From positions 1 through 58,651 of the forward strand of contig JAUSGO010000002.1 of assembly GCA_030649025.1 (NCBI GenBank): 58,651 nucleotides of DNA, in the 5' to 3' direction. Numbering within the stretch: the stretch's first letter is position 1; each line of letters starts with the position of its first letter. Source of the DNA: a bacterium. Its GTDB lineage: Bacteria; Patescibacteriota; Minisyncoccia; JAUYLV01. Positions 1-58,651 of the stretch are shown one piece after another. A program made the translations under genes and the position numbers. The notes below the pieces were generated by a model. The model made no database searches, had not been told where the DNA came from, and saw only the letters and a program-made list of their open reading frames with translations.

Positions 1-387
1 GAGGGAGACTGCTGGGCGCGTACAAAAGTGCGCATTGAAGAAATGCGCCAGAGCGCAAGTATCATCCGTCAGCTGCTCGCAAAACTTCCCGAAGGAGATA
101 TCGTTGCGGGTCCTTTTCTTGAAGATAGGACGGGAAACCAAATGCTAAAGGCCTACACCCTGCGCCTTCCGGCAGGGGAGTGCTTTGCGCGGCAAGAGTT
201 ACCGCGAGGCGAAGGAGCTATTTATATGATATCCGATGGGGGCATGAAGCCGTATCGCTTTCGCATGCGAAGCCCCGCGTTCTGCAACCTCTCTCTTATT
301 ACACATCTTATTAAGAACGTGAAAATAGCCGATATGATAGCGATTCTTGGAAGTATAGACCTCGTATACGGAGAGATAGACCGCTAA
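1..387 (+). CDS. nuoD: NADH-quinone oxidoreductase subunit D, C-terminal fragment (5' end outside window)
   Basis: Frame 1 is open from nt 1. It carries VRIEEMRQS and the C-terminal LGSIDLVYGEIDR typical of NuoD/Nqo4, and nuoH follows directly. Confidence 0.85.
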   Translation, partial: EGDCWARTKVRIEEMRQSASIIRQLLAKLPEGDIVAGPFLEDRTGNQMLKAYTLRLPAGECFARQELPRGEGAIYMISDGGMKPYRFRMRSPAFCNLSLITHLIKNVKIADMIAILGSIDLVYGEIDR

Positions 388-414
388 TGAGAAATATCCA
401 ATATCTAATTTCTA

Positions 415-1353
415 ATGTTGCAACAAATTTTTATCATCGCCCTCTATGCCACTGCAATTTCCGCGTTCATCGGAGGATTTGCCGCATTTGGGGGCCTTGC
501 AGAACGCAAAATCATCGGACGCATCCATTCGCGTTATGGACCGACCATGACCGGACCCTATGGCCTTTTGCAGACCGTGGCAGATGCGCTCAAGTTCATT
601 GCCAAGAAACCCCTTATCCCGCGGCTTGCGGATAGAGCGTTATTCATTGTCATCCCTATTCTCATGGTCGCCCTGCCCTTCACCATTTTTGTCGTACTGC
701 CCTGGGGCAATACGCCCGTGTGGTCTTTCAAATACGATCTGCTTTTTATCATCTCGCTTCTTGCCATAAACCCCATCCTCATTTTGCTGGGTGCATGGGC
801 AGGAAATAGCAAATATGCAACGCTCGGGGGACTGCGCGCCGTTTCCCAGATCCTTGCTTATGAAGGCGTACTCTTTGTATCACTTTTGCCTCTCGTGTAT
901 GTTTCCGGTTCTTTTTCTATCGTCGATATCGTAAAATATCAGCAGGCGCATACCTGGTTGCTCGTTCTCCAGCCCATCTCGTTCTTTCTTTTTCTTGTAG
1001 CACTCGTTGCCATATCCGAGCGCCAGCCCTTTGACCTTCCCGAAGCGGAATCCGAGCTTGTGCAGGGATGGATGACCGAATATGGTGGCGTATTTTTTGC
1101 GATGATACTGCTGGCGCAATATGTTACCTTGTGGGTAGGAGCGGTATCACTTGCGGCATTATTCTTTGGCGGCTGGGGAGACATGTTCGGAGTTCCAGGG
1201 TTTATCATAAAAATCATTCTCGGAGTCCTTATATTCATCTACTTCCGCGCAACGTATTTCCGTCTGCGCATCGATCAACTGCTCGCCTTTACCTGGAAAT
1301 GGCTTATTCCGATTGGGATTTTAAATTTATTACTAGTCGTGTTTATTTTTTGA
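415..1353 (+). CDS. nuoH: NADH-quinone oxidoreductase subunit H
   Basis: 312 aa, polytopic. Contains the conserved RKIIGRIHSRYGP...YGLLQTVADALKF motif region of NuoH/ND1. Confidence 0.95.
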   Translation: MLQQIFIIALYATAISAFIGGFAAFGGLAERKIIGRIHSRYGPTMTGPYGLLQTVADALKFIAKKPLIPRLADRALFIVIPILMVALPFTIFVVLPWGNTPVWSFKYDLLFIISLLAINPILILLGAWAGNSKYATLGGLRAVSQILAYEGVLFVSLLPLVYVSGSFSIVDIVKYQQAHTWLLVLQPISFFLFLVALVAISERQPFDLPEAESELVQGWMTEYGGVFFAMILLAQYVTLWVGAVSLAALFFGGWGDMFGVPGFIIKIILGVLIFIYFRATYFRLRIDQLLAFTWKWLIPIGILNLLLVVFIF

Positions 1354-1354
1354 T

Positions 1355-1657
1355 ATGAACCTTATTTCAAAAATTAATTTTTGGTATGCTGTGGGGGTAA
1401 TTGTCATGACGTTACTTTTAGCATCCCCTGGTTGTTTATTAGTCACTAAATTAACAACTACAGCCTTTTATCTTTCCGTGGTTAATTTTATATCTGCTAT
1501 TGTGATATTTTTTAAAATTCTATCCCAGCGCAAACAGGCTACAAGGGAATTTAAAAGTATTTTAGTCAGTACTTTTTTATCCTTCGCTGCCATGATTATA
1601 GTTTTCGCATGGTATGTAGTTGGTTGTGTTTCATCAGCAGGCACTTTAGTAAGTTAA
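1355..1657 (+). CDS. small 3-TM membrane protein, unknown function, wedged between nuoH and nuoI
   Basis: 100-aa ORF with an ATG 1 nt after the nuoH stop and a stop 1 nt before the nuoI ATG. Three hydrophobic segments. 33% G+C by hand count (101/303) versus about 50% in the flanks. Confidence 0.6.
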   Translation: MNLISKINFWYAVGVIVMTLLLASPGCLLVTKLTTTAFYLSVVNFISAIVIFFKILSQRKQATREFKSILVSTFLSFAAMIIVFAWYVVGCVSSAGTLVS

Positions 1658-1658
1658 T

Positions 1659-2135
1659 ATGTCCTACCTCAAAATCCCCATTCTTTTCATAAAATCCTTC
1701 GCGCTTGCGGTGCAAAGTTCCTTTCGTAAACCCTGGACCATTCAGTATCCTAAGGATCGGCCGAAAATCCCTCATGGATACCGGGGGAGGGAAGTGGTGA
1801 ACCACGAGACGTGCATTTCCTGCGCCAGATGCATGATGGTCTGTCCCGTGGAAGCCATAGACATGTATCACCCGGAGTCAAAAACCATCGCGAATACTCC
1901 CGATGAGATAGCAAAGCTCCCCCCTGGAGCTGTCGGCAAGCGACGTCCGGGAGTGGATCTGTCGCGCTGTATCTTCTGCGGCTATTGCGAGGAGATATGC
2001 CCCACAACCCCAAAATCTATTTCGCTCAAGGAGATATATGAACTTGCCGAAACCGAATACAGCAAAATGAAGCACCCCTCCACCGACCTTGACCCGCATT
2101 GGGTTGAAGGTAATTCAGAAGTGACACTCCCGTAA
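1659..2135 (+). CDS. nuoI: NADH-quinone oxidoreductase subunit I (2x[4Fe-4S])
   Basis: Two ferredoxin-type cysteine motifs, CISCARCMMVCP and CIFCGYCEEICP, in the correct operon position. Confidence 0.95.
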   Translation: MSYLKIPILFIKSFALAVQSSFRKPWTIQYPKDRPKIPHGYRGREVVNHETCISCARCMMVCPVEAIDMYHPESKTIANTPDEIAKLPPGAVGKRRPGVDLSRCIFCGYCEEICPTTPKSISLKEIYELAETEYSKMKHPSTDLDPHWVEGNSEVTLP

Positions 2136-2225
2136 TACCCCGATGCCAATATACGAATGAATGCGGATGTTACGAATAAAATTTCATTCGTTGCATTCGA
2201 ATGCATTTGTTGATTAGCATCACAT
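2136..2225 (+). repeat. degenerate copy of the CGAAT/ATTCG palindromic element (nuoI-nuoJ spacer)
   Basis: Contains acgaat twice followed by attcg twice. It starts ...caatatacgaat and ends gattagca, like the copy at 28563-28686. Confidence 0.5.
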
Positions 2226-2717
2226 ATGGAAACTTTCACTTTCTATATCTTCTCCCTATTCGCCGTTGCTTCACTTTGGATGCTACTTCGCGCGCGGCAG
2301 ATCGTGCATGCCATCGCATGGTTTGCGGTGTTTCTTATTATTACCGCAATTTTCTTTGGGCTTTTACGCGCACCGTTTTTGGCGCTGGGACAACTCATTA
2401 TCTTCACCGGTGGTATGATCGCGATACTGCTTATCGGAATATCGTTTTCGGGGATGGATTCGCAAATCGGCGAATTACGAATTACGAATTACGAATTACG
2501 AAAAAATCATGGGTGGTACAAGATATTAAGCCTGTTTTTTCTTCTAACGCTGTTTATTTCCTTAAAGCTCTTTTTTGCAAAAAACGCTTTGGAATTACCG
2601 GCAAGCGGTCTTGCTTTTCAGCTTTTCGGAACCTACTGGCCGCTTATCGCCGTTATCTTATTGATGTTTCTTTCCGCGCTGCTCTCGGCGGTATACTTCC
2701 TTAAGAAAGAGGACTAA
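2226..2717 (+). CDS. nuoJ: NADH-quinone oxidoreductase subunit J
   Basis: 163 aa with a NuoJ-like N-terminal TM1-3 pattern (..LALGQLIIFTGGMIAILLI..) in the correct operon position. It contains an in-frame heptamer array. Confidence 0.85.
   Translation: METFTFYIFSLFAVASLWMLLRARQIVHAIAWFAVFLIITAIFFGLLRAPFLALGQLIIFTGGMIAILLIGISFSGMDSQIGELRITNYELRKNHGWYKILSLFFLLTLFISLKLFFAKNALELPASGLAFQLFGTYWPLIAVILLMFLSALLSAVYFLKKED
2471..2500 (+). repeat. tandem heptanucleotide array (cgaatta) x4.3 inside nuoJ
   Basis: Direct reading gives cgaatta cgaatta cgaatta cgaatta cg, encoding ..ELRITNYELRK.. Confidence 0.95.
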
Positions 2718-2726
2718 AGAATCATT

Positions 2727-3032
2727 ATGAATTTGATGTCTTACATACTCCTATCGCTAACGCTCTTTGCGTTCGGAGCATACGGAGTTTTGGTTTCCAA
2801 ACACCTTCTTAAAATATTTATTTTTTTGGAAGTGATGACCGCCGCGGCAAATCTGCTTATTGCGGCGTTTGCTGCCTACAATCGTATTAATGCCGTGTTG
2901 GGGCAAGCGCTGATTGTCATAGTGTGGACGGTATCTGTCGCAAACGCGGTGGTATTCGTAGCGCTTGCCATTTACCTCTGGAAAAAATACGGGACGGTCA
3001 ATGTTGACGACCTGCGGGAGTTAAAAAACTAG
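2727..3032 (+). CDS. nuoK: NADH-quinone oxidoreductase subunit K
   Basis: 101 aa, 3 TM, with the FLEVMTAAANLLI motif region typical of NuoK/ND4L. Confidence 0.9.
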   Translation: MNLMSYILLSLTLFAFGAYGVLVSKHLLKIFIFLEVMTAAANLLIAAFAAYNRINAVLGQALIVIVWTVSVANAVVFVALAIYLWKKYGTVNVDDLRELKN

Positions 3033-3040
3033 TTTTAAAT

Positions 3041-3364
3041 ATGAACGATTTAAAGCAAAATAAAAATATACTATTCGGCTTACTTTTGTTACTCGGAAGC
3101 TGTGTCGTATTTGTATACGAGAAATACTTTTATGTAACGCCGGTCTGCTCCGGATACTCATTCTTTCAAGGGTTTAGCCTAATTTTAATAATCTTGCTGT
3201 CGGGCGCTTTAATGAATGGCGTGTGGGCATTCATTGAGATGCTACGTTTTCGTAAAGAGCCAACTCCCAAAATAGCTTTTGGAATTGTTGTAATAGCCGG
3301 AACTTTTCTACTGTTTTCTTTTGGAAATTTGGGGTGTTATTTCGGCGGACCCATAGTATCCTAA
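3041..3364 (+). CDS. small 3-TM membrane protein, unknown function, wedged between nuoK and nuoL
   Basis: 107-aa ORF, 38% G+C by hand count (124/324). Same architecture as the 1355-1657 product: TM, TM, basic loop, TM, ending ..VS. Confidence 0.55.
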   Translation: MNDLKQNKNILFGLLLLLGSCVVFVYEKYFYVTPVCSGYSFFQGFSLILIILLSGALMNGVWAFIEMLRFRKEPTPKIAFGIVVIAGTFLLFSFGNLGCYFGGPIVS

Positions 3365-3376
3365 AGTCTTAAATCC

Positions 3377-5344
3377 TTGATTTTCATTTTTCTCACCATC
3401 TTTTCATACTTCGCGGCGTTTCTTGTGATCTTTGCCCTCGGTAGGCGCAAAAACGCATACGCGGACAAGATCGCCCTTGCCGCTTCGGCAATAAGCCTTG
3501 CGGCGTTCTTCGTTATGCTGTTTGTGCCCTCGCTACAAGGTGAATTTATATTTGCGTCATACCGTATTTCTGCCATAGAATTCGACTTCGGGTTTTTAAC
3601 AGACAAGCTTGCACTTCTCATGGGCGGCATCGTATCGTTCGTGACCACGCTTGTGCTTCTCTATTCGCGCGACTACATGCGCCAGGACCCCGAGAAGGGA
3701 AGATTTTTTGCGCTTCTTTGCTTTTTTGCCGGCTCCATGCTGGGCATCGTCTATTCCGTGTCATTCGTACAGCTTTTCATTTTTTGGGAGCTTGTGGGAC
3801 TTTCCAGTTATTTCCTCATCGGATTCTGGTGGAAGGACCCCGCGGTCTCGTCATCGGCCCGGAAAGTATTTACCACCATCGTCGTAGGCGATGTGCTGTT
3901 ACTGCTTGGTTTTTTGATACTCGGTAGTGCGTTTGGCACTTTCACCTTCAGTGAGATACTTCAGGAGCACCTTCATGTAGCGTTACCAGCGACTGGTGTC
4001 TTTTTGGTATTGCTGGGCGCATTTACCAAGTCTGCCCAACTTCCCTTCACCATGTGGCTTCCGTGGGCTATGGAAGGGCCAACGCCCGTAAGTGCGCTTT
4101 TGCATTCCGCCACGATGGTAAAGGCCGGAGTATTTCTGATCGCGCGTATCTTGCCGCTTGTTTTTGCGGCGCATTTAACCGGGTTTGTTGTCGTGTTTGC
4201 GTTGCTTACCGTTTTTGTCGCATCTTTGGCGGCGCTTGTCGAAGAAGATATCAAGCGAATCCTTGCGTATTCCACCATAAGCCAGCTTGGTTTCATTGCG
4301 CTCGGTCTTGGTCTTGGTGCATACGGAGCCTCTCTCTTTCACTTGTTCAACGACGCATTCTACAAGGCCCTTCTCTTCTTGGGAGCGGGAGTTATTATCC
4401 ACGCAGGCGGATCGCGGAACATTTTTGAATTAAAACAGCTACATTGGGCTCGGGAAAAGACATTTTTACTGCTTACCATTATTGGCGTACTGGGACTTTC
4501 CGGTCTCCCGCCGTTCAATGGATTTTTCTCAAAGGACCTCATTATTGATGCCGCAAAAGAATCCGGCAACTTGGGTCTTTTTGTCCTCACGCTTGTTGCC
4601 GCGTTCCTTTCGGCTCTTTATATCTCGCGCTGGATATTTCTGATTCTGCGGAATGTTTCAAAAAAAGAGGAAGGAGTGGGGCCGGAGCGCGGAAATTTTT
4701 CATGGAGTACAAAAATTCCCATGGGAATGTTGGCTTTAGGAGTTTTAATGACCGGGTGGTTCTCCAAGCAATTTTTCTCATGGGTAGGTGGCGGTGAACC
4801 GTCCTACCATTTGCCACTGAGCCTGCTGTCGATACTGCTTGTTTCCGCGGCATTTTGTATTTCCTATCTGGCGTACTTCGAGAAAGTGATTTCTCCCGAC
4901 AGACTGGCTCTATTATGTTCCGGGGTATATCGGCTGTTTCGCGCGAAATTCGGATTACCTTGGTTTTACGGAATTCTCGGAAGATTTTTTTATGCGCTTG
5001 GACAGGCGCTGGGAGAATTTGATAGATATGTCATTGATAGCGCACTGCATGGCGTGGCATTCGTAGGAAGGGGCGTCTCAGCCTTTTGTTTCATGCTTGA
5101 CAGAAAGCTTTTGAACGGCGCATTGGAGCTTACGGTGCGAGCGGTGACAAAACTCTGTTTTGGTTCATATGCGTTCGATATGTCGTATGTAGATAGGATC
5201 GTGAGAAGTTTTTACGATATTCTCGCCGCATCCTCCGGATTTTCCAGAAGGATTATCTCCGGATCCATAGCAAGCTATGTTGCCGCGCTGCTCATTGCCG
5301 TTATTTTTTCGGTTCTTTTTCTGAACGGAGTCCTTGCAAAATAA
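3377..5344 (+). CDS. nuoL: NADH-quinone oxidoreductase subunit L
   Basis: 655 aa antiporter-like subunit (WLPWAMEGPTPVSALLHSATMVKAGVFL) with a long C-terminal extension. TTG start. Confidence 0.95.
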   Translation: MIFIFLTIFSYFAAFLVIFALGRRKNAYADKIALAASAISLAAFFVMLFVPSLQGEFIFASYRISAIEFDFGFLTDKLALLMGGIVSFVTTLVLLYSRDYMRQDPEKGRFFALLCFFAGSMLGIVYSVSFVQLFIFWELVGLSSYFLIGFWWKDPAVSSSARKVFTTIVVGDVLLLLGFLILGSAFGTFTFSEILQEHLHVALPATGVFLVLLGAFTKSAQLPFTMWLPWAMEGPTPVSALLHSATMVKAGVFLIARILPLVFAAHLTGFVVVFALLTVFVASLAALVEEDIKRILAYSTISQLGFIALGLGLGAYGASLFHLFNDAFYKALLFLGAGVIIHAGGSRNIFELKQLHWAREKTFLLLTIIGVLGLSGLPPFNGFFSKDLIIDAAKESGNLGLFVLTLVAAFLSALYISRWIFLILRNVSKKEEGVGPERGNFSWSTKIPMGMLALGVLMTGWFSKQFFSWVGGGEPSYHLPLSLLSILLVSAAFCISYLAYFEKVISPDRLALLCSGVYRLFRAKFGLPWFYGILGRFFYALGQALGEFDRYVIDSALHGVAFVGRGVSAFCFMLDRKLLNGALELTVRAVTKLCFGSYAFDMSYVDRIVRSFYDILAASSGFSRRIISGSIASYVAALLIAVIFSVLFLNGVLAK

Positions 5345-5394
5345 TCCCAACGCCAGACATTATTTTTATTTTATTATTATAATCAATCCTTGTT

Positions 5395-6834
5395 ATGCTC
5401 CCACTCCTTATAGCAGTACCATTTCTTGGCGCCGGCATCATATTCGTAGCGCCCCGCGCATCGGCAAAGCGCATTGCGACGGCCTTCGCATCGCTCATGT
5501 TTGCGGGCGGCCTTTTGACTTTGCCGCTTTTCCATCTTGGCCAAAAAGGCTTTCAGTTTTTAAGCGCGTGGGACTGGATTCCTTCGATCGGCATTTCATT
5601 TAAAGTCGGCGTGGATGGCTTAAGCTACCCCCTGGTGCTCCTTACTCTATTTCTTGGATTCATCGTAACCCTTTTGCCATTTCCTCATGTCCCGGAAGGC
5701 GTCGAGCGCAAAGAGCGGGCATACTGGGGAATCTTGCTTCTGCTCATTGGGGTCATCGTCGGGGTTTTCGTCTCGCTTGATCTTTTTGTCTTTTATATCT
5801 TTTGGGAGCTTGTGCTGGTATTCATGTTTTTCCTCATCATGCTTTGGGGAGGGGAGAATCGCCGGTATGCCGGTATGAAGTTTTTCATCTACACGCAGGC
5901 GGCATCCCTCATCATGCTTGTGGGGATCATCGCGCTTTATTTGTATGCGGGCATGCATACGTTCGATCTTACACAACTTGCGAATGCATCGCTTCCATTC
6001 CGTCTGCAATACATGATCATGTGGGCATTTCTCATCTCATTCTTTGTTAAAATACCGGCGGTGCCATTCCATACGTGGCTTCCCGATGCGCACGTTGAAG
6101 CACCCACGGCAGGCTCGGTTTTGCTCGCCGGCGTGCTTTTAAAAATGGGGGCATACGGCATTCTTCGAATTCCTGGCACGATAACCCCCGATGCCCTGCA
6201 CTCTATTGCCTGGGGACTCGGGATATTCGCCTTCATCTCTATCGTATATGGAGCGCTGGTTTCGCTTGCGCAAGATAACATAAAGCGGCTCATTGCTTAT
6301 TCAAGCGTCAATCACATGGGATATGCGCTTTTGGGCATCGCCGCCTTCACTCCGCTTGCCTATCAAGGCGCGGTGTATGTGATGGTGAGCCACGGAGTGC
6401 TTGCAGGACTTCTCTTTGCCCTTGCCGGAGCCATTCATGACAAGACAGGCACCTTCTCTATTGCGCGCCTCAAGGGTCTTATGGAAAAAATGCCGCGACT
6501 CTCATGGATATTCGTCATAGCGGCGCTTGGTTCCATGGGAGTGCCCGCGATGTCCGGTTTTGTCTCGGAATTCATGGTCTTTGCCGGCTCCTACTCCGTG
6601 TACGGAGGATTATTGCTGATACCTCTTTTGGGCGGCGTTGTGATAACCGCGGGATATTTTTTGTGGACACTTGAACGCGTATTTTTTGGCGCGTCAACGC
6701 CGGAGTGGGGGAGTCTTGTCGATATAACCCGACGCATGGCCGTACCATTTGTCGTGCTCGCTGCCGTATCGTTGTTTCTCGGTCTTTATCCGACATGGCT
6801 GCTTTCCATAGTTCAAGCTTCTAGATTTTTCTAA
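5395..6834 (+). CDS. nuoM: NADH-quinone oxidoreductase subunit M
   Basis: 479 aa antiporter-like subunit (FHTWLPDAHVEAPTAGSVLLAGVLLKMG). Confidence 0.95.
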   Translation: MLPLLIAVPFLGAGIIFVAPRASAKRIATAFASLMFAGGLLTLPLFHLGQKGFQFLSAWDWIPSIGISFKVGVDGLSYPLVLLTLFLGFIVTLLPFPHVPEGVERKERAYWGILLLLIGVIVGVFVSLDLFVFYIFWELVLVFMFFLIMLWGGENRRYAGMKFFIYTQAASLIMLVGIIALYLYAGMHTFDLTQLANASLPFRLQYMIMWAFLISFFVKIPAVPFHTWLPDAHVEAPTAGSVLLAGVLLKMGAYGILRIPGTITPDALHSIAWGLGIFAFISIVYGALVSLAQDNIKRLIAYSSVNHMGYALLGIAAFTPLAYQGAVYVMVSHGVLAGLLFALAGAIHDKTGTFSIARLKGLMEKMPRLSWIFVIAALGSMGVPAMSGFVSEFMVFAGSYSVYGGLLLIPLLGGVVITAGYFLWTLERVFFGASTPEWGSLVDITRRMAVPFVVLAAVSLFLGLYPTWLLSIVQASRFF

Positions 6835-6837
6835 ACC

Positions 6838-8256
6838 GTGATTACCTTTCTTCCCATTCCCATAGGCGCAGTCCTTATTCTTCTCTTGCATCTTTTGCGC
6901 ATGCCGAAGCGCTGGTTTTTAGGCGTTTTTTACGGGGCGCTTACTTTTGCATTCGTAACCAATGTCGCGGAGTGGGGAAGTGGAGTGCGCGAAATAGGCC
7001 AGATATTCAGGATAGATGATTTTACAAGGTTTTTTGCCCTACTATTTATTTTTGTTATTTTTCTTGCCGCACTCTCACTGAACTCTCAAGTGCCGACGCA
7101 TCGAAGTACGGCAGAAGACAACGCCATCATCCTGTCGCTTCTGCTCCTTGCTTCTTTCGCCATGACACTTGTCGCTTCCTCAACGAGCGTCATTTCGCTT
7201 TTCCTCTCTATGGAGTTTCTTGCCATCGCATTCTATGAACTCGTAGCATTAAAAAAAGATATAATCGGCATGGAGGCGGCAATAAAGTTTTTCGTGGTCG
7301 GCGTATTTTCTTCCCTGCTTTTTTTGCTCGGAGCAGGGTTCTATTATGGAGCTCTGGGTACAACGGATTTTTCGGCACTGGCCGGGGCATCCTATACGCC
7401 ATTTCTTGTCTCCTCTCTCGTACTCATGCTTGCCGGTATCGGGTTCAAAATGAGCCTTTTCCCGCTCAATTTATGGCTCCCTGACGTGTATGAGGGGGCA
7501 CCAAGCCCCATTACTGCCATTCTTGCGGGAGCCGCTAAAAAGGCCGGTTTTGCTGCCTACATGAGGTTTTTAACCCCCTTAATGCTTCCTGCGCTCCGAT
7601 TCAAGTATTTCTCTTTGGAAAGCATGGCATCCACTTCTTGGCACACGCTCATAGCTCTTATTGCCGCCTCCACAATGCTTTTTGGAGCTATCGCGGCGGT
7701 CTTGCAGCAGAATGTGAAACGACTTATTGCCTATTCCATCATTTCCCATGCCGGTTTTATCGCGATAGGACTTGCGGCCGGGACCAGACTTGGATACACG
7801 GCGGCTTTTCTGCACATCTGTATCCATGCATTGATGGCTCTCGGCACATTCTTAATGATCTCAATACTCGAAGAGAAAGGTCTTCGCACGCTCGATGACT
7901 ACAACGGCCTTGCAAAACGGAATTCCTTATTTGCGTTTACGTTCACCCTGTTTCTTGCCTCACTTACCGGTATACCGCCACTTGCGGGGTTTTTTTCCAA
8001 GTTCCTGCTTTGGACAAGCGCGGTGAATGCCGGCATGACATGGCTTGTTGTCGTTGCCGTTACAACCTCATTAATCTCCTCCTATTTCTATTTCATTGTT
8101 CTCCGACGCATATACGGATACGAAGCTTCGGAAAAGGCCCTATCCTTGCAGCTGACTACGCCGCAAATCGTCTCCATCGCGCTCCCCGCAGTGCTCATTG
8201 TACTCTTTGGACTTTTTCCTAACAGGTTACTGAATCTTATTAGTACATTGCTCTAG
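6838..8256 (+). CDS. nuoN: NADH-quinone oxidoreductase subunit N
   Basis: 472 aa antiporter-like subunit (NLWLPDVYEGAPSPITAILAGAAKKAG). GTG start 3 nt after the nuoM stop. Confidence 0.9.
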   Translation: MITFLPIPIGAVLILLLHLLRMPKRWFLGVFYGALTFAFVTNVAEWGSGVREIGQIFRIDDFTRFFALLFIFVIFLAALSLNSQVPTHRSTAEDNAIILSLLLLASFAMTLVASSTSVISLFLSMEFLAIAFYELVALKKDIIGMEAAIKFFVVGVFSSLLFLLGAGFYYGALGTTDFSALAGASYTPFLVSSLVLMLAGIGFKMSLFPLNLWLPDVYEGAPSPITAILAGAAKKAGFAAYMRFLTPLMLPALRFKYFSLESMASTSWHTLIALIAASTMLFGAIAAVLQQNVKRLIAYSIISHAGFIAIGLAAGTRLGYTAAFLHICIHALMALGTFLMISILEEKGLRTLDDYNGLAKRNSLFAFTFTLFLASLTGIPPLAGFFSKFLLWTSAVNAGMTWLVVVAVTTSLISSYFYFIVLRRIYGYEASEKALSLQLTTPQIVSIALPAVLIVLFGLFPNRLLNLISTLL

Positions 8257-8270
8257 GACTGCTTAGAAAC

Positions 8271-8297
8271 AAAAAAACGCTTTGGAGCGTTTTTTTG
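8271..8297. terminator. bidirectional intrinsic terminator shared by the nuo operon and the convergent minus-strand operon
   Basis: aaaaaaACGCTttggAGCGTttttttt: a stem flanked by an A-run and a T-run. Confidence 0.7.
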
Positions 8298-8323
8298 TTT
8301 GCTGTGTTTTATCTTGTGGAACT

Positions 8324-9598
8324 CTATGCGGGCGAAGCGGTTGCCAGACTTCGTAGATCAACGGAAGGGTCCGCAAGTTTTTCGCGCAGGGATGAAATGT
8401 CACGCTGGTCGGTGATGAATTTTGACACCCACGGAAGTTCTGGGGTCATGTTGAATTGCGTTGCCCCGACAATGCGGTTGTTCTTAATGATGAAGCGAGA
8501 GATTTTTCCAGAGGCTCTAGAGCCGCGCTCAATCACTTCCTTGTCGGGCGTTACGCGCACATTGCCGACAAAACAAATGGAGAGTCCCAATCCCTGCGTA
8601 GTGTATGCGGAGAGCGTCTTAAATACCGTTTTTTTGCCCGTCATGTTCATAGCGGCGCATCTTCCGTGCATCATGGCGTTTGCCCAATTTCCAAGCTGTA
8701 CTCGCTCGCCCAGTATCACATCAAAATATGCCGCACAGTCTCCTGCCGCCCAAACATCGGGTAAGGACGTTTCCATGTATTCGTTGGTCTCGATAGCCCT
8801 CTCTCCTTTTAGACCGGAGGCTTTGAATGGCGCCAGGCGGTCCACAACGCCAATGCCGACAGAGATGAAACCGGTTTTCAATTCCCTTCCCTTGTTTGTT
8901 TTGACCGACTCGACCCGTTCTCCGCCCAGCACTTCCGTAACTTCCTCTTCATATAAAATCTCAACGCCGCTTTTTTTTAGCACGTCTTCTATTAAACGGC
9001 CGGACGGTTCATCCAACAAGATCTGCCAATAGTAGGGTTCGCGAAGCATTACCGTTGGCTTCATATTGCGCTTTATCATGATGTCGCAAAGCTCAAACGT
9101 AATGAACCCTCCGCCGATAAGAAGCCCCTCCTTGAGCGTTTCAAATTCCGCCATAATGCCCCGAGCATCATCCAGCGTGCGAAGATAATAAATTCCTTTT
9201 TTGTCGCTTCCGGGTATGGTCCATTTGCGCGGCGTACCGCCCAGAGCCAAGAGAAGCTTTTCATACTGCAACGCCTCTCCGTTCGAGAGGGAAACTTCCT
9301 TTTTTACAGCATCGAGCCCCAGCGCAGTTACCCCCTTGGAATATGCGATGTTTTTATCCGTATAAAAAGATTCTTTCTTTAGCCATACCGAATCTTCCGT
9401 AAGCTTCTTCAGCATGTAATTCTCCTTGGAGAGCGCGATGCGGGAATAAAAAATATACGGCTCGTCTCCCACGAGCGCAATGGATGCTTGCGGATCAAGA
9501 CTTCTTAACGTCTCTGCCGCGGTGGTACCCGCAACGCCTCCGCCGACTATCACGTACTTAAAATTTTGCATAGCAAAATTTTCAATATCCAATAACAA
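8324..9598 (-). CDS. FAD/NAD(P)-dependent pyridine nucleotide-disulfide-family oxidoreductase (ferredoxin/rubredoxin-reductase-like)
   Basis: N-terminal YVIVGGGVAGTTAA (FAD GxGxxG), a second LLIGGGFITFE dinucleotide fold, and a WAAGDCA motif. Confidence 0.85.
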   Translation of the reverse strand: MLLDIENFAMQNFKYVIVGGGVAGTTAAETLRSLDPQASIALVGDEPYIFYSRIALSKENYMLKKLTEDSVWLKKESFYTDKNIAYSKGVTALGLDAVKKEVSLSNGEALQYEKLLLALGGTPRKWTIPGSDKKGIYYLRTLDDARGIMAEFETLKEGLLIGGGFITFELCDIMIKRNMKPTVMLREPYYWQILLDEPSGRLIEDVLKKSGVEILYEEEVTEVLGGERVESVKTNKGRELKTGFISVGIGVVDRLAPFKASGLKGERAIETNEYMETSLPDVWAAGDCAAYFDVILGERVQLGNWANAMMHGRCAAMNMTGKKTVFKTLSAYTTQGLGLSICFVGNVRVTPDKEVIERGSRASGKISRFIIKNNRIVGATQFNMTPELPWVSKFITDQRDISSLREKLADPSVDLRSLATASPA

Positions 9599-9666
9599 AT
9601 TTCTAATATCTAATCAAATCTTGCCATTGAATATTAGCTATTGGGAATTTGGCATTCCCGAAGCGG
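9599..9666. repeat. AT-rich imperfect palindrome between the ferredoxin and reductase genes
   Basis: atatccaataacaaatttctaatat ... atattagctattggg. The same words (atatccaata, tctaat) recur at 391-414. Confidence 0.5.
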
Positions 9667-9939
9667 TTATGCTTCCGGATACACCTGCTTCCCCGTCTCG
9701 TCGTACAGAAATATAGCCTTGGTGGGGCAGGATTGGGCCGCAAGAAGCAGGTTGCCGTCATCGATGGCGGCCACGTTAAGCTCTGATACATCGGTAAGAT
9801 CGGATGTGGGACCGCTCTTTTTGGGAAGCACGGCCTTATTCTCCGCATCCAACGAGAACACGTCCGGATATATTGCCACACAGCTTGCCGCGCCGATGCA
9901 CAGCGCCCGGTCTACTTTCAGTTTTGTTATTTTTGCCAT
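9667..9939 (-). CDS. ferredoxin, single-cluster [3Fe-4S]-type pattern
   Basis: MAKITKLKVDRALCIGAASC...SCP carries the CxxAxxC...CP motif. Start trimmed from the ORF-track GTG (9954) to the ATG at 9939. Confidence 0.8.
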   Translation of the reverse strand: MAKITKLKVDRALCIGAASCVAIYPDVFSLDAENKAVLPKKSGPTSDLTDVSELNVAAIDDGNLLLAAQSCPTKAIFLYDETGKQVYPEA

Positions 9940-9944
9940 AATCT

Positions 9945-10056
9945 CTAAGGTCACGAATGATGCGAATAGTACGCGAATAACGCGAATTCACGAATAAGAC
10001 TGCTAAGCATTCGTGAATCTGTACATTCGTGTAGTATCTGTAAATTCGTGATTATT
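9945..10056 (-). repeat. CACGAAT/ATTCGTG hairpin element, copy A (hydrolase-ferredoxin spacer)
   Basis: The reverse complement matches copy B (28563-28686) with 3/45 and 4/45 arm mismatches by manual alignment. The loop differs. Confidence 0.85.
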
Positions 10057-10708
10057 GAATTTGTTTTTCCATCCACTCCGCTATCTGCCCCGTAAGTTCG
10101 GTATGTGCTTCAAAGATTTTTACGCCATGTCCTCCGGTTTCAAACTCTTGATACCAGAGATTTGCACGTTGCACGCCGGGTTCTTTGATGAGTTTTTGCG
10201 CGTCAGGATACGACGGGTCATCTTTTGTGGTGATGAGAGCCAGTGGACGATGGTATTCTACCATAACGTCATCCGTCCGCAACCCAAAGTAATTAAGTCC
10301 GGGGGAGAGGAGTATGGCGGCTTTTACCTCAAAATGGTCCGCGGCATAGGCAAGTGCGAGATTTGCACCTATGGAACTACCCACGACCACAAATTTCCCG
10401 TTCGGCGTTTCTCGTTTTAGAAAATCCATCGCGGCCGTAATGTCATAATACATCGTGTGGTAGTCTTCAAACTGATCGAATTTCAGGTCTTTTTTCTTGC
10501 CAAACCCTCCGCTCTTACCGTGCCCTCGAAGGTCAATAGCAAGCGTGTTCCATCCTTTCTTTTCAAGTGTTCCGCAAAAATCTTTCCACATCGCATGGTC
10601 GCGTCCGCGCTGGTGGAGAAGAAGTGCGGCTTTTGAACTTCCCGGCACCTGATGCCAATCTCCGAAAATCGTTGTATCGTCAATGGTTTTTAGAGATAAC
10701 TCTGACAT
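10052..10708 (-). CDS. alpha/beta hydrolase fold protein
   Basis: IDLRGHGKSGG and the nucleophile elbow VVVGSSIGANLA. Start trimmed to the ATG (MSELSL) at 10708 to remove overlap with cytochrome b. Confidence 0.75.
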   Translation of the reverse strand: MSELSLKTIDDTTIFGDWHQVPGSSKAALLLHQRGRDHAMWKDFCGTLEKKGWNTLAIDLRGHGKSGGFGKKKDLKFDQFEDYHTMYYDITAAMDFLKRETPNGKFVVVGSSIGANLALAYAADHFEVKAAILLSPGLNYFGLRTDDVMVEYHRPLALITTKDDPSYPDAQKLIKEPGVQRANLWYQEFETGGHGVKIFEAHTELTGQIAEWMEKQIQ

Positions 10709-10734
10709 GTTCCGGGTTTTAGGCTTCTTGTGCT

Positions 10735-11778
10735 TCAATGCGCCACTTGTTCCTGCTGTTCGATAAAATGCTCCGTATGCGCAACCTGTGGCGCAAGCGT
10801 CGCCCAGAAAGAGAGCGAGATAACTATTGCGATAGCGATAAGATAAATATATACGCCCCAATCAGCTCCGGCGCGGTCTTTGGTAAAAAGCGGAATGAGA
10901 ATGAAGATGAGAAAAAGCACCGGTGGCGCGATCACAATAGGCGTAAGCCCCCAGACATTCTCGATCGCCACAACCCATAACAGCCACCATGGCGGTTTTG
11001 TAACCTCGAGGCCCGCATAAGGAGAGGAGAGCAGGGGAGCGGGAAGCAGAATGGAAAGTGCTACAATGGCCACGCATGCAACGCCCACAAGCCATAAAAT
11101 TTTCCGCACCGACGGAGAGGAAAAAAATCCGGGTTGGGGCGCGAGTTGTCCGCGGATTGCGGCATCCGTCACTTTCTTCCACGGAGCTATAAGCGCCCGG
11201 AACGTCGGCGCAAAAAGGCCATGCAACACGATAAGAGAAATAATACCGAAGGGCAGTAAAACGGCATGCAACACAAAGAATCTGAAAAGCGCATTATGTT
11301 GGGAGAAAAAATCGGTGACGAACTCCGTATAGGGCATGTAGCTAGCCACAATGCCCGTAGTGCCTATGAAAAAGTGCGAGTAGGCTTCCAGCGCCTCCTG
11401 GTCTCCGCGCATAAAGGTGCCGATGAGCATCTCTGCGCTAACCATGATGAGCATCCCCACGCCTATCCACCAAGCATATCTCCTGGCTTTGCCGGATGGT
11501 TTGGTGAGCGCCACACGCGTCATATGGAGGAAAAGGGTGAACAGAAAAATATCTGAAGCCCAGGCATGGAAATTTCGAACGAATGCCGTAATGGGGTTCC
11601 CCATGATAGTAATCATGCTTTGATATGTCTCTTCGGGCTGGGCGCTGTAAAAAAGAGAGAGCACAATACCCGATACTATCAGGAGCAGAAGCAGCACCAT
11701 AAGCAAACCGCCAAGCACTGTGCCGGTCTGTTGAAGCTCAGATTTTATTTTTTGGATAGTGAGCATAATTTTTATCAT
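10735..11778 (-). CDS. cytochrome b (b/b6-type, di-haem) membrane protein
   Basis: H-x13-H in FHAWASDIFLFTLFLHM and H-x14-H in LHAVLLPFGIISLIVLHG. 347 aa, polytopic. An alternative start lies at 11766. Confidence 0.85.
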   Translation of the reverse strand: MIKIMLTIQKIKSELQQTGTVLGGLLMVLLLLLIVSGIVLSLFYSAQPEETYQSMITIMGNPITAFVRNFHAWASDIFLFTLFLHMTRVALTKPSGKARRYAWWIGVGMLIMVSAEMLIGTFMRGDQEALEAYSHFFIGTTGIVASYMPYTEFVTDFFSQHNALFRFFVLHAVLLPFGIISLIVLHGLFAPTFRALIAPWKKVTDAAIRGQLAPQPGFFSSPSVRKILWLVGVACVAIVALSILLPAPLLSSPYAGLEVTKPPWWLLWVVAIENVWGLTPIVIAPPVLFLIFILIPLFTKDRAGADWGVYIYLIAIAIVISLSFWATLAPQVAHTEHFIEQQEQVAH

Positions 11779-12295
11779 GAGACCTCAAGGCGAGAACTAT
11801 AATTAAAAGCGCGACGCTCCCAATGAGATAAGGTATTTTCGTAGTTATGTCAAGAAGTAAAATTTCTTTTTCTGCATTCACTAAATCAATTGTATTTAAT
11901 TCAGTTCCATTACAAATCCAGGGCCAGTTAAGATAATTTTCTGTATCCGAGCGAATCCTCTGTGTATAAATAAGATACGTCCTGCCTACATCTAAGTTAC
12001 TATAAGTATGCGTTATTCCAAAACCATCCTCATCAGTAGTAATTAGCATTATCTCGACACTTTTACCTGAAATTCCTTTCCACGACCTTAAAGTTTCGAA
12101 GATGCCAGTTATTCTCAGCTGACCCTTGTCAGAGTCCTCACTAATTTTTACTAGCCTCCCAACAAAGACCGCGTCTGATGATTTTAGTAGTTCAGACACG
12201 GAACGCGTCCCGCATGAGTATTGTCCGAACATTTCTGCGGGCAAGCTCAGTAGAAAAAAAATAGATAGAGTAAGACCTAGTTTTCTTAAAAACAT
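11738..12295 (-). CDS. exported protein with C-terminal TM anchor, unknown function (weak TIMP/NTR-like N-terminus)
   Basis: The ATG at 12295 sits 1 nt after the upstream stop. Signal peptide MFLRKLGLTLSIFFLLSLPAEMF, then ..CGTRSVSELLKSSDAVFVGRLV. Visibly AT-rich. Confidence 0.55.
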   Translation of the reverse strand: MFLRKLGLTLSIFFLLSLPAEMFGQYSCGTRSVSELLKSSDAVFVGRLVKISEDSDKGQLRITGIFETLRSWKGISGKSVEIMLITTDEDGFGITHTYSNLDVGRTYLIYTQRIRSDTENYLNWPWICNGTELNTIDLVNAEKEILLLDITTKIPYLIGSVALLIIVLALRSHDKNYAHYPKNKI

Positions 12296-12296
12296 A

Positions 12297-13580
12297 TCAG
12301 AGATTTTCGGGATGTCCCTCTGCTGGGATACTTTGAGAACCTTCTCTGGGTGCATTAGGAATCTTAGCGCCATCTGAAACTGGGACACTGGATATAGGCT
12401 GTGGGCGACGGGGATAGAAAAGGAGCATCATACCAAAAATAAACGCGGAGAGAGCGGCGAATTTTACGACAGAGCGCGTCTCTTCTTCTTTCTGCACATC
12501 GTGCACAAGTTGGGCAACCTGATCACGCGTGAGGCCGGGAATCATCTCTGTATCGCCGTGGCCCGGAGCATGCGTAATGCCACCCTCCCCGGGCAGTACC
12601 TCGATTATAAATGGTAATGCGGTTATTTGCTCTTTTCGTTGTACTTGCAGCCACCCTTTGTAGACTCCGGCTTCTGGAAATGATGTATTGAATACGATGT
12701 TGGGCCCAAAACGCAACTTCGAGCGCTCGGCAGAATCTTCGGGAATCTCGGCTTCGGGATGCGCGTGCAAATACTCAAGCGATTCCTCGGATAGTATGAC
12801 AAGATGCGCGGGTGAGGCCAAATATACTTCAATATCGTCGATGGGCGTGCCCAACACGGCATCATCCAATCGGAACGTGAGTCGCGCGTCTTCTCCAACG
12901 CGAAGCGTTGAGGGGGTTGTTCGAAGATCAAGTCGTATATTTCCAACAGTGACAGGGAATTGCGAAAGCTTCAAAAACGGCTGTATGAACGCGCCGCTCC
13001 CTACTTGGATATCCTTACGAAGAAGAATACCGTCCGTTCCCGTGGGTTTCAAATCGAAAAAAAGCGAATACGTCAGTTCGCGCGGATAGATAAAATTTTT
13101 AAGCACAAACGTACCGTCCGGCTGTAACGCGGGATGTTCATGAAAGAATTCTACCAAGTCAGAGCTGACCATAATGAGGTGGAGCTCTTTGTCATGCGTG
13201 ACTTCAAAACTTTTTATCTGCCTACCGGCCTCCTTCTCGCTAAATGTAAACTGCATGGTTAGCGGCGTTGTTGCCTGCAGGGATGCCGGCGTGATAGATA
13301 CCTCAAAAAATGCGCTCATATCCGCGCCTCCACCATGGTCATCTTGTCCGCCCATCGCACCTTCTTCGCCATGTCCATGTCCAACCTTCGCATCGGGCAA
13401 GCCGATTTGAGTGGCAGGATGCATGGCGTCAGTGGAGCCGCCATGGTCGCCAGCTGCAAAAACAATGCCCCCGTTCTCGAGGGTCATCAAAAATAGGAAA
13501 ACGGCCAGAACAGTGCCAAAGCTATAAATGCGATGGTTTCTCACGATATACAGTATACGCCGCTTATTGCAGTTTCCCAA
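12297..13580 (-). CDS. membrane-anchored exported protein with His/Gly/Asp-rich segment and two repeated domains each bearing an H-x-HP motif (putative metal binding)
   Basis: Contains GDHGGSTDAMHP..GHGHGEEGAMGGQDDHGGG. Repeats have ..LHLIMVSSDLVEFFHEHP.. and ..AHLVILSEESLEYLHAHP.. There is a C-terminal TM. The start is uncertain because a TTGGGA-17-TATACT promoter-like site lies inside the ORF-track N-terminus. Confidence 0.6.
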   Translation of the reverse strand: MGNCNKRRILYIVRNHRIYSFGTVLAVFLFLMTLENGGIVFAAGDHGGSTDAMHPATQIGLPDAKVGHGHGEEGAMGGQDDHGGGADMSAFFEVSITPASLQATTPLTMQFTFSEKEAGRQIKSFEVTHDKELHLIMVSSDLVEFFHEHPALQPDGTFVLKNFIYPRELTYSLFFDLKPTGTDGILLRKDIQVGSGAFIQPFLKLSQFPVTVGNIRLDLRTTPSTLRVGEDARLTFRLDDAVLGTPIDDIEVYLASPAHLVILSEESLEYLHAHPEAEIPEDSAERSKLRFGPNIVFNTSFPEAGVYKGWLQVQRKEQITALPFIIEVLPGEGGITHAPGHGDTEMIPGLTRDQVAQLVHDVQKEEETRSVVKFAALSAFIFGMMLLFYPRRPQPISSVPVSDGAKIPNAPREGSQSIPAEGHPENL

Positions 13581-13658
13581 GAGTGGTTTTCCCCACCGTA
13601 TCCGGCAGGAGAAGTCCGATACATTTACCGATACCGAGCTACAAAATAAATAAAATAA

Positions 13659-13686
13659 AGCTGAAGGAGACCTTTTTCCTTCAGCT
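13659..13686 (-). terminator. intrinsic terminator of the Zn-ribbon gene
   Basis: On the minus strand: AGCTGAAGGAaaaaggtcTCCTTCAGCT followed by TTTATTTTATTTATTTT. It overlaps the stop codon. Confidence 0.7.
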
Positions 13687-13983
13687 GTCCGGGAAGAGAG
13701 GGCGCTGCCTCTCCCTTTCTTTTTTTGCGCGCCGAGTTTTTATTTGGCGCAGGGTGGCTTCTTGCGGAGGTTTTTTCCCGACTCCCTCGGCGCAAGATTG
13801 GCAGTAAGTATAACAGTAGTCGAAACGTCTGCCTTCCAGGAATGTCTGCCGATACGCTTTGGTGAGAGCCGGGATATCACAGCCGCACTTGTCGCACTTG
13901 AAGACTTTGGTAGTAACCACCCATTCCTCAGTAACTCGGCGGGATTGTCCGATGAGCAGTCCTTCTATTCTTCCGATTCTCAT
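13681..13983 (-). CDS. small Cys-rich (zinc-ribbon-like) protein with basic C-terminal tail
   Basis: 100 aa with CDKCGC ... CYTYCQSC. GGGAGG RBS, own promoter and terminator. Confidence 0.5.
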   Translation of the reverse strand: MRIGRIEGLLIGQSRRVTEEWVVTTKVFKCDKCGCDIPALTKAYRQTFLEGRRFDYCYTYCQSCAEGVGKKPPQEATLRQIKTRRAKKERERQRPLFPDS

Positions 13984-14000
13984 TTTTGCCTCCCAATCTC

Positions 14001-14029
14001 ATATTAGCTCATTATTTTATAAAAGTCAA
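14001..14029 (-). promoter_or_regulatory. sigma70-type promoter for 13983-13681
   Basis: Minus strand TTGACT-17 nt-TAATAT, then GGGAGG and ATG. Confidence 0.65.
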
Positions 14030-14036
14030 TAGGTAC

Positions 14037-14064
14037 TTGACAAATAATAAACTAATGCTATAAT
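14037..14064 (+). promoter_or_regulatory. consensus sigma70-type promoter firing rightward into an ORF-free region
   Basis: TTGACA-16 nt-TATAAT with both hexamers perfect, back-to-back with the minus-strand promoter. Confidence 0.65.
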
Positions 14065-14071
14065 GCTTAAT

Positions 14072-14485
14072 GAGATCATAAAACATTGAAAAATCTGCTT
14101 ATTTGTGAGAATACTACTGGGTCTGTGGGGGGCGGGGGTTTCCCAAGAATCCCGGGTTTCCCGGAAGATTCTTTACATAAAAAAGGCATTTGCCAAAGTA
14201 TCTTTTTGAAGCACTCGCTTCCCCCTGACCTGGTAATTGAGTCTTGATGCTATCCGTTCTTGCATTGATAAAAATGCAAGATATAGTACCAAGAAGCGGG
14301 TGCGCAAGGGTGCATGTACTTTTAATCAAAACATCACAACACCTCTTTGCGCTCCCACTCCTTGGTACCTTAAGTTCTTTCCCGCCGGGTCGAAAAACCT
14401 AAGTAGGCCCTGGGGGAGCTTCCCTCCCCCTCCCACGCATATCAAGGGGGGCAGCATAATAACGCTGTTCCCCTCCCGTCTTTTT
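14072..14485. ncRNA. candidate structured non-coding RNA, family unassigned, strand unresolved
   Basis: There is no credible ORF. At least 7 hairpins are present, including an 83-nt helix at 14286-14368. G/C tracts sit among AT-rich stretches. A consensus promoter lies upstream and a hairpin plus T-run ends at 14446-14485. Confidence 0.4.
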
Positions 14486-14555
14486 GAGAGCTTTGTTCTA
14501 AATTTTTACAAAGTTCTTAGAAAAATGGGATTTTGTATACCGATATAGCGAATCT

Positions 14556-14581
14556 AAAATCCGAGCATATGCTCGGATTTT
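14556..14581. terminator. bidirectional intrinsic terminator downstream of prfA
   Basis: Perfect 26-nt palindrome aaaatccgagcat|atgctcggatttt. Confidence 0.8.
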
Positions 14582-14603
14582 AGTTACGGATTTTGTCAGG
14601 GGA

Positions 14604-15656
14604 TCATAATTCGGTCTGCAGCGTTTCCACTACATCCTCAATGTTTCCTTCCATGATTGAAGGAAGGTTGTGCCACGAATGTTTTATACGGTGGTCCGTA
14701 ACCCGGTCCTGCGGAAAATTATAGGTTCGTATTTTTTCTGAACGGTCCTGCGTCCCGATCTGTTCTCTTCGGGAATCTTTTTGCGTTTTTTCCGAGGCCG
14801 CAATTTTTGCCTCAAGAAGTTTGGCCCCCAATACCTCAAAAGCCCGCTCGCGGTTTGCGGCCTGGGAACGCTCTTCCTGCATGGCCACGATAATGCCGGT
14901 TGGTTTGTGGTGAATGCGGAATGCAGTCTCCACCTTGTTGACGTTCTGCCCCCCCGGACCCCCGGATCGGTATGTTTCCGTCTCGATGTCTTCAGGTCGG
15001 ATCTGCACGTCTACCGTTTCGGCCTTGGGAAGTACGGCCACGGACGCGGTGGAGGTGTGCACTCTGCCCGATTTTTCTGTTTCCGGGATGCGTTGAACCC
15101 TGTGTACGCCCGATTCATGGCGCAAAAGACGGTAGCAATTTTTTCCGTCAATATCCATGACAACCTCCTTGATGCCTCCCAGATCCGTTGTGCTCCGGGA
15201 GATGACGCGTATTTTCCATCCCTTGCGCTCCGCAAAGCGGCTGTACATGCGGCGCAATTCCTCGGCAAAGAGCGCTGCTTCCCCGCCGCCCACGCCGCCG
15301 CGTATTTCCATAATGACGCTTGAGATATTTGACGGAGACACGATGCCCAAAGCCAGGCGGTCAAGTTCCTCCGAGAGCTCCTCGATATTTTTTTGGAGAG
15401 CTTTTTTTTCCTCTTCGGCAAGCTCCCGCATGTCCGAGCCCCCCGTCTGTATAAGTTCTTCTACGGTTTCAAGCTGACTTTCGGATTTTTCCAAAGATGA
15501 TGCGCACCCGACGATTTTGGAAAGATCTCCGTAGCGCTTGGACAGGGTTTGCAGCGCGGCGGTGTCCGCGGTAATTTCTGGCTTTGCAAGCTCAAGTGAA
15601 AGCGCCGCGTGTTGAACGCGGGCTTTTTCAACGGCATCTTTGATGTCCTTCCTCAT
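14604..15656 (-). CDS. prfA: peptide chain release factor 1
   Basis: GGQ motif ([15 protein letters not shown]) and RF1-type [14 protein letters not shown]. 350 aa. Confidence 0.9.
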
Positions 15657-15985
15657 TTTTGTTTTTTTGAGATTTTCTTGCTTTTCACGCTCTTTACAAC
15701 CGTTGGCGGAGTGGGAGAGGCGACCAGCAGATTCTCTACCCGGGGTTTTCTTATCCGCACTTTCTTCTTTCCTGCGTCCGCTTTTTTCTGCGCCATTTGT
15801 TTTTTAAACCGCTCAACGCGGCCTGCCGTATCGATAATTTTCCCCTTTCCGGTATAGAAAGGGTGGCACGCCGAACAGATTTCTATCTCGTACGACGCCT
15901 GGGTCGAGCCGACCGTAAACTTGTTTCCGCAAGCACAGGTGATAACCGCGTTTGGATAATATGTTGGATGAATGCCTTTTTTCAT
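15653..15985 (-). CDS. rpmE: 50S ribosomal protein L31 (Zn-binding type) with Lys-rich C-terminal extension
   Basis: [29 protein letters not shown] overlap with prfA. Confidence 0.9.
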
Positions 15986-16145
15986 AACCGTCTAAGTTTT
16001 TGTGCCGTTTTAAGGGTAAAAACCTATCTTAATGCTATCTATAATAATGCGCTAGACACGCCCGCTTTCCAACATGCCGAGAAAAGAATAGTGCAAAAAT
16101 TTAGCCGAGCATGACCCGGGGCATCGTAACATATCCGCAGTACCC

Positions 16146-16174
16146 TTGCAAGGGTTTCTGCTCTATGGTAAGGT
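16146..16174 (+). promoter_or_regulatory. possible rpsB promoter
   Basis: TTGCAA-17 nt-TAAGGT, about 120 nt upstream of the rpsB ATG. Confidence 0.35.
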
Positions 16175-16297
16175 GTCTGGCGTGTGCCCGGTGCAACAAC
16201 GGGCAGAAACTTTTTTCCGATGAAGGTCATAAAATCCGTATCAATTAACTTCTTACTATAACTCGATTTGCACCTGCATCTGGTTGTAGTACCAGGT

Positions 16298-17083
16298 ATG
16301 TCTCAAGACCCATCAAACAAAGTAGAAGACGTTATTCCTGCGGAAGCAGGTATTCCCGTTTCGCATCCGAAGCTCAATGTGCTTTTGGAAATGCTTCGGG
16401 AGGGAGTGCATTTTGGGCATCGCACGAGTCGCTGGTCGCCCAAAATGTACAACTACGTGCACGGCACGAAAGGAACCATTCACGTGATCAATCTGGAAAG
16501 TACGCTTGAAAAACTCGAAGAAGCGGAGGCATTCGTTGAAAATTTGGGACGTGAGGGGAAAACGGTTCTTTTCGTAGGGACCAAGCCGTCCGCATGCGCC
16601 ATCATTGAAAGCGAGGCTAAGCGATGCCTCATGCCGCATGTCGTAAATAGATGGCTTGGAGGAACATTGACGAACTTTTCATCGCTTTCCAAGCGTCTTA
16701 AGTATCTTGACGATTTGGAGGCAAAAAAACAGCGCGGGGAACTTGCCAAGTATACTAAAAAAGAACGGGTTGATTTTGACAAGGAGCTTGCGGAACTTGA
16801 GGAAAAATTCGGCGGCATCAGGCAACTTACCAAAATCCCCGATGCGCTTTTTATCGTGGACATCACCAAGGAAACGACCGCAGTGCGCGAAGCAAAGCGC
16901 ATGCGGGTCCCGACAATAGCCCTTGTTGATACGAACGCCGATCCCACGCTGGTCACGCATCCTATTCCGGCAAACGACGACGCGATCACCGCTGTCTCTT
17001 ACATCGTGAAACGCATTGCCGACGCCATACTCAAAGGAAAATCGGCAATGCAAAAAACAGCGGAGCCGGAACAACATTTATAA
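16298..17083 (+). CDS. rpsB: 30S ribosomal protein S2
   Basis: GVHFGHRTSRWSPKM and LFIVD..KETTAVREA motifs. Start trimmed to the ATG at 16298. Confidence 0.9.
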   Translation: MSQDPSNKVEDVIPAEAGIPVSHPKLNVLLEMLREGVHFGHRTSRWSPKMYNYVHGTKGTIHVINLESTLEKLEEAEAFVENLGREGKTVLFVGTKPSACAIIESEAKRCLMPHVVNRWLGGTLTNFSSLSKRLKYLDDLEAKKQRGELAKYTKKERVDFDKELAELEEKFGGIRQLTKIPDALFIVDITKETTAVREAKRMRVPTIALVDTNADPTLVTHPIPANDDAITAVSYIVKRIADAILKGKSAMQKTAEPEQHL

Positions 17084-17103
17084 TCTTATCGCTTGTTTGT
17101 ATC

Positions 17104-17691
17104 ATGCCAATTTCTACGGAAGCGATAAAGAATCTTCGCGAAAAGACACAAGCGGCTTTGGGCGATTGCAGAGCTTCGCTTGAAGAGGCCGGCGGTGACA
17201 TGCAGCGCGCAGAAGAGTTGTTGCGCGTTCGCGGAAAGCTTATTGCGGAGAAAAAAGCCAGCCGAGCCGCGCATGCGGGCATTGTTGAGGCATACGTGCA
17301 TCAGAATGGCCGCGTCGGAGTGCTTGTGGAAGTGCGATGCGAAACCGATTTCGTTGCCCGCAATGAGTTTTTCAAAGCCTTGGCCCACGATGTTGCGCTG
17401 CAAATTGCGGCGATGAGCCCGTTATACGTGGAACCCGGAGAAATTCCCGAAGAGATTGTTTCGCGCGAGCGCGCGAATTTTGAGAAAGAATTTTCCTCAT
17501 CGGGCAAACCCCCGGAGGTTGTTAAAAAAATCGTTGAAGGAAAATTGGCTAAACTTTTTGAAGAAAAATCTCTCTTGACACAGGCATTCGTGAAAGACCC
17601 TTCGCGAAGCGTTCGCGATATCATCACGGACATCGTGGGAAAACTTGGAGAGAATGTCCGCGTTGAACGATTTGTGAGATACGAATTTTAA
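17104..17691 (+). CDS. tsf: translation elongation factor Ts (short form)
   Basis: N-terminal UBA-like IKNLREKTQAALGDCRASLEEAGGDMQRAEELLR, plus the rpsB-tsf order. Confidence 0.9.
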   Translation: MPISTEAIKNLREKTQAALGDCRASLEEAGGDMQRAEELLRVRGKLIAEKKASRAAHAGIVEAYVHQNGRVGVLVEVRCETDFVARNEFFKALAHDVALQIAAMSPLYVEPGEIPEEIVSRERANFEKEFSSSGKPPEVVKKIVEGKLAKLFEEKSLLTQAFVKDPSRSVRDIITDIVGKLGENVRVERFVRYEF

Positions 17692-17694
17692 GAC

Positions 17695-18366
17695 ATGCTT
17701 CCTACCCTTTTCATGCTTTTTGTGATAAGCGGGGTGACGCTTATCGTATTGTTTACGCGCAAGCTTCCGCAGGCCCGCGCTGTTATCGTGCTGAAAAACG
17801 CAATGTCTCCAGCCGTGCCGGTTGGTGCGGTGATGAACGCAGCTGCGGCGCAAGCCGGAAATATTTTTTTCAGGCTTCTCGAGAAGTTTTTACGCCGTTT
17901 TAAGATTATCGCGATGAAGTCCGATAACGCATCAACGGTATGGATACATCGCATAAAAGAGAGATCGAAAAATCTTTCGCTGCAGTATCACGATTGGCGC
18001 ATGCAGAAGCACGGCCTGCCCAAGGTTTCGTTTGAATCTTCGCTGGTCTCGGATATTGAGGAATGGTTTGACGGTTTTTTTCACCGGTATTTCAGGAGAG
18101 GCGTGGGATACGACCGCACGACGGTGCGAGACGATCTGGAACCGCGCGAGAAGGTGCTGGTCGCGGCAATTCTTGCCGATCCGAAGAATGTCTCCGCGTA
18201 TCGCGATCTTGGCTTGTATTATTTCGAGCAGGGGAATCTGCCCGATGCCCTTTCGGCCTTTGAAGCCATTCGCAAGATAGATCCGACCAACTCCGAAGCC
18301 GCCGATCGCCTGCGGCATATTAAGGAAGTATTGGGAATGCCGGAAGAAGGAACGCGTAACACGTAA
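17695..18366 (+). CDS. membrane-anchored TPR repeat protein
   Basis: N-terminal TM. The C-terminal AYRDLGLYYFEQGNLPDALSAFEAIRKIDP is TPR-like. Confidence 0.6.
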   Translation: MLPTLFMLFVISGVTLIVLFTRKLPQARAVIVLKNAMSPAVPVGAVMNAAAAQAGNIFFRLLEKFLRRFKIIAMKSDNASTVWIHRIKERSKNLSLQYHDWRMQKHGLPKVSFESSLVSDIEEWFDGFFHRYFRRGVGYDRTTVRDDLEPREKVLVAAILADPKNVSAYRDLGLYYFEQGNLPDALSAFEAIRKIDPTNSEAADRLRHIKEVLGMPEEGTRNT

Positions 18367-18435
18367 CGAGTATATATTTCTCGAGACCTCTTTTCCCGCG
18401 CACCAGACCAGTTTCACTGGTCGGAGCGGGGTTCC

Positions 18436-18470
18436 GCTCCGCCTCCTTTGTTGGCGGAGCTTCACTTTTT
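18436..18470 (+). terminator. intrinsic terminator after the TPR gene
   Basis: GCTCCGCC-tcctttgtt-GGCGGAGC followed by ttcacttttt. Its left arm can alternatively pair in GGAGCGGggttCCGCTCC. Confidence 0.6.
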
Positions 18471-18472
18471 GC

Positions 18473-18501
18473 TTGAAATACCGTAAAATACAGGATATAC
18501 T
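18473..18501 (+). promoter_or_regulatory. sigma70-type promoter of the tRNA-Thr unit
   Basis: TTGAAA-17 nt-TATACT. Confidence 0.6.
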
Positions 18502-18618
18502 GCCACCTTAGCGAATTGGGCAAAATGCTCCGGGGGAGCATTTTGCGGGCGGTATCCTCGTTTCGAAAAGATGAAATCCGCCCAGGAAGAGCAGTTGGTT
18601 TGCACCAGTCCCGTTAGA

Positions 18619-18690
18619 GCCGACCTAGCTCAATGGCAGAGCAACGCTTTTGTAAAGCGAAGGTTCCGAGTTCGACTCTCGGGGTCGGCT
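18619..18690 (+). tRNA. tRNA-Thr (anticodon UGU), CCA not encoded
   Basis: Manual cloverleaf: acceptor GCCGACC/GGTCGGC, D arm GCTC..GAGC, anticodon loop TTTGTAA, T arm CCGAG-TTCGACT-CTCGG. Confidence 0.85.
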
Positions 18691-18692
18691 CT

Positions 18693-18824
18693 AACGGGAT
18701 AAACAAGTCGTCGGTTCTCCCGATTTTCACTTATTATGCAATAAAGAAATCGGGATCCTCGATGCCTAGGTATCGGGAGAATCCGACCTCAGGCACATCA
18801 ACAAATGCAACGGGATAAATAAGT
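18693..18824 (+). repeat. 116-bp unit bounded by 16-bp direct repeats (aacgggataaaYaagt) with an internal 14-bp-stem hairpin
   Basis: Direct repeats at 18693-18708 and 18809-18824 (15/16 identical). Stem tcggttctcccgat / atcgggagaatccga. Confidence 0.8.
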
Positions 18825-18937
18825 TATCAATGTTGGGCAGGCCCCCACACCAATTGATTAATAAGTTTTTTGTAGCGCTGGAAAAACATTATGCTATTTT
18901 AGAAGTGCTTTGTTGCTGGTATACTCGATTGGTGTGG

Positions 18938-19021
18938 GGGCAGGTACCGAAGTGGTTAAACGGGACTGGCTGTAGACCAGTTGGCATAACGCCTTCGGGG
19001 GTTCGAATCCCTCCCTGCCCA
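18938..19021 (+). tRNA. tRNA-Tyr (anticodon GUA), long variable arm, CCA not encoded
   Basis: Acceptor GGGCAGG/CCTGCCC, anticodon stem ACTGG/CCAGT, loop CTGTAGA, T arm GGGGG-TTCGAAT-CCCTC. 84 nt, with an unusual G at position 37. Confidence 0.85.
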
Positions 19022-19028
19022 CTAACAA

Positions 19029-19058
19029 TTTTAAAACACCCAAGCGAGTGTTTTAAAA
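19029..19058 (+). terminator. intrinsic terminator after tRNA-Tyr
   Basis: ttttaaaacac-ccaagcga-gtgttttaaaa followed by tttgtttg. Confidence 0.6.
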
Positions 19059-19078
19059 TTTGTTTGTTGTGTTGATGA

Positions 19079-19168
19079 GGAGGGATTCGAAGGGAGCCAA
19101 AGTCTTGGCTCCCAGGGTTTTTACGACTGGAAGAATGAGGGAGTAAAAACGAATCCCTCCCTGCCCAC
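19079..19168 (+). repeat. tRNA-Tyr-derived inverted and direct repeat (T-arm/acceptor 3' half duplicated)
   Basis: 19150-19168 (cgaatccctccctgcccac) is identical to tRNA positions 19004-19022. 19079-19089 (ggagggattcg) is its reverse complement. Confidence 0.9.
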
Positions 19169-19229
19169 CAAAACAAAAACCCAGACAGGGTGTTTTTTTG
19201 TTTCTGTTATGCTGAGAAACGCGGTTTCA

Positions 19230-19258
19230 TTGACAGGCTTTTACTTGTGGACTATCCT
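19230..19258 (+). promoter_or_regulatory. sigma70-type promoter of the ASCH gene
   Basis: TTGACAggc-17 nt spacer-TATCCT. Confidence 0.6.
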
Positions 19259-19286
19259 CGAATAAGATCTTTAGAGGAGGAAAAAA

Positions 19287-19682
19287 ATGAAGCAGCCAAT
19301 GCAAGCCCTGCTCATCGCGCCGGAGCCGGAGATGCGCGACGCCATTCACGGTCACCGCAAAGAGATCACGATCCGAGAAGGGCATCGCGCCTATAACTTG
19401 GGAGTTGCGATGCTGTGTTGCCAAATCGTTCCTTGGGCGGTCTTGGCGGACATCACGAGCGTAAGGCACTGCCTCGCGAAAGAGGTAACTCCGGCAGAAT
19501 ACAAAGCCGATGGATTCACATCGCGCAAGGATATGTGCGAGCAGATGAGGAGATTTTATCCGAACTTCTCCATGGATTCCCCGGTAACCATTGTCCGATG
19601 GACCAATGCCCGCGGATTTTTCGTTGATCACCCCGAGGAGTACTCGGCATTTCACGACTCCGTGAAATCAATCATTGGCTGA
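19287..19682 (+). CDS. ASCH domain protein (YqfB-like)
   Basis: ..HRKEITIREGHR.. and the ..VTIVRW.. layout resemble the E. coli YqfB ASCH fold. GGAGG RBS. Confidence 0.6.
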   Translation: MKQPMQALLIAPEPEMRDAIHGHRKEITIREGHRAYNLGVAMLCCQIVPWAVLADITSVRHCLAKEVTPAEYKADGFTSRKDMCEQMRRFYPNFSMDSPVTIVRWTNARGFFVDHPEEYSAFHDSVKSIIG

Positions 19683-19691
19683 AGACTTCCG

Positions 19692-19718
19692 ACTGACGAG
19701 TAAAACCGTCAGTTTTTA
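19692..19718 (+). terminator. intrinsic terminator
   Basis: ACTGACG-agtaaaac-CGTCAGT followed by TTTTTATT. Confidence 0.7.
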
Positions 19719-19899
19719 TTCATAAACGGGAGTGTGTGATTATGCCAGAACTAAGTTAAGCGTTTTTCGTCAAAAAAGTTCTTACATCATTCCATGCCGT
19801 CCATCTGAACAGATGAGTTGATGGCTATAGCAAAAGAAAAACCCCGGCCTATTGGCGGGGGTTATTATGTGATTAAATAATTTTCCCTTCAGGAAATTA

Positions 19900-19928
19900 T
19901 TGACAAAGTTTTAAAGATTAGCTACACT
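19900..19928 (+). promoter_or_regulatory. sigma70-type promoter
   Basis: TTGACA-17 nt-TACACT. Confidence 0.6.
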
Positions 19929-20021
19929 ACCATCTTCGCAGAATTCAAGGATTTTTGAATCTCTGCTGAAGAATCAGAACATTGTCAACTGAATACCAAG
20001 CCTAAAAAGGAGGTGAATGCC

Positions 20022-20318
20022 ATGTTTTTTTGGTGGGCTCTAGAAACGATCGTTACCTTGCTGGTTTTTTACGTAGCAACCGGCCAAATTCTCATTCCTC
20101 TTTGGCGCGGGACGCCTTGCTTCCCAGGGTTCCGAAGTAAGGAAGCCGAGCTTCATCGGAAGCTTGAAAGGGCAAGGCAAGAGGAGATAGAGAGAGAACT
20201 TGAACTCCAGTATGAGGCTACTCAAAAGCAGGAGACCAGCCAAGAGGCCGACCCTGCTCCTCAATCTTCACCGGCCAGCGAAAGCCAGCCGGACCCAAAA
20301 AACCCTGCCGGTAGCTAA
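20022..20318 (+). CDS. small single-TM protein with acidic/Pro-rich tail
   Basis: AGGAGG lies 8 nt before the ATG at 20022. N-terminal TM FFWWALETIVTLLVFYVATG, then a charged coil. It precedes the SPFH gene in a yqiJ-yqiK-like arrangement. Confidence 0.6.
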   Translation: MFFWWALETIVTLLVFYVATGQILIPLWRGTPCFPGFRSKEAELHRKLERARQEEIERELELQYEATQKQETSQEADPAPQSSPASESQPDPKNPAGS

Positions 20319-20380
20319 GCGTATCCCGGCGAACAGCGAAGAAGTTTTCGCTAAAAATTTTCTGAAAAGAGGAAAAAATC

Positions 20381-21610
20381 ATGGAACTGACTGTGCCCCG
20401 CAGGGCGTTAGCTCTTGTGATAGCAGTTGTTGTCCTGGTCATTGGTCTTTTTTCCATCGGTTCTATTTTTGAGAACGTGGATGCCGGAGAAATTCTCGTT
20501 GTCCAGGACGTGTATGACGGCGAACTGCACTGGTACCCCACCGCCGGTTACAAACCGCAGTGGTTTGGGAAAGTGACCAAGTATCACAAACGCTCCCAAT
20601 TCTGGTTCAGCTCAAGGCCGGATCAGGGAAATGAAGCGAACCAATCGCTCCAGGTCCGTTTCAACGACAAGGGTCACGCGAAGATTTCCGGGTCCCTTGC
20701 TTGGGAAATGCCGATCAGCGAAGAACATCTAACCATGCTGCACACCAAATACGGCAGCCAGGAGGCCATCGAGCAACAACTCATCCGCACGGTAGTTGAA
20801 AAGGCCGTGTATATGACGGGCCCCCTCATGAGCTCGCAGGAATCGGCAGCCGAGCGCAGGAATGAGCTTTTGCAGTTCATCGAGGATCAGGTCGCAAACG
20901 GCGTCTATCGGACCGAAACGGTTCAGGAGAAACAGGCGGATCCGGTTACCGGACAACAGAGGACCGTCAGCATTGTGAAGCTTGTCATGGAAGGCGGCAA
21001 AGTTGTACGGTCCGACGAATCTCCTTTGAAAACATTCGGTATCCGGACATTCAACCCCTCCATCAACGAAGTGGCGTACGATCCGACGGTTGAAGCACAG
21101 ATCCAGGAACAGCAGAAGGCCACCATGGCGGTGCAAACCTCCATGGCAAACGCCAAAAAGGCCGAGCAGGATGCCATTACGGTAGCCAAGAACGGCGAGG
21201 CTCTTGCCGCGAAAGCCAAGTGGGACCAGGAAGTCATCAAGGCCACGGCGGTAACAAAAGCGCAACAGGAACTGGAAGTGGCCACGTTGGCCGCCAAAGC
21301 CGCCGAGCAGACAAAGCGCGAAAACATCCTTCTGGGAGAAGGCGAGGCCGAACGCAAGCGTCTGGTGATGAACGCCGACGGAGCGCTAGATTTGAAGCTC
21401 AAGACATGGCTTGACTCGCAGAAGGTTTGGGCGGATGCTTTCGCCAAACACCAGGGACCCATGGTGCCGAACGTCGTGTCCGGCAGCGGAGGCGGTGGCG
21501 CGAATGCCGCGATCAACGCCAACACCATGATAGAAGTGCTTGGCGTCAAAGCGCTCAAGGACTTGAGTCTCGACATGACCATGACGCAGGGAGCTAAGGC
21601 GCGGAAGTGA
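20381..21610 (+). CDS. SPFH/Band-7 (flotillin-like) protein
   Basis: N-terminal TM, then VDAGEILVVQDV... (SPFH core) and a long Ala/Lys/Glu coiled-coil C-terminus. Confidence 0.8.
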   Translation: MELTVPRRALALVIAVVVLVIGLFSIGSIFENVDAGEILVVQDVYDGELHWYPTAGYKPQWFGKVTKYHKRSQFWFSSRPDQGNEANQSLQVRFNDKGHAKISGSLAWEMPISEEHLTMLHTKYGSQEAIEQQLIRTVVEKAVYMTGPLMSSQESAAERRNELLQFIEDQVANGVYRTETVQEKQADPVTGQQRTVSIVKLVMEGGKVVRSDESPLKTFGIRTFNPSINEVAYDPTVEAQIQEQQKATMAVQTSMANAKKAEQDAITVAKNGEALAAKAKWDQEVIKATAVTKAQQELEVATLAAKAAEQTKRENILLGEGEAERKRLVMNADGALDLKLKTWLDSQKVWADAFAKHQGPMVPNVVSGSGGGGANAAINANTMIEVLGVKALKDLSLDMTMTQGAKARK

Positions 21611-21634
21611 TGGGTTTAAGAAAGCAAATTTAAT

Positions 21635-21680
21635 ACCCGTAGGCAGGAATTGCATATTCCTCCCGCGGGTTTTTTTATTT
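21635..21680 (+). terminator. intrinsic terminator
   Basis: acCCGtaggcAGGAATtgcatATTCCTcccgCGGGt followed by TTTTTTTATTTT. Confidence 0.7.
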
Positions 21681-21700
21681 TGAGTAATATTTTAAGACTA

Positions 21701-21730
21701 TTGACAATTATCACTAAATTATGTTACGAT
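21701..21730 (+). promoter_or_regulatory. sigma70-type promoter
   Basis: TTGACA-18 nt-TACGAT. Confidence 0.55.
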
Positions 21731-21792
21731 GAAAAGCACGTTGAAATTCAAAATTTAGACATCTAAATCTCAAAGAACAGGGGGAGGATGAC

Positions 21793-22398
21793 ATGTTAGG
21801 AAAAGTATTGAAAAAGTTCGGTTTTGCGAAATTGGCCTTGGGTGTGCTGATCGCAGGATTCCTAGCTGGGATTCTCTGGAATGCTCTGGTTTCAGATCAG
21901 ACGAAGTATTACTGCTGGACGCGGCTTCCGCAGAGCCTCCAGACCGTATTCGATCCCGACATCCGCTATTCGGATCACTTTGTGGAAGTTCCATTGAGGG
22001 ACGGAACGACCGCAGAGTTCTCCATCGAGGCGAAATTTCACGTCAGTCGGGGAAATAAATTTTTCGACCACGAGCCTGCAGTGGTAGAGCTACGTCGTCT
22101 TGCGCTGGAATTCGCCTGCTGGAAAGTTATGCTGGCGCATATGCCGGATTCGCAAACGGTTGAAAAGAGCCAGAAGGAACTTGAGGAAGAGATGCAGTAT
22201 ATTTTCGCCGGCAAGATAAGATCCGCCGTCGATCAAGTTGACGCTGTCAAGTTCGAGGTTCTCGACATCTCGATCCGCAGAATTGTAGTGAGACTGGCCG
22301 AGAATGAGTCGATAGGAGGCGATGCAACAGATCTTACGGCGAGTCGGCTTCCCGGTTCTGGTAAAGCCCGGAATAAATCGCAGCGATGTTTTTCATAA
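21793..22398 (+). CDS. membrane-anchored SPFH-like protein, short
   Basis: N-terminal TM. VEVPLRDGTTAEFSIEAKFHV resembles the SPFH beta-strand core. GGGGGAGG RBS. Confidence 0.5.
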   Translation: MLGKVLKKFGFAKLALGVLIAGFLAGILWNALVSDQTKYYCWTRLPQSLQTVFDPDIRYSDHFVEVPLRDGTTAEFSIEAKFHVSRGNKFFDHEPAVVELRRLALEFACWKVMLAHMPDSQTVEKSQKELEEEMQYIFAGKIRSAVDQVDAVKFEVLDISIRRIVVRLAENESIGGDATDLTASRLPGSGKARNKSQRCFS

Positions 22399-22494
22399 AT
22401 AACATCCTGCGGTTTTTTTATTCCCGTATTGTTCAGAAGCCGTTGCCGCATCTTGACAGGCGTGGTACGATGGATAGCAACTATTGCCTCCCAC

Positions 22495-25368
22495 ATGAAA
22501 AAAACTTCTCATCAGGACATCATTCGAATCCGTGGCGCGCGGGTCCATAATCTTAAGAACGTCGATGTGGACATTCCGCGTAATAAACTCGTGGTCATCA
22601 CGGGCCTTTCCGGTTCCGGCAAAAGCTCCCTTGCCTTCGACACGATCTACGCGGAGGGCGAACGGCGTTTCGTGGAATCGCTCTCAAGCTACGCCCGGCA
22701 GTTCCTGGGCGTAAAGGATAAGCCCGATGTAGACAGCATCGACGGTCTATCACCCGCAATCTCCATAGACCAAAAAAGCGTATCCAAAAATCCCCGTTCG
22801 ACCGTGGGAACCATCACCGAAGTGTACGACCACCTCCGGCTATTATTTGCGCGCGTTGGCCGTCCGCATTGCCCGAAATGCGCGCGTCCCGTAGTGAAGC
22901 AGTCGGTGTCACAGATGGTCTTGAAGGTCCTTGAACTTTCCCGCGGCACCGATGTGGCAATTCTTTCTCCGCTCGTACGCGATAAAAAAGGCGAGCATAA
23001 AGGCGTGCTTAAGCGCGTTGAAGAGGGGAGGTATGTGCGCGTGCGGTTCGACGGAACGGTCATGCGGGTTGAGGAGGCGCTTGCCATGAACATTGACGCC
23101 AAGAAAAAACATTCTATTGAGATCGTGATAGACCGGCTTGAAATGGAGCGCGATCTTGACAAGGCGCGCCTCGCCGATTCTTTGGAACAGGCATTGAAGC
23201 TCGGCGATGGGACGGTGATCGTGCAGGCGGCAAATACCAAAGGAATTACGGATAATGCAAAAATAGATGCCCAGGACATTGTGTTTTCCGAGCGGTTTTC
23301 CTGTGCGAATTGCGGAACGAATTTGCCCGAAATTGAGCCGCGGCTCTTTTCCTTTAACTCACCGCATGGGGCATGCCCGCATTGCACGGGCCTGGGGACG
23401 CGTCTTGAAGTCGACCCCGACTTGGTGCTGCCAAATCCGAACCTGACGCTTGCAGAGGGCGCTATCCGTCCGTGGGCGGCCGCATCGCATCGCGTGGGAC
23501 GCCAAGGATGGTATATGTATATGCTGGAAGAATTTGCGGGACGGAATAATTTTTCCCTCAATGTTCCGGTGAAAAAGCTTCCGAAAAATGTCACGGACCT
23601 TCTATTGTATGGGGAAAAGGGAAAGGCGGAGGGAAAGGTTGAAGGGAAGGTGTTTGAGGGTATCATTCCTAATCTTGAGCGCAGACATCGCGAATCGGAT
23701 TCCGATTACACCAAAGCGGAGATCGAGCAATACATGATAGAGAAAATATGCGAGGCATGTCTCGGCAGACGATTGAAGCCGGAAGCATTGGCTGTAAAGT
23801 TTCTGGGGAAAGGGATCGATGAGGTTGTGTCGCAGACTTGTTCGGATGCCATGGCATTCTTCAAGAAGGTATCCGGCGAAGGACTTTCAAAGAATGAACT
23901 TGTCATCGTGTCTCCTCTTGCAAAAGAAATTCTCAAGCGCCTGCAGTTTCTGGTTGATGTGGGGCTCGATTACCTTACGCTTGACCGTTCGGCACGTACC
24001 TTAGCGGGCGGCGAAGGCCAGCGCATACGACTTGCGACGCAGATCGGCTCACAGCTGGTCGGAGTGCTTTATATTCTGGATGAGCCGTCCATAGGGCTTC
24101 ATGCCAGAGACCATGACCGCCTCATCACATCGATCAAAAATCTCCGCGATTTGGGAAATAGCGTCATTGTGGTAGAGCACGACCGGGAGACGATTTTTGC
24201 GGCCGATTGGGTTGTGGATGTAGGACCGGGAGCAGGGAGGCATGGAGGCGAAATTGTTGCCCAAGGCACGCCTGAGACAGTCCGAAAAACCCATACGCTG
24301 ACGGGAGATTATCTGGCGGGGAGAAAAGAGATCGAAGCGCCAAAAAAACTGCGCAAGGGATCGGGAAAATTCTTGGAAATTATCGATGCGAGCCAGCACA
24401 ACTTGCGGCATGTCACTATGCGCCTGCCGTTGGGCACCTTCATCTGTGTTACGGGCGTCTCGGGTTCGGGAAAGTCCACGCTTATTATTGATACCATGGC
24501 CCGCGCGCTCGCCCAAAAATTATATCACGCTAAACCCCAGCCCGGAGCGTATAAGGATATGCGCGGCATCGAACACATTGATAAAATGGTGCACGTAGAC
24601 CAATCTCCCATAGGCCGTACGCCCAGAAGCAACCCGGCAACGTATATTGGTGCCTTCACCCATATCCGAGATCTTTTTTCTCGGACGGAGGAAGCAAGGG
24701 TCCGCGGGTATGAGCCGGGACGGTTCAGCTTCAACGTAAAGGGGGGGCGGTGCGAAGCGTGCCGCGGCGAGGGAGTGCGGAAAATTGAAATGTATTTTCT
24801 GCCGGATATGTACGTGGAGTGCGAAGAATGCCACGGGCGCAGATACAACCGAGAGGCGCTGGAGATCTTATACAAAGAAAAAAATATCTCCGATATTCTG
24901 GAGATGAGCGTTGACGAAGCGCTGAAATTTTTTGACGCCATTCCCTCCCTGAAGCAAAAGCTAAAAACGCTTTCCGAAGTGGGGCTGGGATATATCAAAG
25001 TTGGACAGGCAGCTACCACGCTTTCCGGAGGCGAGGCGCAGAGAGTGAAGCTTGCCACAGAGCTTTCGCGCAGAGACACGGGGCGCACGCTCTATATTTT
25101 AGACGAGCCGACAACGGGGCTTCATTTTGAAGATATCAAGAAACTTCTCCACGTGTTGCAGCGCCTGGTAGATAAGGGCAACACCGTGCTGGTCATCGAG
25201 CACAATCTTGATGTTATTAAGTGCGCGGACTGGATTTTGGATCTTGGCCCCGAAGGAGGGTCCGGCGGCGGCGGCATTGTTGCCGAAGGCACTCCGAAGG
25301 ATATTATGAAGGCGAAGGGAAGCTATACGGGGGAGTGGCTGAAGAAATTCATGAAACAGGAAACATGA
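22495..25368 (+). CDS. uvrA: excinuclease ABC subunit A
   Basis: [13 protein letters not shown], two Walker A motifs ([18 protein letters not shown]), and zinc modules (CPKC, CANCG..CPHC, CEAC..CEEC). Start trimmed to the ATG at 22495. Confidence 0.95.
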
Positions 25369-25392
25369 AGCGTGAAGCATGAAAAAAAGAAA

Positions 25393-25412
25393 GGCTGGGG
25401 GAGGCCCCAGCC
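25393..25412. terminator. bidirectional hairpin between convergent uvrA and the bPH gene
   Basis: GGCTGGGG-gagg-CCCCAGCC with an A-run upstream. Confidence 0.55.
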
Positions 25413-25431
25413 CGTGATATTCTTTCGCTGT

Positions 25432-26049
25432 CTAACCAGCCCGAACTTTGACGAGAAGGCCCTCATGTCCGACGAGTGCGGATTCAATTTCTGCCTTCTT
25501 CTCGTAAGGCCCCTCGATAGCAGGAATCTCCCACTTCTGCTCCTTCGCTTCGGCGTTGGTGAATGTAATCGTAGTGATCTCCAAATCGCCGGTGTTCAAT
25601 AGGCGCCCCATACCCGATTGGCGAACGGTGATGTCGGTGATTCTGTCGAATATCACTTGCGCCGTTTCTTTCGCGAATGGGAATCCAAAGCTTTCACTGA
25701 CCAATTTCTCATGGCGGCCGGCGCTGTTCTTGTGAAGCGTAGTCACTGTTTTCGTGCTGTAGATAGCTGTGCCCAGACCCGAGAGAGCGATGATCCCGAT
25801 GACGACGTACGAGAGGACCATGCCGCCATAACTGAAGACCACTGCTTCTTCATACTCAAATCGGCTTAAGAAATCGAGTTCTTCAAATGCTTTGAAGGAG
25901 TCCACGCCGAGTTTGGCATAGACCGAGTCAATGTAGCCGGAAAGCAGTGTGGCTCCCGTGAGCAGAATGCCAATCCAGACGAGTTCGGCCAAGTATAGAC
26001 CGAGGTATCCCTTCTGAGTGGTTCTCAGGACAGTTGTGTTCGTATTCAT
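25432..26049 (-). CDS. membrane protein with bacterial PH (YdbS/YdbT-like) domain
   Basis: Two TM segments, then ..ITDITVRQSGMGRLLNTGDLEITT.., typical of the bPH_2 pattern. Confidence 0.6.
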   Translation of the reverse strand: MNTNTTVLRTTQKGYLGLYLAELVWIGILLTGATLLSGYIDSVYAKLGVDSFKAFEELDFLSRFEYEEAVVFSYGGMVLSYVVIGIIALSGLGTAIYSTKTVTTLHKNSAGRHEKLVSESFGFPFAKETAQVIFDRITDITVRQSGMGRLLNTGDLEITTITFTNAEAKEQKWEIPAIEGPYEKKAEIESALVGHEGLLVKVRAG

Positions 26050-26144
26050 TGTTAATTCCTCCTCGATTTCGCCTTTATTGAGACTTTTTTAGGAAAGAGC
26101 CAAATTCTTGTTTACTATTTATATTATAGAACTAGCATATAAAT

Positions 26145-27059
26145 ATGTCAAGCGAAATTCTCGCTACGCTCACCTATCACGACATTCTCAACTGCCCCCT
26201 GACTGCGTGGGAAGTTTTTAGGTTGCAAATAGCGGACGAAAGGCACTTCGTTATCAATGACTATGCGGCAACGCTTGAAGAACTTGAACGGCTTAAGACA
26301 GAAGGGAGCATTGGAGAAAAAAATGGGTTTTACTTTTTGAAAGGACGCGAAAGTTTATATGAAGAGAGGATCGAACGCACAAAGACTGCGGAAGAAAAAT
26401 GGCACGAGGTTTTGTGGGTGCTGAAATTATTCCCTTCGGCGCCTTTTGTGCGGAGCGCATTTCTTTCGGGGTCGGTTGCAACGGGAAATGCCACCAAAGG
26501 AAGCGACGTGGATGTCATGGTCGTTGCCGAAAAAGGCCGCATATGGACCGCGCGGCTATTTCTTTCGTTGCTCGTTCTTTCATGCGGTAAACTGCGCGCA
26601 ACCAGACTCTCAAAAAAAACATCCGGCAAGATATGTCTGAATCACTACGTAACGACCATATCGCTTGGACTCAAAGCTCGGGGGCTTTATAATGCCGCGA
26701 CATATGTGCGTATTATTCCCATTTTTAATCCGGAGATGCTTAAAAAATTTTATGATGCGAATCGGTGGATTTTCAGATTTTTCCCAAATGCGTCTGCCGA
26801 GAAATTACATCAAAAAACATTTCCAGAAAACCCGTTTTTTTTGAGGCTGCGATGGCTTGTGGAAGCGCCCTTGCGGGGAAGATTCGGCGACCTAGTCGAA
26901 AGAGGATTATCCTATGTCCAGAAGATCTTCATCCAAAAAAACCCCTTAACGCAAAGCCGTATAGGTAGGATCGTAGCGGAGGACGAAGAGCTCGCTTTTC
27001 ACCCGGATTCCCCGGAACGCGAGATACTTGACAAGTTTACAGGAAAAATGCTACAATAA
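26145..27059 (+). CDS. nucleotidyltransferase (Pol-beta superfamily) domain protein
   Basis: GSVATGNATKGSDVDVMVV matches the hG[GS]x9-13D-x-D NTase signature. 304 aa. Confidence 0.65.
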   Translation: MSSEILATLTYHDILNCPLTAWEVFRLQIADERHFVINDYAATLEELERLKTEGSIGEKNGFYFLKGRESLYEERIERTKTAEEKWHEVLWVLKLFPSAPFVRSAFLSGSVATGNATKGSDVDVMVVAEKGRIWTARLFLSLLVLSCGKLRATRLSKKTSGKICLNHYVTTISLGLKARGLYNAATYVRIIPIFNPEMLKKFYDANRWIFRFFPNASAEKLHQKTFPENPFFLRLRWLVEAPLRGRFGDLVERGLSYVQKIFIQKNPLTQSRIGRIVAEDEELAFHPDSPEREILDKFTGKMLQ

Positions 27060-27122
27060 ATTGTTCGAACTTTGTGTTCGGATAAGTACTTTTAAAAAAA
27101 TCATACTGTCCCGGAGGCTCCT

Positions 27123-28421
27123 ATGGCTAGGATACGTTTGAGGCAGGATACGAGAGATTTAGATGAAGCATTCGCCAAACTCGAAGAGGCTAAAAAGCAA
27201 GAGAAGGCCGAAGAAGAACAGCGCTTCAAGGGAATCACCGTTAAGTTTGTAGAAGCGGTGGAGGCGACGCTTCGGAGACTGGCGAAATTGTCCGAAAGAG
27301 TAGCGCACGAGACTCTTGCGGAATTCAAGAAGATCGCCGATGTCAACGCTATTCCTCAGGAGAATGTGAGGAATTTTCTCGCGCGAGCGGAGGGTCAGGA
27401 AATATTCGGGTTTGAGCTGACCTTTACGGACAAATCGCGCTACCTTCTTTTCTTTCAGCACTGTCGGAATTTTGAAGAACGCCACCCGTTCTCCGCAAAA
27501 ATGATCCAGTATCCGCGCCAGGAACGCGGAACGGAAGGGCATGTCGCCATCAACGCATCACGGGTTTTCTGCTACGGCAATTCACAGAGGGGTATTATCC
27601 GCGTTCTTACGGACGCCTCTTATGGTGAACTTTCGCGCGTGGTCGAAGTCGTGGTGCAGATACGTCTTAAGGGCATCCAGGAAGAAAATTACCTGCGCCA
27701 GGCTCTGCAGATGATCCAGAGAGAAGGGTATTTGGTCGATCCGAGAGAGCGGAAGGGAAAATCGCTGCCCCGATACGATGACCGTGATTTTTTTCAGCGT
27801 AGCGCCTGGGATGACAGCCACGGCGCGGATTACATGCTTCCGTACTGCTCGAAAGACGGCCAGTATCTCGTCATGAAACTTCAATTGAAATCCAATCCCG
27901 ACGACGTCAAAGTCCATGCCAAGCGTTTCGCGACCATTCCGTGCATTGTAAGTCCTCGGGGGCTTTGCAGGAGATATCCAAGGCCCGTTGAAAAAATAAG
28001 TGTCTTGAAGGAGATGACCTTGCTTGCCATGATTGCGAACGCCCAAGGCACCGTTCTTCAGCTTTCCGATGACCCGGTTGCATTGGTCCTGGGCGCTCTT
28101 CTGAAGAAGAACGTTATTTCTCAGGCCGAGAGAGAGGTTTACGAGTGCCGTATGCGCGACCATCATTGGGGGCATAAGCGGTATCTTTTGTACCATATGC
28201 ATTTGTCCAATGGAGAGAAGATCAGCTTTGCGGCCTTTGCAGAAGATTGGAAGGGTCGGCATCGTCTTTTCAATCGCGATCATCCGAATGTGCCATATGT
28301 AGTAATGCAGCCCCTGGAGAGCGAAGAAGCTATCGCGCAGGACCTGGAAGACCAGATCCTACACATGCTTCCTCTCGAGGCCGTACAATCCCAAGAAAAC
28401 ACGTCCCACGTTTCTTCATGA
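27123..28421 (+). CDS. hypothetical protein, no recognisable domain
   Basis: 432-aa ORF with a GGAGG RBS, protein-like composition, and an N-terminal charged coiled-coil-like segment. Confidence 0.6.
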   Translation: MARIRLRQDTRDLDEAFAKLEEAKKQEKAEEEQRFKGITVKFVEAVEATLRRLAKLSERVAHETLAEFKKIADVNAIPQENVRNFLARAEGQEIFGFELTFTDKSRYLLFFQHCRNFEERHPFSAKMIQYPRQERGTEGHVAINASRVFCYGNSQRGIIRVLTDASYGELSRVVEVVVQIRLKGIQEENYLRQALQMIQREGYLVDPRERKGKSLPRYDDRDFFQRSAWDDSHGADYMLPYCSKDGQYLVMKLQLKSNPDDVKVHAKRFATIPCIVSPRGLCRRYPRPVEKISVLKEMTLLAMIANAQGTVLQLSDDPVALVLGALLKKNVISQAEREVYECRMRDHHWGHKRYLLYHMHLSNGEKISFAAFAEDWKGRHRLFNRDHPNVPYVVMQPLESEEAIAQDLEDQILHMLPLEAVQSQENTSHVSS

Positions 28422-28496
28422 GCGTGGGATTTTTTATACCCATATTTTCCACAAAATTTGCACAAATTCTTCCTGGGACGCTTTGTTAAATAGCTG

Positions 28497-28524
28497 TTGA
28501 CAATATCTTCACCATCCTTATAAT
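28497..28524 (+). promoter_or_regulatory. consensus sigma70-type promoter of groESL
   Basis: TTGACA-16 nt-TATAAT. Confidence 0.75.
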
Positions 28525-28535
28525 GCCTTTAGAGA

Positions 28536-28562
28536 TTAGCAGTTAAAGGTCTAGAGTGCTAA
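28536..28562 (+). promoter_or_regulatory. CIRCE operator (HrcA binding site)
   Basis: TTAGCAGTT-N9-GAGTGCTAA versus the consensus TTAGCACTC-N9-GAGTGCTAA, immediately downstream of the promoter. Confidence 0.85.
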
Positions 28563-28686
28563 ATTAGCAATATCACGAATTTACAGATATCACACGAATA
28601 TACAGATTCACGAATGCATGGAGGGGTTACAGTCATTCGTGAATTCGCGTTATTCGCGTGACATTCGTATCATTCGTGATTAGCAG
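28563..28686 (+). repeat. CACGAAT/ATTCGTG hairpin element, copy B (groESL 5' leader)
   Basis: cacgaat x3 (28574, 28593, 28609), then attcgtg/attcgcg x5. The arms are near-identical to the reverse complement of 9945-10056. Bounded by attagca on both sides. Confidence 0.85.
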
Positions 28687-28692
28687 AGCTTT

Positions 28693-28983
28693 ATGCAATT
28701 AAAACCCTTACGCGATTATGTGGTCATCGAGCCCGTCAAGGCAGAGGAGCGCACGAAAAGCGGCATTGTTCTACCCGACACGGCCGACAAGGAAAAGCCG
28801 GAACAGGGCAAGGTGATTGCCGTAGGTTCGGGAAAGGTAACGGACAGCGGACAGAAGATTGCGCCGCAGGTGAAGGTGGGCGACACGGTGCTGTTCACTA
28901 AGTACGGTCCCAACGAGGTCAAGATCGATAAAAAAGAGTACCTCATTTGCAAGGAGGAAGATATTTTAGCAATACTGGAATAA
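28693..28983 (+). CDS. groES: co-chaperonin GroES
   Basis: [24 protein letters not shown].. 96 aa. Confidence 0.95.
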
Positions 28984-29183
28984 CAATGGTGGGCTCCCCC
29001 GCCCAAATTTTGCAAGTAGCGCGTGCGGCAGGCCGCTTCGCGCACCAAGGGATGTGCCTATCCGGCACCCGCGGCCTGCAAGAATTTGTCGGAACAGTCT
29101 TACCAAAAGAAAATTAATGGGTGTATCGGGAGGCAAAATTTGAGCGGGATGCTCATTTTTGCACCTACTCGCTATACTCGTAG

Positions 29184-30848
<1,665 letters not shown>

Positions 30849-30880
30849 ACTCGCTTCCAGAATCTTGCAGATTTATTCAG

Positions 30881-30917
30881 CAAGAACCCTGTCAAAAAAC
30901 AGGGTTCTTGCGTTTTT
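30881..30917 (+). terminator. intrinsic terminator after groEL
   Basis: CAAGAACCCTGTcaaaaaACAGGGTTCTTG followed by cgttttt. Confidence 0.8.
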
Positions 30918-31097
30918 AGTGGAGAAATGTTATTGTAGTGCGTTGGCTTGCTTGATGGAAAATGAGCGAGTTGACCTGTGCTTTTTGGCATAGAACCCGG
31001 CTTGCGCAGCCATAAACAGCGCAACCGACTGCATACCGGCTTTTCGGCGAAAGTTTGCGCGGAAAGAAGGATGATGTAGGAGGGGAAGGAGAGCGCA

Positions 31098-31976
31098 ATG
31101 AGAGCTCTTTGGAAATATAATAGAAAGACAACTCTTCCGTGGGGAGCCGCATGTTTCTTCAGGATCGAAAAGGGCAAGGAAAGTGAAGTCCTGCATGTCT
31201 TTGAGATTCAACACTGCGCCGCATTGGAGTATCATAGTGGCGGAGTTATATCCACCCCGAATGTGGTTCCTGTTGTTTCATGCAATACCTGCAACCAATT
31301 CCATCACGGGATTGAAGTGAGAAGAATCGCAAGGCCTGATATCAATGTAACGCGGATCAGCGTGCAAGATCCTCTGAAGGGCGACACGTTGCTTATTGAG
31401 GTACCGAATCAATCCGGGGGAGTTTTGGGCGCTATCTTCGTATACACCGGCTGGCGGTGGAAGGCTCTCAAAAGTCTGGACAATTTTCACAACAGCTGGG
31501 GAATCCGTGGTTTTCGCTTGTATCTTTATCCGGATTCGAAATCAGCATCCCGTCTAGAGCTGTGGAAGTATGACTCAGGGTTGAGATGGCCGGGGTTTAA
31601 AGAAGAGGAACTCAATACGGAGTTCTCCGAATTGCGGGAACACCGTGTTCCTCGTGGGAAAATCCTGAACTTTGTGGGGGGCGGGGAAAGTTTGGAGTCT
31701 CTTGAAGATTCTGCCATGCACCTTGTCAATGAAAAATTCAGGAAACTCAATGTACGTTTTTATGAATTCCGGAGAGCGGGTATCAATTTTTCGGATGCGA
31801 TTTACGCTTCCCGGTCCTTTTCCAGATCTTCCAAGGTTGAAGTAGTGCGGAAAATATTCGAGCGCGAAGGCCTTGGCATGGAAAGGGCTGCGCGAGGCGG
31901 AGCGCTTGTACCGCTTGCCAAGAAAGATGCAGTGAACGAAGAAAACCCCCAGAATCATTTCATCCGATACTGGTAA
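31098..31976 (+). CDS. hypothetical protein, no recognisable domain
   Basis: 292-aa ORF with a GGAGG-like RBS (aggaggggaaggag) and its own terminator. Confidence 0.55.
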   Translation: MRALWKYNRKTTLPWGAACFFRIEKGKESEVLHVFEIQHCAALEYHSGGVISTPNVVPVVSCNTCNQFHHGIEVRRIARPDINVTRISVQDPLKGDTLLIEVPNQSGGVLGAIFVYTGWRWKALKSLDNFHNSWGIRGFRLYLYPDSKSASRLELWKYDSGLRWPGFKEEELNTEFSELREHRVPRGKILNFVGGGESLESLEDSAMHLVNEKFRKLNVRFYEFRRAGINFSDAIYASRSFSRSSKVEVVRKIFEREGLGMERAARGGALVPLAKKDAVNEENPQNHFIRYW

Positions 31977-31999
31977 TGTGTCGGCAAAAAACAGTACAA

Positions 32000-32033
32000 C
32001 GGTCGCACGCAGCAGTGCGACCGCTTTTATTTT
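32000..32033 (+). terminator. intrinsic terminator
   Basis: GGTCGCAC-gcagca-GTGCGACC followed by gcttttattttt. Confidence 0.75.
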
Positions 32034-32132
32034 TCACTCTGAATGTATCCAAAAGCCATCTTTCTTTTTTAATCATGACTAAATTAGTCAACATTGAAAA
32101 TAGAAGAAGCGGATCCATAGCATCTCCGCTGC

Positions 32133-34067
32133 CTACAACAACTCTCTTGGACGCGTCTCGATCTGCCAGAACGGAGGAATTTCTTCAAGCAATGCAGTCC
32201 TCGTCTCAGACGGCATGCCGGCCGCGAGTTTCAATAAGATCACGAATTTCCACTTGCCACGCTCTTTGGGAATGAACGCGGGGGAAGGACCGAGAAGCTG
32301 GCCTTTCATGTTAAGGCGCTTGCAGGTCTCAACAAGTCCCTTCGCAAGTTTATTTGCTTCATATAATGCGCGCTCGCGATGACTGTGGGCGAACGTAAGT
32401 TTTGCGAGTTCTCCGAATGGAGGATAGGCAAATGTACGCCTACGCGCAAGTTCCTCGTCGAGAAATTTTTCATATTCACCATTTTCTAAAAACTCCAGTA
32501 GCGGCATATTGGCGTCCAGTGTCTGCACGATCATGCGTTCCCGCGTCAAGCTCTTCATTACTTCAAGAAGCCGGAATGTGCGCTCGGCGGCGTCTATCTG
32601 TGGGAATACCAGAGCGCTTTCCGCTCCCAGCACCGCGCTAAGCGCAACATGCGGCAGAAGCTCTTTTTTGAGCATTTGTTGGGTACCAATGAGGATATCT
32701 ATGCCGCCGCTCTTGAACGAAAGAAGGATTTTTTCAAGCTCCTTTTCGGTCTTGACCGAATCGCTATCTACGCGAGCCACGCGTGCTTCAGGAACAAGAT
32801 TCTTCACGTCTTTTTCTATTTGAGCACTTCCTGCTCCCAGGGGAAAAAATTTATAGCTTTGGCATTTTGCGCATTTTGTGGGCGGGCTTTGCGACGCACC
32901 GCAATGATGGCAACGAAGCTCTTGCCGTAAGGAGCTTTCGTGCAGCACCATCGCCGCCTCGCAATTTTTGCATCGCGGAATATAGCCACATGTTCTGCAT
33001 ATGAATGCTGTGGCATTCCCTTTCCGATTAATGAAGACCATGGCTTGTTTGCGCGTATGTGGGTCCTGCGAAGGCTCAAAAAGACGCTCACCGCGGATGA
33101 CGCGACGAAGCTCTTCTCTAAGGCGTAGCGTCAGCGGATGGCGCGAACTCCAATGGGTTTGATGGCGCAGATCGATGATCTCTAGGTGCGTGTTTTGCAA
33201 AAGAGGAGATTTCGTCATTATTCTCTTGATGTTTTGTCCTTTCACGCGATCCCAGAGCATTACGGGAGAAAGCGCGTCTCCAAAGATAAGACGGGCAGCA
33301 TGCAGACGGGCAAGTTTTTCTGCGCATTCCAAGGCGTTGTATTTGGGTACCCTTCCCCAGGCCTCATAGCTTTGGCTCGAAGCCTTTTCTATCACAACAA
33401 GACCAAGATGCCGCCAGGGCAGAAAAAGCAGCGAGCGCATTCCGATGAAGATGGCGGGTTTTTGGGGATTATGCAATGAAGCGTGAATGCGCTCCAAGGA
33501 TTTTTTACCGGCTTTTTTTACATAAAGCACGATTTCTGCGTCTTGTTCGCTCTTCTGCAGTTTTTGGAACATCTCCATTGCGGCGTAAATGTCCGGACAA
33601 AGCAGACAAATATGTTTTTTTTGCTTCAGCGCTTCTTTGAGATGCGGCAGATATATTTCCATCCGTTCTTCTCCTTCAATAAAAAGATCGGTTTCGGGCG
33701 TATGGCGCTTATCCTGTTCGGTCCAGCCTGAAGGCGTTGTGCAAGGCTGTCCAAGCGCAAGCGCGCTTCCCATCGGCGCCCAGTACGTTTCCGACATCCA
33801 GGAAAAAAGCTCAAGTTGTTCGGGGGTATACGCGGGAATATCGGAGATGATTTTCTTTATGCTTTTGACGGTGAATGCGCTTTTCCGGATTTCGAGCCTT
33901 GAGCCGCTCACCGGGCGCGTTGAGATAACCACGCCCCTTACAACACGCCTTCCTATGGGTATTTCCACAAGCGCTCCCTGCGGCAGTTGGCGCGGCAGAA
34001 AGTATGAAAATACTTGCGGCTGTGAGCGAGGAATTTTAGCGAACGGGACAATATCGGCGATATACAT
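32133..34067 (-). CDS. priA: primosomal protein N' (PriA) homologue with degenerate ATPase motifs
   Basis: Cys-rich region CRTCGYIPRCKNCEAAMVLH..CHHCG..CAKCQS and overall PriA collinearity. The Walker A and DExH positions are not conserved. Confidence 0.8.
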   Translation of the reverse strand: MYIADIVPFAKIPRSQPQVFSYFLPRQLPQGALVEIPIGRRVVRGVVISTRPVSGSRLEIRKSAFTVKSIKKIISDIPAYTPEQLELFSWMSETYWAPMGSALALGQPCTTPSGWTEQDKRHTPETDLFIEGEERMEIYLPHLKEALKQKKHICLLCPDIYAAMEMFQKLQKSEQDAEIVLYVKKAGKKSLERIHASLHNPQKPAIFIGMRSLLFLPWRHLGLVVIEKASSQSYEAWGRVPKYNALECAEKLARLHAARLIFGDALSPVMLWDRVKGQNIKRIMTKSPLLQNTHLEIIDLRHQTHWSSRHPLTLRLREELRRVIRGERLFEPSQDPHTRKQAMVFINRKGNATAFICRTCGYIPRCKNCEAAMVLHESSLRQELRCHHCGASQSPPTKCAKCQSYKFFPLGAGSAQIEKDVKNLVPEARVARVDSDSVKTEKELEKILLSFKSGGIDILIGTQQMLKKELLPHVALSAVLGAESALVFPQIDAAERTFRLLEVMKSLTRERMIVQTLDANMPLLEFLENGEYEKFLDEELARRRTFAYPPFGELAKLTFAHSHRERALYEANKLAKGLVETCKRLNMKGQLLGPSPAFIPKERGKWKFVILLKLAAGMPSETRTALLEEIPPFWQIETRPRELL

Positions 34068-34122
34068 GTTCCCATTCTAACATCCTCTTGTTTGAAGTTC
34101 TACTGGCGAGTATACTTTTTAC

Positions 34123-34752
34123 ATGAAAGGGCATCGTCTTTTCATCGCTATTAACATTCCGCCCGAAGTCCGGGAAATGTTGCGCAAGGAAACCGAGACA
34201 TGGCGCGATCTTCCCATTCGCTGGGTGAGCGAAGAAAATATCCATATTACCCTTCTCTTTATTGGCGCGGCAGATGACGAGGAGATGAGCCGCATTGCAA
34301 CGGTTTTGCCAATGGCGACAGAAGGCATTGAATCGTTCGATATCACACTCGATCGCATCGGTATCGGCCCAACCCCCAAAACCCCTCGTATGGTGTGGGC
34401 AGAAGGGGAAGTGTCTGTAGAACTCACTGCGCTTCAAAGAAAAGTTCGCGAGTGCGTGTTCCCGGAAGGCAGGTATATTCAAGAAGCAGAGGAGGCTGAA
34501 TATCCAATATCTCCCTCGGGAATACTCGGGACAGGCAATACCAAATCTCCAATGACAGACAAGAAGCCGTTTAAACTTCACGTGACGCTCGGGCGTATGA
34601 TTCCCTTCCGATGGAAGCAACTTGGGTCCGGCGCTCCGCATATTGAAAAAACTCTTGACATCTCATTTCCAGTCCATTCGATAGAACTTATGGAAAGCGA
34701 ACCGGGCCCAAAGGGCCCGACGTATACGGTGCTATCTTCGGCAGGACTATGA
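34123..34752 (+). CDS. thpR: RNA 2',3'-cyclic phosphodiesterase (2H phosphoesterase, ThpR/LigT family)
   Basis: Two H-x-T motifs, HITLLFIG and HVTLGRM. Confidence 0.8.
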   Translation: MKGHRLFIAINIPPEVREMLRKETETWRDLPIRWVSEENIHITLLFIGAADDEEMSRIATVLPMATEGIESFDITLDRIGIGPTPKTPRMVWAEGEVSVELTALQRKVRECVFPEGRYIQEAEEAEYPISPSGILGTGNTKSPMTDKKPFKLHVTLGRMIPFRWKQLGSGAPHIEKTLDISFPVHSIELMESEPGPKGPTYTVLSSAGL

Positions 34753-35471
34753 AGCGCGTTACAATATGTAAAGTTCCGGTTGATGCTGTCTCGAGAGCCG
34801 AAGCATTGGAAAGGTGCCGGGAGTTTTTATACGATGGGAAACAACATCGGGTCGCAACGATCAATCCCGAATTTATCGTCGAAGCGCAAAATAATTCCGA
34901 ATTCCGCAAAACGCTACAAAAAAGCGATCTTGCGCTGGCAGATGGCATCGGCGTTTCTTTTGCCGCAAGACATCTGCATGGTCTAGGGATTGAGCGCATA
35001 CCCGGCGTTGATTTCTTGTTTGATTTGTGCGAACTTGCAGCAAAGGAGCACGCGACCGTTTTTTTTCTTGGCGGCAGGGGAGGAGTCGCCCGAAGGACGG
35101 CAGAATTGCTCCGAGAACGTATCCCGAACCTTCAAGTTGGGGGATGGAACGAAGAGGTTGAAAAGATCACTAACATAGATGCCGACATACTTTTTGTAGC
35201 GCTTGGGTCTCCGAAACAGGAACTCTGGATTGTTCAAAATCTTGCGAAGCTCCCAAGAGTGAAAATCGCGATGGGGGTCGGGGGAGCGTTTGATATAATT
35301 TCTGGAAAAATAAAAAGAGCTCCCCTGATACTTCGGACGCTCGGACTGGAGTGGCTTTGGCGGTTTATAAAAGAACCTTGGCGGCTCGGACGTATTTGTA
35401 AAGCTGTTTTTCTTTTTTCCTCTCTTATTCTTAAAGAAAAAAGCCGAGGGATGAATTCCTCAGCCGGATGA
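34749..35471 (+). CDS. WecB/TagA/CpsF family glycosyltransferase
   Basis: VATINPEFIVEA.., LADGIGV, FFLGG, GSPKQELWI, MGVGGAFD, GLEWLWR. ATGA overlap with thpR. Confidence 0.85.
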   Translation: MKRVTICKVPVDAVSRAEALERCREFLYDGKQHRVATINPEFIVEAQNNSEFRKTLQKSDLALADGIGVSFAARHLHGLGIERIPGVDFLFDLCELAAKEHATVFFLGGRGGVARRTAELLRERIPNLQVGGWNEEVEKITNIDADILFVALGSPKQELWIVQNLAKLPRVKIAMGVGGAFDIISGKIKRAPLILRTLGLEWLWRFIKEPWRLGRICKAVFLFSSLILKEKSRGMNSSAG

Positions 35472-36077
35472 AGGCATTGCCCGTATAAGACGAATGCGCT
35501 TGTCGAGTTCTTCTACCGCTTGCACATCATTCTCGCGTTCAATCTGGGCTCGGACTCTTTTAAGGGAAGCAAGAATCGTTTCTTTTCCCACATGTTCGGC
35601 CGCGACCGCATCAGCGGCGCATTCTTCACAAAGGAACCTAACCCATGCGTAGAGGAAGTAATGGAGGACGGCATAAATGCGATAACGGCGCTTAAAGTGC
35701 GCCAGTTCATGACCTACGATGCCTTCCAGCTCCCGATCGGTAAAATCCTCCACCTCCTTGCCGAATAAAAGAATGGGTATCGGGGAGAGAATCGAATATC
35801 CGATCGCTGCGTAATCGGCCGCATCATCATTCGTTATGATCAACGGTTGCGGCATATGATATTTCTTGGAAACACGAAGCGTTATCTCGCTAAATCTCTG
35901 AAACACGAATAGTTCGTTCTTGGCGCCTTGACCCTGCCGATACCGGTTCAGAGCCACCGAACCTCTTGTGCGCTGGCGAATATATTGGGTCTGGCGCTTG
36001 ATTAAGACTGCAGCGGCTGCCGAAGCAAGAGCAGCAACGAATCCTCCAAAGAGAAACCCAATATAGGTGAGTAACAT
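35460..36077 (-). CDS. membrane Zn-metalloprotease-like protein (HExxH, M48/M56-like)
   Basis: N-terminal TM plus GIVGHELAHFKRRY. Confidence 0.55.
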   Translation of the reverse strand: MLLTYIGFLFGGFVAALASAAAAVLIKRQTQYIRQRTRGSVALNRYRQGQGAKNELFVFQRFSEITLRVSKKYHMPQPLIITNDDAADYAAIGYSILSPIPILLFGKEVEDFTDRELEGIVGHELAHFKRRYRIYAVLHYFLYAWVRFLCEECAADAVAAEHVGKETILASLKRVRAQIERENDVQAVEELDKRIRLIRAMPSSG

Positions 36078-36126
36078 GCTTCTCTCCCTCCGATGTATGT
36101 TATGTTAATGTACGACTTTTTATTAT

Positions 36127-37614
36127 ATGACAAAAACGAGAAAAAAACAATATACTGCCGCGCGCGCCTATCTCATTGGCATCAAGGGGGTGGGCATGAC
36201 AGCGCTTGCACAGCATCTCGCGTCTCGCGGTTTTCGTGTCTCCGGTTCCGATACGAATGAGAAATTTTTCACCGATGCAGTGCTCAAGCGCCATCACATT
36301 CCTTTTACCGAAGAATTCTCGGCAAGAAATGTTCCTGGAGACGTTCGGTTTGTTGTGGCATCCTCCGCATATACCGCCAAAAATCCGGAAGTAAAAGAAG
36401 CACGAAAGCGCGGGTATAAAATATTTTCATACGCCCATGCGCTGGGAGAGCTTTTTAATGAAAAGCACGGAATAGCGGTATGCGGCTCGCATGGGAAGAC
36501 GACCACATCGGCATTGCTGGGGTATGTATTCCAAAAAGCAGAAAAACGTCCGAATGTCATGACAGGTTCCGAAGTACCGCAATTCCGCGGCAATGCGCTG
36601 ATGGGAAGTGGCGAGCACTTCATTGCCGAAGCCGATGAGTACCAGAACAAGTTCCGCTTTTTTGATCCAAAAACAATCTTGCTTACCAATATTGATTACG
36701 ATCACCCCGATTATTTTTCTGATGTAGCGGCATATCGCAGGGTATTTCGTAATTTTATAGGACGTCTTCCCAAAAGCGGCCTGCTGGTTGTCTGTAGCGA
36801 TGATGCGGAAGCCCGAAAAATTCTTCCTGCAACACGCGCCAAAATAATCACCTACGGTCTTGATGAGGACTACTTTCATATTCGCGCTCACCCCGTCAGA
36901 AGTAGGACGCGGACAGCGTCCGCGACTTCTAACGGGGTAAATAAGAATGTAACAAATGTGGATGTGCACTGGATTGCGCGCGAAGTGAAGGTAAAGAATG
37001 GCAGATGGCAATTTAACGCGTATCGGAATAATGAGTTATTCGGTTCTTTTTTCCTTCGCATTCCGGGGCGTCACAACGTGCTTAATGCGCTGGGAGTTAT
37101 CGCGGCGTCCCGAGCTCACGGTATAAAAAAAGATATTATTCAAAGAGCTCTTAGAGAATTTCGGGGAACGCGCCGAAGATTTGAATATAAGGGGATATAT
37201 CACGGCGCCTTGCTTATTGATGACTACGCGCATCATCCGGCGGAGATTAAAGCGACGCTCAAGGCCGCACGGGAACTGTATCCAAAAAAACGCATTATCG
37301 CGGTATTCCACCCGCATACGTATACGCGAACGAAAGCCCTGCTTGGTGATTTTGCAAAATCTTTTTCAGATGCGGACGAAGTCATCGTTTTGGATATTTA
37401 CGGTTCCGCGCGAGAGAAGCAAGGCGGTGTTTCAAGCAAGGAATTGGTGAAACGCGCAAGTGTCTGGCATAAACATATCCGCCACATCGCAACGATTCCG
37501 CGCGCGGTGCTCTATTTTAAAAAACGCCTCAAAAAAGGCGATGTGCTCATTGCAATGGGAGCGGGGGATGTGTGGAAAGTGCACAAGGGGCTTGTCCCGC
37601 ACTTATCGCGATAA
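36127..37614 (+). CDS. murC: UDP-N-acetylmuramate--L-alanine ligase
   Basis: IGIKGVGMTALAQHLASRGFRVSGSD and CGSHGKTTTSAL. 495 aa. Confidence 0.93.
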   Translation: MTKTRKKQYTAARAYLIGIKGVGMTALAQHLASRGFRVSGSDTNEKFFTDAVLKRHHIPFTEEFSARNVPGDVRFVVASSAYTAKNPEVKEARKRGYKIFSYAHALGELFNEKHGIAVCGSHGKTTTSALLGYVFQKAEKRPNVMTGSEVPQFRGNALMGSGEHFIAEADEYQNKFRFFDPKTILLTNIDYDHPDYFSDVAAYRRVFRNFIGRLPKSGLLVVCSDDAEARKILPATRAKIITYGLDEDYFHIRAHPVRSRTRTASATSNGVNKNVTNVDVHWIAREVKVKNGRWQFNAYRNNELFGSFFLRIPGRHNVLNALGVIAASRAHGIKKDIIQRALREFRGTRRRFEYKGIYHGALLIDDYAHHPAEIKATLKAARELYPKKRIIAVFHPHTYTRTKALLGDFAKSFSDADEVIVLDIYGSAREKQGGVSSKELVKRASVWHKHIRHIATIPRAVLYFKKRLKKGDVLIAMGAGDVWKVHKGLVPHLSR

Positions 37615-37622
37615 GTTCGGGG

Positions 37623-37651
37623 TTGACAGGCGGCAAAGAATAATCTACACT
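37623..37651 (+). promoter_or_regulatory. sigma70-type promoter
   Basis: TTGACAggc-17 nt spacer-TACACT. Confidence 0.6.
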
Positions 37652-37694
37652 TCTGTTTCGACAAAGTTCATTTACAACTGAGGAGGAAAAGAGC

Positions 37695-38039
37695 ATGAGT
37701 TCTGCAGAAGGGTCGAGGTTCCCGGCTTTGAGGAGCGATGAAGAGCGCCTGGCTGCTATTGAGAGAGCCAGAGTGGCGATGGTGTCTTCTCCGGACGTTG
37801 ATATGAGGAAAGTCGCAGATAACTCGATCGCAGTTAGTTTTCTTCTGCATAAACTGCTCCGCGATACGGTATCCATAGTGCACCAAGAGGAAGAAAGAAG
37901 GCGCGGATGGTTTGATTTCCGTGATCGAAGGGTAGTCAAGTCCTTTCAGGAGCTCTGGGACCATTTGCGAAACTGCCAGGAATGCCGCACGACGCTGGAA
38001 ACCGAGATTTGGTTTCTCCAACTCTCTAAGATGCCCTAA
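37695..38039 (+). CDS. hypothetical protein
   Basis: 114-aa ORF with a GAGGAGG RBS, own promoter and terminator. Confidence 0.5.
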   Translation: MSSAEGSRFPALRSDEERLAAIERARVAMVSSPDVDMRKVADNSIAVSFLLHKLLRDTVSIVHQEEERRRGWFDFRDRRVVKSFQELWDHLRNCQECRTTLETEIWFLQLSKMP

Positions 38040-38052
38040 GGGCATCTTTTTA
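38029..38052 (+). terminator. intrinsic terminator (the loop is the stop codon)
   Basis: AGATGCCC-taa-GGGCATCT followed by TTTTTAA. Confidence 0.75.
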
Positions 38053-38053
38053 A

Positions 38054-38082
38054 TTGACGCAGCTGAAAATTTGAGTTATACT
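38054..38082 (+). promoter_or_regulatory. sigma70-type promoter of tRNA-Lys
   Basis: TTGACG-17 nt-TATACT. Confidence 0.65.
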
Positions 38083-38101
38083 CCGCAGGTATAAAAATTT
38101 T

Positions 38102-38174
38102 CCGCCCGTAGCTCAGTTGGTAGAGCAGCTCCCTTTTAAGGAGATGGTCGCAGGTCCGATTCCTGCCGGGCGGA
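38102..38174 (+). tRNA. tRNA-Lys (anticodon UUU), CCA not encoded
   Basis: Acceptor CCGCCCG/CGGGCGG, D arm GCTC-AGTTGGTA-GAGC, anticodon loop CTTTTAA, T arm GCAGG-TCCGATT-CCTGC. Confidence 0.9.
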
Positions 38175-38238
38175 CACTGGGCTGAAATGCCTTTTTTAGG
38201 TAATGTATTCTGTATTATAAAACTAGCATTTGTACACG

Positions 38239-38790
38239 ATGCATTCTGTCAGAACACGATGGTCTAAATATCTTTGCGATCTGTTTCTCGATGACATCCC
38301 GGCCGGATCACGCGTGCTTGATTTTGGCGCCGGAGACGGACTTGATGGTAAGTACATTGGCGAGCAAAGAGGGGCGAGCGTCACGCTTCTTGATGTGCAG
38401 GATAAAAACCAAACGAAGTTGCCAATGAAACTTTATGACGGCACCACTATTCCGTTTTCTCCCGACAGTTTTGACGCGGTTTTCGCTATTGCGGTACTTC
38501 ACCACATACCCCGCGAGGCCCATAGACATATTCTGGCCCAGATCCGAACAATCGCGCCACGGCTTATCGTTATGGAGGATACGCCGGCAAATTGGTTCCG
38601 TTGGTTTTTAAACGTCATTGGCGATACGATCGTCAATGTTCCAAAAAGCATCAGTATGCAGTATAGCTATCGGACAGTCACAGATTGGCGTGATTTTTTT
38701 GAAAAGCTTGGATTTACCGTCGAACGCACCGCATCCGTAGCGCCCTGGTATCCCATCCAGCGCACTTTATTCGTGCTTAAGCGGAAATAA
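38239..38790 (+). CDS. class I SAM-dependent methyltransferase
   Basis: Motif I VLDFGAGDG. Start trimmed to the ATG at 38239. Confidence 0.7.
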   Translation: MHSVRTRWSKYLCDLFLDDIPAGSRVLDFGAGDGLDGKYIGEQRGASVTLLDVQDKNQTKLPMKLYDGTTIPFSPDSFDAVFAIAVLHHIPREAHRHILAQIRTIAPRLIVMEDTPANWFRWFLNVIGDTIVNVPKSISMQYSYRTVTDWRDFFEKLGFTVERTASVAPWYPIQRTLFVLKRK

Positions 38791-38906
38791 CGCGCCCCCA
38801 AAAAAGTTAAAATGAGATGTTTTTCCAAAAAGGCCAACATGGCACAACAATGTGCTATTTTTTTGTTGTAAAAATTAAAAACCCACCGAAACATCGGTAG
38901 GTGTGA

Positions 38907-39245
38907 CTAATTTTTCCCCATCCCCTTTATCTTCTCTCGGAAAAAGCCGATTGAGGAGCAGGTAACCAAGAAGCATGCCGCAGCATACCAGCGGAAGAAT
39001 TCAAAATTACCGGAGCCGGATATGTTGGTAGCCATGCCGATGTATCCTAAAAAGAACCCGAAACATCCCTGGACGAACCAAAAGAGTGGTTGCATTAAGG
39101 CTAGTTCGGATTCCGTAAATCTTATATTTTTCGGAAAGATTCGATCTATAAGAAATACATAGAATCTCAACGTCATCAGCATCAGCGCCACCACAAGGAA
39201 TATAATCACTATGTCAAATGGTTGTAGCATCGCCACCCTCAGCAT
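38907..39245 (-). CDS. small polytopic membrane protein, unknown function
   Basis: 112-aa ORF with 3-4 hydrophobic segments. Confidence 0.45.
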   Translation of the reverse strand: MLRVAMLQPFDIVIIFLVVALMLMTLRFYVFLIDRIFPKNIRFTESELALMQPLFWFVQGCFGFFLGYIGMATNISGSGNFEFFRWYAAACFLVTCSSIGFFREKIKGMGKN

Positions 39246-39309
39246 TTGAATTTTACAAAGATCAAATGTTTATGATATCATTACTTTTTGAATACGTCAA
39301 ATCATTTAA

Positions 39310-40344
39310 ATGAAAAAGAAGATTAAAGGCAAAAAACAGGCTTTTCGAGAATGCCGCATCTGCGTAAATTCAACGCGGAATCCTGCCGTTTCGCTCAACA
39401 AGAGCGGATTGTGTAAAACGTGTGCGCAGTATCGGAAATATTTTAATTCTAAGCATCTTGCAAGGGAATTTTCTTTTTTCAAATCATTTATTGGGAAAGG
39501 GAAGGGCGCATACGATATCATGGTGGGAATCTCTGGCGGGAAGGATTCGAGTGCAATGCTGCGCATGCTCAAGAAACGCGGATTCCGGATACTTGCATTC
39601 AGTTTTGATACCGGATATTACCCAAAGCATATTTTTCAAAGGGCCGCTTCTGTTGCAAATCGCCTTAGCGTCGATTACAAGCGCATAGACATTCGAAAAT
39701 ACATCCGGCCGATAGACAGAAAATCGTTCGCGATGATGGCCGATCTTTATGAAGAGAAGCCATCCGAAGTGCTTAAAGAAAAATTCCGTACTTTGTATGC
39801 AGAGGGGAGGAAACATTATTCGGTAAAATGTCAGCACGCTCTTCCTTTCGTCCGGACATGCCAGCTTTGCAGGCGCGTGGTGATACGCGCGTATGTCGCC
39901 GAAGCGTTAAAACGGAACATATCTATGGTGGTGTTGGGCATCAACGAATGGGCACATTTAAGCCAGAGCGGCTCAAAACATATTTTCTCTGCTATACGGA
40001 AACTCAAGCCGTACACCGATAAACAGGTGGTGTATATTGTGCATTCTCCATTTTTATTTCAGCGTAAAGCGGCGGATACAAGAAAAATTCTGAAGAAAAT
40101 GGGCTGGTGGAAACTTCCGAAAGGGGAGGGGCTTATAGAATCTAATGCCAATTCCTGCCTGCTCGCGCGCGCGACAGAGAAAAAGGCAATCGAGATGCTC
40201 GGGTTCCATCCCGACTCTACCCGCCTTTCACGCGAGATAACCGCGGGGTTCATTACCAAGGAACAAGCGAAATTGGCTTTGAGTAAAGCGCATCATTCGC
40301 GATATTCCGTTCGTAGAGTTCTTCGGCGGGCGGGGATATTATAA
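39310..40344 (+). CDS. N-acetyl sugar amidotransferase (PP-loop ATPase, WbuX/PseA-like)
   Basis: N-terminal CRICV..CKTC zinc ribbon followed by the PP-loop motif GISGGKDSSAM. Confidence 0.7.
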   Translation: MKKKIKGKKQAFRECRICVNSTRNPAVSLNKSGLCKTCAQYRKYFNSKHLAREFSFFKSFIGKGKGAYDIMVGISGGKDSSAMLRMLKKRGFRILAFSFDTGYYPKHIFQRAASVANRLSVDYKRIDIRKYIRPIDRKSFAMMADLYEEKPSEVLKEKFRTLYAEGRKHYSVKCQHALPFVRTCQLCRRVVIRAYVAEALKRNISMVVLGINEWAHLSQSGSKHIFSAIRKLKPYTDKQVVYIVHSPFLFQRKAADTRKILKKMGWWKLPKGEGLIESNANSCLLARATEKKAIEMLGFHPDSTRLSREITAGFITKEQAKLALSKAHHSRYSVRRVLRRAGIL

Positions 40345-40377
40345 AAAAGAAATAATGAAGGAATTTGCACTTTTTTC

Positions 40378-40406
40378 TTGCTAAAATCTGAAATCGGGCA
40401 TATGCT
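40378..40406 (+). promoter_or_regulatory. sigma70-type promoter of gdh
   Basis: TTGCTA-17 nt-TATGCT. Confidence 0.5.
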
Positions 40407-40466
40407 GAAGAACGGCAGAATTAAGTTTTTTAACAAATTTTATTTTCAAGAGAGAGGAGATAAAAC

Positions 40467-41822
40467 ATGATGGGCTCCAGAGAAGCCGAAGCGGTTCTTA
40501 TGCTTCAGCAGATGTTCAGGCGAGTGGACGAAATTTGTGAGATTTTGGGTGTTGACCGCAGAGTTCAAGTGATGCTCAAGGATTTTGATTCACCATATGA
40601 GCGGCCGTTTCGGGTGACATTTGCACGTCTTGGCGAAGGTCCCGGAGCTGCAAAGGTAGAACTCAAGACAGAACATTATCACGTCATCCGTGTCCGTCAT
40701 GTCAATCCCTGGGCGACGGGACACCAACCTTTCGGCGGCGGTCTGCGCTATGACTCTTCGGTGACCCTACCGCTTATGAAGGTTGATGCGATGAAAATGA
40801 CCTTCAAACATACGCTTGTGGGGCCCCATGACCACGAACGCATTCCGTTCGGCGGCGCCAAAGGCGGTGTCGCGGTAGATCCACGTTTGCTTTCCTGGCA
40901 CGAGCTTGTGCAGTTGACCCAAGAGGTGGTGCAGAAACTCAACCCCGTTATCGGTCCCCACGTGGACCGGGTTGCTCCCGACATGGGAACCAATGAAAAG
41001 ATTATGGACGAGTTTATGACGCATTACGCGACGCTCAACGCGGAGAAGAATATTCCCTGCGGTGCTATCGCAAGCGGAAAATCGTTGGATAATTTTGGGT
41101 GTCCGGGAAGACTGACCGCGACCGCAGAGGGTATGCTCGATGTTCTTGAGTACTTCCGTGGACATGACGCATTTTCCGCGTATTTCAAAAAAGCCCCCAG
41201 GACCATCATCGTGGGCATGGGCAATGTCGGAGGATGGTTTCTGAAGTTCGCAAAAGACCACGGTTTGAATGTTGTGGGTGTTGCGGACATTCACGGAGCG
41301 CTCTATCGCAAAGACGGTGGCCTTGAAGAGGAAGCTGACACAATTCTGAAATTGGCATCAAGCAAGGAAGGCATCGCGGCTTATAGCGAAGCCGAACATT
41401 GCACGCTCGAGGAATTGCTTGCCCAGGATTGCGATATGCTGGTTCCGGCTGCTTCCGAAGGTATGATTACGTCTCAGGTTGCTTCCAAGATGAAAGCGCG
41501 AATTCTTCTGGAAGGAGCCAATAATCCTACAGACGAAGAGGCGCTTCCCATTCTTCGGGAGAACGATGTGCTTACCATTCCCGATATCCTTGCCAATGCC
41601 GGCGGAGCTACCGTTTCCTATTTTGAATGGCTCCAGGGAGTACGAGGCCAGCAATATGAGTTGGAAGACATCCAGGCGAAGCGAAAAGCATACTTGGTTG
41701 GTGGTGCCAAGCGTACGGTTGAAGCCGCGGATAAGTACAAGACCGACCTGCGAACGGGGGCGATGATTGCTTCGATAGATTTTATTGCGCGACGACTGAT
41801 GCGGAAGCATCACTGGGAATAA
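40467..41822 (+). CDS. gdh: Glu/Leu/Phe/Val dehydrogenase family protein (glutamate dehydrogenase-like)
   Basis: PFGGAKGGVAVDP catalytic Lys region, APDMGTNEKIMDEFM, and the GMGNVGGWF NAD(P) fold. Confidence 0.85.
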   Translation: MMGSREAEAVLMLQQMFRRVDEICEILGVDRRVQVMLKDFDSPYERPFRVTFARLGEGPGAAKVELKTEHYHVIRVRHVNPWATGHQPFGGGLRYDSSVTLPLMKVDAMKMTFKHTLVGPHDHERIPFGGAKGGVAVDPRLLSWHELVQLTQEVVQKLNPVIGPHVDRVAPDMGTNEKIMDEFMTHYATLNAEKNIPCGAIASGKSLDNFGCPGRLTATAEGMLDVLEYFRGHDAFSAYFKKAPRTIIVGMGNVGGWFLKFAKDHGLNVVGVADIHGALYRKDGGLEEEADTILKLASSKEGIAAYSEAEHCTLEELLAQDCDMLVPAASEGMITSQVASKMKARILLEGANNPTDEEALPILRENDVLTIPDILANAGGATVSYFEWLQGVRGQQYELEDIQAKRKAYLVGGAKRTVEAADKYKTDLRTGAMIASIDFIARRLMRKHHWE

Positions 41823-41838
41823 GGGCATATAAGAAAAA

Positions 41839-41869
41839 CCCGCTATATCGTTATAGCGGGATTTTTATT
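41839..41869 (+). terminator. intrinsic terminator
   Basis: CCCGCTATA-tcgt-TATAGCGGG followed by ATTTTTATT. Confidence 0.8.
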
Positions 41870-41983
41870 GCCTAGTATCATATTTTTTCAAGCACGATAG
41901 ACTTGTTCCAGAATATTCACATCACATTGTCAAATGAGGGCCATCCTCCGTTTACAGACATATTATGGTTTGCTATGCTGTGA

Positions 41984-42805
41984 ATGGCCGTGCTAGCCAA
42001 TTTCTTTATGATGACAAAGAAAAGAAATGCGCGTTCTGTTGTGACAAGGAGGGGGAGGAGCAAGGCCTCTCAAAAGACGCACATACATCACCAAGAGCTT
42101 CTTACCAAAGAGCTGCTCGGGTTTCTTGCGCTTTTCTCGCATCAACTGCGCACCCCCCTTTCTATTGTAAAAGGATATGTGGCAATGTTGCTTGACGGCA
42201 CGTTCGGAGAACTTAGTTTCACCCAAAAAAAAGCGTTCGAAAAAATTTTCACGGCCAACGAACGCATGATACGTTTGGTGAATAATTTCCTCGACCTCCC
42301 GCGCATCCATGTAGGTACCATGGAATATAATTTTGAGCCCATTTCTCCTACCGAACTTCTTTCTCACGCCGTGGCCGAAGCGAGGCTCCAGGCCGACATC
42401 AAAAAACTCCCCATAGAATGGTTTGCCGAAAATCCACTCCCGAAGATCCTTGCAGACCGAGAAAATCTTCTCCAAGCCCTCTCGAACATTCTTGATAATG
42501 CCATAAAATACACCAAGAAAGGGAAGATCAGTGTTTCGATCTCTAAAAAGGAAGACCATGTTCTTATCTCCATTAGCGATACCGGGGTGGGAATTCTGTC
42601 CGAAGATTTGCCGAAGCTTTTCAATAAATTTATGCGGGGAGAAGATATGCGGCGGCTCTACCGCGAAGGAAGGGGACTCGGTCTTTACATCGCGCGGCAG
42701 ATTATTAAGGGGCATGACGGGAAGGTTTGGGCGGAATCTCCCGGACTTGGGAAAGGGAGTACATTCTTTATAGAATTACCGATTACAAATAACAAAAACG
42801 AATAA
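41984..42805 (+). CDS. cytoplasmic sensor histidine kinase (HisKA + HATPase_c), no partner regulator in window
   Basis: H box FSHQLRTPLS, N box LDNAIKYT, G boxes DTGVGI and GLGLYI. No TM segments. Confidence 0.85.
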   Translation: MAVLANFFMMTKKRNARSVVTRRGRSKASQKTHIHHQELLTKELLGFLALFSHQLRTPLSIVKGYVAMLLDGTFGELSFTQKKAFEKIFTANERMIRLVNNFLDLPRIHVGTMEYNFEPISPTELLSHAVAEARLQADIKKLPIEWFAENPLPKILADRENLLQALSNILDNAIKYTKKGKISVSISKKEDHVLISISDTGVGILSEDLPKLFNKFMRGEDMRRLYREGRGLGLYIARQIIKGHDGKVWAESPGLGKGSTFFIELPITNNKNE

Positions 42806-42840
42806 CAAGCCCTCTTGTTATTTAGCGTTTGGTATTTGTT
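42785..42840. repeat. junction palindrome spanning the kinase stop codon
   Basis: Inner stem AATAACAAG-ccct-CTTGTTATT. Outer arms acaaataacaaaaacg / cgtttggtatttgt. Confidence 0.7.
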
Positions 42841-44260
42841 GTATATTTTGGAACGGACACTCACATTCGAAACATTGCAAAAAATAGGCCAAGAAGCGAC
42901 ACTTTGCGGTTGGGTGCATGTACGAAGAGACCATGGGAAGATTGTTTTCATTGATTTGCGCGATCGGTGGGGACTCATGCAGGTGGTGTTTACCCCGGGA
43001 CATAAGGAGGTGTATGCACTTGCCCAGACTTTGCGGCCCGAGTGGGTGGTGAAAGTAAGCGGCATGGTTAAAGAACGACCGGAGAAGCTTGCCAACCCCA
43101 AGCTTCCGACCGGAAAAATAGAGCTTGAAGCGACGGCCCTTGAGGTATTGAATAGCGCCCAAACTCCGCCATTCGCGCTTGATACCGATGGCTACGAAAT
43201 AGGCGAGGAGCATCGCATGAAATACCGGTACCTTGATCTGCGCCGGGACCGCATGAAAAAAAATTTGATGATGCGCAGTGGCATCATACAAATGATGCGC
43301 CGATTTCTGGGTCGGAATAATTTTATTGAAATTGAGACGCCAATCCTCACCAGGTCAACTCCCGAAGGTGCACGGGATTACGTGGTGCCTTCCCGGCTTC
43401 ATGCAGGAAAATTTTACGCGCTTCCGCAATCCCCGCAACAATACAAGCAGCTTTTGATGGTTGCCGGCATAGACCGTTATTTTCAGATTGCCCGGTGTTT
43501 TCGCGACGAGGACACGCGGGGTGACCGCCAGCCGGAATTTACACAGCTGGATATCGAGATGAGTTTTGCAGATCAGAACCAGATATTACAGCTTGTTGAA
43601 GACCTGTACATCGATATCGTGCGGCATGTTGATCGCGACAAAAAAAAGATCCACCAAGTCCCTTTTCCGCGCATTACCTATAAAGAAGCTGAAGAAAAAT
43701 GGAAAAGCGATAAGCCGGACTTGCGCGAAAATACCAAAGATCCCAACGAGCTTGCCTTTGCTTATATTGTGGACTTTCCGCTTTTTGAATGGAAGGAAAG
43801 TGAGAAGCGATGGGATGCGACGCATCATCCATTCACCGCTCCGCAGTTTTTGAAAGGCGAGACGACGGAAGCGTTCATTAGACGCATGAAGGAAGACCCT
43901 GGCTCCGTTCTTGCCCAGCAGTATGACCTGGTGTGCAACGGGTATGAACTTGGAGGAGGCAGTATTCGGATACATGATGCAAAACTGCTTTCCGCGATTT
44001 TTGAATTCATGGGACATTCCGCTTCGGCGGTGCGGGAAAAATTTGGGCACATGCTGGACGCCTTCACCTACGGCGTTCCGCCGCATGGCGGCATGGCTCC
44101 AGGAATTGACCGGTTGGTCATGCTTCTCATGAACGAGCCGAATATCCGCGAAGTTATTGCATTCCCAAAAACGGGTGATGGCAGAGACCTCATGATGGAC
44201 GGTCCGTCGGGACTCGAAGAACGTCAATTAAAAGAGCTTCATATAAAAATTCAGAAGTAG
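42815..44260 (+). CDS. aspS: aspartate--tRNA ligase, bacterial type but lacking the GAD insertion domain
   Basis: OB-fold N-terminus (GWVHVRRDHGKIVFIDLRD) and class II motifs (FRDEDTRGDRQPEFTQLD, GGGSIRIH). The true start is probably downstream (for example TTG 42848), because 42815-42840 is the palindrome arm. Confidence 0.9.
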   Translation: MLFSVWYLLYILERTLTFETLQKIGQEATLCGWVHVRRDHGKIVFIDLRDRWGLMQVVFTPGHKEVYALAQTLRPEWVVKVSGMVKERPEKLANPKLPTGKIELEATALEVLNSAQTPPFALDTDGYEIGEEHRMKYRYLDLRRDRMKKNLMMRSGIIQMMRRFLGRNNFIEIETPILTRSTPEGARDYVVPSRLHAGKFYALPQSPQQYKQLLMVAGIDRYFQIARCFRDEDTRGDRQPEFTQLDIEMSFADQNQILQLVEDLYIDIVRHVDRDKKKIHQVPFPRITYKEAEEKWKSDKPDLRENTKDPNELAFAYIVDFPLFEWKESEKRWDATHHPFTAPQFLKGETTEAFIRRMKEDPGSVLAQQYDLVCNGYELGGGSIRIHDAKLLSAIFEFMGHSASAVREKFGHMLDAFTYGVPPHGGMAPGIDRLVMLLMNEPNIREVIAFPKTGDGRDLMMDGPSGLEERQLKELHIKIQK

Positions 44261-44292
44261 ATCAGACATTTAGTATCATTAAAACATCGTCT

Positions 44293-44796
44293 ATGGCTAT
44301 ACCAAAACCTTTCAGTACTTTTCTCGATACCAACAAGATCAAGTATGCGGTTGTCGAACATCGGCGCGTATTTACGGCACACGATAAGGCCGCAACGCTT
44401 CATGTGGAAGAAAAGTTTGTCGCCAAAACTGCGGTGTTCCAGGTCGGGTCGAAAGAGCATGTTCTGGTGCTTGTTCCGGCCTCCAAGCACATTGATAAAA
44501 AGAAGGTGAAGACCGCGGTCAATGTGTGGCTACGAAAGCAATCAAAAAAGCCGGAGAGCAAGGTGGACTTTGCCACCGAACAATGGATGAAAAAAAAATT
44601 GAAAGGCGAGGTGGGCTCAACGCCGCCGTTCCCAAAGATGTTGAAATTGCATGCCTTTGTAGACAATGCACTTTTCAAACAGCCGAGATTATATTTGAAT
44701 AGCGGCGATTACGAGCATTCTTTTTTAGTGAATCAGGCGAATTTCAAAAAGATCTTAGGAGTAAGTTTTGTGAAAGGAGCGTTTGCAAAATCTTAG
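44293..44796 (+). CDS. YbaK/EbsC-like aminoacyl-tRNA deacylase domain protein
   Basis: N-terminal ..FLDTNKIKYAVVEH.. and the ..KTAVFQV.. layout are YbaK-like. Confidence 0.6.
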   Translation: MAIPKPFSTFLDTNKIKYAVVEHRRVFTAHDKAATLHVEEKFVAKTAVFQVGSKEHVLVLVPASKHIDKKKVKTAVNVWLRKQSKKPESKVDFATEQWMKKKLKGEVGSTPPFPKMLKLHAFVDNALFKQPRLYLNSGDYEHSFLVNQANFKKILGVSFVKGAFAKS

Positions 44797-44798
44797 AC

Positions 44799-45524
44799 AT
44801 GCCTGTCAATAGCAATCCTTATACCGTAAAAGTTGCTACCTTCGAAGGACCTTTGGACGTCCTTCTTAGCTTAATTGAGGGAAAAAAGCTCGAAATAACG
44901 CAGATATCGCTTGCGGAAGTTACCAATCAGTTCATACAATATGTAGAAACGACTCCCATACCTCCCGGGATCCTTGCGGAATTCCTATCCGTTGCGGCGC
45001 ATCTTCTTATTATCAAGACCAAAGCCCTTTTGCCGTTCCTGGTGTTAAGCGAAGAAGAAGAGGAGGAGTTGGTAGACCTGGAAGCGCGCCTGAAACTCCT
45101 TCAACGGTATCGGGAAGCGGGAAAACATCTTCAAAGCCAGATTCGCAGAAAACAATTTTCATTCGGGCGCGAGGCTACTTCCATTTTTTCCATAACATTT
45201 TATCCGCCGGAGAATATCACTGCCAATATACTTCATGTCCATATGCGGCGTATTGCCGACGAGTTCCGTGCATTCTATGAAAAACAGCAGTATGCGCAAG
45301 CCACCCTTGAGAAAGTTGTGTCGCTGGAAGAGCGGATCCGCGATCTCATGAAAATAATCGAAGGAGCTCTCGAGAAACGTTTTCACGAAGCGGTCGGAAG
45401 CGCCTCGAGCAAAATGGAAATTATCGTAACATTCCTTGCGATGCTGGAGCTTATCAAACAACGGCTCGTGGCGGTTGAACAGCAAGGACTATTCGGAGAG
45501 ATTACTATAAGAAAAACGAATTAA
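44799..45524 (+). CDS. scpA: segregation and condensation protein A
   Basis: FEGPLDVLLSLIEGKKLEITQISLAEVTNQF. Confidence 0.88.
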   Translation: MPVNSNPYTVKVATFEGPLDVLLSLIEGKKLEITQISLAEVTNQFIQYVETTPIPPGILAEFLSVAAHLLIIKTKALLPFLVLSEEEEEELVDLEARLKLLQRYREAGKHLQSQIRRKQFSFGREATSIFSITFYPPENITANILHVHMRRIADEFRAFYEKQQYAQATLEKVVSLEERIRDLMKIIEGALEKRFHEAVGSASSKMEIIVTFLAMLELIKQRLVAVEQQGLFGEITIRKTN

Positions 45525-45621
45525 CCTAATTTCTAATTATCCTAAGTGCTCTAAACAAATCCCAAAGCCCCAATTCCCAAATTGTTTAGGTCAATTAGGT
45601 CAATTAGATCAATTAGAAACT
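45525..45621. repeat. composite junction palindrome (scpA-scpB spacer)
   Basis: Left cctaatt tctaatt words, inner stem ctaaacaa/ttgtttag, right tandem (g/a)tcaattag x3. Confidence 0.75.
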
Positions 45622-46194
45622 GTGTCCAAGTCATCTTCCATTATCGAATCCCTTCTTTTTATCGCAGGGGAGCCGGTAAAAATAAAAAAACTTGCGCGTG
45701 CATCCGGTGCCTCCGAGAGTGAGGCGCGCACTGCATTAGAGGAACTTGCCTCCGTACACGAAGATCGGCGTGGGCTTCGGGTTCTTATAAAAGATGACGA
45801 AGTGGAACTGGTTACCCATCCGGACAATGCCGGAATAGTTTCGGAATACCTTAAAAGCGGCATGGAAGAGGATCTGACCGATGCGACCTCGGAGACGCTC
45901 GCCATCGTGGCATATAAAGGCCCTATTGCGCGCGCGGCCATTGACGATATCCGCGGCGTAAATTCTCAATATACCCTTCGCACGCTTCTGGTCCGGGGAC
46001 TCGTGGAGCGTATTTTGCACCCCGAAGATGCCCGCACGTATCTCTACCGCATTTCACTTGATTTTCTTAAAAAACTCGGGTTGAAATCCGCACAAGACTT
46101 GCATGAATTTACTCCGCTTTCACAGGCAAAACTTACTCCACCAGAAGAAACAAACACAAAAACCGAGCCAGACGCGACAAAGCCAGAAATCTAG
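45622..46194 (+). CDS. scpB: segregation and condensation protein B
   Basis: IIESLLFIAGEPVKIKKLA... GTG start. Confidence 0.88.
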   Translation: MSKSSSIIESLLFIAGEPVKIKKLARASGASESEARTALEELASVHEDRRGLRVLIKDDEVELVTHPDNAGIVSEYLKSGMEEDLTDATSETLAIVAYKGPIARAAIDDIRGVNSQYTLRTLLVRGLVERILHPEDARTYLYRISLDFLKKLGLKSAQDLHEFTPLSQAKLTPPEETNTKTEPDATKPEI

Positions 46195-46276
46195 CTCTAA
46201 CTTGAAAGCCAAAACTCACAAATAAAAGTTCCGGAAAAAATTTAAAACGGTCTATACAAACGATTCTCTCTCCGCC

Positions 46277-47263
46277 ATGACCAGCCTTCTTACTTATATA
46301 CTCATTACGGTTTTGGGGCCTCTGGGTCTATTTGTTTTGCCATCGGGAAGCCCTGGAGTATCCCGCACGCTTGACACGGCTCAACAAAACGTCAATCTGG
46401 CCCTGCAGAAACTTCCGCTCTCCGCAGAGTTTTTGGCGTATCCTGCTCGTAATATTCCCGATACGCGGATATCCTCGGATTCTTTGCCATATCGTAAATG
46501 GGAAGTTTCTCCTCCCGATATGAACGCAAAATCCGCTGTTGTCGTTGGCGCAAAATCTGGCAAGATATTTTACGAACGCAATATGCGTCTGCGTCTGCCG
46601 ATCGCGAGCCTTACGAAATTGGCAACGGCGCTCTCCGTTATTGAAGAACTTTCTCTTAATGAGGAGGTGACCGTCTCGCGGCATGCGGTAAATACCGGAG
46701 GAGATTTCGGGAATTTGGTGGTCGGAGAAACGCTTACCGCGCACGATGTACTTCGGGCAATGCTGATTGCTTCTTCAAACGATGCCGCAGTTGCATTTGC
46801 GGAACATGTGTTGCGTACGCGGGGCAAGGCCCTTACAGAACTTATGAATGCGAAAACCCATGCTTTAGGACTTCTGCAGACACGGTTTTCATCCGTGAGC
46901 GGCCTTGAGGATAGGAATAACTATTCAACGGCAGAGGACCTTTCCAAGCTCCTTGGGACAGTGATGCATCAGAGCGCGCTGGCGGATATTTTAAAAACTG
47001 ACGCGGCAGACATTCATTCTACTGACGGTCGGTTCACGCATCGTCTTATAACATCCAATAAATTATTGGGACGTTTCGATGGGGTTGTTGCGGGAAAAAC
47101 CGGATACACCGAAGGAGCAGGAGGCTCGCTTGCGATTTTTGCGAAAAACGAAAAATCAGATGACGATTTTTTGGTGATAGTGCTGGGATCCGCAAATGAA
47201 GAGACAAGATTTGAGGATGCAAAAACACTAATCACGTGGGTGAATGAAGCGTACCAATGGTAA
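46277..47263 (+). CDS. D-alanyl-D-alanine carboxypeptidase (S11 serine peptidase)
   Basis: SxxK (ASLTK), SxN (SSND), and KTG (KTGYT) motifs. N-terminal TM. Confidence 0.85.
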   Translation: MTSLLTYILITVLGPLGLFVLPSGSPGVSRTLDTAQQNVNLALQKLPLSAEFLAYPARNIPDTRISSDSLPYRKWEVSPPDMNAKSAVVVGAKSGKIFYERNMRLRLPIASLTKLATALSVIEELSLNEEVTVSRHAVNTGGDFGNLVVGETLTAHDVLRAMLIASSNDAAVAFAEHVLRTRGKALTELMNAKTHALGLLQTRFSSVSGLEDRNNYSTAEDLSKLLGTVMHQSALADILKTDAADIHSTDGRFTHRLITSNKLLGRFDGVVAGKTGYTEGAGGSLAIFAKNEKSDDDFLVIVLGSANEETRFEDAKTLITWVNEAYQW

Positions 47264-47273
47264 AAGATGAATT

Positions 47274-48317
47274 ATGTTACCCGTCATCAAAATTCTTATT
47301 CTGGCGACTATCGCGTTTGGCGTAGCAATTATTTTTACACCGTTCTGGCTGAAGGTGCTCGTGCGATATAAGCTTGGCAAACAGATACGCACCGAAGGCG
47401 CGCCGATTTTTGCTTTGTTTCATGGGAAAAAAGCAGGCACGCCGACCATGGGAGGACTGCTTGTGTGGGTGACTGCTCTTGCGCTCATCGTGTTCTTCTG
47501 GATTATGAGCCGGTGGTTTTCCGATGCGTTTATATCGCGGCTCGACTTTCTCTCTCGTGGACAGACTCTCCTTCCGCTTGGCGCCATGGTCATTAGCGCG
47601 ATTATCGGTCTCGGGGATGATGTCCTTGGTATATTACGCATCGGCTCAAATGGAGGCGGATTCCGCATGCGGCATCGCGCCCTGCTCTATCTTCTTGTTG
47701 CGGTTGGAGGAGCATGGTGGTTTCATTACAAGCTTGATTGGGATACGCTGGTTGTTCCGTTTCTCGGGACGTTCCAGATCGGATGGTGGTATATTCCTGT
47801 TTTTGTATTTATTATTTTCGCGACGGCTTTTTCGGTCAACGAAGCGGACGGCCTTGACGGCCTTGCGGGGGGGCTTCTTTTGATCGCTTTTGCAACGCTA
47901 GGCGCGATATCTTATGCGCAGGACAGGTTTGATCTTGCGGCACTGTGCGGCGTGATCATGGGGGCGCTGCTTGCATTTTTGTGGTTCAACATCTATCCGG
48001 CAAAATTCTTCATGGGCGACACGGGTTCTATGGGGTTGGGCGTGACGCTTGGCGTTATAGCCATGCTTACAAATTCGGCACTGCTTCTTCCTCTCATTGC
48101 CTTCATACCGATGATCGAATCGCTATCCGTCATCCTGCAGATGCTTTCAAAAAAACTTCGCGGAAAAAAATTATTTCACTCAACGCCTCTGCACCATCAT
48201 TTTGAAGCTGTAGGTTGGCCGGAAACGCAGGTAACGATGCGCTTTTGGATTGTGGGCGGAGTTGCTGCGGGCCTAGGGCTCATTTTGTCGCTTCTCGGAA
48301 CCGAATTTGTATTTTAA
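47274..48317 (+). CDS. mraY: phospho-N-acetylmuramoyl-pentapeptide-transferase
   Basis: NEADGLDGLAGG, MGDTGSMGLG, and HHHFE motifs. Confidence 0.95.
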   Translation: MLPVIKILILATIAFGVAIIFTPFWLKVLVRYKLGKQIRTEGAPIFALFHGKKAGTPTMGGLLVWVTALALIVFFWIMSRWFSDAFISRLDFLSRGQTLLPLGAMVISAIIGLGDDVLGILRIGSNGGGFRMRHRALLYLLVAVGGAWWFHYKLDWDTLVVPFLGTFQIGWWYIPVFVFIIFATAFSVNEADGLDGLAGGLLLIAFATLGAISYAQDRFDLAALCGVIMGALLAFLWFNIYPAKFFMGDTGSMGLGVTLGVIAMLTNSALLLPLIAFIPMIESLSVILQMLSKKLRGKKLFHSTPLHHHFEAVGWPETQVTMRFWIVGGVAAGLGLILSLLGTEFVF

Positions 48318-48394
48318 TAACGCACAGGAGAATTGAATTAATTAAAAAAGCGGCATCATTGCCGCTAAAAGAGAAATTGTTTCCTGATAATACG

Positions 48395-48823
48395 CTATTT
48401 TTGCTGTAACGGCCAAAGTATGACCGGATCACCTTCCGCAATAGCTTTACGCCACCGATCCATTTCAGGGATATCGGAAGTCTCAATGATAACGCGAATC
48501 ATTCGGGGAGGGATAGTTCCGTAAAGGACTTCTCCTAAGACGTATGGTCCCGTACCGGGATCATTATTACTGGCGTCTCGAGACGATGAAACTACAGTGA
48601 TGTCCGCAAGGTCCGCGACATATACCGCACCGCGTTCGTTTCCGGAAAACCGGAGCTGAAGCAGCTGGCCGCCCTTACTAGAGTTGTAGATTTCTGCGAA
48701 AGTAATAATAAATAGCATCGGCGTGTTGGCAGGCGGGGGTTCCCGACGCCGACTCACTAAGGCGAAGGCTACAAGGCCGAAAATCAAGAACAGGACCAAG
48801 CCAATTGTACGCATCATGCCCAT
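48395..48823 (-). CDS. membrane-anchored hypothetical protein
   Basis: 142-aa ORF with an AGGAGGA RBS and an N-terminal TM. It interrupts mraY-murD on the opposite strand. Confidence 0.55.
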   Translation of the reverse strand: MGMMRTIGLVLFLIFGLVAFALVSRRREPPPANTPMLFIITFAEIYNSSKGGQLLQLRFSGNERGAVYVADLADITVVSSSRDASNNDPGTGPYVLGEVLYGTIPPRMIRVIIETSDIPEMDRWRKAIAEGDPVILWPLQQK

Positions 48824-48882
48824 TCCTCCTTTTTCAATGAACTATAATTGCTACCTGCGATACTATATGAGTAGGTACGTAT

Positions 48883-50277
48883 ATGCAAGTCCAGCACCCA
48901 AAATTTAATGGTAAAAAAATAACCGTGATGGGATTAGGACTTCATGGCGGAGGAGTCGGCACTGCGAAATTTCTTGTGCGGCAGGGCGCAAAGGTTACGG
49001 TAACCGATCTTAAAACCAAGAAAGAGCTTGCATCGTCTTTAAAAAAATTAAAGGGATTGCCGATTCGTTTTGTTTTGGGGAAACACGACTCCAGAGATTT
49101 TAAAAATGCCGATATGGTGGTGTATAACCCCGGCGTGCGGACAAAATTCCTGCGACTCGAAGATTCACCGCATTTGGCTACCGCGATGCGGCATCATGTT
49201 CCGCTTGAAACCGATATCGGAATTTTTTTTCAACTTGTTCCGAGAGACCAAATCATCGGTATTACAGGCTCAAAAGGAAAATCGACAACTGCGACCCTCA
49301 TAGCCCACATATTGAAACAGAAGTATCCGCACACGCTTCTTGCGGGCAACATCCGAACATCGGTTCTCGATATACTTCCCAAGATCAAGCCCAGCGTACC
49401 AATTATTCTGGAGCTTTCAAATTGGCAGCTTGAGGGACTTGCCGCAAATCACATAAGCCCTCACGTTGCGGTTGTAACGAATATATTACACGAACATCTC
49501 AATACCTATCGAAGCTTTCATGCGTATACAGAGGTAAAAAAGCACATCCTGCGCTTCCAGAAAAAAAATGACGTTGCAGTGCTTAACAAAGACCTAAAAA
49601 AGTTCAAAGAGTTCCAGGGGTCTTCTCGTAAAGCTCGACGCATATGGTTTTCCAAGCGCACAACCCCCGCACTCTACGCCGATGTTTTTAAATTGCCGGG
49701 ATTTCATAATCGCGCGAATCTTGCCTCGGCGCTTGTAGTTGCCAAAATTTACCGTGTCGGACCAAAGAAGATTCGAAGGGCGCTTGAGACCTTCCGGGGA
49801 TTGGAAGGAAGAATTGAAACTGTGAAGAAGGTCGGCGGGGTAACATTCGTCAATGATACGACTGCAACCATGCCGGACGCGGTTATTGCCGCACTTCGGA
49901 CCTTTCCGGACCCCAGAAACCTGATACTTATTGCCGGAGGCGTAGACAAGAAATTTAATTTTCGACCGCTGGGGGAGATTCTTAAAATCTGCTCCATAAA
50001 AGCCATTGTGTTCCTTCCGGGAACGGCAACCGTCAAGATGCTCTCGGTGGCAAAAAAATACGTGATACCGCAAACCAAAATTCGGGAAGCGGGCTCGATG
50101 AAAGAAGCCGTGAATATTGCATGGCGTTACGCCGAAAAAGGCGATACGATACTCTTATCCCCGGGTGCTGCAAGTTTTAATCTTTTCCAGAACGAATTTG
50201 ACAGAGGAGAACAGTTTGTGAGGGAAGTTAAGAAGCTGAAGCCAATTTATCAAATCCAAATGCCAAAATCCAAATGA
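48883..50277 (+). CDS. murD: UDP-N-acetylmuramoylalanine--D-glutamate ligase
   Basis: ITVMGLGLHGGG and GITGSKGKSTT. The last ~9 codons lie in the repeat arm. Confidence 0.92.
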   Translation: MQVQHPKFNGKKITVMGLGLHGGGVGTAKFLVRQGAKVTVTDLKTKKELASSLKKLKGLPIRFVLGKHDSRDFKNADMVVYNPGVRTKFLRLEDSPHLATAMRHHVPLETDIGIFFQLVPRDQIIGITGSKGKSTTATLIAHILKQKYPHTLLAGNIRTSVLDILPKIKPSVPIILELSNWQLEGLAANHISPHVAVVTNILHEHLNTYRSFHAYTEVKKHILRFQKKNDVAVLNKDLKKFKEFQGSSRKARRIWFSKRTTPALYADVFKLPGFHNRANLASALVVAKIYRVGPKKIRRALETFRGLEGRIETVKKVGGVTFVNDTTATMPDAVIAALRTFPDPRNLILIAGGVDKKFNFRPLGEILKICSIKAIVFLPGTATVKMLSVAKKYVIPQTKIREAGSMKEAVNIAWRYAEKGDTILLSPGAASFNLFQNEFDRGEQFVREVKKLKPIYQIQMPKSK

Positions 50278-50355
50278 CAAATCAATGACTAAAATCCAAA
50301 ATCCAAATTTTTGACATTTGGGCTTTGGGTTTGATTTGACATTTGAGCTTTGACA
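50251..50355. repeat. junction palindrome built from atccaaa / tttgg(g) and tgacaaa / tttgaca words (murD-ftsW)
   Basis: The left arm has (a)tccaaa x5. The central stem is ccaaat-ttttgac-atttgg. The right arm has tttggg/tttgaca words. Confidence 0.75.
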
Positions 50356-50367
50356 TTCTGGTTTTCA

Positions 50368-51465
50368 ATGCAGCGTCGTCCCGATTATGTGCTTATAACG
50401 CTCACCGCTTCACTTCTTGTTATGGGGCTTATTATTCTTTCCAGCGCCTCGGTAGCGATATCCCATAACCAGTACGGCTCCACGTCCAGACTCATCCTCA
50501 ACCAGCTGTTCCCCGGAGTAGTCGTTGGGTGTCTTGGATTTTTTTTCTCTTGGCGCATTGTTCCATATACATTTTGGAGAAAAGTTTCTTTGCCGCTGCT
50601 TCTTGGTACGCTTATTCTGCTTGGGGCGGTTTTTACGGATCAATTCGGGTTTAGCGCCGGCGGAGCAAGACGCTGGATCCATTTTAAATTCATATTCTTT
50701 CAGCCGTCCGAACTTGCCAAGCTTGCCATTATCGTGTATCTGGCTGCATTTTTTGCAAAGTTCAAGGATAATCTCGAAAATTTCTGGCAGACCGTATTCC
50801 CCTTCATGCTGGTATCGGCGGCAATCCTGGGATTTATTGCCCTGGAGCCCGATATCGGAACCCTCGGCGTCCTTACGATGATCATTGGGGCTCTCTTTTT
50901 TGTTGCGGGGGGCGCATGGAAATACATCAGCTATTTCATCGGAGGCGGCATAGCCCTTTTTTTTATACTGATTAAGACCACCCCGTACCGCTTCGATCGT
51001 TTTCTCGTTTTCTTGCATCCGGAACTTGATCCAAAAGGCATCGGCTATCAGATACAACAGGCGCTTCTTGCCATAGGTTCTGGAGGATTGTGGGGGCTGG
51101 GGCTTGGCGAAAGCCGTCAGAAATACAGCTTTCTTCCGGAATCCGTCGGTGATTCTATTTTTGCCATTGCCGCAGAAGAACTTGGGTTTATTGGCGCCAC
51201 AGTGCTTGTATTGCTTTTTATGTTTTTTGTCCTGCGGGCTTTTCGTATTGCCTATCGGGCTCCAGATCTTTTTGGCAGATATCTTGCAGTTGGTATTGCG
51301 TCATGGATAGCGTTCCAGGCTTTTATAAATATGTCCGCTATCACCGGACTCATACCCCTCACAGGTATTACGCTCCCTTTCGTGAGTTATGGAGGATCCT
51401 CTCTGGCGCTGGTGCTGACGAGTTGCGGAATTTTAGTTAATATATCGAAGTACGCTAAATCATGA
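50368..51465 (+). CDS. ftsW: peptidoglycan glycosyltransferase FtsW/RodA (SEDS family)
   Basis: Polytopic, with ..FQPSELAKL.. and ..LPESVGDSIFA..EELGFIG.. motifs. Start set to the ATG at 50368. Confidence 0.9.
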   Translation: MQRRPDYVLITLTASLLVMGLIILSSASVAISHNQYGSTSRLILNQLFPGVVVGCLGFFFSWRIVPYTFWRKVSLPLLLGTLILLGAVFTDQFGFSAGGARRWIHFKFIFFQPSELAKLAIIVYLAAFFAKFKDNLENFWQTVFPFMLVSAAILGFIALEPDIGTLGVLTMIIGALFFVAGGAWKYISYFIGGGIALFFILIKTTPYRFDRFLVFLHPELDPKGIGYQIQQALLAIGSGGLWGLGLGESRQKYSFLPESVGDSIFAIAAEELGFIGATVLVLLFMFFVLRAFRIAYRAPDLFGRYLAVGIASWIAFQAFINMSAITGLIPLTGITLPFVSYGGSSLALVLTSCGILVNISKYAKS

Positions 51466-51539
51466 AGCAAAAGACACATAACAAAAAGCAATAAGACCCT
51501 GTTATTGCTGTTTGCTATCTGTTATCTGCTGTCTGCAAG
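51466..51539. repeat. junction palindrome (ftsW-murG spacer)
   Basis: GCAATAA-gaccctg-TTATTGC with outer ataaca / tgttat words. Confidence 0.65.
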
Positions 51540-52658
51540 ATGCATATTTTACTGACTGGGGGCGGTTCCGGAGGACACCTCTTTCCTCTGATAGCTGTCG
51601 GGAGGCAACTAAAGAAACTTGGCCAAGACCAGAATATTGACGTGAAGCTCTATTATATGGGGCCTGACGACTTTGGGCGCGATTTTTTAGAATTGGAAAA
51701 TATAAAAGTGGTGAGAATTAGTGCGGCAAAATGGAGAAGGTACGCTTCGGCATATAATGTGCTGGATATTTTCAAGATTCCTTTCGGAGTGCTTAAAGCC
51801 TTCTGGAATCTTTTCTGGATTATGCCAGATCTTGTCTTTTCCAAGGGCGGATATGGTAGCTTGCCGGCGCTTTTTGTAAGCCGATTGTATCGTATTCCCG
51901 TCATGATCCATGAATCAGACAGTGTTCCGGGGATCGCGAACAAATATGCGGCGGGATTTGCCAAAAAAATCTTTACATCGTTCGATGCGGCGACTCAATC
52001 CTTTAAGAAGGAAAAAACAATTCAGACCGGCAACCCCGTCCGCGAGGAACTCTTCGGCTGTGCGCGGGAAGATTCCAGAGAAACGTTTAATGTGCGATTC
52101 CGGAAACCGCTTCTTTTGGTGCTCGGCGGCTCGCAAGGAGCTCAAAAAATAAATGATATTGTAGTGAATACGCTTCCGCATCTTCTTGAGCGCTACGAGA
52201 TTATCCATCAATGCGGTCTGGGGAATTTCGAAGAGATCAAGGAGCTTGCCGCGAAAGAATATAAATCCGAATTGTTGCAGGGGTATCATCCTTTCGGGCT
52301 TTTAAAAGAAGGGGAGCTTTGTGCGGCGTATGGCGCATGCGACCTTATCATCTCGCGCGCGGGTGCAAATAGCATTTACGAGATAGCCCGGACCGGAAAA
52401 CCGTCCATTATCATTCCTCTTTCAAGCTCCGCCGGCAACCATCAATTCGAAAACGCTCATGCCTATGCTAAACATGGAGCGTGTACGGTTCTTGACGAGC
52501 AGAATCTTGCGCCGAATCTATTTTTGGAGACTATCGCAAGCATCATGAACGATGAAGCAAAAATAGCCGCTATGTCCGCGGCGGCAAAGGAATTCTCGCG
52601 TCCGCGCGCAGCGCTCACCATAGCCGAGAACCTATTCGAATTTCTTCGTAGCAATTGA
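51540..52658 (+). CDS. murG: UDP-N-acetylglucosamine--N-acetylmuramyl-(pentapeptide) pyrophosphoryl-undecaprenol GlcNAc transferase
   Basis: ILLTGGGSGGHLFP.., IHESDSVPG, GGSQGA. Confidence 0.93.
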   Translation: MHILLTGGGSGGHLFPLIAVGRQLKKLGQDQNIDVKLYYMGPDDFGRDFLELENIKVVRISAAKWRRYASAYNVLDIFKIPFGVLKAFWNLFWIMPDLVFSKGGYGSLPALFVSRLYRIPVMIHESDSVPGIANKYAAGFAKKIFTSFDAATQSFKKEKTIQTGNPVREELFGCAREDSRETFNVRFRKPLLLVLGGSQGAQKINDIVVNTLPHLLERYEIIHQCGLGNFEEIKELAAKEYKSELLQGYHPFGLLKEGELCAAYGACDLIISRAGANSIYEIARTGKPSIIIPLSSSAGNHQFENAHAYAKHGACTVLDEQNLAPNLFLETIASIMNDEAKIAAMSAAAKEFSRPRAALTIAENLFEFLRSN

Positions 52659-52681
52659 TTTGTATTATATGATTAGCCACC

Positions 52682-54178
52682 ATGATGTCCGAAATTTCTA
52701 GAGAAAAAAATATAAGGGTTCGCATTGCCCCTTCTCCGACGGGGAAACTGCATATTGGGACGGCGCGAACCGCGTTATTTAACTATCTTTTCGCGAAACG
52801 CACCAAAAACGGTAAGTTTATTTTACGTATTGAAGATACGGATTTGGAGCGTTCTGATCCTGCGTTTGAAAAAGATATTTTAGAAAATTTACGATGGCTG
52901 GGAATTATATGGGACGAAGGTCCGGATATCGGGGGACCGCACGCTCCATATCGGCAATCGGAACGTACTGTGTCATATCGAAAATATTTGCAGAAATTGT
53001 TGGATGAAGATAGGGCATATTGGTGTTTTTGCAGTGAGGAGGAATTAAAAAGTGAACGGGAAAGGGCGCGAGAAGAAGGAGGGGCACCGCGCTATTCGGG
53101 AAAGTGTAGAGCGATCCCTCTCGGAGATGCGGCAAAAAGGATTGAATCGGGAGAGAGGGCAATCATACGTTTTAAGACGCCGCCAAACAAAAAAATTGCG
53201 TTTGAGGATATCATAAGGGATAAAGTTGAATTCGACACTGCGAACATGGACGATTTTTCCATCGGAAAGGCCGTTGATGTCCCGCTCTATAATTTTGCGG
53301 TTGTTATTGATGACTTTGAAATGGAAATATCGCATGTCATACGCGGGGAGGACCACATTTCAAATACCCCAAAGCAGATCTTGCTTATTGAGGCGCTTGG
53401 ATTCCCTACCGTGCAGTATGCCCATCTGCCGCTCATTTTAGGGCCGGACAGGTCAAAAATGTCAAAACGCCATGGAGGGGTTTTGGTAGCGGAGTATCGC
53501 GAACAAGGGTATCTGCCCGAAGCTATGTTCAACTTTATGGCAATGCTTGGCTGGAACCCGAACACCAATGAGGAAAATCTTTCGCAAAAGGAGCTCATTG
53601 ACAAATTCTCCTTGGGAGATGTGCAAAAAGCCGGCGCAATATTCAATCAGGAAAAGTTGGACTGGATGAATGGCAAGTACATACGCTTACTATTTGGAGA
53701 CAGGGGACCGCTTTTGGAAAAAGTTAGGCCCTATATCCAGAAAGCCGGGCACGGAAACGCATTTGAAGCATATGGTGAAGAGAGACAGCGCGGCATGCTT
53801 TTGCTAGCTAATGAGAGAATGAAAAAGTTGTCGGATATTGTTGAACTTTCCGATTTCTTTTTTGAAGAACCGGTTTTTGAAAAAGAACTTTTACGCTGGA
53901 AAACCATGAGCGATGCTGACATTGCGTCTTCCCTGGAGAAGACGGCTGGGTGGCTTGAGGAGATTCCTGAAAGAGATTTTTCTGGTAGTGGAGAGGCGCT
54001 GGATGTTCTACTGAAAGAAAAAACGAAAGACCTTAAAGACAAAGGTTCCATATTTTGGCCCTTGCGCGTTTCACTCACGGGGAAAAAGGCTTCTCCGCCG
54101 CCCGCGCCCATCATGGCGATTTTAGGAAAAGAAAAAACGCTGGAAAGATTGCGGGGCGTGATTGCAATATTTTCTTAA
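52682..54178 (+). CDS. gltX: glutamate--tRNA ligase
   Basis: RIAPSPTGKLHIGTARTALFNY (HIGH) and KMSKRHG (KMSKS). Confidence 0.95.
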   Translation: MMSEISREKNIRVRIAPSPTGKLHIGTARTALFNYLFAKRTKNGKFILRIEDTDLERSDPAFEKDILENLRWLGIIWDEGPDIGGPHAPYRQSERTVSYRKYLQKLLDEDRAYWCFCSEEELKSERERAREEGGAPRYSGKCRAIPLGDAAKRIESGERAIIRFKTPPNKKIAFEDIIRDKVEFDTANMDDFSIGKAVDVPLYNFAVVIDDFEMEISHVIRGEDHISNTPKQILLIEALGFPTVQYAHLPLILGPDRSKMSKRHGGVLVAEYREQGYLPEAMFNFMAMLGWNPNTNEENLSQKELIDKFSLGDVQKAGAIFNQEKLDWMNGKYIRLLFGDRGPLLEKVRPYIQKAGHGNAFEAYGEERQRGMLLLANERMKKLSDIVELSDFFFEEPVFEKELLRWKTMSDADIASSLEKTAGWLEEIPERDFSGSGEALDVLLKEKTKDLKDKGSIFWPLRVSLTGKKASPPPAPIMAILGKEKTLERLRGVIAIFS

Positions 54179-54398
54179 CGGCGAACATCCGAAAAGAATA
54201 TACGGGCAAAGTAGTTACATACTACATCGGTCCTGGTGCGGTTTTTTTATTAAGGAGTTTTGAATTGCCGTGTACGAACTTCCAGGGTTTAATCATGACT
54301 AATTTACTCATGATTAGGGCAGGAGGAGAAAAGACATAAGAAAACGGAAGGTTTACGCGTTTTTATCATGGACAATCTATGCTATACTATCCTTTGTT

Positions 54399-55331
54399 AT
54401 GCCATCACCGACTCCAAAAGTCTCCATCATTATTGTGAACTGGAACGGGTGGCAAGATACCATTGAGTGCCTTCGGTCGCTCGAAGAAGTGGAGTACAAA
54501 AATTTCTCCGTCACCGTTGTTGATAATGGTTCAGCGGATGAATCTTTGAAGAAATTTGGAGAATTACGGATTACGGATTACGGATTACGGATTATTCAAA
54601 ACGACGAAAACCTCGGATTTTCTGGCGGGAATAATGTAGGCATCAAGAAAGCGCTTGAGGATGGAGCAGATTACATTCTGCTGTTGAACAACGATACGCT
54701 CGTTGAGCCAGATTTTCTTGAAAAGCTCGTGGAAGTTGCCGAAAGCGATCCGCATATTGGCATAGTTGGCCCGAAAATATATTTTGCTAACACGGCAGGG
54801 GGTAACCGAATTTGGTTTGGAGGCGGAAAATTGAATTGGCTAAAAACCCGCGGCTCGCATACCGACTACGAAAAAATCGATGCATCCAATAAGCCATCAG
54901 CTATTAGTTATCAGCTATACGACGTCGATTATATCACCGGTTGCTGTTTGCTTATTAAGCGCGCAGTGATAGAGCGCATCGGACTTCTTTCGGAAGACTT
55001 TTTTTTATATTATGAAGATGTCGATTGGTGCCTAAAAGCTGGAAAGAAAGAGTTTCGCATCGTATACGCTCCTGCCGCATTTATCTGGCATAAAGTATCC
55101 CGGTCGGCAAAACCTGGAAGCGCATCATACGTTTACTACCATGTACGGAACGGCCTCATGCTTTCCTGGCGACACGGAAACACGTTGACGCGGCTTATCC
55201 TGCCACTTTTTATTCTTTGGACCTTGGTGAAGCAGGTTGCCAAGTTCACAATTCCATCCAAGCGTATGTGGGCCGGAGCCTGTTTTCACGGAATAATCGA
55301 TTTTTATCGAGGAAGGACGGGGAACCTTTAA
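54399..55331 (+). CDS. family 2 glycosyltransferase
   Basis: VSIIIVNWNG..VVDNGSADES..NLGFSGGNN..LLLNNDT. It contains an in-frame heptamer array. Confidence 0.88.
   Translation: MPSPTPKVSIIIVNWNGWQDTIECLRSLEEVEYKNFSVTVVDNGSADESLKKFGELRITDYGLRIIQNDENLGFSGGNNVGIKKALEDGADYILLLNNDTLVEPDFLEKLVEVAESDPHIGIVGPKIYFANTAGGNRIWFGGGKLNWLKTRGSHTDYEKIDASNKPSAISYQLYDVDYITGCCLLIKRAVIERIGLLSEDFFLYYEDVDWCLKAGKKEFRIVYAPAAFIWHKVSRSAKPGSASYVYYHVRNGLMLSWRHGNTLTRLILPLFILWTLVKQVAKFTIPSKRMWAGACFHGIIDFYRGRTGNL
54563..54594 (+). repeat. tandem heptanucleotide array (attacgg) x4.6 inside the GT2 gene
   Basis: Direct reading gives attacgg x4 followed by atta, encoding ..ELRITDYGLRII.. Confidence 0.95.
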
Positions 55332-55348
55332 ACTAAAAAAGAGCAGAA

Positions 55349-56041
55349 TTACTTCTGCTCACGTTGGTTGCCTCGGCGCTCATCAAGCAACTTCTTTAGC
55401 TCTAGAGTTTGCGGACTATCTTTTGGTTCTGAAAAATGCACAACTTCCGACTCGAAAAGCCATTTGTCTATTTTTTCCGAAGCATACACCATCGTCCATG
55501 GATCGGCACCATAGCGCTCAAGGAGCGCAATCGCGTACGCGTTGGCTAGACGTTGATCGTGATACTCATTCCGTCTTGGTTTATGCCGGATAGTATTCAG
55601 CGAGAGAATGCGAACAAGCGTTCGAAAGAAAATCTTCTTCCTGTCGAATGTCACATCATAGTGCGCGATATGACCAAGTTCGTGGGCAATAATCGACGTT
55701 ACGTCATTGTCATTGGCAAAAGAAAGAAGAAGTTTTGTTACAACAACAACGTGACAGAGCGAGTCAGTGTGAGAGTTCGGCGGCTGTATCGGTGTTGGCT
55801 CAAGTGTTACGTAAGCTATCTGAGACGAATGTTTCTCTGCCCTTACGTGAAGCTCAATACACTTGTTCTGAAGATGCCTATCGGCAGAGACCTCAATAAA
55901 TTTCCTTGTGATTTCCTGTAGCTGATGCTCTTTAAGAGCAATGTTGCTTGTGACGAGCTTGGTTTCTTGGGGGGCTGCGCTGAGTAGCCATGGAAGGAAA
56001 ATCATCGCAATGAGCAAAAATATTGATATTTCTCGTCGCAT
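55349..56041 (-). CDS. exported Zn-metalloprotease-like protein (HExxH, M48-like)
   Basis: IIAHELGHIAHYD. Start trimmed to the ATG at 56041 (GGAGG RBS, signal peptide MRREISIFLLIAMIF..). Confidence 0.55.
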   Translation of the reverse strand: MRREISIFLLIAMIFLPWLLSAAPQETKLVTSNIALKEHQLQEITRKFIEVSADRHLQNKCIELHVRAEKHSSQIAYVTLEPTPIQPPNSHTDSLCHVVVVTKLLLSFANDNDVTSIIAHELGHIAHYDVTFDRKKIFFRTLVRILSLNTIRHKPRRNEYHDQRLANAYAIALLERYGADPWTMVYASEKIDKWLFESEVVHFSEPKDSPQTLELKKLLDERRGNQREQK

Positions 56042-56098
56042 AATAACCTCCGAGACTTTGATTTTTAAAGAAATTAATAATATAGCATAACTTTTTTC

Positions 56099-57292
56099 AT
56101 GAGTCAAGTTCTCAAAATCGGCATAGATGGACGGTGTCTCGAGGGTAATCGTACGGGAGCGGGGAGATACCTTGAAAATCTTCTACGGTATTTTGGGAAA
56201 GACCAGGGCTTTGCTTTTTATCTTTACTTCAAGCACGAAATTCCGACAGATGCGTATTTTCAGGAGAACAGCTATAAACTGCGCCGTTTAGGCTCTCCGC
56301 TGGGATTTGAGAGCAATGCGTGGTTCACGCATGTTTCATTGCCTCGCGCGCTCAAGCAGGATAATGTCGACATGCTTTTTGCACCATCTTACGTGGCACC
56401 TTGGTTTTGTCCCATACCCACAGTACTTACGCTCCATGATATTTCTTATGAGGCGCATCCCGAATGGACTCCGGTGCTCGGCCGCTTCTTGTTGGGTTCC
56501 GTTTCAAAACATGCGGCAAAAAAGGCGGCGCGCATCATTACCATCTCGCAATTTTCAAAAAGCGAGATCATGCGGCTCTACGCTATTCCGGACCCGCACA
56601 TCACCTTAACGTTACTTGCGCCAAACGGGAACTTTAATCAGGTAGTCGCCCCAGAAGAAGAAGCCGATATTTTAAAAAAATTAGGCGTTGCGGGCGACTT
56701 CATGCTATCGGTCGGCACTCTTATTAATCGGCGCTATCCCCTGGAGACTCTCCGTGCATTTGAAGCCTGCGCGAAAAGAATTCAAGGACTGAAGTTTGTT
56801 TTAGTGGGTCCGGATCGCACATATCCGCCGCTTGAGATAGCTCGCCACATAAAAGAAGTGAACGAGAAATTTGGCGAAAATGCGGTTTTCCATATTATCT
56901 CGGTATCCGATCGGGAGCTCGCAGTGTTATACCGCAAGGCCAGGGCATTGATCTGGTTGTCGGCATATGAAGGATTCGGCTTGCCGGTGCTTGAGGCAAT
57001 GGCGCTGGGCACGCCGGTTATTACGTCAAACACTTCGTCACTTCCGGAAGTTGCGGGAGACGCAGCTCTTCGTCTTTCTAATCCATCGGGAGCCGTAAGC
57101 TCCACGTCCGGCGTTTCTTTGTCCGCTGGGCCAACCGTGGGCTCTATAGCTGATGCGATGATAAAAGTTTCTACCGACCAGGTTCTGCGAGGGTGGCTAA
57201 TTAGAAAAGGGAGGGAGCGGGCGCAAAAATTCTCATGGGAACTCGCAGCGAATCAGACGCTCTCGGTATTCAAACAAGTCTTGCAAAAATGA
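56099..57292 (+). CDS. family 4 (GT-B) glycosyltransferase
   Basis: ..[32 protein letters not shown].. is the E-x7-E region. Confidence 0.88.
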
Positions 57293-58651
57293 AAAAATCG
57301 ATTATTACTCTTATAGTTCTTCAGGTTCTTGCGACAGTTGCCGCAGCCTTTGGCATTGTTGAGCGCGAAGCGGTTTTTTTTGTTACCGCCGTTCTCGTGA
57401 TATTCACGGCTCTTCGGCCCCTTGAAGAGGGGCTTATTCTTTTTATTTTATCCATCCCGTTCTTTTTCGCTCTGCCGTTTTCCGAATCGTTTGACAGCAT
57501 GGCAAACTGGAGAGTGCTCTCGAGTATTCTCTTTTTAAAGTATCTTTATGCAGAAGGTTGGTTAATTGGAAGATCATTTAAGAGCATTCGTATAAAACTA
57601 TCCGAGCTTTATCGATCAAAATTGTTCTGGGCCGCCTTTGTTTTTCTTGGATGGGGATTTTTAAGCGCCCTTTTGGCGCCCTATCCCGTCATTGGTATTA
57701 AAAAAGTTATCTTTCTCGGCAATATCTTCGCGTTGTTTCCCATTGTCCGCTACGTTATGAGCAAGGGGTACGCGGCGTATGGCTTGAGCGTCGTACGCTT
57801 CGTGCTCTACACTGTTCTTGGCGTTGGGTTTCTCCAGCTTGCCAGCCTATTTTTTATTCCTCTAGAGCGTTTCTGGCGTTTTTGGGCAGGACATGTCATC
57901 CCGATATTTTATGGCTATAATCTGGGAGAACTTTTACAAACGTCCAACACATGGTTCGCATCTGCAGGAGATGGTCCGCCGGTACTACGGATGTTTTCAG
58001 TATTTCCCGATTCGCATTCGTTCGCGATGCTCATTATGATGGGACTTACCGTGCTGGTTGCGAATTACCCAGCCTCGACTCATTCTCCTCGCTTCGGCTT
58101 CGGCGAAGCGGATATTGGCCAGGCAAACAGATTTTCAGACCCATCTCGCCAACCAAAAATTCTGGATCTTAAATATATTATTCCTGTGATTTTTGCGTTT
58201 TTGGCGCTTGTCTTCTCCGGCTCCAGGGGCGTATGGGTTTCCGCAGTGACAGTGGCTCTCTTTATTGGTGCGGGATATATATGGTTGTACAAAAAAGAGC
58301 CTGCGCAATATTTTGAATTTCGGTATTTGATGAAAAAAACTCTTGCGCTTTTTCTTCTTTTCGGCATACTTTTTTTGCCCGCTTCTTTTATAACATCGCT
58401 TTCTCAGCGAGCACAGGGCGCAAATGCCGATTCCTTGGTTTCGCTGAAACGCGTGAAAAGTATAACGGATCTTGAAGAAATTTCGAATCGCTCGCGTCTT
58501 CAAATTTGGAAGGCCGCGCTTAATACCGTTGTAAGCCGTCCCGTATTCGGCGTGGGTTTTGGAAATTTCTCCATTGCGCTCGGAGAAGATATAAGCGCCT
58601 CCCGCCGCGGTGCTTCCGCTCACAATCTGTATCTTGACCTAGCGGGCGAGA
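57289..58651 (+). CDS. O-antigen ligase/polymerase-like polytopic membrane protein (3' end outside window)
   Basis: My own translation finds the frame open from the ATG at 57289 (ATGA overlap with the GT4 stop) to the window end. It contains ..SGSRGVW.. and ..GVGFGNF..SAHNLYLDLAGE. The ORF track omits it because it has no stop. Confidence 0.75.
   Translation, partial: MKKSIITLIVLQVLATVAAAFGIVEREAVFFVTAVLVIFTALRPLEEGLILFILSIPFFFALPFSESFDSMANWRVLSSILFLKYLYAEGWLIGRSFKSIRIKLSELYRSKLFWAAFVFLGWGFLSALLAPYPVIGIKKVIFLGNIFALFPIVRYVMSKGYAAYGLSVVRFVLYTVLGVGFLQLASLFFIPLERFWRFWAGHVIPIFYGYNLGELLQTSNTWFASAGDGPPVLRMFSVFPDSHSFAMLIMMGLTVLVANYPASTHSPRFGFGEADIGQANRFSDPSRQPKILDLKYIIPVIFAFLALVFSGSRGVWVSAVTVALFIGAGYIWLYKKEPAQYFEFRYLMKKTLALFLLFGILFLPASFITSLSQRAQGANADSLVSLKRVKSITDLEEISNRSRLQIWKAALNTVVSRPVFGVGFGNFSIALGEDISASRRGASAHNLYLDLAGE

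Follow-up and report, generated by a model that had tools for sequence, protein, structure and literature searches.

A Rieske-less b6-type cytochrome b and a putative copper-binding partner encoded beside a ferredoxin and its reductase in a CPR bacterium

CPR bacteria are commonly portrayed as fermenters that have no electron transport chains, and we know of no electron route to or from either NirK, which occurs in many of them, or NDH-1, which occurs in some. Cytochrome b homologues that lack a Rieske protein and have a different outer partner include SoxC of the archaeal SoxABCD system and the b6-like cytochromes of the ExtP/Cbc type in Geobacter; these systems use quinol, and their partners are an oxidase or multihaem cytochromes c. 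The Qo motif of SoxC is PPWF, with Pro at the second position (PMC4122944). Di-haem shuttles provide another way across a membrane, in which electrons from a donor in the cytoplasm pass over two stacked b haems to a metal or redox protein outside the cytoplasm (PMC11334425). The locus described here is related to SoxC and the ExtP/Cbc cytochromes by its Rieske-less cytochrome b, and differs from them in having a copper-type, His-rich protein as the partner and a ferredoxin and its reductase as neighbours.

The host is an ultra-small CPR groundwater bacterium, the genome of which (1.23 Mb, GenBank assembly GCA_030649025.1) is scored 100% complete; the 58,651 nucleotides of contig JAUSGO010000002.1 that were analysed are referred to as the window. 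The six minus-strand genes placed between positions 8324 and 13580 in a preliminary description were borne out by ORF calls and Pfam searches, and their family assignments stand (Table 1). Their junctions, described as tiny or overlapping, measure 1 nt, an overlap of ~30-40 nt, 26 nt, 97-112 nt and 68-95 nt in order from the partner gene to the flavoprotein gene, so that not all of them are tiny. The bidirectional terminator that the block was said to share with the convergent nuoN gene is present as a hairpin with a 15-pair stem flanked by an A-run and a T-run, one on each side.

Table 1. Features of the locus, listed in the direction of transcription of the block.
Feature	Positions	Strand	Basis and remarks
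Partner subunit (His-rich exported protein)	12297-13580	minus	ORF call; start ambiguous, TTG 13580 or ATG 13487 (the latter per database record)
Small AT-rich gene	11738-12295	minus	ORF call
Cytochrome b	10735-11766 (or 11778)	minus	ORF call and Pfam; ATG 11766 is the likely start
Alpha/beta hydrolase	10052-10708	minus	ORF call and Pfam
Repeat-filled spacer, 97 nt	9955-10051	none	Sequence inspected
Ferredoxin	9667-9939 (or 9954)	minus	ORF call and Pfam; ATG 9939 is the likely start
Flavoprotein, ferredoxin-reductase type	8324-9571 (or 9598)	minus	ORF call and Pfam; ATG 9571 is the likely start
Terminator-like palindromic hairpin	8267-8300	none	Lies between the stop codons of nuoN (8256) and the reductase gene (8324)

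The cytochrome b assignment holds in Pfam, where the protein matches Cytochrome_B (PF00033; 57.4 bits, cut-off 27.2) and Cytochrom_B_N_2 (PF13631; 45.7 bits, cut-off 27), a result repeated in the whole-genome search, and a weak DUF4405 match covers helices A-B. The protein is of the b6 type (E 1.4e-20 against cytochrome b6 7r0w). Like its counterparts in the b6f and bc1 complexes, it has the full-length cytochrome b fold, its seven predicted helices corresponding to b6 plus subunit IV, and its AlphaFold model (pLDDT 72, pTM 0.71) was aligned by Foldseek with bc1-complex cytochrome b at TM 0.62-0.66 over ~340 columns. The four His residues proposed as haem ligands (H67, H81, H167 and H182) have the b6-type spacing of 14 and 15 and are invariant in 16 family members; the segments that bear them, in helices B and D, align with the four of Synechocystis cytochrome b6, and ligation of the haems is predicted from this correspondence. 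The inner loops are basic, and the outer loops are acidic and bear His residues. Neither ferrochelatase nor UbiA was found in the window genome, and haem must therefore be scavenged.

However, the protein was rejected as a member of the bc1 or b6f complexes. The preliminary description had noted no adjacent Rieske or cytochrome c1 gene, and this extends to the whole genome: the Rieske family (PF00355) had no match, although control genomes gave matches, and a c1- or f-type partner was judged missing from the lack of a match to Cytochrom_C_asm (PF01578), which represents cytochrome c maturation. A b6f-type cytochrome b6 with haem cn was likewise rejected, because the Cys of the YCLGG motif aligns to V, L or I and the family has no invariant Cys column. 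PEWY is replaced by PPWW in the window protein, the acidic residue of the Qo motif being P, S or A across the family, and an additional His motif, AHTEH, is conserved at the outer C-terminus. The best NCBIfam match was ExtP (NF040969), and membership in that family was rejected because the score of 90.3 bits lies under the cut-off of 290.

The His-rich protein is predicted to take the place of the usual partners. It consists of a signal peptide, a tail rich in His, Met, Gly and Asp that contains MHPATQIGLP, two beta-sandwich domains, an amphipathic helix and a C-terminal membrane helix. It has no match in Pfam, including YtkA (PF13115), or any other significant sequence match, and belongs to no described family; YtkA, cupredoxin or HMBD domains are found in its homologues, PF13115 being recorded for homologue P0051 only. 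Both domains were modelled at pLDDT > 90, and each contains an invariant H..H-L...H-x-H-P cluster, the invariant residues being H103, H116, H118, H228, H241 and H243. The best fold match was CrdA, a copper-resistance protein of H. pylori (Z 10.8, rmsd 2.1 over 99 residues); the next matches were the Fe/Cu proteins HftA, Tp34 and FtrA-P19 (Z 8.0-8.6), PmoD (7.6) and CopC (7.3). The partner resembles these proteins and YtkA/CtaK in its beta-sandwich fold and His-based sites, and is membrane-anchored as is CtaK (PMC13344008; PMC9182242), but differs from periplasmic copper proteins in its tandem domains, its H..HL...HxHP signature and its predicted insertion into a cytochrome b subunit. Most partners begin with His once the signal peptide is removed, although the window protein (AGDH... 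after predicted cleavage) and P0031 do not, and the tails of the Chloroflexi partners contain MxGMDM repeats. The CrdA-type folds, the domains of the homologues, the MxGMDM tails and the copper genes at the Sungbacteria locus described below suggest that the partner is a copper-binding electron acceptor outside the cell membrane.

Prediction of a complex of the partner and cytochrome b gave a score of 0.87, compared with 0.00 for the best control. Of 80 solved complexes, 58 attained this mark, as did 2 of 110 mismatched pairs; these counts apply only roughly here because our own alignments were used and haem was included. At least 52% of the contacts are common to the runs, with a partner pLDDT of at least 70, and because the partner belongs to no solved family, the result is unlikely to reflect structures memorised by the predictor. 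The predicted interface comprises residues 25-34 (ATQIGLPDAK) and 319-362 of the partner and residues 118-134 and 241-263, with helices B and G, of cytochrome b. The model supports docking of the TQIGLP tail and the membrane helix on the cd loop, the ef loop (which carries PPWW) and helices B and G. In bc1 and b6f, approximately this region holds the Rieske protein and the site of quinol oxidation. In these complexes, as predicted here, a single-helix partner lies on the outer cd and ef loops. The suggestion that an extracytoplasmic metal protein is the outer partner of the cytochrome is thus supported by the complex prediction together with the CrdA-type fold match.

The six genes had been regarded as one compact unit, and this view did not survive comparison with other genomes, since the hydrolase is limited to close relatives of the window genome (G001, L041, L042 and L063, the only ones in which it follows cytochrome b) and the small gene to the window genome. 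Judging from gene neighbourhoods, the conserved unit is the partner and cytochrome b. At all CPR loci, a gene that encodes a signal peptide, H-P-x-TQIGLP and a membrane helix lies directly upstream of cytochrome b; its length varies by lineage, the product being either short (107-144 aa) or long with two copper-protein-like domains. Fusions of the partner and cytochrome b were also found (P0025, P0031; P0066-P0071, P0080; Hydrothermarchaeota (Archaea) and Chloroflexi relatives). This family, which is common to CPR, Archaea and Chloroflexi, has no published description that we could find. The Sungbacteria locus has the order CsoR ... cupredoxin-CopA-partner-cytochrome b-NirK-DUF420, followed by the reductase and ferredoxin.

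The ferredoxin call was confirmed by matches to Fer4_15 (38.1 bits) and Fer4_13 (35.6 bits) in Pfam. The protein (pI 4.7) has exactly three Cys residues in a CxxAxxC...CP pattern, and, judging from this motif, probably carries a single [3Fe-4S] cluster. The adjacent flavoprotein is, as proposed, of the ferredoxin-reductase type, with Pyr_redox_2 (171.7 bits, 3e-50) and Reductase_C (29 bits) both above their cut-offs; its best named NCBIfam relatives, all below cut-offs, are ferredoxin--NAD+ reductases of dioxygenase systems. The two proteins belong to the same families, and share the same ferredoxin motif, as the ferredoxin-reductase pairs of P450s and dioxygenases. Unlike those pairs, they occur in a genome without a P450 or a Rieske oxygenase, and the CPR pair adjoins either a [NiFe] hydrogenase or this cytochrome b: ~20 class genomes have it without the cytochrome, and there it often precedes [NiFe] hydrogenase genes, whereas 9 of 13 informative loci have it no more than 4 kb from cytochrome b, at least four arrangements being represented. 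General and widespread in the CPR, this NAD(P)H:ferredoxin cassette has come to lie beside the cytochrome b on repeated occasions.

We tentatively favour, at slightly less than even confidence, a ferredoxin-fed module of two subunits, a Rieske-less b6-type di-haem cytochrome b and an upstream-encoded partner of the copper type. The gene content, protein families, haem ligands and conserved neighbourhood of this module were observed, and its complex is a predicted one. Electrons would pass from NAD(P)H through the FAD reductase to the acidic ferredoxin, which may dock on the basic inner face of cytochrome b and reduce the inner haem; they would then probably flow to the outer haem, to the outer Cu/His site of the partner and finally to an extracytoplasmic acceptor, possibly NirK encoded elsewhere in the genome, or Cu(II). 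Scavenged quinol might be a second electron input in genomes with an 11-subunit NDH-1, such as the window genome. Such a path would resemble MsrQ, PepSY-like/FoxB, DUF4405, FezC and the eukaryotic NOX/FRE proteins by functional analogy only, because these shuttles differ in fold family and helix count. To our knowledge, no shuttle of these types has a separate ferredoxin and reductase or a TQIGLP-type partner. The module, if it exists, would be a concrete, testable electron route across the CPR membrane, its four small genes can be expressed and reconstituted, and it would widen the known range of cytochrome b partners.

The ferredoxin-fed reading rests on the constant association of the partner with cytochrome b and on the positive complex prediction. 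A feed from ferredoxin is suggested by the recurrent adjacency in different arrangements, by the rarity of the reductase in the class (orthologues of at least 43% identity in only ~25 of 401 genomes) and by the complementary charges, and NirK is suggested as the acceptor by its presence in 5 of the 8 carriers of the cytochrome, compared with 33 of 401 genomes in the class sample. These and the other genome counts are small, and related genomes are not independent. The NirK of the window genome, on contig C4, matches TIGR02376 with 320.5 bits (cut-off 296.3) and AniA (1kbv) with E 2e-92. Against this reading, four clades (L012/L051, L046/L047, fused L052/L054, and L015) and the archaeal and Chloroflexi relatives have no ferredoxin or reductase near the pair, 30 of the 33 NirK-bearing genomes have no such cytochrome b, G001 has the block without NirK, nuoH is enriched among the carriers, and the window partner lacks the mature N-terminal His. 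A bolder form, in which a copper-binding subunit with an N-terminal-His tail replaces both the Rieske protein and cytochrome c in a new respiratory module, fed by ferredoxin and not by quinol, that carries electrons from NAD(P)H or H2 to nitrite via NirK in quinone-less CPR bacteria, appears doubtful.

Oxidation of quinol, in essence the chain of the preliminary description with its details amended, is the alternative that survives best, and we consider it unlikely. Scavenged quinol would be oxidised at a Qo-type site, with the His/Cu partner as the high-potential acceptor in place of the Rieske centre, and in the window genome the reductase and ferredoxin would feed the 11-subunit NDH-1, which reduces quinone. 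It draws on the complete cytochrome b fold with a Qo-like PPWW at the position of PEWY, since PPWF, found in SoxC and SoxN, works in archaeal homologues (PMC4122944), on the predicted docking of the partner at the cd and ef loops like a Rieske head, and on the archaeal and Chloroflexi relatives that stand alone. The window genome encodes neither a bd nor a haem-copper oxidase, so that another outlet for quinol would be needed. Four of the eight carriers have VKOR, a quinone user, four have nuoH (compared with 26 of 401 genomes in the class sample), and the only carrier with none of nuoH, VKOR and UbiA is G329. However, a UbiA-family enzyme was not found in 7 of the 8 carriers, the window genome included, and the Sungbacteria genome G329 (98% complete), which lacks all three, nevertheless retains a single cluster of cytochrome b, NirK, ferredoxin and reductase; quinone is thus not obviously available, which argues for ferredoxin as the input. 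The loss of the acidic Qo residue also argues against quinol oxidation.

The proposed link to complex I was not supported. The preliminary description had proposed a chain from the reductase through ferredoxin, NDH-1 and quinone to cytochrome b. Its N-module-less complex I is real, nuoD being followed directly by nuoH and Complex1_51K (nuoF) having no match in the genome, but the connection with cytochrome b is not conserved: the family adjoins nuo in the window genome only, the flanks of the other loci (13 species-genome, 34 metagenome) hold no nuo gene, and nuoH lies on another contig in the sister genome G001. Furthermore, nuoH occurs in 26 genomes of the class sample, of which 24 have no such cytochrome b and only ~6 have a close reductase orthologue. 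Of the two outcomes that the preliminary description would have taken as refuting it, the lack of co-conservation with nuo was thus observed, and a failure of the cytochrome b call was not.

A role in copper handling instead of respiration, seems decidedly improbable. In this reading the module would be a cupric reductase or copper relay, driven by cytoplasmic reducing power, that serves copper supply or detoxification on the cell surface, perhaps through the loading of NirK or in concert with CopA. CsoR, cupredoxin, CopA and DUF420 (CtaM-like) at the Sungbacteria locus are consistent with such a role, and CtaM and YtkA/CtaK domains function in copper trafficking in B. subtilis (PMC13344008). 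So are the matches of the partner to CrdA, P19 and CopC, the Met/His-rich tails, and the CsoR, CopA and HMA-DsbD-cupredoxin proteins encoded by the window genome itself. The copper context is, however, found in one lineage only, with no copper gene beside the window locus; CopA exports Cu(I), so that it is not evident why a reductase would be required on the outside; and both metal-binding-type domains are absent from the short partners.

That partner-cytochrome b, hydrolase and ferredoxin-reductase are independent modules brought onto one transcript by chance in a small, shuffled genome is very improbable, because the adjacency recurs in varied order and orientation despite the rarity of the cassette in the class, even if that cassette also occurs without the cytochrome, the hydrolase and small genes are clade-specific insertions and the 70-110 nt spacers around the ferredoxin gene hold a repeat element. 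The hydrolase is a cytoplasmic protein with a GSSIG nucleophile elbow (Hydrolase_4, 62.5 bits, and Abhydrolase_1 in Pfam). The small gene, with a GC content of 0.37 compared with ~0.50 in its neighbours, encodes a 185-aa protein that is exported and anchored at its C-terminus, with no match in Pfam or NCBIfam, or by tblastn in the metagenome loci; its slot is empty in G001, L009 and L014, and these comparisons indicate that the gene was inserted between those of the partner and cytochrome b in this lineage only. The spacer upstream of the ferredoxin gene contains direct and inverted CACGAAT/ATTCGTG repeats, which form a hairpin element.

The block of six genes that ends against the nuo operon contains as its real unit a Rieske-less, b6-type cytochrome b and a copper-type tail subunit (the His-rich exported partner encoded upstream of it), which are commonly paired with a ferredoxin/reductase cassette. 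The tail subunit is previously undescribed. The function of the unit is most likely transmembrane electron export, in which electrons from NAD(P)H would be carried across the membrane to an outer copper site, which would pass them on to NirK or Cu(II).

The genome, assembled from a groundwater metagenome, comprises 1.23 Mb in 40 contigs with a completeness score of 100%, and its relatives appear in public records as Sungbacteria, Lloydbacteria, Parcubacteria and Paceibacterota. As had been proposed in the preliminary description, the block is filled by six ORFs, all on the minus strand, and Pfam searches recovered the cytochrome b, the alpha/beta hydrolase, the single-cluster ferredoxin and a Pyr_redox_2 plus Reductase_C flavoprotein. 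The junctions between the genes measure 1 nt, about 30-40 nt of overlap, 26 nt, 97-112 nt and 68-95 nt, and the wording "tiny or overlapping" fits some of them and not the rest. The terminator said to be shared with nuo was found as a palindromic hairpin between the convergent genes, and because a second, terminator-like hairpin ends the preceding gene, the unit starts just downstream of the latter. The small AT-rich gene between the partner and cytochrome b genes has no match in Pfam or NCBIfam, and tblastn over 13 species genomes and 34 metagenome contigs did not find it at any other locus; the 100-aa ORF upstream of the unit likewise has no family match in Pfam or NCBIfam. The hydrolase gene lies behind cytochrome b only in close relatives (the sister genome G001 and loci L041, L042 and L063). 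Its best named NCBIfam match is MenH (E 1e-7, far under the cut-off), which is generic alpha/beta-hydrolase similarity, so no menaquinone role is claimed.

Coordinates of features in the window and at compared loci
Feature	Sequence	Position	Strand	Remarks
Six-gene block	window	8324-13580	-	
Partner gene	window	12297-13580	-	
Small AT-rich gene	window	11738-12295	-	37% G+C
Palindromic hairpin	window	8267-8300		15 pairs; A-run and T-run at its flanks; between nuoN and reductase genes
Terminator-like hairpin	window	13659-13686		closes gene preceding the unit
100-aa ORF	window	13681-13983	-	paired CxxC motifs (zinc-ribbon-like); own terminator
NirK cluster	L022, contig C4 of the window's genome	5882-8726		154-aa membrane protein, 114-aa membrane protein, NirK, thioredoxin-like protein, VKOR
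Methyltransf_28 gene	L024, contig C24 of the window's genome	7259-8308		between nuoB and nuoC
Ferredoxin, reductase, [NiFe] small and large subunits	L011	4543-7895		
Same four-gene set	L050	1896-5553		
Eco57I/N6-methylase-type gene	L011	2338-3879		between cytochrome b and ferredoxin-reductase-hydrogenase genes
Cytochrome b in two pieces	L014, Sungbacteria 47_10	3815-4761		gap between pieces
Rieske/cytochrome b operon	L006, contig C1 of G025	9158-17582		

Cytochrome b matches PF00033 with 57.4 bits and PF13631 with 45.7 bits. In keeping with its description as a di-haem protein, it has four invariant His residues, H67, H81, H167 and H182, which line up with the four segments that bear the haem ligands in cytochrome b6. 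The ligands are spaced by 14 and 15 residues, which is the b6 type of spacing. Among solved structures it is closest to cytochrome b6 (7r0w, E 1.4e-20); mitochondrial cytochrome b can be aligned across positions 19-320, and the model matches cytochrome b from bc1 complexes at TM values of 0.62-0.66. Of the loops joining the seven predicted helices, the inner ones are basic and the outer ones acidic and His-bearing. In contrast to b6, the Cys of haem cn is missing from the family, and canonical PEWY is replaced by PPWW, with Kxx-WW invariant; PPWF is known in archaeal SoxC and SoxN homologues (PMC4122944). Further invariant outer residues that are extra to the canonical forms are D122, E124, Y129, H131, E254 and K257 and the C-terminal H330-T-E. 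The best NCBIfam match is ExtP, of a selenite/tellurite-reduction operon, but it lies far under the cut-off. In many database representatives of the wider family (P0065-P0113), the chain ends a few residues past its final helix, with a conserved His there that is often part of S/A-H-L-x-M and could be a further outer-face ligand.

The family is small. At E 1e-30 or below, only 53 clusters among 1.84 billion representative proteins match, some 35 close relatives in databases exceed 50% identity, the named ones all being CPR, and members occur in 4 of 401 genomes sampled from the class (G000, the genome of the window, and G001, G130 and G329). A cytochrome b of G025 with 29% identity was set aside, since it belongs to an ordinary Rieske/cytochrome b operon, which is flanked in this CPR genome by several multihaem cytochrome c genes and by a gene for V-type ATPase subunit I. 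The two-piece gene of Sungbacteria 47_10 may reflect a frameshift or an assembly error, since cytochrome b is intact on the near-identical metagenome contig L044. Papers on CPR respiration cover bc1-type, NDH-2 and bo3 components, and this family is not described in them (PMC5220378, PMC8407418); literature searches on Sungbacteria cytochromes and on nirK with CPR and cytochrome b returned nothing relevant.

At every CPR locus of the family, the gene ahead of cytochrome b encodes a protein with a signal peptide, the motif H-P-x-TQIGLP, and both an amphipathic and a membrane helix; its first mature residue is His at most, not all, of these loci. Short forms of this partner have 107-144 residues; in long forms, including that of the window, two beta-sandwich domains are inserted between the motif and the helix. 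The partner has no Pfam or NCBIfam match, and its alignment against the sequences of solved structures gave chance matches only (E 0.38 or worse). AlphaFold models two beta-sandwich domains with confidence, at positions 57-165 and 174-300; the tail is disordered, and the C-terminal helix is long. In a fold search against representatives, the top match was CrdA, a copper-resistance protein of H. pylori (Z 10.8; rmsd 2.1 across 99 residues); below it came HftA, Tp34 and FtrA-P19, which are Fe/Cu proteins (Z 8.0-8.6), then PmoD (7.6) and CopC (7.3). Foldseek with the two-domain model gave only generic Ig-type matches of low TM and a weak one to the zinc-capture protein Zcp/DUF4198. Each domain carries an invariant His cluster (H103/H116/H118 and H228/H241/H243), a putative metal site. 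Relatives outside CPR, in myxobacteria and actinomycetes, have neither tail nor anchor, and some carry cupredoxin, YtkA or HMBD domains.

The partner is predicted to bind cytochrome b, as judged from model confidence and in agreement with natural fusions: a partner-type tail is fused ahead of cytochrome b in P0025, P0031, Hydrothermarchaeota and Chloroflexi homologues and several database representatives, and the Chloroflexi tails contain Met/His/Asp repeats resembling those of copper-binding loops. For the complex of the partner with cytochrome b and two haems, prediction gave scores of 0.87, 0.86 and 0.87, against 0.00 for the best of three controls. Of 80 solved complexes, 58 attain the benchmark mark for this score, as do 2 of 110 mismatched pairs; these counts apply only roughly here because our own alignments were supplied and a haem ligand was included. 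The runs share at least 52% of contacts, with partner pLDDT of at least 70, and the TQIGLP segment and C-terminal helix would pack against the cd and ef loops as well as helices B and G. When cytochrome b is modelled on its own, these outer loops show little order.

At the Sungbacteria locus, the gene order is CsoR, four further genes, cupredoxin, CopA, partner, cytochrome b, NirK and DUF420, followed on the other strand by the reductase and ferredoxin. DUF420 is CtaM-like, and CtaM and YtkA/CtaK domains take part in copper handling in B. subtilis (PMC13344008). NirK is present in 5 of the 8 genomes carrying the cytochrome b family, compared with 33 of 401 in the class sample. The NirK of the window's genome scores 320 bits with TIGR02376 (cut-off 296), and elsewhere this genome encodes a CsoR-type repressor and an HMA-DsbD-cupredoxin protein with DUF3105 and CopA. 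Two genes upstream of NirK lies the gene for a 154-aa membrane protein, homologues of which (26% identity, pairwise E 5e-9) are encoded directly upstream of the partner-cytochrome b pair at Lloydbacteria-type loci (L013, L046).

The ferredoxin is of the single-cluster type, with Fer4_15 and Fer4_13 matches and three Cys only, in the CxxAxxC...CP pattern of the preliminary description. At 9 of the 13 informative loci, the genes for ferredoxin and reductase lie no more than 4 kb from cytochrome b, and their arrangement varies: they are next to it, have the hydrolase or a restriction-modification methylase gene in between, or lie past NirK-DUF420 or DUF420 on the opposite strand. Close reductase orthologues (at least 43% identity) occur in about 25 of the 401 class-sample genomes, usually with the ferredoxin gene immediately upstream, and [NiFe] hydrogenase small- and large-subunit genes often lie downstream of the pair. 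The pair is thus an NAD(P)H:ferredoxin cassette of general occurrence in CPR, which joins different partners, hydrogenase genes and cytochrome b among them. The set of ferredoxin, reductase and both hydrogenase subunits recurs in CPR (L011, L050, L031, L033 and L034) and looks like an NAD(P)-linked hydrogenase made with a P450-type redox pair.

A different role for cytochrome b, that of a quinol oxidase, is less likely; it would be most plausible in the genome of the window, where NDH-1 and VKOR are present and there is no other oxidase. The nuo genes are arranged as A, B, a methyltransferase gene, C and D on contig C24 and as D and H through N on C37, the contig that forms the window; Pfam searches confirmed D, H, I, J, L, M and N. 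In keeping with the N-module-less complex I of the preliminary description, the genome has no match to Complex1_51K (nuoF). The preliminary description had led electrons from the reductase and ferredoxin through this complex and quinone to cytochrome b; its observation of the block stood and its parts were partly right, but this wiring is not conserved: when 13 species genomes and 34 metagenome contigs were compared by tblastn, only the window had nuo genes flanking the locus. In G001, the block is kept minus the small AT-rich gene, msrA and a VIT1-type gene come next instead of nuo, and nuoH is on another contig. Among the 8 carrier genomes, nuoH and VKOR are each found in 4 and UbiA in 1, and Sungbacteria genome G329, at 98% completeness, lacks all three although its cluster is the most complete. 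Mainly because of this distribution, quinol oxidation is ranked below ferredoxin-fed electron export. A cuprous oxidase taking electrons inward from Cu(I) was dropped on thermodynamic grounds, by inference.

Searches of the window's genome found no Rieske protein anywhere, which extends the earlier remark that none is adjacent, and no UbiA-family prenyltransferase, haem-copper oxidase, cytochrome bd, P450, cytochrome c maturation protein or ferrochelatase. VKOR needs quinone, yet a UbiA-family enzyme was not found there. The methyltransferase gene within nuo belongs to Methyltransf_28 (PF02636, MidA/NDUFAF7-type), a family that in mitochondria methylates the 49-kDa subunit during complex I assembly, and an ATP-synthase alpha/beta gene lies upstream.

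Follow-up and report, generated by a model that had tools for sequence, protein, structure and literature searches.

A putative structured RNA gene of an uncatalogued family beside prfA in a small uncultured bacterial clade

Introduction

When a promoter of consensus strength points into a stretch of DNA that holds no credible gene, the question is what, if anything, is transcribed from it. Such a locus occurs in a 58,651-nucleotide stretch of DNA from an uncultured bacterium (the whole of which is called the window here), where a region of several hundred nucleotides is flanked by two minus-strand genes, one encoding a Zn-ribbon protein (13681-13983) and the other being prfA (14604-15656). 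The gene rpmE lies upstream of prfA, and the window also encodes complex I, cytochrome b, groESL, and uvrA. The closest relative of its prfA in GTDB shares 73% identity, and the nearest named relatives, all Patescibacteria, share approximately 50 to 55%.

The initial annotation of this DNA, made from the letters alone, proposed a structured RNA of no assigned family here, transcribed from an orphan promoter, and this proposal has been borne out by homologs, by covariation, and by the failure of any Rfam family to match. What is new beyond that annotation is a family with members in five lineages, a corrected secondary structure, the strand, boundaries for the conserved body (14112-14368) and for the predicted transcription unit (14071-14485), and a variable 3' cargo. 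As far as comparison of sequences can define a gene, these data show that 14071-14485 on the plus strand is a discrete non-coding structured RNA gene, a member of an uncatalogued family carried by a small clade of bacteria that have not been cultured.

Results

The plus-strand promoter (14037-14064) consists of a -35 hexamer TTGACA at 14037-14042, a 16-nt spacer, and a -10 hexamer TATAAT at 14059-14064, and it matches the sigma-70 consensus at 12 of 12 positions, just as first described; it also carries an extended -10 TG at 14056-14057. The minus-strand promoter that had been proposed for the Zn-ribbon gene is likewise consistent with promoter-like sites present there. Perfect TTGACA-N16-18-TATAAT sites occur three times in the 58.6-kb window (14037-14064 on the plus strand, 26123-26151 on the minus strand, and 28497-28524 on the plus strand), compared with zero across 100 shuffles. 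Of the other two, one serves groES-groEL and the other a gene encoding a 205-aa bacterial PH-domain protein; because a perfect promoter also precedes groES-groEL, the site at 14037-14064 can be assigned to the strong-promoter class of this organism. Transcription would start near 14071. At the far end, a terminator scan found an intrinsic terminator at 14445-14485, composed of an 11-bp G+C-rich stem-loop (14445-14474) followed by CCCGUCUUUUU, in agreement with the hairpin and U tract drawn earlier at 14446-14473. The predicted ends thus delimit a plus-strand transcription unit of about 415 nt, from approximately 14071 to 14485. Just after prfA, a perfect 30-nt palindrome at 14554-14583, CTAAAATCCGAGCATATGCTCGGATTTTAG, forms a bidirectional terminator that separates prfA from the RNA unit running towards it.

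The same RNA was found in four further lineages (L028, L030, L041, and L032-37), usually with prfA nearby, and the prfA genes of these lineages are 72 to 84% identical to that of the window where the contig carries prfA. The clade that holds the RNA is deep-branching, with the nearest named prfA relatives (Patescibacteria) at about 54% identity. L028 was reached via the sole homolog of the Zn-ribbon protein found at that stage (59% identity), and in the 800 nt upstream of its Zn-ribbon gene it is 79 to 90% identical to window positions 14013-14362. Weaker copies in L030 and L041 were located via prfA relatives. A covariance model of the core, R1, was built from the sequences of the window, L028, L030, and L041; it scored the window core at 103.7 bits and, with L032 absent from its training, detected the copy carried by L032-L035 and L037 (56 bits, E 2e-10), which occupies a 440-nt gap, two genes away from prfA. 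In L001, L029, L031, and L042 the model detected no copy, nor did it detect a second one elsewhere in the window, and no second copy was seen in any other locus examined. In L001, L029, L031, and L042, the first three of which are the closest relatives with full-length prfA, other genes, unrelated hairpins, or other unrelated sequence lie 3' of prfA. The contigs of P0009 and P0010 are too short to extend to the RNA.

Pattern searches reached no further. Metagenome DNA scanned with CTGGGTCTGTGGG-N45-75-TTGCCAAAG yielded one chance match, in eukaryote-like DNA (L040), and viral DNA scanned with the same pattern yielded nothing; the pattern was too strict, given that L032 has GAAUCCG and GCCAAAA. 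Phage and plasmid records showed no similarity to the RNA, and literature searches by accession numbers and sequence strings returned nothing relevant on it. Searching for homologs through the ORFs falsely called over the RNA was dismissed as a route, with distant lineages sharing at most a few 5-residue words.

The signals that delimit the RNA recur in the relatives. The L028 promoter is also a perfect consensus, identical to that of the window in both hexamers and the TG and differing at 5 of the 16 spacer positions. In L032 the promoter reads TTGACA-16-TATACT (11 of 12 positions) and sits downstream of the terminator of the preceding gene, and its RNA is terminated, at an equivalent relative position, by an A-tract/U-tract terminator. 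The contigs of L030 and L041 stop at the promoter position.

Comparison of the five lineages gave the following architecture for the plus-strand RNA. A poorly conserved 5' leader (14071-14111) comes first; across promoter and leader together, between the core and the start codon of the Zn-ribbon gene (13984-14111), the window and L028 are 75% identical. The core, about 120 nt long (14112-14234), is a three-way junction in which a helix of approximately 25 bp, P1 (14116-14123 with 14227-14234, G14125 with C14225, and 14127-14142 with 14208-14223), closes the hairpins H2 (14145-14173) and H3 (14180-14207), the latter with the loop motif UUUGCCAAAG at 14189-14198. A linker (14235-14285) holds the variable hairpin H4b, a stem-loop at 14259-14280 in the window that is larger in L041 and missing from L030 and L032, and whose base, CCCGAC/GUCGGG, is common to L028 and L041. 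Beyond it stands H5 (14286-14368), a long imperfect hairpin of about 28 bp with strands at 14286-14312 and 14340-14368 and a U-rich apical loop (14313-14339) bearing the motif GUACUUUUAAU; it was found in all five lineages. The 3' extension (14369-14444), with hairpins at about 14369-14405 and at 14412-14430, is lineage specific, and relatives have other hairpins or a short ORF in its place. Only 14112-14368 is conserved, and the 51% identity between the window and L028 over 14369-14490 is the level of unrelated sequence.

Four of the hairpins drawn in the initial annotation (14145-14173, 14259-14280, 14286-14368, and 14412-14430) reappear unchanged in this architecture, and three of its other assignments had to be revised. 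The stretch at 14208-14221 had been drawn as a hairpin of its own, but comparison with the relatives shows it to be the 3' strand of P1. A hairpin placed at 14185-14194 does lie inside H3, but it is the longer H3 at 14180-14207 that covaries, through its outer pairs. The G tract at 14127, thought to close the ends of the RNA by pairing with the C tract at 14422, instead pairs with 14208-14226.

Folding energy is far lower than that of shuffled sequence on both strands (z = -5.3 for plus and -6.8 for minus), and each homolog folded singly adopts the same architecture. A few exposed or single-stranded motifs are nearly fixed, namely, ACUGGGUCUGUGGG in the 5' strand, UUGCCAAA in the H3 loop, and CYUUUNAW in the H5 loop. 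The junction strands J12, J23, and J31 vary in both length and sequence in all five lineages.

Several local features of the fold are recorded here. At column 12 of H5 an A/C mismatch (C14297/A14357 in the window) is kept in four of the five lineages, as C.A in three and as A.C in L032, L041 having U-A instead; the mismatch could represent an A+.C wobble or act as a recognition mark. The lineage-specific hairpin at 14369-14405, CUUAAGUUCUUU...GAAAAACCUAAG, contains two A/C mismatches on the plus strand that would be G-U pairs on the minus strand, and within it GCCGGGUC resembles the P1 5' strand and could, in the window only, compete for the P1 3' strand. L032 alone has four GCGAAU repeats spaced 8 to 17 nt apart between core and H5 (about 2795-2842, reverse complement).

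Covariation among the loci of relatives, the comparison suggested at the outset, revealed compensating changes across the five lineages. In the core, 97.4% of cells are paired and both sides have changed at 25 of 49 pairs; the corresponding figures for H5 are 93.1% and 16 of 30, and for neither helix set did any of 500 shuffles score as high. Controls in which partners were slid gave 47 to 65% paired cells for the core and 37 to 65% over the core and H5 tests together. The pairing counts are inflated, having been taken from hand-made structural alignments of five sequences that were fitted to the structure. We nevertheless regard the structure as real because L032 was found out of sample and the single-sequence folds agree.

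The plus strand had been preferred initially, and for the core this preference can now be called settled. The core contains 41 G-U cells and 1 A-C cell, and since G-U cells become mismatches on the opposite strand, these 41 place the RNA on the plus strand; standard pairs fill 224 of 230 cells (97%) on plus versus 184 of 230 (80%) on minus, and the plus strand receives 104 bits from the covariance model versus 33 for minus. For H5 the difference is small (12 G-U and 7 A-C cells; 93% paired on plus versus 89% on minus), which fits the earlier remark that the long helix by itself is ambiguous as to strand.

The description of the region as free of ORFs also stands. No ORF over the RNA is conserved among the lineages compared, and a 103-aa ORF at 14237-14548 is disrupted in L028 by 1-nt indels, with mismatches that lack codon periodicity. 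The Zn-ribbon coding sequence, by comparison, is 69% identical between the window and L028, with 49 of its 93 mismatches at a single codon position. Identity between the same two lineages is higher over the RNA than over this adjoining gene, at 90% from the core to H3 and 79% from the P1 3' strand to H5. A pseudogene was considered and rejected: the region is not matched by the proteins that relatives encode beside prfA or beside the Zn-ribbon gene, and the sole apparent match is a false one, to an annotated "214-aa gene" at L028 16-660 that is an ORF called over the homologous RNA. In L032, the first 64 residues of a MazG-like ORF (2519-2710) overlap H5, a hairpin, and the terminator; this N-terminus is almost certainly a false extension, and the true start is probably M65, which follows an AAGAGG Shine-Dalgarno sequence. 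The annotation of at least two public contigs thus needs correction for false ORFs over the RNA.

The Zn-ribbon gene itself (minus strand) encodes a 100-aa protein with a C4 ribbon (C30, C33, C61, and C64) and a basic tail. Its family has 3 members among 5.8 billion proteins, one of them added by profile search; no family was found for it in Pfam or PADLOC, and its AlphaFold model (mean pLDDT of 52) was too poor for a fold search. In both lineages with upstream flank available, the window and L028, the gene is transcribed divergently from the RNA. In the Zn-ribbon mRNA, the spacer from Shine-Dalgarno to AUG includes GGCAAA, which is complementary over 6 nt to UUUGCC in H3. Adjacency in the window and L028, taken with this perhaps chance complementarity, is all that suggests a link between the RNA and the protein.

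A mobile element has entered the RNA in two lineages. This MITE/REP-like palindromic element is 100 to 135 nt long, with ends of the form GCCCCCACAC[T/C]AAT...ATT[A/G]GTGTGGGGG and 14-nt terminal inverted repeats, GCCCCCACAC[T/C]AAT...ATT[A/G]GTGTGGGGGC. Copies lie at 18841-18941 in the window, at 444-578 and 2059-2193 in L028, and at 1733-1849 in L030. The window copy abuts tRNA-Tyr, whose first bases are covered by its right arm. One L028 copy is intergenic, the other sits within the RNA between H3 and the P1 3' strand, and the L030 copy is in the apex of H5. Within the RNA, insertions are therefore seen only where an extra arm spares the helices, a placement that selection on the fold would predict.

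None of the known RNA classes that we considered accounts for these sequences. The Rfam comparison proposed in the initial annotation was run with Rfam 15: in the window only three tRNAs passed the gathering score, and a permissive threshold (E <=10) added only chance miRNA-like matches on H5; no family matched the homologs in L028, L030, L041, and L032 at E <=1; and across eight plus four loci only tRNAs and the chance miRNA-like H5 matches were returned. No family having matched, the label "unassigned" stands. ARAGORN likewise reported three tRNAs and no tmRNA in the window. The size of the region had been thought to suit RNase P RNA or tmRNA, and neither identity survived: no RNase P model of type A or B matched, and the P4 sequences GGAAAGUCC and ACAGAA..GGCUUA are absent from both strands; for tmRNA, standard or two-piece, there was no ARAGORN or Rfam match and no tRNA-like end. 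SRP RNA was rejected for want of a family match and of a domain IV with a GNAR loop, and a 13-nt minus-strand likeness to E. coli 4.5S RNA is lost in L041 and L032. Against 6S RNA, we found a three-way junction and a separate hairpin rather than a single rod with a central bubble, and no Rfam match. A metabolite riboswitch is unlikely because the junction bases vary in all five lineages, P1 is about 25 bp long, and downstream genes are inconsistent or absent. For a retron msr-msd, no reverse transcriptase gene is present in any locus and H5 lies outside P1. Self-cleaving ribozymes (hammerhead, twister, pistol, hatchet, and HDV-like) appear to be excluded by the lack of Rfam matches, and a hammerhead-like CUGA in the P1 3' strand is conserved but is followed by YYU and not by NGA. 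Three further motifs were tried, namely, a K-turn, a G-quadruplex, and, in H3, an anticodon loop like that of tRNA-Gly, and none fits all five sequences. What was found is the set of features that marks trans-acting or dual-function sRNAs, namely, a promoter and terminator of its own, conserved structure, and no conserved ORF.

Discussion

The reading that we place first, at about even probability, is that of a trans-acting regulatory or protein-binding RNA with an optional 3' coding cargo, comparable to the dual-function RNAs. Its helices would be kept by compensating changes in order to display a few exposed motifs that a protein partner or target RNAs could recognize, so that the RNA would serve as a scaffold in trans, of an abundant regulatory or ribonucleoprotein type rather than a metabolite sensor. 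We favor a role in trans because the helices covary around exposed motifs that stay fixed and because two lineages have stand-alone units. In the window and L032, the RNA stops at its own terminator without an ORF. In L028, L030, and L041, by contrast with these two, a Shine-Dalgarno sequence and the start of a short ORF follow H5 within 25 to 70 nt, a distance too tight for a promoter, and the transcript would run into the ORF. The ORFs encode a 60-aa hydrophilic protein in L028, a 47-aa membrane peptide and, after it, a 106-aa protein in L030, and a 30-aa membrane peptide in L041; their products are unrelated or barely alignable, and no family was found for any of them. The cargo would accordingly be optional. 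Three points count against this reading. For three of the five lineages the RNA forms the 5' portion of an mRNA, an arrangement that a role in cis would explain equally well; the mutual unrelatedness of the downstream ORFs leaves room for the cargo to be accidental read-through; and the length of P1 and H5 would also suit elements that do no more than direct RNase III processing or stabilize the transcript.

The most serious alternative, which we consider possible though unlikely, is that the RNA is a cis-acting 5' leader, a long 5' untranslated region that sets the stability or translation of the next ORF, with the window copy being an orphan leader whose ORF was lost. Such a leader might bind a protein, or its 5' anti-Shine-Dalgarno stretch might pair at long range with the ribosome-binding site. 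Beyond the well-placed Shine-Dalgarno sequences that follow H5, this alternative draws on the 5' leaders, which in L028 (GUUCUUCC..CCUUUAAA, about 700-745, reverse complement) and in L030 (ACUUCCU, about 2040-2060, reverse complement) are complementary to the Shine-Dalgarno regions; in minimum-energy folds, base pairing is predicted between each of them and the ribosome-binding site of an ORF lying 330 to 480 nt downstream. The leader of the window has no such stretch and may have lost it along with the ORF. However, the window and L032 keep a promoter of the consensus class, the full structure, and their own terminators with no ORF to regulate, and the ORFs that follow the RNA are unrelated across the lineages (a 60-aa hydrophilic product, 30- and 47-aa membrane peptides, or none). 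The junction bases vary, and a P1 of this length is far too stable for switching. It is also possible, if rather unlikely, that the RNA represents a new abundant class that is a subunit of a small ribonucleoprotein, perhaps together with the Zn-ribbon protein, or that has an undescribed catalytic or structural activity.

A locus akin to type I toxin-antitoxin systems, in which a locked toxin mRNA is paired with an antisense antitoxin and the window holds a decayed, toxin-less copy, is improbable. The 47-aa peptide of L030 and the 30-aa peptide of L041 each have one hydrophobic helix and a charged tail, the L030 leader occludes its Shine-Dalgarno sequence, and H5 folds nearly as well on the minus strand (89% versus 93%). 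Yet it is the RNA body that is conserved, the peptides being barely alignable and present in L030 and L041 only, with no small hydrophobic toxin ORF in the window or L032; the product of the L028 ORF is hydrophilic; a conserved minus-strand promoter that might yield an antisense partner was not seen within the RNA; and PADLOC gave no match. A promoter of consensus strength is, moreover, unusual on a type I toxin mRNA.

Two further explanations are very improbable. A highly diverged 6S RNA, RNase P RNA, tmRNA, or SRP RNA missed by the models would explain the strong promoter, the stand-alone unit, the suitable size, and the fact that no such RNA was found in the 58-kb window, but neither the window at E <=10 nor the four homologs gave a match, and the RNA is not next to prfA in the close relatives L029, L031, and L001. 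That there is no functional RNA here, only a hairpin-rich spacer or palindromic-element debris, or that the functional transcript is on the minus strand, takes some encouragement from the MITE-like insertions in L028 and L030 and from the lower minus-strand folding energy in the window, but it is largely refuted by the compensating changes in five lineages, by conservation above that of the adjoining protein gene, by insertions confined to a junction and an apical loop, and by the 41 core G-U cells that would be mismatches on minus.

If the RNA is real in vivo, it establishes a new family of RNA in a sparsely sampled lineage of bacteria. Its anatomy is unusually clear, running from a consensus promoter through a 120-nt three-way junction and a 28-bp hairpin that keeps an A/C mismatch to a terminator. 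The variations that nature has already made, which include the optional 3' ORF, occlusion of the ribosome-binding site by the leader, and tolerated insertions of the palindromic element, are informative for the design of experiments, and the covariance model can be used to map the distribution of the family.

Among known systems, 6S RNA is alike in being a stand-alone RNA with a sigma-70 promoter and long helices, and a scaffold of the kind we favor would share its abundance; it differs in that a three-way junction and a separate hairpin are found here, and no 6S model matches. The hok/Sok and AapA1/IsoA1 systems resemble L030 and L041 in their small hydrophobic peptides, and the predicted pairing between the 5' end and the Shine-Dalgarno region and the highly structured mRNA are further likenesses, but here the peptide is not the conserved part, two of the five lineages lack one, and the promoter is of consensus strength. 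Orphan RNA motifs discovered through comparative genomics, such as the raiA motif, OLE, ROOL, and GOLLD, share with this RNA an ORF-free intergenic location, covarying helices, a promoter and terminator of their own, and a narrow range; Rfam 15 shows no similarity to them in sequence or structure, the present family spans five lineages only, and the window RNA is smaller than OLE, ROOL, and GOLLD. Although RNAIII/hld of Staphylococcus aureus, SgrS/SgrT, and SR1/SR1P have no homology to the family, and although its ORFs differ by lineage and lie 3' of the conserved body, these dual-function RNAs are alike in combining a strong promoter with a long multi-hairpin RNA, an optional peptide ORF, and a ribosome-binding site hidden by long-range pairing, which in the present case is predicted.

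Follow-up and report, generated by a model that had tools for sequence, protein, structure and literature searches.

A CACGAAT heptamer-array palindrome in the groES leader of a Patescibacteria-like genome and its relation to a repeat family linked to GxxExxY genes

Described repeat systems and the groES leader element

The intervening sequences in 23S rRNA genes of Coxiella, Leptospira and Salmonella are small selfish inserts with complementary ends that form a long stem (PMC4990558). They may carry one small open reading frame of unknown function, are found sporadically among related organisms and are horizontally acquired; they are tolerated since the stem folds out of the host RNA (PMC4990558). 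The element analyzed here, an imperfect palindrome made of arrays of the heptamer CACGAAT and located in front of groES (termed copy B), resembles these inserts in several of these properties. The intervening sequences however are situated in rRNA helices 25 and 45 and their excision by RNase III has been shown experimentally (PMC4990558), whereas the present element has an mRNA leader or an intercistronic gap as its host, has heptamer arrays as its ends, and is known here from sequence.

A second point of comparison is provided by the REP/REPIN repeats and their RAYT genes. These are short, palindromic, gene-less repeats present in many intergenic copies and, like the present element, they can serve as hairpins in mRNA. 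They are presumably mobilized in trans by a gene that is present once and has repeats on both sides; repeats around a gene are also seen in the cassette family described below. The architecture differs, as the arms of the present element consist of three to five phased heptamers and REP/REPIN sequences have one stem of 20–40 bp. In addition, RAYT is a Y1 HUH transposase, whereas the cassette gene belongs to the PD-(D/E)XK group (GxxExxY) and is positioned inside the palindrome loop. Membership in the REP/REPIN-RAYT group was rejected; there is no GTAG/CGTC head of a G+C-rich palindrome, and the termini are CAATAT...GATTAGCA.

Ssn GIY-YIG nucleases and their NTS/SRM repeats also combine a small nuclease gene with its own flanking hairpin repeat, and the gene co-occurs with hundreds of repeat copies across phyla (PMC11893778). 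The NTS/SRM repeat however is a single hairpin of ~30 nt (CGTCATTCCCGCG...GCGGGAATC) and not a heptamer array, and the nuclease fold is a different one. An identity with this hairpin was rejected because both architecture and sequence differ. According to the abstract describing them, the TAACTGA repeats of Beggiatoaceae and cyanobacteria are heptamers located in intergenic leaders and shared by distant lineages, and a post-transcriptional role has been proposed (PMC4679880). Unlike the present element, they are presented there as direct repeats and not as hairpin-forming mirror arrays, and the abstract names no nuclease gene. The TIGR-Tas guide arrays consist of tandem units with box C/box D motifs and dual spacers, adjoined by a Tas (Nop-domain) gene (PMC12045711). 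The present element is a single palindrome rather than a tandem array and displays no box C/D pattern, and was not assigned to this group.

Copy B is located in a stretch of 58,651 nt (termed the window, here meaning the whole of the DNA that was analyzed). The terminator of the upstream gene is at positions 28403–28430. It is followed by the groESL promoter, a sigma-70-type sequence (TTGACA-16 nt-TATAAT, positions 28497–28524, + strand) that matches the consensus at 12 of 12 positions, and by the CIRCE operator TTAGCAGTTAAAGGTCTAGAGTGCTAA (positions 28536–28562, + strand), which is conserved in the relatives L166, L167, L168 and L170. Copy B begins at the next nucleotide and encompasses positions 28563–28685 (+ strand, 123 nt, ATTAGCA termini included). 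The groES (Cpn10) open reading frame is at positions 28693–28983 (+ strand; Pfam PF00166, E = 2e-34). The order in the leader is therefore perfect promoter, CIRCE, copy B and groES ATG.

The original prediction had placed an imperfect palindrome between CIRCE and groES at positions 28563–28686. A reading of the sequence confirms the palindrome and its start, and its true end is one base earlier. The left arm (positions 28572–28617, + strand) reads CACGAAT/TACAGAT/CACGAAT/TACAGAT/CACGAAT and has five units when both TACAGAT heptamers are counted. Its three CACGAAT boxes start at 28574, 28593 and 28609, with the predicted spacings of 19 and 16 nt. The loop (positions 28618–28634, + strand) is about 19 nt. 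The right arm (positions 28635–28680, + strand) displays ATTCGTG at 28635, ATTCGCG at 28643 and again at 28652, ATTCGTA at 28663 and ATTCGTG at 28672; the predicted number of five ATTCG(T/C)G boxes thus holds, with the fourth box deviating from that motif. ATTAGCA bounds both ends, at 28563–28569 and 28679–28685, and the groES ATG lies 7 nt past the second one, also as predicted. No Shine-Dalgarno sequence is found between the copy B hairpin and the ATG.

With the perfect promoter upstream and CIRCE following it, copy B almost certainly belongs to the groESL 5′ UTR, in agreement with the prediction. Transcription from this promoter would include copy B, which in the groESL mRNA would form an extended, interrupted hairpin.

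Two further copies had been proposed in the window. Copy A (positions 9940–10051, − strand) fills the whole spacer between the stop codon of an alpha/beta-hydrolase gene (10054–10052) and the ATG of a downstream ferredoxin gene (9939), both on the minus strand. The left arm of copy B is 93% complementary to positions 10007–10052 and the right arm is 91% complementary to positions 9951–9995; read on the minus strand (9951–10052), the arms of the two copies show identities of 93% over 46 nt and 91% over 45 nt. The loops, 13 nt in copy A and 19 nt in copy B, are unrelated in sequence. Similar arms and unrelated loops are thus both borne out. Copies A and B each have five units per arm with a unit spacing of 8–11 nt, which is tighter than the usual 10–11 nt and three units of the family described below. 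The window contains 15 CACGAAT words, 10 of them inside copies A and B. A profile built from the two copies gave no other match in the window and did not recover copy C, and the pattern peculiar to them (CAGATTCACGAAT..ATTCGTGAATTCG) had no match among the metagenome contigs.

Copy C (positions 2136–2225, + strand) is shorter and degenerate and fills the spacer between nuoI and nuoJ. It is a genuine hairpin, and its kinship to copy B is weak. Aligned with copy B, it scores a z of ~5.6 when read in the sense direction and ~4.6 in reverse, values so close that the orientation of copy C is poorly defined. The proposal that all three copies read in the same direction on their mRNAs stands for copies A and B and is no more than probable for copy C. 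The termini CAATAT...GATTAGCA are common to copies C and B.

There is no direct repeat flanking copy A (the flanks are AATAA and CCTTAG), and a target-site duplication was rejected for this copy; for copy B the situation is ambiguous. The ATTAGCA pair of copy B is, judging from the sequence, probably part of the element itself, because ATTAGCA also ends copy C. The element does not qualify as a classical MITE. Inverted arms are present, but copy A has no flanking direct repeat and no transposase gene is found beside the arrays.

Copy number and turnover of elements at gene junctions

The locus occurs in only three runs of a groundwater metagenome, all of them DNA runs. Contigs from the source metagenome were aligned to positions 28500–28760 at a likeness of at least 80%. 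The depth is ~10 in the flanks and 175–250 in the arms (summed over 34 contigs, ~20 times the flank value), a summed depth that does not equal a copy number. Most of the arm contigs listed have a depth of 5–13, similar to that of this organism. In the loop the depth is 45–66 (~5 times the flank value) with many substitutions and indels, and the flanks of the contigs diverge. This does show that copy B is a repeat present in multiple copies, whose arms are conserved and whose loops vary freely. Such loops would be in keeping with a cassette that has its cargo at this position. The public groES contig breaks off inside the left arm of copy B.

The hydrolase-ferredoxin junction was compared in relatives found by way of the reductase that adjoins the ferredoxin (75%–79% identity). 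The C-terminus of the hydrolase (...KQIx*) and the N-terminus of the ferredoxin (MAKITKLKVDR) are conserved in all relatives compared. The gap between them is 7 nt in L175, 112 nt in the window, where it is copy A, and ~200 nt in L174, where it is a different structured element. Thus the same stop/start junction holds two unrelated elements, and neither is present in L175. The L174 insert (positions 1468–1668) displays 75% identity over 207 nt to the groES-groEL spacer of the window (positions 28984–29189), a match that includes the last bases before the ATG. This spacer is unusually long (206 nt) and appears as a copy of another structured element. On the basis of this alignment, the spacer and the L174 insert are taken to represent a second family of insertable elements, with insertion precisely between stop and start codon.

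A comparable turnover is seen in the groES leader. By its GroEL the organism groups with Patescibacteria (CPR); the protein is 85%–95% identical to that of a small clade of relatives and ~70% identical to that of other matches. Four relatives (GroEL identity 85%–89%) have kept the promoter and CIRCE, and each shows an unrelated periodic hairpin of 77–128 nt before groES. The units between CIRCE and ATG are of the CATGAAG type in L166, the TCAAAA type in L167, AGCTTCTT in L168 and GCAAATA in L170. These leader hairpins are dispersed repeats themselves. The L170 hairpin recurs in its own groES-groEL gap (100% identity over 61 nt) and also matches the ferredoxin-reductase gap of L174, and the L168 unit is present in the groES-groEL gap of L166. 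A Sungbacteria genome also has a structured CIRCE-to-ATG spacer; in L171, a more distant CPR locus, this spacer is 51 nt and unstructured. That a hairpin is kept between CIRCE and ATG in all five close lineages could reflect selection for a hairpin, or it could be a landing-pad effect.

Periodic hairpins of other unit families are found in the window as well, in three intercistronic gaps at positions 45532–45608 (CTAAT/ATTAG-type), 50252–50364 (CAAAT/ATTTG-type) and 51466–51530 (GCAAATA-type). The GCAAATA-unit family fills the L170 groES leader, the L170 groES-groEL gap and the L174 ferredoxin-reductase gap. A BLAST comparison of window positions 51466–51530 with the L170 and L174 GCAAATA copies gave no match.

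The CACGAAT mirror-array family and GxxExxY genes

The pattern CACGAAT-N(5–20)-CACGAAT-N(5–35)-ATTCGTG was used as a reference to scan other genomes. It matches 44 viral contigs and at least 120 contigs of species-representative genomes. The host taxa listed include Flavobacterium and Ferruginibacter (Bacteroidota), Chloroflexota, Planctomycetota, Verrucomicrobiota, Acidobacteriota, Sungbacteria and Saccharibacteria (CPR), among others. Nearly all listed matches are mirror arrays with at least three CACGAAT units, in a 10–11-nt period, around a loop, and the outer ends of the listed arrays are often complementary (nCCACGAAT...ATTCGTGGn). Open frames of 120 codons or more run through 44% of the arrays, compared with 90% of sites drawn at random from these loci. 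Thus the arrays are enriched in non-coding gaps.

Defined operationally, the family has two inverted arrays of at least three phased heptamers of the CAC(G/A)(A/G)AT type with a loop between them. Copies A and B show this layout. They also fill non-coding gaps next to a start codon, copy A from stop codon to ATG, at a junction that is empty in L175, and copy B ending 7 nt before an ATG. A full-text literature search for CACGAAT yielded primer lists only, and this palindrome family is apparently undescribed in the searchable literature.

When open reading frames beside 130 arrays were clustered by BLAST, there was no universal neighbor, and no transposase gene adjoined any array. A search for widely separated half-arrays as full-length elements yielded mostly larger loops without genes. 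A small number of arrays do have a gene, and L139 can be used to show the relationship. Its sequence is composed of (CACGAAT)x3, then an open reading frame from ATG to stop, then (ATTCGTG)x3, so that the gene is in the loop. In L131, L105 and L086 a small gene is directly against CACGAAT arrays. All four genes match Pfam PF13366 (PDDEXK_3) with E = 1e-26 to 1e-40, and each of the three genes scanned against NCBIfam (L139, L131 and L104) matches TIGR04256, “GxxExxY protein”. An HMM built from the four genes detected three more, in L104 and L101. The same gene-in-loop layout is found with CGCAGAT units in L104 and with CACGGAT units in L177. Among the ~160 loci selected by the pattern, only 6 have a GxxExxY gene adjoining the array, and there is none in the 58.6-kb window.

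A reciprocal comparison started from the protein. Eighty GxxExxY loci were picked by protein alone, 75 of them with both flanks. In 45 of the 75, the complementarity between the 5′ and 3′ flanks exceeds that of all shuffles; the median score is 19, and that of shuffles is 10.3. Repeated 7-mers in these flanks include CACGGAT, CACAGAT, CGCAGAT and CGCGGAT, and the TACAGAT unit found in copies A and B resembles CACAGAT. Arrays of this kind and GxxExxY genes are thus linked. The GxxExxY genes are co-oriented with their neighbors (39:5 upstream and 40:4 downstream), that is, about 90% are in the sense direction within operons. In viral contigs GxxExxY was found at only two loci, with variant arrays flanking L177 clearly and L178 less clearly.

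GxxExxY proteins have been assigned to the PD-(D/E)XK group as a family of unknown function with multiple transfers (PMC3424549). A search by sequence gave no solved structure of a GxxExxY relative. GxxExxY is mentioned in passing in the searchable literature, where no paper was found that links PF13366/TIGR04256 to heptamer arrays.

Some loci show more elaborate arrangements. Positions 125–544 of L126 contain four CACGAAT-type palindromes in tandem within 420 nt, separated by ~50-nt spacers, an array of arrays. In L047, L050 and L124 (Flavobacterium/Chitinophagaceae), the spacers that contain CACGAAT arrays also have GCCACAGAT and CACGGAT units mixed in, along with long stretches of T, and several heptamer dialects coexist in one genome in these Bacteroidota.

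RNA folding, alternative readings and a proposed origin

The sense RNA of copy B gives a folding energy of −47.6 kcal/mol (z = −6.0; none of 200 shuffles was as good), and that of copy A gives −31.8 kcal/mol (z = −3.1). The predicted stem of copy B spans positions 28572–28680 with ~43 pairs (−44 to −48 kcal/mol). In each copy the more stable fold is that of the antisense strand, at −53.9 kcal/mol (mRNA strand, −47.6 kcal/mol) in copy B and −43.1 kcal/mol (mRNA strand, −31.8 kcal/mol) in copy A; G:U pairs are more numerous on the antisense strand. Among the remaining periodic hairpins in the window, the sense strand has no consistent advantage. At the gathering score, Rfam detects only three tRNAs in the window and no family matches the element, for which the highest-scoring models, those of plant and insect microRNAs, stay far below threshold. 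An RNA thermometer of the ROSE or fourU type was rejected, because the groES AUG (28693) is 12 nt outside the stem, which ends at 28680, and is not sequestered, and a Shine-Dalgarno sequence that could be hidden is absent.

A word of the type GGAG, GAGG or AGGA is found at −20 to −4 in 13 of the 63 roughly called genes of the window. No Shine-Dalgarno-type word of this kind precedes the genes that follow a hairpin element directly (groES, ferredoxin, nuoJ and those at 45622 and 51540).

It was previously argued that an orientation locked to transcription speaks for an RNA-level function and against a MITE. The part of this proposal concerning an inserted repeat element is supported. The step to RNA function is not supported; the orientation is based on two good copies and a weak one, folding favors the antisense strand in copies A and B, and the site of copy A is empty in L175. 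Moreover, the same phased CACGAAT arrays bracket GxxExxY genes, an agreement with the ends of putative mobile elements that counts against the argument. The shared sense orientation of the gene-less copies needs no RNA function, because it could follow from the co-orientation of GxxExxY cassettes with their operons.

Copy B could nevertheless be a cis-acting RNA module selected in the mRNA, serving as a 5′ stabilizer, as an RNase III site that parts CIRCE from the coding part, or as an aid to translation where no Shine-Dalgarno sequence is present; in a weaker form, any long hairpin would do, whatever its sequence. The position in the 5′ UTR behind a perfect promoter, the sense orientation common to copies A and B and probably C, the structured spacers before groES in all four close relatives and the Sungbacteria genome, and the scarcity of Shine-Dalgarno words in the window and their absence behind such hairpins are consistent with this, as is the cutting of stem-bounded 23S rRNA intervening sequences by RNase III (PMC4990558). 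Such a module is nonetheless unlikely, since unrelated repeats replace the sequence at the groES site in each relative, the more distant L171 does with an unstructured spacer, and the same element stands in an unrelated operon at a junction that is empty in L175. The better antisense folding, the lack of a consistent sense advantage in the other periodic hairpins and the free AUG also argue against it, and the family extends to many phyla and phages, beside unrelated genes. An RNA side effect, with the copy B hairpin acting as an RNase III substrate or 5′ stabilizer, is plausible by analogy with those intervening sequences.

Two further explanations address the DNA itself. Repeated 7-nt words about one helical turn apart are typical of protein-binding arrays, and a set of them just downstream of promoter and CIRCE might be an array of operators bound by a transcription factor or nucleoid protein of the host, acting as a roadblock and a second layer of control on groESL. 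This is quite improbable, as copies A and C are at intercistronic junctions without a promoter, the arms amount to ~20 copies per genome-equivalent by summed depth and have free loops, the same word is found across phyla and phages beside unrelated genes, and the bracketed gene has a nuclease fold and is not a regulator. Alternatively, short AT-rich spacers could themselves give rise to palindromes through slippage and fold-back synthesis, and gene conversion would homogenize them, with nothing mobile and no dedicated protein. Many different unit sequences do occur at the same kind of site and copy A lacks a target-site duplication. Yet arms that are 91%–93% identical at unlinked loci 18 kb apart, the recurrence of one heptamer word in distant phyla and phage contigs, and the tight linkage of the arrays to one protein family make this the least probable of the explanations considered, and a highly improbable one.

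It is likely instead that copy B is a gene-less copy of the heptamer-array cassette family linked to GxxExxY genes, carried as a passenger and transcribed in the groES 5′ UTR. The groES messenger probably tolerates it as a passenger, and a role as a dedicated chaperone switch is improbable. For groESL this is a deflationary result; the hairpin would not be a new heat-shock control device, and in annotation such hairpins should not be labelled riboswitches or operators.

Origin from a GxxExxY cassette suggests the following sequence of events. The arms of a cassette are rows of phased CAC(G/A)(A/G)AT heptamers, and full-length members carry in the loop the gene for GxxExxY, a small protein (Pfam PF13366, NCBIfam TIGR04256) with a predicted PD-(D/E)XK nuclease fold. 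This protein may read the heptamers, one unit per 8–11 nt, and drive copying or replacement at the DNA level, and gene-less copies may arise through loss of the loop cargo. In a compact Patescibacteria-like genome, copies would land or survive only in short non-coding gaps, the permissive ones being stop-to-start junctions inside operons and a few real 5′ leaders. Copy B may thus have been inserted or swapped into the groES leader after CIRCE, copy A between hydrolase and ferredoxin, and copy C between nuoI and nuoJ. The insertion of copy B could be tolerated because its hairpin leaves the AUG free. As an RNA, the hairpin would be neutral or at most a processing or stabilizing site, by comparison with the 23S rRNA intervening sequences.

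A broader proposal is more tentative and must be regarded as doubtful. The heptamer arrays together with the ~125-residue GxxExxY PD-(D/E)XK protein may form a phylum-spanning, as yet undescribed class of minimal mobile cassette, an “mRNA intervening sequence” that colonizes stop-start junctions and leaders of expressed operons in sense orientation and is harmless by virtue of its stem, because the folded ends would take the cassette out of the host RNA. Rival families would then swap at landing pads of CPR genomes, such as the CIRCE-to-groES and groES-to-groEL gaps.

Flavobacterium, Chloroflexota, CPR bacteria and phages all have mirror arrays of one 7-nt word, and the arrays bracket members of PF13366/TIGR04256, a large orphan family of proteins for which no function is listed. 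If the GxxExxY protein reads and moves the arrays, this would represent a new minimal mobile element and a new family of sequence-reading nucleases. The CPR loci provide a clean natural experiment, as the groES gaps and the hydrolase-ferredoxin junction are empty in close relatives, or filled by different families. This turnover suggests that stop-start junctions are the only places where selfish DNA is tolerated in ultra-small genomes.

Two minor observations concern sequence words in and near the copies. TTAGCAG is present only three times in the window, in the left half of CIRCE (28536–28542), at the right end of copy B (28680–28686) and in the loop of copy A (10000–10006, − strand). The copy A loop sequence GCTTAGCAGTCTT and the CIRCE left half of the relatives, TTAGCAGTCTA, match at 10 of 11 positions, and the related ATTAGCA is present in copy C (2213–2219). 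A word like half of CIRCE travels with these elements; under the broader, doubtful proposal, its presence in the copy B end and the copy A loop could be the trace of a capture at CIRCE, or of homing to it.

Within nuoJ, 250 nt downstream of copy C, (CGAATTA) is repeated 4.3 times at positions 2471–2500, a contiguous run with an ACGAAT core that encodes ...GELRITNYELRK... The run stays in frame because it is 30 nt long, and could be a half-array that was absorbed into the coding region.
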